NCBI RefSeq assembly: GCF_028463985.1
Contig: NZ_CP116766.1
Span: forward strand, 953,235 to 985,234
Direction: 5' to 3'
Length of the DNA stretch: 32,000 nucleotides
Origin: Neisseria lisongii
GTDB lineage: Bacteria; Pseudomonadota; Gammaproteobacteria; Burkholderiales; Neisseriaceae
Of this stretch, positions 1 through 32,000 are shown piece after piece (position 1 is the first letter of the stretch; every line of letters begins with the position of its first letter). A model generated the notes under the pieces. That model was not told the origin of the DNA. It searched no databases and worked only from the letters and a program-made list of their open reading frames with translations. The translations under genes were made by a program, and so were the position numbers.

Positions 1-1
1 C

Positions 2-3000
2 GATGGCGATACTCGTACTATCACCGTTAAAGCAGATACCACAACATTGAACTTAAGCAACACCAACAAAGATGGCACGGTAACCAATGGCTCAGTTGTT
101 GTTCCTAACGGTCAAGGCGATAAATTGGTTAATGCAACGACTATTGCAAATACTATCAACAATGTTTCTTGGGGCGTGGGTGGTAATGACGGCAAGAAAG
201 TAGCCGATGTGAAAGCTGGCAACCAAGTAAACTTTGTGAATGGCGTTGGCACAACAGCGGTTGTAAAACCAGGTGCAAAAGATGGTGAAACCAATGTTAC
301 CTTTAACAGCGCTGTGGCTTATGTCAATACTGGCGAGAAAGCAAACGACCAATCAACCCCAAGCAATAATGCAACATTGGTGGGTCCAAAAGACTCAACC
401 GAGGCGGTTTCATTACAAAATGTGGCGAGCGGTTTAGGTTTAACTAAAGAAGCAGCGAAAACCATTAAAGGTAAGGAATTTGCAGAGAAATTAGCCAATG
501 CAACCGATGCTCAACTTACCAACGCTGTAAACGTGGGTGATTTGAAAAACACCGTTAATGCGACTTTAAGCAAAGTTGGCTTTAACTTAACTACTGCAAA
601 TGGTGATAAATCAGAAGTTACTGTTGCAGAAAGTGATGATGAGAAAACCCAAGCAGCAAAAGCTGAAAAAGCCCGTATCAACAACAACGAAACCTTTACT
701 TTAGATCAAGGTAACGACAATATCGTTATTAAACAAATTGATAACGGTTATGAAATTTCTACCAATGCCACCTTAAAAGCCGATGAAGTGATTGTTGGTA
801 AAGATGGCAAAGACGGTAAAAACGGCGTTGATGGCAAAATCGGCGTAAACGGTAAAGACGGCTCATCTGTGGTGTTAAATGGTAAAGACGGCTCTATCGG
901 TTTGACTGGTCCGAAAGGTAAAGACGGTGTGGATGGTAAAGATGGTAAGTCAAGCTTAACATTCAAACCAGCTGATGGCACTGGCACGATCGATGAACGT
1001 GGTAAAGACGGTAAAGATGGTAGTGCAGCCAAAGATGCTAATGCGACCCGTATCGTTTACGAAACCAAAGATAAAGATGGTAAAGATATTACCCGTGAAG
1101 TGGCAACCACTGATGATGGTTTGTACTTCCAAGGTGATAACACTGAGGTGACCTTAGATCGTAAGCTGAACACTCGCTTAGATGTGAAAGGTGGTGCGGA
1201 TAAAGATAAACTTTCCGACAACAATATCGGTGTTCAAGGTAGCATTGATAAGGATGGCAATCGTGTATTGGATATTAAATTAGCCAAAGAAGTGACTAAT
1301 TTAACCAGCGTGGAAACGGTTAATCCGACTAACAATACCACAACCAAACAAACAGGTGATGGTATTACAATTACTCACAATCCGAAAAATGAACAAGGTA
1401 ATCCGATCACAGAAGGTAAAAAACCGAATGTGAGTTTGACTATCAATGGCTTGGATAATGGTAATAACACTATTACCAACGTAACCAGCGGCTTAACCAC
1501 TTATACCGATGCACCAAAAACTGGTTTGTTGGATTTAAGTAAAAAAGAAAACGGTGTTCCTGATACCAATGCAGCGACCGTTGGCGACTTGAGAAAAATG
1601 GGTTGGATTGTCACAACCAGCAAAGATGGTAAAGATAAGCCTTACTCAGACAAAGTACAAAATGCTGACACAGTTGATTTTGTGGGCGATGGCGTAACTG
1701 TAACTGGTGAAACTAAAGACGGTGTTCGCACAATTACCATTAAAGCTGAACCAACTAAAGCGAGCGAAACCAAGTGGACATTAAATGGTAAAGACGAAAA
1801 TGGTGCTGACACTAATAGCACCGTTGGTAATGGCAATGCTGTGAACTTTGTTAATGGTGTTGGCACAACGGCAGTTGTGAAAAAAGGTAAAGACGGTGAA
1901 ACCAATGTGACCTTTAACAGTGCGGTGGCTTATGTCAATACTGGCGATAAAGTAAACGACCAATCAACCCCAAGCAACACCACTAAATTAGTTGGCCCGA
2001 AAGACAGCACAGACCCAGTGGCGTTGAAAAATGTGGCAAGTGGTTTGCGTGATGTTGAGGGTGCAAATACCAATGCAACCACCTTTATTAAGGCGTTGAA
2101 AGAGTTAAATAGCACTAAAGAGACTGACAAAGCAACCTTAGAAACCGCAGTGAATGTGAGTGATTTGAAAAATGTTGCACAAGCAGGTTTGAACTTCACA
2201 GGTAACAATGCTGACCACCACGCCGACATTCACAAAAACTTAGGTGAAACCTTGACAGTGAAAGGTGGCATTACAACCATCGCTAAAGGTAATCCAAATG
2301 CAGGTAACGCATCAAAAGCCGTATCAGATAAAAATACCTATGTTGAAAATGATGGTACAAATCTGATCGTTAAAATTGCGGAAAACCCAGAGTTTACTGG
2401 TTTGAATTTAACCAATAAAACAACTGGCGATAACCCTGTAACCAGCACTGTAAACTTTGATCCAACCACCAATAAAGATGGCGATACAACCTTAACCTTA
2501 AATAATGGTACTACAGGTGGTAATGTCGTGATCTCTGGTGTGGCAAATGGCACAAATACTTATGGTGGCGTTTCTGCAGAAGGCGATAAATTAACCAAAG
2601 TTGGTGATAGCTATTACAAAGCAGATCAATTTGAAAACGGTAGCTTAAAACCTAATGCAACGCCAACTGCAGTGAAAGATGGAAACCAAACCAATGCATT
2701 AAATGGTCTGGCTGATTTAGCCACATCGGTAAATAGCAATGCAATTACCGTGGGTGATGCGAAGAAACTGGGTTGGGTTGTAACAACCAGTGAAGATGGC
2801 AAAGAAGATCATTATGCAGATAAAGTACAAAACGCTGACACTGTTGATTTTGTGGGCAAAAATGGCGTAACCGTAACCGGTGAAACCAAAAAAGGTGTTC
2901 GTACTGTTACCGTTGATGTAGATGCACAAAAAGTGGTAGAAAGTGCGCAATTACCAGTGGTTTATACCGATAAAAACGGTAAGAAAGTGTATAAAGTGAA

Positions 3001-3997
3001 AAAACCAGATGGTTCTTATGTCTTTAACACCCAACCAGATGGCAAGGGTACGGAAGTTAAGCCAGAAGATGTCATCGCCTCTATGAACAGCGGTGGTAAT
3101 AACACTTCAACACCAGTGGCATTGCACAATGTTCAAAATGCAACGCAAACTTATGCTGTGGCACCAAAAGCCCCAACTACGGGCGATAATCCGCAACCAT
3201 ATATCCCTGCGAATATCACCAGTTATCTTAAAGGTGGTGATGCACCGTTTAGCAAATTGGCGAACTTAGATGCAGCAAATCCAAATGCGGCGTTAACCGT
3301 GGCGGATGCACGTAATTTAGGCTGGGTTGTTGGTGCTGGTAAAAATGATGGTGGCAACATTACCAATACCTATGCAGCATCAGTAACCAATGCTCAAGTG
3401 GTTGAGTTTGTGGGTGATGATGGCGGTATTATTACCGTTGAAGGTAAAACCCTTGAGAATGGTATTCGTCAAATCAAGTTGAATGTGACCAAAGATGCAT
3501 TGAAAGGGCTTAAAGGCGATCCAGGTGATAAAGGCCCTGACGGTGATAAAGGCCCAACTGGCGATAAAGGCCCAACTGGCGACAAAGGTCCTGATGGCGA
3601 TAAAGGCCAACCAGGCGACAAAGGTCCTGATGGCGATAAAGGCCAACCAGGCGACAAAGGCCCTGATGGCGACAAAGGCCAACCAGGCGACAAGGGTCCT
3701 GATGGCGACAAAGGTCAACCAGGTGATAAAGGCCAACCAGGTGATAAAGGTCCTGATGGCGATAAAGGCCAACCAGGCGACAAAGGCCCTGATGGCGATA
3801 AAGGCCAACCAGGTGATAAAGGTCCTGATGGCGACAAGGGTCCTGATGGCGACAAAGGTCCTGATGGCGATAAAGGCCCACCAGGCGACAAGGGTCCTGA
3901 TGGCGACAAAGGCAGGCGACAGGGTCCTGATAAAGGTCCTGATGGCGACAAAGGCCCTGATGGCGATAAAGGCCAACCATGGCGACAAAGGCCCTGA
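2..3997 (+). CDS. Trimeric autotransporter adhesin, passenger part (5' partial). It ends at a premature stop caused by indels in the repeat.
   Basis: 1316-aa ORF in the track. It shows repeated head/neck/Trp-ring style modules and internal duplication ([14 protein letters not shown]...[13 protein letters not shown] occurs twice). The last roughly 160 aa are Gly-X-Y triplets. Confidence 0.8.
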
Positions 3998-4455
3998 TGG
4001 ATAAAAGGCCAACCAGGCGACAAAGGCCCTGATGGCGATAAAGGCCAACCAGGTGATAAAGGTCCTGATGGCGATGGCAAGGGTCCTGATGGCGATGGCG
4101 ACAAGGTCCTGATGGCGGTCCTGATGGCGAAAAGCCAACCAGGCGACAAGGGTCCTGATGGCGACAAAGGCCAACCAGGTGATAAAGGTCCTGATGGCGA
4201 CAAAGGCCAACCAGGCGACAAGGGTCCTGATGGCGACAAAGGTCAGCCAGGTGATAAAGGTCCTGATGCGACAAAGGCCAACCAGGTGATAAAGGTCCTG
4301 ATGGCGACAAAGGCCCTGATGGCGATAAAGGCCAACCAGGCGACAAAGGCCCTGATGGCGATAAAGGCCAACCAGGCGACAAAGGTCCTGATGGCGATAA
4401 AGGCCAACCAGGTGATAATGGTCAACCAGGTCAAGGCGGCAACGGCGGCTCTGGC
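3515..4455 (+). repeat. Collagen-like Gly-X-Y tandem repeat, with 9/18-bp units encoding [12 protein letters not shown].
   Basis: Direct reading shows ggcgacaaaggtcctgat / ggcgataaaggccaacca units repeated about 50 times. About 44 uninterrupted G-X-Y triplets precede the first indel near 3909. The region ends with [15 protein letters not shown]. Confidence 0.9.
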
Positions 4456-7122
4456 AACTTTAACCTAACAACCAACGGCGATACCTCCGTGATCGATGCA
4501 ATTACCGATGCTGGTAAGAAAGCTGAAGCAACCCGTATCGACAACGGCAACACCTTTAATTTAAATGAAGGTGATAAGAATATCGTTGTTAAACAGATCA
4601 ATAAAGGTTACGAGCTTTCTGCTAATACCAATTTCCAAATTGGTGAGAAAGGTGAACCGGGCGAACCAGGTGAAAATGGTGCGGAAGGTAAACCAGGAAA
4701 ACCTGGCGTTGATGGCAAAATCGGCGTAAACGGTAAAGACGGCTCATCTGTGGTGTTAAATGGTAAAGACGGCTCTATCGGCTTGACTGGTCCGAAAGGC
4801 AAAGACGGTGTGGATGGTAAAGATGGTAAATCAAGCTTAACATTCAAACCAGCTGATGGCACTGGCACGATCGATGAACGTGGTAAAGACGGTAAAGATG
4901 GTAGTGCAGCCAAAGATGCTAATGCGACCCGTATCGTTTACGAAACCAAAGATAAAGATGGTAAAGATATTACTCGTGAAATTGCAACCACTGATGATGG
5001 CTTGTATTTCAAAGGTGATAATGACACCGTTTTAGATCGTAAATTGAATACCCGTTTAGATGTGAAAGGTGGTGCGGATAAAGATAAACTTTCCGACAAT
5101 AATATCGGTGTTCAAGGTCGTATTGATGAGAAAACTGGTGAACGTGTATTGGATATTAAATTAGCCAAAGAAGTGACTAATTTAACCAGCGTGGAAACAG
5201 TTAATCCGACTAACAATACCACAACCACACAAACAGGTGATGGCATTACGATTACTCACAATCCGAAAGATGAACAGGGTAATCCGATCACAGAGGGTAA
5301 AAAACCGAATGTGAGCTTGACTATCAATGGTTTGGATAACGGCAATAACCAAATTGTTAATGTGGCAAATGGCACAGTGACTTATGGCGATAACGCAAGC
5401 AAAATTGGCGGTTTAACGAACAATACCAATGTGCCAGATAGCATCAAAAACTTGGCTGATTTGAACAATTCGAATGGTTCAAATGCAATCACTGTAAACG
5501 ATGCGAAACGTTTAGGCTGGATTGTTCAAGCGTCTGAAAATGAATATAAAGATGCGGTGAATAACGCTAATATCGTGGACTTCAAAGGTAATGGTTCATT
5601 TGTAAGCGTAACGGGTAAAACAGACGAAGCAACTAAAGTGCGTACGGTTAGCGTGGATGTGGATGCACAAAAACTTGTGGAAAATGCACAGTTACCAGTG
5701 GTTTATACCAATAAAGAGGGTGATAAACTGGTTAAAGTTGGCAACAACTTCTATAAAGCTGGTGATGTTGTAAATGGTAAGCCGTCTGAAAATGCAACGC
5801 CAGTTAAAGCTGGTGATGTCATTGCCTCGATGAATAATGGCGATAACAGCACCACAACGCCGACAACTTTGGCTAATGTGAAATCGAACTTGCCTGAAAC
5901 TCGTAATACAGCAGATGGCAATAAAGCAGTAACGACATCACAACAAGCTCCAAGCGATGTTGAAAACATCACTAACAACGCTGCAACAGCGGGTGATGTA
6001 TTGAATGCAGGTTGGAACTTGCAAGGTAACGGTAATGCTGTTGATTTTGTGAAGACTTACGATACAGTGAACTTTGCAGATGGTAAGAATACCAATGTAA
6101 ACGTAACCTCAGACGGTACGGTAAGCAAGGTTGTCGTTGATGTTAAAGATCAATTAACTTTAGGCAAACCATCTGAACCAGGTAAAGACGGCAAACCGGG
6201 CAAAGACGGTGTTGATGGCTTTATCGGCGTAAACGGTAAAGACGGCGTTTCTGGTGTTGCAATCAACGGTAAAGACGGTTCTATCGGCTTGCGTGGCCCG
6301 AAAGGTGCTGATGGTAAAGACGGTTCAAGTTTGACCTTTAAACCAGCTGAAGGCACTGGCACGATTGATGAGCGTGGCAAAGACGGCAAAGATGGCAGCA
6401 CAGCCAAAGATGCTAATGCAACCCGTATCGTTTACGAAACCAAAGGTAAAGACGGTCGAGACATTACCCGCGAAGTGGCAACCACGGATGATGGCTTGTA
6501 CTTCCAAGGTGATAACACTAATGTGACCTTAGATCGTAAGCTGAACACCCGCTTGGATGTGAAAGGCGGTGCGGATTCAACCAAGCTGACTGAGAAAAAT
6601 ATCGGTGTGGTTGGTCGCATTGACGAAGATGGCAACCGTGTTCTTGATGTGAAACTGGCTGAAAACATTGATTTGGGTGCTAAAGGCAGCGTGAAAACTG
6701 GCGACACCACCATCAATGATAATGGCGTAGCCATTAATAATGGTCCAAGCATTACCAAAGATGGTATTGATGCCGGTAACACAGTGATCACCAATGTCGC
6801 ACCGGGCGTTAATCCGACCGATGCGGTGAATGTGAGCCAGTTGAAACAAAACATTGGTGATGTCAACAACCGTATCAACAAGCTGGATAAGGATTATCAA
6901 GCGGGTATCGCCGGTGTGGCTGCATTGGCCGGTCTGCCTGAAATCCATATGGCGGGACACTCTATGCTGTCTGCTGCGGTAGGCAACCATAAAGGTCAAA
7001 GCGCCTTGGCTGTGGGTTACTCACGCCTGTCGGACAACAGCAAAGTGAAGCTGAAAATCCAAGGTAGTGCGAATACCCAAGGCGATATCACCACCAGCGT
7101 TGGCATTGGTTACGCTTGGTAA
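4267..7122 (+). CDS. Trimeric autotransporter adhesin, C-terminal part with the YadA-like membrane anchor. It has no independent start and continues the frameshifted gene.
   Basis: Frame 1 is open from 4267 (the track ORF starts at an internal GTG at 4489). The C-terminus reads [41 protein letters not shown]...[42 protein letters not shown], which is a coiled-coil stalk plus a 4-strand beta anchor ending in aromatic W. Confidence 0.85.
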
Positions 7123-7147
7123 CAAGCTAATCTTTCCGACTAAATAA

Positions 7148-7179
7148 GAAGCAGACAGCGAAAGCTGTCTGCTTTTTTA
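7148..7179 (+). terminator. Rho-independent terminator of the adhesin gene.
   Basis: aagcagacagc-gaaa-gctgtctgctt followed by tttttt, 26 nt after the stop codon. Confidence 0.8.
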
Positions 7180-7202
7180 TCATGAATAAGCCAAAAGATA
7201 AC

Positions 7203-7452
7203 TATAGTGGATTTACTTTAAAAGTAGTACAAGGCGGCGAGCCGAAGACAGTACAGGTAGTACGGGAAACCAAGTGTAGCGTGCTTGCCCAAACATGCAC
7301 GTGTTCTTTAAATTCCACATGAATGCTGTCTGAAAACCGTAGGTTTTGCCAAAACGAGGGAAGCAAGTTTCTGCGTAACTAAAACCAAAGGTTTCGCTAA
7401 AATCAGGAAAAGGTGGTTTACGTTGTCATACTTTTAAAATGAATTCACTATA
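7203..7452. repeat. Correia-like repeat element, about 250 bp.
   Basis: Terminal inverted repeats tatagtggattta... and ...gaattcactata. The interior (caaggcggcgagccgaagacagtacaggtagtacgg) resembles the Neisseria Correia element core. It contains a hairpin gtagcgtgcttgcc-caaa-catgcacg and a DUS-like gctgtctgaa. Partial copies lie at 25240-25380 (inverted) and around 23917-23965. Confidence 0.6.
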
Positions 7453-7596
7453 TATAGTAAATCAACCGAAAAAATATGACACCACAGCGAGCCACCCTTC
7501 CCCTACCCCCTTCCCGCCAGCGGGACGGGGAACAAAGTGCCGGTGGACCAACTTAGCTTGCCGATTTGTACAGAAAATTCGGTGTTTTAACTATAG
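7453..7596. repeat. 144-bp MITE with a dRS3-like palindromic core. This is an uninterrupted copy and serves as the empty site for the prophage.
   Basis: tatagtaaatcaaccgaaaaaatatgacaccacagcgagccacccttcccCTacccccttcccgccagcgggacgggg...gatttgtacagaaaattcggtgttttaactatag. The core TCCCGC-ca-GCGGGA is a palindrome. Other copies or halves lie at 9457-9546, 16355-16445 and 25511-25640. Confidence 0.7.
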
Positions 7597-7781
7597 TTGG
7601 ACATAAGAAAGCTGCACCTTTTAAAGTTGGAGGAAGTGTCCAACTTTTGGGGTACAATTCAACATTTTCAGACGGCCTCCCGTATATAACAAAATCATCT
7701 TTCTAACAAACAAACCATTCTTTCCCATTTACCGGCGGGGTCAGTAAAGTATCGGGCAATCTGAGCGATAAGGAAACCACC

Positions 7782-9092
7782 ATGACCGCAAATTCCGCCC
7801 CACTGCTGCGCTTTATCACTGCCGGCAGCGTTGACGACGGCAAATCCACCCTCATCGGCCGTCTGCTTTACGACAGCAAAACCTTGTTGAGCGACCAAAT
7901 CGACAAGCTCAACCGTGCCGCCGATAACGGCGAAACCCCTGATTTCGCCAGCCTGACCGACGGCTTGGCGGCCGAACGGGAACAAGGCATCACCATCGAT
8001 GTCGCCTACCGCTATTTTGCCACTGCCAAACGCAAATTCATCATCGCCGACACTCCCGGCCACGAACAATACACCCGCAATATGGTAACCGGCGCATCCA
8101 CCGCCGATGCCGCCATTATTTTGGTGGACGCTACCCGTGTCGATTTCAGCGGCGAGACCCCCGTATTGCTGCCGCAAACCAAACGCCACAGCGCCATTTT
8201 AAAACTCTTGGGCTGCCCGAATATCATCGTGGCCGTCAATAAACTGGATTTGGTCGGCTATGATGAAACCAAATATCAAGCAATTGTTGCCGCCTACCGT
8301 GCGCTTGCAGAACAAATCGAACTGAACGTATCGCTGCACTTCCTGCCAATCAGCGCCCTGCAAGGCGACAATATCGTCAGCGCCAGCGCCAACACCCCTT
8401 GGTATCAAGGTCTGCCGCTGCTGCCTTTACTCGAAAGCCTGCCCGTTTCCCGCCACAACGCCGCCGGTCAGCCCGCCTACTTCTCCGTGCAGCGTGTCGC
8501 CCGCCAAGACGGAAGCAGCAGCGACGACTTCCGAGGCTACCAAGGCCGATTGGAAGCAGGCCGTCTGAAAACCGGCGACGAAGTCAAAATCCTGCCCAAC
8601 GGCCAAACCGCCCGCATTGCCGAAATTTACAGCCCCGAAGGCAAAACCGACAACGCCGAAGCCGGTGACGTATTGACCATCACACTAGACACCGACATTG
8701 ACATTTCGCGAGGCAACGCCATTGTCGCCGCCGCCAGCCCGGTTGCACCGGAACAACAATTCCAAGCCGCCCTGTGCTGGTTTGACCACACCCCGCTGAA
8801 CATCCGCCGCAAATACCTGCTGAAACACACCACGCAAACCACCGCAGTAAAAATCAGCGCCATCGACTATGTGTGGGACGTACACACCCTCAGCCGAGTG
8901 CAATCAGCGGACGATTTGAAACTCAACGACATCGGCCACGTCAGCCTGAAAACCCAACAGCCGCTGAACGCCACCGCATACGACGAAAACCCCGCCACCG
9001 GCGCATTTATCCTGATTGACGAAGCCACCAACCACACCGTCGCCGCCGGTATGATCCGCAGCCGCAACACAGCGGACAGTTTTGAAATTTAA
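7782..9092 (+). CDS. cysN: Sulfate adenylyltransferase subunit 1 (CysN, GTPase subunit). There is no CysC fusion.
   Basis: 436 aa. G1 motif GSVDDGKSTLIGRLL, DGLAAEREQGITIDVAYRYF, DTPGHEQYTRNM and NKLD, which are EF-Tu-like GTPase motifs typical of CysN. RBS aaggaaacc lies before the ATG. Confidence 0.93.
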   Translation: MTANSAPLLRFITAGSVDDGKSTLIGRLLYDSKTLLSDQIDKLNRAADNGETPDFASLTDGLAAEREQGITIDVAYRYFATAKRKFIIADTPGHEQYTRNMVTGASTADAAIILVDATRVDFSGETPVLLPQTKRHSAILKLLGCPNIIVAVNKLDLVGYDETKYQAIVAAYRALAEQIELNVSLHFLPISALQGDNIVSASANTPWYQGLPLLPLLESLPVSRHNAAGQPAYFSVQRVARQDGSSSDDFRGYQGRLEAGRLKTGDEVKILPNGQTARIAEIYSPEGKTDNAEAGDVLTITLDTDIDISRGNAIVAAASPVAPEQQFQAALCWFDHTPLNIRRKYLLKHTTQTTAVKISAIDYVWDVHTLSRVQSADDLKLNDIGHVSLKTQQPLNATAYDENPATGAFILIDEATNHTVAAGMIRSRNTADSFEI

Positions 9093-9180
9093 AGCATCAA
9101 AGCCAAAATAAGCCGTCTGAAAACCGCAGGTTTCGCCAAAACGAACGTAACGAGTTTTCAGACGGCTTCAGTGTAATATT

Positions 9181-9390
9181 TACAGCCCCGTGCATGCTTA
9201 ACGCATGCACGCTACACCTTGATTTAAAATGAAATTATGATATTCACAGACCTTTTTCAGGAATAACAGCTACGGTTAAACAGCCGTCTAAAAACAATAT
9301 CCGATCGTAGCGTGCATGTCCAAGCATGCACGGGGTTGCGGTCAAAGTAGCCCACCCACTCAAAGCCAAACCATAAGCCGTCTGAAAACC
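9181..9390 (+). repeat. 210-bp repeat, left copy. Its direct partner is at 17818-18028.
   Basis: About 92 percent identical by eye to 17818-18028. It contains two inverted hairpins, ccccgtgcatgc-ttaa-gcatgcacgCTACAC and gtagcgtgcatg-tccaa-gcatgcacgggg, and ends in a DUS. Confidence 0.8.
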
Positions 9391-9631
9391 GGTGTAATGA
9401 ATTGCTGCACAATTCAAATCAGGTTTTCAGACGGCTTTAGCATAACCATAATATTTATAGTTAAAACACCGAATTTTCCATACAAAAGCAGGCGTATAGT
9501 AAATCAACCGAAAAAATATGACACCACAGCGAGCCACCCTTCCCCTTATATATTTCACTCCGTTAAGGGAGTGTAAATTTATCAGATAAGCCCTTGACAA
9601 GTTTAATTAACCGACTTTCAAGGGGTCTGAA

Positions 9632-10597
9632 ATGTCAACAATTAACCGTGTTTCTACATATGCTGATGATGTCATCATGCAACCGTTGCCACTACGGGCT
9701 GAATGTGCGCAGCGCATTCAGCTTCCTTGTCTAAATAGTAACAACTGCATTGAGGGTAGCAACAACTCTTCAAATACTGCCAAAACCTTACCAATCGGCT
9801 ATGAAAAATTTCTACCTAATGAAATGAAAGCTGATTTCAACCAGTTTTCTACTTCCCACAGAAAATCATCGGCTGCTTTAGAAATGAATGTCCGGCAATT
9901 TATTGAGGCATTCGGAATTAATCATGTCGGTTTTTTAACGCTGACTTTCGCCGATGATGTCCAAGATGTCAAAGAGGCTTCCCGTAGATTTCACAGTTTG
10001 CGGACGAATTTTTTAAGCAAACATTTCAAGCATTACGTTTGTGTATACGAACGCATGAAAAGCGGTCGTATACATTTTCACCTTATCGTCAATACACGTG
10101 AAAACATCCGCCGAGGTTTGAATTTCAGACAAATACAGGCCCGCAATTATACCAGTGCCAATAAAGCACTGCGACAATTATGGGCTTTGCTTCGTGAAAA
10201 TATGGGCAAGTATGGTTTCGGGCGTTCTGAATTGCTACCGGTTAAGACCAACAGCAAAGGTTTGGCGAAATACGTCAGCAAATATATTAAAAAACACATT
10301 AACAGCCGTCTTCCCGAAGATAAAGGTTACAGGCTGATTCGCACTACGATTGATAAACAGAGTTTATGGAAAATTGCCAACAGTAATTTTTCATTTGTCA
10401 GTGCTGGTTCCCGACTGTGGCGGGAACAGCTTCAGAAATGGATTATTTGCATTGAACCGTATCTTAAACAATATGCCAGACAGGAGTTTGCCCGTGAATT
10501 AAAGCCGATTACCGAAGAAAACTACAGCCAGATTTTAAGCAGCCTAATTAGCCCCAAATGGGCATTTTATAACCGGGAAACCATTTTAAATATGTAA
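9632..10597 (+). CDS. Phage rolling-circle replication initiation protein (HUH endonuclease, gpII-like).
   Basis: 321 aa. Motif 1-like FLTLTF, HUH motif RIHFHLIV and Tyr motif GLAKYVSKYIKKH. It is the first gene of the module. RBS aagggg. Confidence 0.8.
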   Translation: MSTINRVSTYADDVIMQPLPLRAECAQRIQLPCLNSNNCIEGSNNSSNTAKTLPIGYEKFLPNEMKADFNQFSTSHRKSSAALEMNVRQFIEAFGINHVGFLTLTFADDVQDVKEASRRFHSLRTNFLSKHFKHYVCVYERMKSGRIHFHLIVNTRENIRRGLNFRQIQARNYTSANKALRQLWALLRENMGKYGFGRSELLPVKTNSKGLAKYVSKYIKKHINSRLPEDKGYRLIRTTIDKQSLWKIANSNFSFVSAGSRLWREQLQKWIICIEPYLKQYARQEFARELKPITEENYSQILSSLISPKWAFYNRETILNM

Positions 10598-10607
10598 GGA
10601 ATCCATC

Positions 10608-10874
10608 ATGAGCGAACCCCAAAAGAAACAGGGATTTTTTGTTGTTGCTGCATTTGACCGCATGATTGTACGGGAACGTAAAAACGAAGACGGCAGCTAT
10701 ACCAAAACCCATTATGTCGGTTTGATTGTACGTACAGAAGAGGGCACACGTCTGTGTCAGGTACGCACCAAGCAGCCTGAAAAATACAGCCATTACAAAC
10801 TGAATGATATTGTCAATATGGAAGTATTTCCACGGGCATTTAAAGACAATATCTATTATTCGGACGAGACATAA
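10608..10874 (+). CDS. Small phage protein. From its position it is a putative ssDNA-binding protein (gpV-like).
   Basis: 88 aa, directly after rep with RBS aaggaa. The assignment rests on synteny only. Confidence 0.5.
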   Translation: MSEPQKKQGFFVVAAFDRMIVRERKNEDGSYTKTHYVGLIVRTEEGTRLCQVRTKQPEKYSHYKLNDIVNMEVFPRAFKDNIYYSDET

Positions 10875-10946
10875 TCAGAATTCACGGTTCGGGCTGCGCC
10901 GTGATGACCCCAATCAGCAGCCCACATTTTTTTGAAGGAGAAAATT

Positions 10947-18123: not shown

Positions 18124-19524
18124 TTAAAATGCTTTTTCAAAGCTGAGGAATACTTTGTGTTTACGGTAGCTGTGCAGGGCATCGATGTTGCTTTTTACTC
18201 GGGTCAGACGCCAGTTGAGTTGGGGGGTGATGCCCCAGACGTTCAGGCGGGTGTTCCAGAGGGTGAGCGACAGTGCGCGGTTGTGGTCTTGGCGGCGGGT
18301 GTCGGTGAAGATGTAGTGGGTGCCGTCGTAGCGTTCGTTGTAGCGGTTGAATACGAGGCGGCTACCAAAGCCGGCCGGCCAGCTTTGTCCCCAGCCGATG
18401 TAGCCGCCCAGGCGTTTGCTGCTGGAACTTGGGGCGGCGTGCATTTTTTCCCGACTGCCGTTGATGCCGCCAAACAGATAGGTTTGGCTGCCTGCGAGAT
18501 AGGTTGCGCCTATGCTCAGGCTGCTGTCTCGACCGTGGCGGTGTTGGGTGTAGCTTTTCCAGCCTTGGGAGCTGTTGGCGGAGAGCCGCCAGCGGTCGGT
18601 TATCCAGCGGGATATGCCGCTGTCGATGCCGGTTTTGCTGTAATAGGGTTCGTTGCCGTAGCGGCGTTTTTCCCAAAAGGGTAAGAGGTAGCCGTCTGTT
18701 TTAAGTGATTTGAAACGGTAGCCGCTGAATACTTTGAGGGTCATGTCGTCATAGTCGTGGCGGTTCCAGTAGCTGGTGCCGTCTAATGATGCACCTATGC
18801 CCAGATAGTGGTGGCCGCTGAGGCTGTAGTCTTTGTCGGCTGAGAGGCCGTAGGAGAAGCCTTTGGCTTTTTTGGGTAGGTATTCTTCGTTTTTGGTGAG
18901 GGCCAGTCCGGGGAATTGGGGGGTGGTGATGGTTTTTTCGGCGGATACGTTGTTAATGTTGTTGTCGGCTTCGTAATTGAGGTTGCCTGAGAAGCGCCAG
19001 CGTTGGGCTTCGGTGATGGCATTTTCGTATTCTGTGATGCGGGGTAAAACGTCTTCCGGTAAGCCGGCGTTTTTGGCTTCGTTAAAGGTGGTTTGGGCAT
19101 CTTTGAGCTGTTTGTCTTCAAACAGCATGGCGGCCAAGTCGAGTTTGACGGCGGGTAGGTCGGGGTTTTGGGCCAACATGCGGCGGTAGCTTTTGATGGC
19201 TTGACTGTGTTTGCCTTCGGCACGCCATAGAGCGCCTTGGGCGAACTCGGCCACTGCGCCGTAGTGGCGCATGGTAAGGGCTTGGTTAAGCAGGGGTTCG
19301 CTGAGGGCGGGGTTTTGCTGCATTTCTTCTATGCTTGGGGGTGTGGCTGCTGCGGTTTCCTGTGTGTTGTCGGGTTGGCTCGGGCTGAGGCTGTCGCCGA
19401 TTTCGGGCTGCTGCGGGGCTTGCTGCGGTAATACTTTGTCTAAATGGCGGTCGGCATCGCTTTCGGGAGCGGCTTGGGCATAGCTGCAGGCGAGCAGTAA
19501 GAGGGTTATGGCTGTTTTTTTCAT
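18124..19524 (-). CDS. Surface lipoprotein assembly modifier (Slam): an N-terminal TPR-like region plus a DUF560 outer-membrane beta-barrel.
   Basis: 466 aa from [18 protein letters not shown], a signal peptide with RBS aggaaacc (the track ORF begins further upstream at 19599). The barrel region is rich in alternating aromatic residues ([17 protein letters not shown]...[13 protein letters not shown]...[27 protein letters not shown]...VFLSFEKAF) and ends in F. It lies next to a TbpB-fold lipoprotein gene. Confidence 0.85.
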
Positions 19525-19648
19525 GTGGTTTCCTGTTTTTTGAAAAAAGGCCGTCTGAAAACTTTGAACTGTCCCCAAAAAGTTGGACACTCCCTCCAAC
19601 TTTAAAAGGTGCAGTTCACTTCTTCAGCGGCCTTTTAATCGGGGTTAT

Positions 19649-20435
19649 CGTGGATTCACTTAAAGGTGTAGGCTGGGTCGCCACCCGCACAATGTGAAAT
19701 TCACCATATGAAATTCACTGAATCCGTGCGTGCTGCGACACACGCTACACCAAATTCACCGGTAGCGTGCATGCCTGAGCATGCACGGGTTTGGTTCTAT
19801 CGTGAATTTGGAATGTGATATTCACTATGTGGCACTCACTGAATCCGTGCGTGCTACGGCACACACGCTACACCGAATTCACCGGTAGCACGCTTGCCTG
19901 AGCATGCACGGGTTGGTTCTATCGTGAATTTGGAATGTGATATTCACTATGTGGCACTCACTGAATCCGTGCGTGCTGCGGCACGCACGCTACACCAAAT
20001 TCACCGGTAGCACGCTTGCCTGAGCATGCACGGGTTTGGTTCTATCGTGAATTTGGAATGTGATATTCACTATATGAAATTCACTGAATCCGTGTGTGCT
20101 GCGGCACACACGCTACACCAAATTCACCGGTAGCACGCTTGCCTGAGCATGCACGGGTTTGGTTCTATCGTGAATTTGGAATGTGATATTCACTATGTGG
20201 CACTCACTGAATCCGTGCGTGCTGCGGCACGCACGCTACACCAAATTCACCGGTAGCACGTAGCACGCTTGCCTGAGCATGCACGGGTTTGGTTCTATCG
20301 TGAATTTGGAATGTGAAATTCACTATGTGGCACTCACTGAATCCGTGCGTGCTGCGGCACACACGCTACACCGAATTCACCGGTAGCACGCTTGCCTGAG
20401 CATGCACGGGTTTGGTAATCTATCGTGAATTTAAA
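19649..20435. repeat. Non-coding tandem array, about 6.5 copies of a unit of about 123 bp.
   Basis: The marker cgtgaatttg recurs at 19801, 19923, 20046, 20169 and 20299, and as cgtgaattta at 20424. The periods are 122, 123, 123, 130 and 125. Each unit holds the hairpins ccgtgcgtgc-tgcg-gcacgcacgCTACAC and gtagc(g/a)(t/c)gc(a/t)tgc-ctga-gcatgcacggg. No ORF of 60 aa or more is present. Confidence 0.9.
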
Positions 20436-20469
20436 ATGTGCTAAACATTCGATAACGACGCTATCTCCC

Positions 20470-20505
20470 CCAAAAAGGCCGTCTGAAAACTTCTTCAGCG
20501 GCCTT
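20470..20505 (-). terminator. DUS-pair hairpin terminator downstream of the lipoprotein gene.
   Basis: On the minus strand, aggccgctgaa-gaagtt-ttcagacggcct is followed by ttttt, 20 nt after the stop at 20525. Confidence 0.7.
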
Positions 20506-20524
20506 TGGTTCAAGGATTTAGTGT

Positions 20525-23431
20525 TTAACGTTTGCCGATAAAGCCGATTCGGTTCTCGCCATCATGAGTGGTGATATTCAAGATACCGCCGGCTTCTTGG
20601 GCTTTCGGGCCGCCGAAGACCATTTTGCCCGTACCGTAAATGGTTGCGGCTTCGTCTTTATGCGAACCTTTCATCCAAGCAGTCAGCTCCACATCTTTAC
20701 CGGCGGCACGCAAGGCCACATCTTTACCGGCATTTGCCTGCGGCATGCCTTGGGCAACTTGAAGCTGCTGTTTGAAGCCGCTGGCAAAGAATAAATCGCG
20801 CGGTTTGCCTTGGCTGTCTTTATCCAAACGGCGGTTGGTAATCTTACCGTTTACGGCCACTTTTTGAGCAAAGCCGTCTGCACCTGCGGTGAATTTGGCA
20901 TTCAACGTCAGCTTGCCGTCTTGTTTGCCGTCTTTGCTGTTATAGGCAAGGCCGCTATAAGTGGCCTGCAAACCTTGGATACCCGGCTTGTGCGGATCAT
21001 CAACATACAGCGGCAGGTTTTGTTCGCCGTTTGTAAATCTGCCAAGCTTGTCGAATACCTGAATATTGTATGGCCCTGCCTGATATTTGCCTGCGCCGTC
21101 TTTATATTTCCAGGCGGTCAGATTCAGATACGCCTGATCCACGCCGTTGGCCTTGCCGATATCGTAGCTGTAAATTGCAACTTTAGGATCATTACTCTGC
21201 TTATCTGAAAGATAAGCAAAACGTTGCGCCAATACTCGTTTATCGGCAAACACGCCTTGCTTCACTTGCTCTACTGCGGCAAAAAAACCTTGGCCATGTC
21301 CTGAGTTATAAAAGAATGGCTCACCTGGAATTGATTTTTCAATCAAATACTTATTATTTAAAGCATCATGACGAACAACATACTCTCCTTTCGGCAATGC
21401 AATTTTAAAGCCATCACCATAACGAGTACCAGGTTCAAAACCAATCAACTCAGCTTTAATTCCAGGTTCAATAGCGATATCATCTGCCTTTAAGTCAAAA
21501 TACTGACCAAGCGAAAGATTGACATCCCCTTTCTCATCGTCATACCCTTCTGTACGCCCGCCTAAAACTAGATAAGTATCCGGTTCTTTTATACTAAATG
21601 TAGCAACTCTACGACCTGTCAAATCATAAAACTGTTGTTCTACTGACGGCTCATGAAGTAAACGTCCGCCCAAAGCAGTTGATTTCTTCTCTGCACTGAC
21701 TTTCCAAAAAGGGGCTTTTGTTTCATTATCAACAAATGCTTCAATTTCGTTCACTCCTGGTAATACATCAAGCAAAGGATACTCAATTAGCCTCCATGAT
21801 CGATAGATATCTCCGCTCGGATTTGCATTACCTGTCGGACTCACTTCAGACAGCAAAGCCAAGCCCACTCGAGCAAATCTACTTGTGGTTGCATTTAAAA
21901 TATCAACGGTTGTACCATCTTCATAATCCAGCCCAGCTTGTTTATAAACCTCAGTACCAATTCTATTGACTTCGGTTAATGGATTAGGGAAATAGCTATC
22001 TTTAGCAAGAACAAAATTTCCCTGGTATGAATCAGATGTTATATCAATCTTATCCCACCCATCTCCAACTTCTTTTCTCATAATATTCTTCGGACTAAAC
22101 ACCTTGATACCGCTATGAACATAAAGATTCGGCTGCGCAGAAAAATCATCAGCAACCGCTATATCAATTTCTGATGAATTAAAGAGTTCATAAGGAGCTT
22201 TACTACTATAGTTACTTAATGCGTCTTTACTCAGTTGAGCCAATTTCTGATCCAAATCCCCACGCAGTGCTTTTTTCCTTTCCGCTTCAATCTGATCATA
22301 AACTGCTTGCACTTCCTGCTGCAGCGCATTTGCGGCGGCAAGCGCTGCTTTATCGGCTGCTGCCTGTTTATCCGCTGCCTGTTTCAGGCTTTGGGCTTCG
22401 GCCAGCTGTTTGGCGGCTTGGGCTTGCAATGCTTGGGCTTGAGCCTTAGTTGCTGCGGTGGCATTGGCTACGGCTTGGTCGGCCTGAGTTTTTGCGGCTT
22501 GGGCGGCATTGACTGCAGTTTGAGCTTTTTGGGCGGCAGTTTGGGCGGCTGTATTGGCGGCCTCGGCGGCTTGTACTGAGGCGTTGGCTTTGGCTACTGC
22601 GTCTGCTTTAGCGGCGGTAGTGCTGCCTGCTTTGGCGGCATCGGCTGCGGTTTTAGCGGCAGCGGCGGCTTTGGCGGCGGCTTCGCTGCTTTGTTTGGCA
22701 GTTTGGGCTGCTTTCAGGCTGTCGGCAACGCCGGTGCTGGATTTTTGTGCCTCTGCCAATGCGGCTTGGGCTTTTTGATCTGCAGTTTGGTGTTGAGCAT
22801 CTTGGGCTTGGGCCTGTTGATAGCTTTTTTGTTTTTCTGCGGCCAGTTTGGCTGATTGGTTTTTCAGCTCTTGGCTGGCTTTGAGTTGGGCTTCAATCTG
22901 TTTCAGACGGCTTTCGGTTTGCTGTTTGAGCGCTTCTACTTGTTTTTTCAGATCAGCGGCTGCTGTCTTCTCGGCCTCGGTTTTGGCTGCTGCGATGGCG
23001 GCATTCGCTTTGTTTAAGGCATCTTGTGCGGTTTGCTGCGCTTTTTGGGCTTGGGCCAATGCGGCATTGGCAGTTTTTAGGGCTTCGGCTGCGCTGCGGT
23101 CGGTGGCAGCGGCTTTGTCTGCTGCGGTTTTTTTATCCGCTGTGGTGGTTTGGTTTTGCTCGATGCTGGTGAGCTGTTGTTTGATTTGTTTGGTTTTGAT
23201 GTCTGTTTGTTCGACATCTTGGGTCAGGCTTTGCAGCGCTGAGCGCAGGGCTTGCAGGCTGCTTTGGGCGGATTGTTCGGCTGTTTGATAGCTTTGCGGC
23301 TGGGTTGCGCCGGTGATCAGATTCCAGTCGATCGGTTTGTCGTTGACGCTGCCGCAGGCGCTTAATACGGCGGCACATACGCCGGTTAATACGAATTTGG
23401 TTACCGGAAGTTTGTGTTTTTGAGAAGTCAT
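20525..23431 (-). CDS. Large surface lipoprotein, a putative Slam substrate. It has a lipobox, an Ala/Gln/Lys-rich coiled coil of about 340 aa, a central domain of unknown family, and a TbpB-type C-terminal beta-barrel.
   Basis: 968 aa. The lipobox is VLSAC|GS. Residues of about 60-400 are low-complexity AQAK heptad-like sequence. The C-terminus reads LQATYSGLAYNSKDGKQDGKLTLNAKFTAG...VAVNGKIT...DLFFASGF...GKMVFGGPKAQEAGGILNITTHDGENRIGFIGKR. This fits the pattern G.A.Y.G ... F.G.i ... G.F.GP.A.E.GG ... FGAKR seen in TbpB, LbpB, HpuA and fHbp barrels. Confidence 0.85.
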   Translation of the reverse strand: MTSQKHKLPVTKFVLTGVCAAVLSACGSVNDKPIDWNLITGATQPQSYQTAEQSAQSSLQALRSALQSLTQDVEQTDIKTKQIKQQLTSIEQNQTTTADKKTAADKAAATDRSAAEALKTANAALAQAQKAQQTAQDALNKANAAIAAAKTEAEKTAAADLKKQVEALKQQTESRLKQIEAQLKASQELKNQSAKLAAEKQKSYQQAQAQDAQHQTADQKAQAALAEAQKSSTGVADSLKAAQTAKQSSEAAAKAAAAAKTAADAAKAGSTTAAKADAVAKANASVQAAEAANTAAQTAAQKAQTAVNAAQAAKTQADQAVANATAATKAQAQALQAQAAKQLAEAQSLKQAADKQAAADKAALAAANALQQEVQAVYDQIEAERKKALRGDLDQKLAQLSKDALSNYSSKAPYELFNSSEIDIAVADDFSAQPNLYVHSGIKVFSPKNIMRKEVGDGWDKIDITSDSYQGNFVLAKDSYFPNPLTEVNRIGTEVYKQAGLDYEDGTTVDILNATTSRFARVGLALLSEVSPTGNANPSGDIYRSWRLIEYPLLDVLPGVNEIEAFVDNETKAPFWKVSAEKKSTALGGRLLHEPSVEQQFYDLTGRRVATFSIKEPDTYLVLGGRTEGYDDEKGDVNLSLGQYFDLKADDIAIEPGIKAELIGFEPGTRYGDGFKIALPKGEYVVRHDALNNKYLIEKSIPGEPFFYNSGHGQGFFAAVEQVKQGVFADKRVLAQRFAYLSDKQSNDPKVAIYSYDIGKANGVDQAYLNLTAWKYKDGAGKYQAGPYNIQVFDKLGRFTNGEQNLPLYVDDPHKPGIQGLQATYSGLAYNSKDGKQDGKLTLNAKFTAGADGFAQKVAVNGKITNRRLDKDSQGKPRDLFFASGFKQQLQVAQGMPQANAGKDVALRAAGKDVELTAWMKGSHKDEAATIYGTGKMVFGGPKAQEAGGILNITTHDGENRIGFIGKR

Positions 23432-23623
23432 ATACCTATCCTCTAAGTTTAGTGGCTTGCTGTCTGCTCCGTCGCTGCAGCGGTAGAGAACAGCTGCATT
23501 GATGGGCCAAACGGCACTTAAGATAAATCGATTTTTGACTGCTGCTGTGATACAGCAGGCATATCGGCAACTTGCCTTTATGCTGCTTAGATTGTAAACT
23601 TTTGAAAATTAAAAGACTATAAT

Positions 23624-23658
23624 AGGTTAGGTTAGGTTAGGTTAGGTTAGGTTAGGTT
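23624..23658. repeat. Pentanucleotide simple-sequence repeat, (AGGTT)7.
   Basis: aggtt occurs 7 times in perfect tandem, 193-227 nt upstream of the lipoprotein start codon (AACCT on the coding strand). Confidence 0.95.
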
Positions 23659-23798
23659 AATTATTGTTTGATTGTGTTAATTTTTATGGGATATTTAGAG
23701 TTGATAGCCTATTTTCAGATGGCATAATGGCTGGCGACGGAGAAGGTTTTTTAAACAAGGAAGATGATGCCGTCTGAAAATTGGGCTTGCGGTTTGTA

Positions 23799-23916
23799 TA
23801 TAGTGAATTAACCAAAAAATATGACAACCCAAGTGAATCACCCTCCCCTAGCCCCTTCCCGCCAGCGGGACGGGTGGTTCACTTGGGTTGTCATATTTTT
23901 TGGTTAATTCACTATA
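23799..23916. repeat. 118-bp palindromic MITE with the dRS3-like core.
   Basis: The roughly 44-bp arms tatagtgaattaaccaaaaaatatgacaacccaagtgaatcaccc and gggtggttcacttgggttgtcatattttttggttaattcactata flank ...ccccttcccgccagcggga.... A half copy lies at 25373-25437. Confidence 0.8.
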
Positions 23917-24054
23917 TATGGTGGATCCACTTAATACTCCATACAATTTAATCCGATACCTGTAGCAACTGTATTTTTCACCCCGTCGGGCAAAAATACA
24001 AAAACGGTTAGTCTGAAGGCCGGTCTGAACAAAACCGGCAATACTTCAACATGA

Positions 24055-25002
24055 TCAAACAGCACTCACTGCCGCCAAACGATCCCGCATCATCGCATTC
24101 AGAATCGTCAGCAGCTTACGCATACAGGCCGTTACCGCCACTTTGTACGGCTTACCCCGCAAACGCAGACGTTGGTAGAAGTCCTTAATCCTCGGTTCGT
24201 AGTGTGCCGCCACCATCGCCGCCATATACAGCGTTTTGCGTACAGCACTGCGCCCGCCGAAACAGCGGCTTTTAAACTTCATTGTGCCGCTTTCTTTCAC
24301 ATAAGGGGCGACACCTACCAAACCGGCAATCTGTTTATGCGATACTCTGCCCAATTCCGGCAACATCGCACATAAGGTCGCTGCAGTAGTCGGGCCGATA
24401 CCTTTGATGCTTTGCAGCAGACTGCTTTTGTCGCCAAAATGAGTGTCGTTATGTTCTTCGATCTGTCTGTCCAAAGCAGCAATCAGTGCGTCGAAATGTG
24501 CGATCAGTGCTTCAACACTTTGAATCTGTGTTTCATGTACCTGCTGCAAACGGTTTTTTTCGGCACTGCGCATTTCAACCAGTTGAGTGCGGCGGCTGAT
24601 TAAGGCTTCGAGGATTTCTTCTGCCTCACTCGGCGGCGTATAGAGCTGCCGTTCCCAATCGGGCTTTTGTGTGATTACCTGTGCGTAAAACGCCAACATT
24701 TTGGCATCGGCCGCATCGGTTTTGGTGAGTGATTGCGACTGTGCGAATTGGTGCGTCTGACGGGGATTGGCAATGATGACTTTGAATCCTGCCCGGTGCA
24801 GTGCTTTGGCCAATGGGATTTCCAGTCCGCCGGTGCTTTCCATCACAACCAGTGAGACCTGATGTTTTTTCAGGTATTCGATGGTGTGGAGAAAGCCTTT
24901 TTGGTTGTTGGTCTCGGTTTTGGTCTTTTTGGAAGACGTGATGCCGATAACGAAGTTTCGTTTGGCGATGTCGATACCGCCGTAGTTTTGGGTACTCATC
25001 AT
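24055..25002 (-). CDS. IS110-family transposase/recombinase.
   Basis: 315 aa from MMSTQNYGGIDIAK. Alternative starts are at 25017 and 24999. Motifs: VMESTGGLE, KTDAADAKMLAFY, IKGIGPTTAATLCA and LVGVAPYVKESGTMKFKSRCFGGRSAVRKTLYMAAM. Confidence 0.88.
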   Translation of the reverse strand: MMSTQNYGGIDIAKRNFVIGITSSKKTKTETNNQKGFLHTIEYLKKHQVSLVVMESTGGLEIPLAKALHRAGFKVIIANPRQTHQFAQSQSLTKTDAADAKMLAFYAQVITQKPDWERQLYTPPSEAEEILEALISRRTQLVEMRSAEKNRLQQVHETQIQSVEALIAHFDALIAALDRQIEEHNDTHFGDKSSLLQSIKGIGPTTAATLCAMLPELGRVSHKQIAGLVGVAPYVKESGTMKFKSRCFGGRSAVRKTLYMAAMVAAHYEPRIKDFYQRLRLRGKPYKVAVTACMRKLLTILNAMMRDRLAAVSAV

Positions 25003-25010
25003 AAACCTGT

Positions 25011-25124
25011 CTTGCATTCGGTTGTGTTGTCGGGCAACTGTCCGGTTGTGTTGATGGGTTGCCCGGCTTCCCTAAGCTACACAGCGGTTGTTGAACCTTG
25101 GGTGCGCACGGGTGGCGGCCGGGC
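25011..25124 (-). ncRNA. Candidate bridge RNA of the IS110 element at 23964-25164.
   Basis: On the minus strand the stem GCCCGGC (25124-25118) pairs with GCCGGGC (25067-25061). The loop has CGCACCC (25106-25100, left flank plus the C of the core), the hairpin GGTTcaacAACC, and TGTGTAG (25083-25077, reverse complement of CTACACA). Then come ACAGTTGC (25041-25034, the right end) and CAAG (25014-25011). Confidence 0.5.
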
Positions 25125-25640
25125 GGGTGTTGCTTGTTATGATACTGGAAGTTGGATATACAAGGGTGCGAGCCAAAGCACGCACCTGTTCTGTGAGTTT
25201 TAGTCGAAGCCGTCTGAAAATCTGATTTCAGCTTCACAGAAACTCGCTTTACTCGTTTTGGCGAAACCTGCGGTTTTAGCTTTGCAGAAACTCGCTACGC
25301 TCGTTTTCAGACGGCATTCATGGGGAATTTAGAGAACACGTGCATGCTTTGGCATGCACACTACACACAATTCCCCGTCCCGCTGGCGGGAAGGGTGGTT
25401 CACTTGGGTTGTCATATTTTTTGGTTAATTCACTATATATATCTTATTTGAAACAAAAATATGCCGTCTGAAAAGCAGGTTTTCAGACGGCATGAACGTA
25501 AAACTCAATAAACTGCACACTATAGTGAATCAACCGAAAAAATATAACACCACAGCGAGCCACCCTTCCCCTAGCCCCTTCCCGCCAGCGGGACGGGGAA
25601 CAAAGTGCAGGTGGACCAACTTAGCTTGCCGATTTATACA

Positions 25641-25722
25641 GGCGTAGGTTGGGTCTCGACCCAACACGATTGGAAATACCTTAAAACGTAAGGTTTTGTT
25701 GGGTTACGACCCAACCTACGCC
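25641..25722. repeat. Palindromic repeat element, the intact empty-site copy for the IS110 at 16531.
   Basis: ggcgtaggttgggtctcgacccaac...gttgggttacgacccaacCTacgcc. An inverted, diverged copy at 16448-16530 plus 17771-17777 is split by the IS. Confidence 0.7.
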
Positions 25723-25769
25723 CTATTCTCTTTTTTAAGTAAATCCACACTATACAATTTTCAGACGGC

Positions 25770-26690
25770 CTATAACCCCAGCTCTCTCAAGAATCGGATG
25801 TCGTCGGCCCAGCCGGATTTGACTTTGACCCACACTTTTAAAAACACTTTGCTGTCAAACAGTTTTTCCATGTCCAAGCGGGCTTCGGTGGAGATTTTTT
25901 TCAGGCGTTCGCCGCCTTTGCCGATGAGAATGGCTTTCTGGCTGTCTTTATCCACCAATACGGCGATGTAGATGCGCAGCAGCCCGTTTTCGGTTTCTTC
26001 AAACTGTTCGACTTCGACATTCATGGCGTAGGGTAATTCTTCGCCGAGGTAGCGGAACAGTTTTTCGCGGACAATTTCCATGGCGAGAAAGCGGCTGGAT
26101 TTGTCGGTAACCATGTCTTCGGGATACATCGGCACGCTTTCGGGCAGGTAGGGTTTGAGCAATTCGAGCAGATTGGCAATCCGCAGCCCGTGTTTGGCGC
26201 TGACGACTTCGTGTCCGGCAAAGGCAAATTCGCTGCTGACTTGTTCGACAAAGGCTTCCAAATCGTATTTGTTTTTTGCTTTGTCGATTTTATTGACCAC
26301 TAAAATCACCGGTGTATGTTTGGGAAACTGTTTCATCACAATGCGGTCGGCATCGGTAAAACGCATGGCTTCAATCACGAAAACGGCGACATCCACGCCG
26401 CTCAGGGCTTCGGTAACGTTTTGGTTGAGGCGGTCGTTGAGGGCGTTGCGGTGGGCGGTTTGAAAGCCGGGGGTATCGACAAAGACAAACTGCGCTGTGT
26501 TGTCGGTATAGATGCCGGTTACACGATTTCGGGTGGTTTGTGCTTTTTTGCTGGTAATGCTGATTTTTTGCCCGATTAAGTGGTTCATCAGTGTGGATTT
26601 GCCGACATTCGGACGGCCGACAATGGCAACAAAGCCGCAGCGGTAATCCTGTTGCGGCTTTTCGTTATTCAAAAAGGTTTCGATGTCCAT
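25770..26690 (-). CDS. era: GTPase Era.
   Basis: 306 aa. GFVAIVGRPNVGKSTLMN (G1), DTPG and NKID motifs, with a KH domain at the C-terminus. It lies immediately downstream of rnc. Confidence 0.95.
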   Translation of the reverse strand: MDIETFLNNEKPQQDYRCGFVAIVGRPNVGKSTLMNHLIGQKISITSKKAQTTRNRVTGIYTDNTAQFVFVDTPGFQTAHRNALNDRLNQNVTEALSGVDVAVFVIEAMRFTDADRIVMKQFPKHTPVILVVNKIDKAKNKYDLEAFVEQVSSEFAFAGHEVVSAKHGLRIANLLELLKPYLPESVPMYPEDMVTDKSSRFLAMEIVREKLFRYLGEELPYAMNVEVEQFEETENGLLRIYIAVLVDKDSQKAILIGKGGERLKKISTEARLDMEKLFDSKVFLKVWVKVKSGWADDIRFLRELGL

Positions 26691-26711
26691 AATATGATTT
26701 TAAACAATGTT

Positions 26712-27431
26712 TTATTTGCGGGATTTTTTTAAAGGGAATTTCTTTTCCAGCCATGCGAGCGCTTCGGCGGCGGTTTCTTGTTCGGCGGCTTTGCGGCTGC
26801 TTCCCTGTGCTTGGCAGACAAAGCCCAGTTCGCCCAAATCACAGGAAATAACAAACTGGATTTCGCCGTTGCAGCAGATTTGGTCTTCGATACGGTATTT
26901 CGGCAACGCCAAACGGCGTGCCTGCAGCGCTTCCTGCAGCGTGGTTTTGTTGTCTTTGCCCTGATTTTTGAAATCGACCTGCTTCACCCGTTCGGCAAAC
27001 AGGCGGCGTACGACTTTTTCGGCTTCGAAAAAGTCGGCATCAAAACTGACGGCGGCAAACATGGCTTCCATAGCATCGGCGAGAATCGAAGGCCGTCTGA
27101 AACCGCCGCTTTTGAGTTCGCCCGAACCGAGATACAGCCCGTCGCCGACATTGATTTCCAAGGCGATTTCCGCCAACACGCCTTCATTGACCAAATTGGC
27201 CCGCAGGCGGGAAAGCTCACCCTCGGTGAGTTTGGGGAACGTGTCATACAGCATTTTGGCAACGGTATAATTCAATATTGCATCGCCGATAAATTCAAAA
27301 CGCTCGTTGTGCGCAGCGCTGAAACTGCGGTGGGTCAAGGCTTGGCGCAGCAATTCGGGGCGGCGGAAGGTGTAATCCAAACGTTTCTGAATCGCAAGAT
27401 GTGCCTGCTGTTTGATTAAATCGGACTTCAT
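26712..27431 (-). CDS. rnc: Ribonuclease III.
   Basis: 239 aa from MKSDLIKQQ, with RBS aggaaacc (the track ORF extends to 27503). The signature is NERFEFIGDAILNY and a dsRBD sits at the C-terminus. Confidence 0.93.
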   Translation of the reverse strand: MKSDLIKQQAHLAIQKRLDYTFRRPELLRQALTHRSFSAAHNERFEFIGDAILNYTVAKMLYDTFPKLTEGELSRLRANLVNEGVLAEIALEINVGDGLYLGSGELKSGGFRRPSILADAMEAMFAAVSFDADFFEAEKVVRRLFAERVKQVDFKNQGKDNKTTLQEALQARRLALPKYRIEDQICCNGEIQFVISCDLGELGFVCQAQGSSRKAAEQETAAEALAWLEKKFPLKKSRK

Positions 27432-27638
27432 AATCGGTTTCCTGAATAGAATAAATGCAGCCCGAATGTGTTTCCATACTTTGCCGCAGCGGCGTTTTGC
27501 CAATACGGAAACACTTTAAGGCTGAAAAACGGCGATTATACCATTAATCTGCATTTATCAGGCAGCGGCGCAGGAATATCGGTGCGAAAAGCCGCCAAAT
27601 CGTGTAAAATTGCCCCACTCTGTTTGACATTTGACATC

Positions 27639-27959
27639 ATGAATATTTTTGCACAGGCACTCTCCGCCGCCCTCGACCGCTGCATCGCCACCAAAACCGT
27701 CAGCGAACAAGGCCGTCCGGTCGGCTTTCTCTACCGTGAAGCGCCAGTTTTCGAACACGACAGCGGCTGGCGTTTTTTCAGCGGCGACGAAAGCGACGAA
27801 TACACCGACAACCCCGATAATTTCACCGTCTGCAGCATCGCCGACATCACCGAACACAATCCCGAAATCACCGCCCTGTTAAACGAAACCGAAGGCGCTT
27901 GGGAATGGACGGAAAACGGCACATTCCAAGCAGTCGCCGACTGGCAGCCGCAAGACTGA
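27639..27959 (+). CDS. Small hypothetical protein, DUF2185/Imm33-like. The family name is from memory.
   Basis: 106 aa from MNIFAQ. The motif GFLYREAPVFEHDSGWRFFSGDESDEY is typical of DUF2185 as I recall it. The upstream part of the track ORF (27468-) overlaps the rnc promoter region and is unlikely to be coding. Confidence 0.6.
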   Translation: MNIFAQALSAALDRCIATKTVSEQGRPVGFLYREAPVFEHDSGWRFFSGDESDEYTDNPDNFTVCSIADITEHNPEITALLNETEGAWEWTENGTFQAVADWQPQD

Positions 27960-27972
27960 CCCGCCCATTCTG

Positions 27973-28010
27973 TTTTCAGACGGCCTCAATGATAAAAGGC
28001 CGTCTGAAAA
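27973..28010 (+). terminator. Inverted DUS pair hairpin.
   Basis: ttttcagacggcct-caatgataaa-aggccgtctgaaaa, 14 nt after the stop. Confidence 0.65.
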
Positions 28011-28033
28011 TCCACTATTTTAAGGAATGAAAA

Positions 28034-28516
28034 ATGAACCTGATTCAACCCAACCTCAACGGCAGCAAGCTGCGTATCGGCATCGTCCAAGCCCGTTTTA
28101 CCAATGAAATCGGCAGCAAAATGCTCGAAGTCTGCTGCAATACGCTGCAAGAATTGGGCGTGGCAGACGAAGACATCACCGTTGCCACCGTACCCGGCGC
28201 ATTGGAAGTGCCGCTGATTCTGCAAAACATGGCTTCTTCCGAACAATACGATGCGCTGATTGCCATCGGCGTAGTGATTCGGGGCGAAACCTACCATTTC
28301 GAGCTGGTTTCCAACGAATCCGGTGCCGGCGTAACCCGTGTCGGTTTGGACTACAATATCCCGATTGCCAATGCGATTCTGACCACCGAAAACGACGAAC
28401 AGGCCATTGTCCGCATTGAAGAAAAAGCCTCCGATGCCGCCAAAGTCGCCGTAGAATGCGCCAATCTGGTCAACCGTCTGCTGGAAGAACAGTTTGACGA
28501 CGAAGACGATGAATAA
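28034..28516 (+). CDS. ribH: 6,7-dimethyl-8-ribityllumazine synthase.
   Basis: 160 aa. [14 protein letters not shown]..., [24 protein letters not shown] and [11 protein letters not shown]. It is followed by nusB, the conserved ribH-nusB pair. Confidence 0.95.
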
Positions 28517-28610
28517 CCATCGGCCGGAAAACTTTGACTATCCTATTTTCAGACGGCCTTAATCATAAATAAAGATGCCGTCTGAAAACCGTTACACAGA
28601 AAGAAGCAAC

Positions 28611-29036
28611 ATGAAAACTCCCCGCCGCCGCGCCCGCGAACTGGCCGTACAGGCTTTGTACCAATCCGAATTAAACAGCACCGCTGCGCCAGAAGTGGCG
28701 AAAAACATTCAGGATTTGCCGGAATTTGAAAAAGCCGACACCGAACTCTTCAGCAAACTGTTTATCGGCACCCACAGCCGCAAAGCCGAATACATGGACT
28801 TAATCCGCCCGCTGATCGACCGTGACGAAAAAGACCTCAGCCCGATTGAACGTGCCGTCTTGCTGATGGCCTGCCACGAGTTGAGTGCCATGCCGGAAAC
28901 GCCGTATCCGGTGATTATCAACGAAGCCATCGAAGTAACCAAAACCTTCGGCGGCACCGACGGCCATAAATTTGTCAATGGTATTCTCGACAAACTCGCC
29001 GCCCGACTGCGCCCGAACGACCCGAAACGCTCGTAA
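28611..29036 (+). CDS. nusB: Transcription antitermination factor NusB.
   Basis: 141 aa from MKTPRRRARELAVQALYQ. The track ORF starts 36 nt upstream, inside a DUS. The C-terminal region reads INEAIEVTKTFGGTDGHKFVNGILDK. Confidence 0.93.
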   Translation: MKTPRRRARELAVQALYQSELNSTAAPEVAKNIQDLPEFEKADTELFSKLFIGTHSRKAEYMDLIRPLIDRDEKDLSPIERAVLLMACHELSAMPETPYPVIINEAIEVTKTFGGTDGHKFVNGILDKLAARLRPNDPKRS

Positions 29037-29054
29037 GGCATCAATCAAAAACAA

Positions 29055-29097
29055 GCAAGCCGTCTGAAAATTTGATTTTCAGACGGCTTGGTTTTTA
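29055..29097 (+). terminator. Inverted DUS pair terminator after nusB.
   Basis: caagccgtctgaaaat-ttg-attttcagacggcttg followed by gttttta. Confidence 0.8.
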
Positions 29098-29187
29098 TTA
29101 GTACATTTAAAATGTATGCCCAAGTTCAGCAACACAGGTGGGCAACAAATTGCCCGCCCTACTCCTGTATTTAATTAAAACCGATGT

Positions 29188-29769
29188 TTAACCCACCCGA
29201 TAAAACGCCAAACTTCCGAGCAGGTTTTGGAAACGGTCAATCCGTTTGTTGCCCGCCATAACCGCCCGTTCCCGAATGCGGATTTTGTTTTTGGCGCACA
29301 GTAAATCAAAATCTTTCAGGGTACACCAATGGATATTCGGCGTGTTGTACCAATGATACGGCATCCGTTCGGATACCGGCATATGACCGCCCAAAGTAAG
29401 TTGCAGGCGGTTGCGCCAGTAGCCGAAATTCGGAAAGCTGACAATCGCCTGATCCGCCACCCGCATCAGCCCGCGCAAAATCATTTCGGTGTTCTGCATC
29501 GACTGAATAGTCTGGCTCAACACAATCACGTCAAACGAATGGTCGCAAAACTCTTCCAAACCCCGTTCCAAATCGGCCTGAATGACGTTCACGCCCCGAG
29601 CCATAGCAGCGATGACGCTGTCGGTGTTGATTTCGATGCCGTAGCCGCTGCATTTTTTATGCGTTACCAGTGCCGATAGCAGCTCGCCGTCGCCGCAGCC
29701 CAAATCCAAAACTCTGCTGCCTTCGGGAATCCAGTCGTAAATCAGTTGTAAATCGTCGCGCAAATTCAT
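29188..29769 (-). CDS. metW: Methionine biosynthesis protein MetW.
   Basis: 193 aa. It has a SAM-MTase-like [12 protein letters not shown] motif. Its start overlaps the metX stop (ATGA). Confidence 0.93.
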
Positions 29770-30905
29770 GATCGGATATCCTTGTACACATTGTTCATAT
29801 AGGCCGCCACGGCACGGATATACGGCTCGTCTTCCATCAAAAATGCGTCGTGGCCGTGATTGGATTTGACTTCGATATACTGCACGGCTTTGCCGGTGGC
29901 AATCAGGGCATTGACCAATTCTTTGGAACGTTCCGGCGAAAAACGCCAGTCGGTGCTGAAGCTGGCAACAAAAAATTTCGCCTGTACATGCTGCACGGCT
30001 TTGCTCAGGCTGTTGCCGGCATCCGCTGCCGGATCGAAATAGTCTAAGGCTTTGGTCATCAGCAGATAGGTGTTGGCATCGAAGCGTCCGGCGAATTTGT
30101 CGCCCTGATAGCGCAGATAGGATTCTACTTCAAATTCAACGCCATATCCGTATTGATAGCCGTCTGAATGCAGTTTTCTGCCGAATTTTTTACCCAAACC
30201 GTCTTCCGCCAAATAGGTAATATGCCCCATCATACGGGCAATTTTCAAACCCCGTCCCGGCAAGGTATTGCGGCGGGCGTAATGCCCTTCGTTGAAATCA
30301 GGATCGGTGAGAATCGCCTGCCGTGCCACATCGTTGAACGCAATATTCTGGGTGGAAAGTTTCGGTGCGGAGGCAATCACCAAGGCATGACGCACACGGT
30401 CGGGAAAATCAATCGTCCACTGCAAAGCCTGCATTCCGCCAAGGCTGCCGCCGACCACTGCCGCCCATTGGCGGATACCGAAATGGTCTGCCAGCATGGC
30501 CTGCGATTTTACCCAGTCTTTGACCGTAACTACCGGAAAATCGGCACCGTAATCCTGTCCGGTTTGCGGATTAAGCGAAGTCGGTCCGGTGCTGCCGTGG
30601 CAACCGCCCAAATTGTTCAACCCGACCACAAAAAAGCGGTCGGTATCAATCGGCTTGCCCGGCCCGACCATATTGTCCCACCAACCGGGATATTTATCCT
30701 CGGCCGAATGCCGTCCCGCCACATGGTGGTTGCCCGAGAGGGCATGACAGATTAACACGGCATTGCTTTTCTGTTCGTTCAACTGCCCGTAGGTTTCGAC
30801 CATTAAGTCAAAGCGGGACAAAACCCGGCCGTTGCTCAATGTCAGCGGCGTATCGAATGCGATTTTCTCCGGTCTTACAATGCCGACCGAACCTGCGTTT
30901 TTCAT
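29766..30905 (-). CDS. metX: Homoserine O-acyltransferase MetX.
   Basis: 379 aa from [10 protein letters not shown] (the track ORF starts 4 codons earlier). It is an alpha/beta hydrolase with the [12 protein letters not shown] nucleophile elbow and a C-terminal HGHDAFL. Confidence 0.93.
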
Positions 30906-31033
30906 AACTCTTCCCACCCATACGGCAAAACGGTATTATATAGCGAAACAAAACGGGAAATCTATGGCATGGCTGAAATGTCGCTTTTCCCCTGTATTTT
31001 CCGCACAATCTTTCCCACCAATCAGGAAATAAA

Positions 31034-31387
31034 ATGAAGAAACTCTGTCTGCTTCTTGCCGCTTGTTTTGCCGTTGCCGCCTGCGACAAAATCAAAGATC
31101 AGGCGGTCGGCACATTAGCAGCCAATATGGATAACCACACCATACGCAACGAGTTTGTAACAAGCTGCGCTCAGGAAGGTCTGAATATTCTGCCCGCCGC
31201 CGGTCAGGAAAATGCCGAATCTTTGTGCGGCTGCCTGTATGACGAAACCAAAAAAATGTATGCAGATGAAACGGAGTTTTTCAAAGCCATTCTTGACTTG
31301 GGCTTGAACACCGATAAAGATGACCACCCCTATTATCAGAAAATCGCACAAGTTTCTGCGCAATGTGTGAAACGGGTCGTGCAATAA
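31034..31387 (+). CDS. Hypothetical lipoprotein.
   Basis: 117 aa. MKKLCLLLAACFAVAAC|DK has a lipobox. Four further Cys residues are present. Confidence 0.7.
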   Translation: MKKLCLLLAACFAVAACDKIKDQAVGTLAANMDNHTIRNEFVTSCAQEGLNILPAAGQENAESLCGCLYDETKKMYADETEFFKAILDLGLNTDKDDHPYYQKIAQVSAQCVKRVVQ

Positions 31388-31430
31388 GCCTTTTCAGACG
31401 GCATACCGCCAACCAAACGGAAATTAAACC

Positions 31431-31631
31431 ATGATCGGCCGACTATTACGCATTTTTTTCCTGTTTGCACTCGCTGCATTTCTGGTCAGCCGCCTCTTCA
31501 GCCGCCGCCAGAAACGTGCATTACGGGAAGTTGCCCAAATCAGCGCTTGGGTCTTGCTCGGCGCTTCGCTGGCCACTTTGGTGTGGTATCTGGTGATGCT
31601 GTATTTCAAACATATCCCTGATGCTTATTGA
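31431..31631 (+). CDS. Hypothetical small membrane protein.
   Basis: 66 aa with two hydrophobic helices separated by a basic loop, SRRQKRALRE. I recognise no homology. Confidence 0.45.
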   Translation: MIGRLLRIFFLFALAAFLVSRLFSRRQKRALREVAQISAWVLLGASLATLVWYLVMLYFKHIPDAY

Positions 31632-31661
31632 GTTTTAATGTTCAAATCCTAACAAGATAAA

Positions 31662-31700
31662 ACGATGCCGTCTGAAAACCGGATTTTCAGACGGCATCGT
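31662..31700. terminator. Bidirectional inverted-DUS hairpin between convergent genes.
   Basis: acgatgccgtctgaaaacc-gg-attttcagacggcatcgt, with a T-run on the + side. Confidence 0.75.
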
Positions 31701-31737
31701 TTTATTCTTACAGCCTCTCTTTACGGCATGGCCTGTA

Positions 31738-32000
31738 TCACGCCAAAAACAGTTGGTATGCTTTATTGTCGGTTTCTTCCTGATAGATATAGCCCAAGCT
31801 GTCCAAAAACTCGGCGAAGGCGGCGTTGTCTTTCGGCGGCACGTCCACGCCGACCAGAATCCGGCCGTAATCGGCACCATGGTTGCGGTAGTGGAACAGT
31901 GTGATATTCCAGTCGCTCTGCATATGGTTCAAAAAGCGTGCCAATGCGCCGGGACGTTCGGGAAACTCGAAGCTGATTAGGCGTTCGTTGCCGACTTTGT
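31738..32000 (-). CDS. ilvA: Biosynthetic threonine dehydratase IlvA, C-terminal regulatory (ACT-like) domain. It is 5'-truncated by the window edge.
   Basis: The minus-strand frame is open to the window end: ...[54 protein letters not shown]...[12 protein letters not shown]. The [10 protein letters not shown] and ISLFHYR motifs are characteristic of IlvA. Confidence 0.88.

Follow-up and report, generated by a model that had tools for sequence, protein, structure and literature searches.

Genes and repeats at the locus

The window analysed here, a 32-kb stretch of DNA from Neisseria lisongii, a Neisseria of the commensal type, taken as a whole, carries on its minus strand a gene for a surface lipoprotein assembly modulator (Slam), the outer-membrane protein of the type 11 secretion system (T11SS), and upstream of it the gene for its presumed cargo, a large lipoprotein. 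In window coordinates the features are:

18124-19524, minus strand: Slam/T11SS outer-membrane protein, 466 aa (Pfam)
19246-19252, minus strand: position of the 51 bp lost in frame from Slam (protein and DNA alignments)
19691-20440, no strand assigned: array of six 123-bp tandem repeats between cargo stop and Slam start (TRF)
20470-20512, minus strand: imperfect inverted pair of DNA uptake sequences with a T-run (read from the sequence)
20525-23431, minus strand: cargo gene, 968-aa lipoprotein precursor (open reading frame)
20528-20971, minus strand: C-terminal 8-stranded beta-barrel, aa about 821-968 (AlphaFold, Foldseek, FHBP_C)
20972-21394, minus strand: region like the fHbp N-terminal domain ("handle" or "pedestal"), aa about 680-820 (profile-PDB alignment)
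21395-22195, minus strand: orphan beta-rich central domain, aa about 413-679, pI 4.5, strain-variable (no relatives found)
22196-23296, minus strand: Ala/Gln/Lys-rich alpha-helical stalk, aa 46-412 (composition)
23357-23431, minus strand: lipoprotein signal peptide, aa 1-25, lipobox L-S-A-C (sequence)
23623-23659, minus strand: pentanucleotide repeat, (TAACC) x 7.4 (TRF and sequence)
23797-23918, no strand assigned: Correia-like inverted-repeat element upstream of the cargo promoter region (52-nt arms, 94% complementary)

A sequence-only reading of this DNA had named the 466-aa product a DUF560/TPR Slam, and Pfam bears this out, with matches to SlipAM/DUF560 (PF04575, E = 1.3e-67, residues 176-466) and TPR_Slam (PF24575, E = 2.7e-18). 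With the ATG at 19524 as its start, the protein consists of a signal peptide, a periplasmic TPR region and a 14-strand-type SlipAM barrel. The product annotated as "surface lipoprotein assembly modifier" in Neisseria sp. ZJ106 is 100% identical. Its nearest other relatives (49-56% identity) adjoin genes of the same family as the cargo, and this sub-group of Slam proteins was found only beside that family.

The window's Slam allele has lost 51 bp in frame, and with them 17 amino acids (AALLPIYRQWPQHDPML) of the conserved TPR region. The segment is kept in eight of eight homologues in the protein alignment, and a DNA alignment with the homologue L007 places the microhomology TGGCCG at the borders of the deletion. 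TPR_Slam matches L007 over model positions 4-104 of 104 (117 bits) and the window's Slam over positions 48-104 of 104 (67 bits); the SlipAM barrel is spared, as is the latter half of the TPR domain. Because 17 conserved TPR residues are gone, the pair may not work in this strain, or export may be impaired.

The two genes are not directly adjacent, as the earlier reading had them, since 925 bp filled by the 6 x 123-bp array lie between them. The array (TRF score 1244, 91% matches) has hairpin-forming sequence in each unit, is absent from the rest of the window and has no Rfam family; N. lisongii CP185823 carries it as 6 x 121 bp. Just past the cargo stop, the inverted DNA-uptake-sequence pair and T-run (ggccgctgaagaagttttcagacggccttttt) are likely to act as a terminator or attenuator. 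With a repeat-filled spacer of this length and a terminator-like hairpin, co-transcription of cargo and Slam is not assured. On the other side of the cargo gene, about 190-230 bp upstream of its start, the (TAACC) tract, identical in the ZJ106 draft, is a candidate for phase or level variation.

Comparison with CP185823 revealed a deletion of about 1.1 kb in that strain, running from inside the left arm of the Correia-like element to about codon 212 of the cargo gene, which is left without promoter, signal peptide and its first 210 or so codons; it also contains an internal duplication, and the Slam gene is intact. N. lisongii can therefore do without the system, which may be in decay there. 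Relative to CP185823, three IS110 copies and a filamentous prophage are inserted around the window locus. The deletion in Slam had gone unmentioned in the sequence-only reading, as had the simple-sequence repeats, IS elements and prophage around the locus.

Domain architecture of the cargo lipoprotein

The open reading frame and its C-terminal ending (...FGGPKAQEAGGILNITTHDGENRIGFIGKR) are as first read, and the identification of the product as a lipoprotein encoded on the same strand as Slam is upheld by its LSAC lipobox (N-terminus MTSQKHKLPVTKFVLTGVCAAVLSAC followed by GS). Cys26 is the predicted lipidated N-terminus, and the signal motif KxPxxxFVLTGICAAxLxAC is conserved in family members of other species. 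The mature protein would have 943 aa and a computed mass of about 101 kDa, arranged as a lipidated Cys26, a 20-aa linker, a 367-aa helical stalk, an acidic domain of about 270 aa and an fHbp-like module of about 290 aa. As a single sequence, it has no significant match in Pfam or NCBIfam.

The stalk contains no Pro, three Gly, 32% Ala, 16% Gln and 11% Lys, is not a tandem repeat, and would measure about 54 nm as one continuous helix or coiled coil. The earlier description of an M-protein-like coiled coil holds insofar as the region is Pro-free and helix-prone, but heptad periodicity in it is local (z = 4-4.6 for aa 51-155, 0.8 globally). The heptad signal is strong in two homologues (z = 6.4 and 9.6).

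A central domain of about 400 aa had been called unassignable. This proved correct for about 267 aa, which have no Pfam, NCBIfam or convincing PDB relative, show no internal duplication with the C-terminal module and are modelled by AlphaFold with pLDDT below 50; the remaining 140 aa or so align with the fHbp N-terminal domain. The central domain is also the most variable part of the protein. Between the window strain and its sister strain, identity is about 100% in the helix and over the final 210 aa but 25-70% over aa 376-756; the central domain itself lies in that range between flanks that are 100% identical. Such mosaic variation is typical of surface antigens and would fit exposure to the host.

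The C-terminus had been assigned to the TbpB/LbpB/HpuA/fHbp type of barrel. Searched alone, as the sequence-only reading had proposed, the cargo does not reach significance against the barrel families (FHBP_C best, E = 0.66, 11.3 bits against a gathering cut-off of 28.1) or against the PDB (fHbp, E = 1.9). A profile of ten family members, however, matched 23 PDB sequences, all of them fHbp (best E = 1.1e-4), in an alignment colinear with fHbp residues of about 37-262, and FHBP_C matches three of the ten relatives (best 1.1e-5). AlphaFold models, built on a 7-sequence alignment, have a mean pLDDT of about 44-45 overall and are confident only in the barrel, where the last 148 or so residues form eight long beta-strands with pLDDT of about 80-86 (positions 426-436, 442-453, 461-476, 482-489, 519-526, 535-545, 551-560 and 563-572 of the 573-aa query). 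The best 40 Foldseek matches are all fHbp (E down to 8.5e-6), with alignments of 220-260 columns that cover nearly the whole of fHbp, though TM-scores to it are modest (0.35-0.51); a second AlphaFold model gives the same ranking. Next come NHBA-C, TbpB and hemophilin, which we take to be known Slam cargo folds. The barrel assignment therefore stands on family profile and fold, the single sequence failing, with fHbp the closest relative. The barrel is presumed to be the Slam targeting domain. The handle in front of it, which contains the family motif YD[VI]GxANGxxQxYLxLxxWxxK, matches the later part of the fHbp N-terminal domain (residues of about 37-222), in a region of low model confidence.

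The cargo family and its coupling to Slam

The cargo belongs to a tiny family restricted to Neisseriaceae. Each of the 25 family loci examined has Slam as the next gene downstream, in the same orientation. The majority of members are about 650 aa long and carry short disordered repeat spacers after the lipobox, built of (GKDNxxKPxT)n or (GNTDK)n in the larger number of species, whereas L006 has TPTTP at this place. The long Ala/Gln/Lys helix occurs in three members, namely the window's cargo, L004 and the Slam-adjacent P0020, which is 34% identical to the cargo over its full length (E = 1e-88). The domains downstream of the spacer are conserved across the family, and the segment after the lipobox appears, from these alignments, to be interchangeable. 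The other two long-helix homologues have poly-G9 and poly-G11 upstream of their genes; no comparable tract was found upstream of the forms of about 650 aa.

No TonB-dependent receptor was found among the open reading frames of the 32-kb window, in agreement with the earlier statement that none lies next to the cargo. One distant member, absent from the sequence-only reading, is directly coupled to such a receptor: in L025 (Neisseria sp. WLZKY-1; 37% identity, short linker) the same-strand order is receptor, cargo relative, Slam, and the best PDB relatives of the receptor are HasR, PhuR and ShuA. In the 24 other loci no TonB-dependent receptor adjoins the cargo; the only other receptor seen, a BauA-like one of the siderophore type in L017, is kept apart from it by an opposite-strand open reading frame.

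Interpretation and comparison with known systems

We consider it fairly likely that the two genes form a type 11 exporter-cargo pair whose cargo is a surface lipoprotein made of stalk and head that probably binds a ligand of the host. In the published Slam model the cargo is threaded unfolded and its C-terminal motif recognised (PMC9090332). Following that model, the precursor would be exported by Sec and lipidated, then carried unfolded to the outer membrane via Lol and Skp; Slam would recognise the C-terminal barrel and thread the protein to the surface, leaving the lipid anchor in the outer leaflet. The stalk, probably in part a coiled-coil oligomer, might then hold the variable domain and fHbp-like module up to about 50 nm off the membrane, where they could bind a host-derived ligand in adhesion or in complement or immune evasion, as opposed to feeding a TonB receptor. 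The upstream (TAACC)n tract may make expression variable.

A nutrient role seems unlikely to us. On this reading the cargo would resemble HpuA, TbpB or HphA and act as a co-receptor or like a hemophore, capturing a haem or iron protein of the host and handing it over to a TonB-dependent receptor whose gene lies elsewhere in the genome; the gene order in L025, the presence of TbpB and hemophilin among the fold neighbours and the TonB receptors found in 120 of 185 Slam clusters (PMC5449769) all point that way. However, neither the window nor the 24 loci other than L025 offer an adjoining receptor, the receptor-coupled relative is the one that lacks a long spacer, and a stalk up to about 54 nm long, if rigid, would leave a wide gap between the binding domains and a receptor in the membrane. 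The closest fold, moreover, is that of fHbp, a complement-regulator binder, not that of TbpB or HpuA.

That the pair is a decaying remnant which exports no cargo in the window strain is likewise improbable, although the 17-residue loss from Slam, the truncated and internally duplicated cargo beside an intact Slam in CP185823 and the surrounding IS110 and prophage insertions are what decay would leave. Against it, both window genes have intact, in-frame reading frames, the cargo still has a ribosome-binding site, lipobox and complete barrel, the deletion leaves the SlipAM barrel and second TPR half untouched, and conservation between the strains is 100% over the C-terminal 210 aa. We give very little credence to a periplasm-facing, Lpp/TolA-like Ala-rich envelope tether that lies near Slam by coincidence. 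Its Ala-rich heptads do resemble alanine zippers, and the only PDB sequence match of the helical part is Braun's lipoprotein, at an insignificant E = 2.1; yet the constant pairing with Slam, the fHbp-type barrel, a helix far exceeding the width of the periplasm and the mosaic variation of the middle domain, which fits exposure to a host, all argue otherwise.

The exporter shares its layout of periplasmic TPR region and SlipAM barrel, with strong Pfam matches, with N. meningitidis Slam1 and Slam2 and the wider DUF560/T11SS family, from which the window allele departs in lacking 17 conserved TPR residues. As with Slam2 and HpuA, the gene lies beside its presumed cargo (PMC5449769).

Among cargo proteins, fHbp (GNA1870/LP2086 of N. 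meningitidis, Slam1-dependent) is the best fold match, and both proteins occur in Neisseria, are Slam-associated and have a lipobox at the N-terminus and an 8-stranded barrel at the C-terminus. The last 290 or so residues of the cargo are colinear with fHbp and close on a similar motif (GIFGGKAQEVAGSAEVKT..IGLAAK in fHbp, FGGPKAQEAGGILNITT..IGFIGKR in the cargo), at an identity of only 12-20%. fHbp, however, has about 255-275 aa and a short flexible linker where the 968-aa cargo has a 367-aa helix and an orphan domain of about 270 aa, and its gene, unlike the cargo's, is not beside its Slam. NHBA (neisserial heparin-binding antigen) is also a lipoprotein of the neisserial surface in which a long non-globular region at the N-terminus is combined with a C-terminal 8-stranded barrel, and its C-domain is among the fold matches (6cuj, E = 1e-3); its N-terminus is disordered and Arg-rich, without a middle globular domain, whereas that of the cargo is helical. 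NHBA is not named among Slam1 or Slam2 substrates in the Slam literature consulted for the comparison. Streptococcal M protein and other fibrillar coiled-coil surface proteins offer an analogy only, in that an Ala/Gln/Lys-rich helix of about 350 aa projects a binding region. M protein is held by a Gram-positive C-terminal LPXTG wall anchor and the cargo by an N-terminal lipid, there is no homology, and the heptad periodicity is partial in the window protein and strong in two of its homologues.

A similar layout is that of the "Pls-like" cargo with long alpha-helical repeat N-termini, for which export was shown in 2025; the earlier view that known Slam cargo lacks such a helical region is thus outdated. 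The surface exposure of the Pls-like lipoprotein STO63610.1 of Haemophilus parahaemolyticus needs the T11SS/Slam exporter TepS (Microb Genom 2025, PMC12282271). In both lipoproteins the anchor is followed by a long alpha-helical region (a repeat in the Pls-like protein), then by a beta "pedestal" and finally by an 8-stranded barrel at the C-terminus, and both are encoded beside a DUF560 exporter. The Pls-like protein has about 525 aa and a charged repeat of the EEARKA type, a motif absent from the cargo, whose helix is Ala/Gln/Lys-rich and which has the orphan domain in addition. Helical Slam/T11SS cargo was therefore already known, and what is new here is an unusually large variant with a stalk and an orphan domain.

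The cargo gene and its presumed exporter

The 466-aa protein is a Slam exporter, as the sequence-only reading had claimed in assigning it to Slam/DUF560. An HMM search matched it to SlipAM/DUF560 (PF04575) along the entire profile (positions 1-288 of 288; 228.9 bits against a cut-off of 22; E = 1.3 × 10-67) and to TPR_Slam (PF24575) at E = 2.7 × 10-18 and 66.8 bits (cut-off 35.2), the latter match covering profile positions 48-104 of 104 only. A Sec signal peptide of 18 residues, followed by AP, can be read from the N-terminus. The pairing of this exporter with the large lipoprotein gene upstream is real and had been recognized correctly. The features of the locus are as follows.

Features of the cargo and Slam genes and their flanks (window positions)
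18124-19524, minus strand: Slam, 466 aa, with Sec signal peptide, TPR_Slam and SlipAM (Pfam)
19246-19252, minus strand: site of a 51-bp in-frame deletion, at Slam codon ~92, between TGGCCG repeats
19691-20440: tandem repeat array in the cargo-Slam spacer, six head-to-tail units of 123 bp with GC-rich hairpins in each unit
20525-23431, minus strand: cargo, 968 aa, on the same strand as Slam and upstream of it
23623-23659: (TAACC)7.4 pentanucleotide tract, ~190-230 bp upstream of the cargo start, identical in the draft assembly of Neisseria sp. ZJ106
23797-23918: Correia-like inverted repeat upstream of the cargo, with 52-nt arms that are 94% complementary

The cargo N-terminus carries a lipobox (MTSQKHKLPVTKFVLTGVCAAVLSAC, then GS), and the protein ends ...IGFIGKR. 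The lipobox, VLSAC, occupies aa 22-26 behind a basic n-region and a hydrophobic core, and is conserved in homologues. Cargo and Slam each have a 100% identical counterpart in Neisseria sp. ZJ106, whose draft assembly has the same 5' region. The GenBank entry for the ZJ106 cargo (P0001, 844 aa) begins at an internal TTG that is 124 codons too late; the DNA is identical and the 968-aa reading frame is open. Because of this late annotated start the lipobox and signal peptide are absent from the databases, and screens of databases for lipoproteins would therefore miss the gene.

The gap between cargo and Slam is 925 bp, which places Slam ~1 kb downstream, whereas in other species the gap is only ~100 bp. 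An array equivalent to that in the spacer, built of 121-bp units, lies at 10302-11049 in the locus of the sister strain N. lisongii CP185823 (L007). The 123-bp repeat had no match in Rfam and no further copies within the window. Directly after the cargo stop, an imperfect inverted DNA-uptake sequence forms a hairpin, with a T-run behind it. No sigma-70-like site was detected by a promoter scan on the coding strand ahead of either gene. Intergenic regions are strewn with Correia-like elements and several DNA-uptake sequences (AG-DUS type, by eye).

Domains and relatives of the cargo

As a single sequence, whole or in pieces, the cargo had no significant match in Pfam or NCBIfam. FHBP_C (PF08794), the C-domain family of factor H binding protein (fHbp), scored 11.3 bits (E = 0.66), below its cut-off of 28.1, and a direct phmmer search of the PDB reached the fHbp C-domain 1ys5 at a non-significant E of 1.9, in an alignment that was colinear at both ends of the barrel. 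Relatives were therefore gathered, by way of Slam neighbors, an exhaustive HMMER search and a genome scan. The closest Slam homologues (49-56% identity) adjoin large proteins without Pfam matches; one of them, P0020 (924 aa), is 34% identical to the cargo across its full length (E = 1 × 10-88). The HMMER search, run against 1.84 billion representatives, returned only 6 relatives, and a word-indexed protein search returned only two near-identical N. lisongii proteins, even with a 10-sequence alignment as query. Scanning one genome per species added 17 loci, in N. flavescens, N. oralis, N. sicca, several oral Neisseria, Alysiella crassa and Neisseria sp. WLZKY-1. Slam lies directly 3' of the cargo on the same strand in 25 of 25 family loci.

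With the family in hand, the nature of the C-terminus became clearer. A profile of 10 family sequences matched 23 sequences in the PDB, all of them fHbp (best E = 1.1 × 10-4), in alignments running from about residue 37 of fHbp to its C-terminus, and three of the 10 members matched FHBP_C individually (best E = 1.1 × 10-5). The AlphaFold model of the cargo region, built from a 7-sequence alignment, was poor overall (mean pLDDT 44.8), but its last ~148 aa form eight long strands with pLDDT of ~80-86. Foldseek searches of the PDB placed fHbp in all of the top 40 positions (E down to 8.5 × 10-6); next came the NHBA C-domain, TbpB and hemophilin, and no other fold was among the hits. When the C-terminal 312 aa were re-predicted alone the model was worse (pLDDT 44) and the ranking was unchanged. 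These folds belong to known Slam cargo or to related neisserial barrel lipoproteins. The fHbp alignments extend over 220-260 columns of the ~240-residue fHbp, but at TM scores of 0.35-0.51 and rmsd of 5-15 Å, with the N-domain modeled at low confidence. The last ~290 aa of the cargo are thus predicted to be a divergent fHbp-like handle and barrel, the barrel being well supported by profile and model and the handle less so. The TbpB/fHbp-type 8-stranded barrel of the sequence-only reading is borne out by AlphaFold, Foldseek and the family profile, though not by HMM searches with the single sequence.

Upstream of this module lies an acidic, predicted beta-rich central domain (aa ~413-679) that is unrelated to Pfam, the PDB or the cargo's own C-terminal module, in agreement with the earlier judgment that it could not be assigned. 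A profile of the domain drew PDB matches to F-BAR Imp2 (0.005) and PepSY (0.006), which we rejected as weak and implausible. A TbpB-like bilobed origin is unsupported, since hhalign comparison of the central domain with the C-terminal module revealed no internal duplication. AlphaFold confidence for the domain is below 50. Within the family it is conserved, for example in the motif PLSxxNLIG...ILNQTASKFEL...RYTxWFNNF.

Between the anchor and the central domain, aa 46-412 contain no proline and three glycines, and are composed of 32% Ala, 16% Gln and 11% Lys; no tandem DNA repeat was found in this region. Over the whole helix the heptad periodicity has a z score of only 0.8 at period 3.5 (2.4 at 3.67), but locally it reaches 4-4.6 for aa 51-155 and 2-2.7 for aa 156-260, and the a/d positions are mostly Ala. 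In the homologues P0020 and L004 the periodicity is strong and phase-coherent, with z scores of 6.4 and 9.6. Because the heptad signal is only local in the cargo itself, a coiled coil is plausible here rather than established; of the M-protein-like coiled coil first proposed, what is seen is a proline-free, helix-prone Ala/Gln/Lys region with local heptads. If continuous, the helix would have a computed length of ~54 nm.

The long helix is found only in the cargo, P0020 and the L004 protein. Most family members are ~650-720 aa in length, and follow a nearly identical lipobox with short low-complexity spacers of the form (GKDNxxKPxT)n or (GNTDK)n. Since the spacers vary while the downstream domains are kept, the segment after the anchor appears to be an exchangeable spacer, and the central and fHbp-like domains the conserved business end. 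The members define a small, unannotated family, without a Pfam model and restricted to the Neisseriaceae, whose cargo contains an fHbp-like module and occurs in every case beside a Slam of its own subtype.

Poly-G tracts lie upstream of the two other long-helix homologues, G9 at -158 in L002 (the P0020 locus) and G11 at -124 in L004, and the short (~650-aa) members have no comparable upstream repeat tract. Together with the (TAACC)n tract, these repeats suggest that expression of the long-helix members may be subject to phase or level variation, at the three loci concerned. L004, in a metagenome-assembled Neisseria genome, also has an extra gene between cargo and Slam (6145-6915), encoding a 256-aa product without a Pfam match, in which a multi-pass membrane segment is predicted ahead of a charged helical tail.

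Strain variation, mobile elements and lesions

The window was compared with L007, whose cargo-Slam pair occupies the same chromosomal position, flanked by era and a GTPase gene. L007 lacks the three IS110 copies and the filamentous prophage of the window.

Mobile elements around the pair (window positions)
9632-14898: filamentous-phage-like block, with Rep (9632-10597), TspB (11926-13473) and Zot (13762-14898)
15309-16256 and 16697-17746: IS110 transposase genes, lying with the phage block between Slam and the GTPase gene (7782-9092)
24055-25017: third IS110-family transposase gene, between era and the cargo promoter region

We considered and rejected a composite transposon: the flanking transposases (24055-25017 and 16697-17746) are only 34% identical, so the IS copies are unrelated, and L007 has the pair at the same site without them. 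Elsewhere in the window, ORFs 47-3997 and 4489-7122 encode trimeric-autotransporter Trp-ring domains and collagen triple-helix repeats; the first may be disrupted or a partner gene, because the YadA stalk and anchor are found only in the second.

Identity between the two N. lisongii cargo alleles is a mosaic: it is ~100% in the helix (aa 226-375) and over the last 210 aa, and 25-70% for aa 376-756, a pattern typical of surface antigens. The L007 allele also carries an internal duplication of ~190 aa of the helix, and a deletion of ~1.1 kb extending from inside the upstream Correia-like element (left arm) to codon ~212, as seen when L007 7300-7560 is compared with window 22790-23870. This deletion removes the promoter region, signal peptide and lipobox, and the reading frame then begins MTTQVNHP.... 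The lesion in the window is in the exporter: owing to the 51-bp deletion between TGGCCG repeats, Slam lacks 17 TPR residues (AALLPIYRQWPQHDPML) that are kept in 8 of 8 compared homologues, and its match to TPR_Slam is halved. The L007 Slam allele, of 483 aa, matches that profile from position 4 to 104, at 117 bits.

Candidate roles and comparison with known Slam cargo

Under the Slam model (PMC9090332; PMC5449769), the lipidated cargo precursor would stay unfolded, the C-terminal barrel would be the element by which Slam recognizes it, and Slam would thread the protein outward while its lipid anchor moves across to the outer leaflet. The anatomy of the cargo suggests that its helix would then serve as a stalk, holding the variable domain and the fHbp-like module at a distance from the membrane, and that the most likely role of the protein is to bind a ligand of the host, which could serve adhesion or the evasion of complement or immunity.

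Nutrient piracy is a rival that we keep alive, on the strength of one distant relative: in Neisseria sp. WLZKY-1 (L025, 1446-8455) a short-linker cargo is immediately preceded by the ORF of a HasR/PhuR-like TonB receptor (1176 aa stop-to-stop) and is followed by Slam. However, this is the only receptor-coupled locus among the 25, and its cargo is the one without a long spacer. The window contains no TonB-dependent receptor, as had been observed from its sequence, and none is adjacent to the pair in the other 24 loci. A receptor near the pair in an N. oralis-type locus (L017) was judged unrelated, being of a BauA-like siderophore type with an opposite-strand ORF between it and the cargo. A second rival holds that the pair is no longer functional in N. 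lisongii: the exporter is shortened in one strain and the cargo has lost its signal peptide in the other; the window's cargo frame is open and its SlipAM match complete.

The host-ligand reading can be extended to a Gram-negative counterpart of M-protein-type fibrils, a scenario that we consider unlikely. A Slam-threaded lipoprotein would oligomerize into a ~50-nm coiled-coil stalk, displaying a hypervariable orphan domain and an fHbp-like, complement-regulator-binding head beyond LOS and capsule. The type of stalk, a rigid helix or short disordered repeats, would be exchanged from species to species and set the height of display, expression would be switched by promoter-proximal repeats ((TAACC)n here, poly-G in the other two long-stalk homologues), and the reciprocal lesions (TPR deletion here, signal-peptide loss in the sister strain) would reflect host immune selection against display.

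Slam/T11SS cargo are a major source of vaccine antigens and immune-evasion factors in Neisseria (fHbp, TbpB, NHBA). Because the spacer varies from a long helix through short disordered repeats to almost none while the domains are shared, the family offers natural material for two questions: what distance from the membrane Slam cargo requires, and what size and helicity of substrate Slam is able to thread.

In general, Slam-dependent lipoproteins are made up of an N-terminal part that varies, a beta 'pedestal' and an 8-stranded barrel. The cargo described in a 2025 survey (PMC12282271) include a Pls-like protein of 525 aa that has a long alpha-helical repeat N-terminus and depends on its exporter for surface exposure. 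The present cargo is therefore of a known kind, and its value is limited, since the general architecture of helix, pedestal and barrel had been reported in 2025 together with its dependence on Slam, and since function is deduced here from anatomy. The family itself was not found described in the literature searched, and its short-spacer members may be among that survey's 'disordered N-terminus' clusters. The cargo differs from the Pls-like protein in several respects: its helix is rich in Ala, Gln and Lys, with neither the EEARKA or E[EA]A[RK]KA motif nor a tandem DNA repeat, its C-terminal module resembles fHbp and not TbpB, an orphan domain is present in addition, and the protein is nearly double in size.
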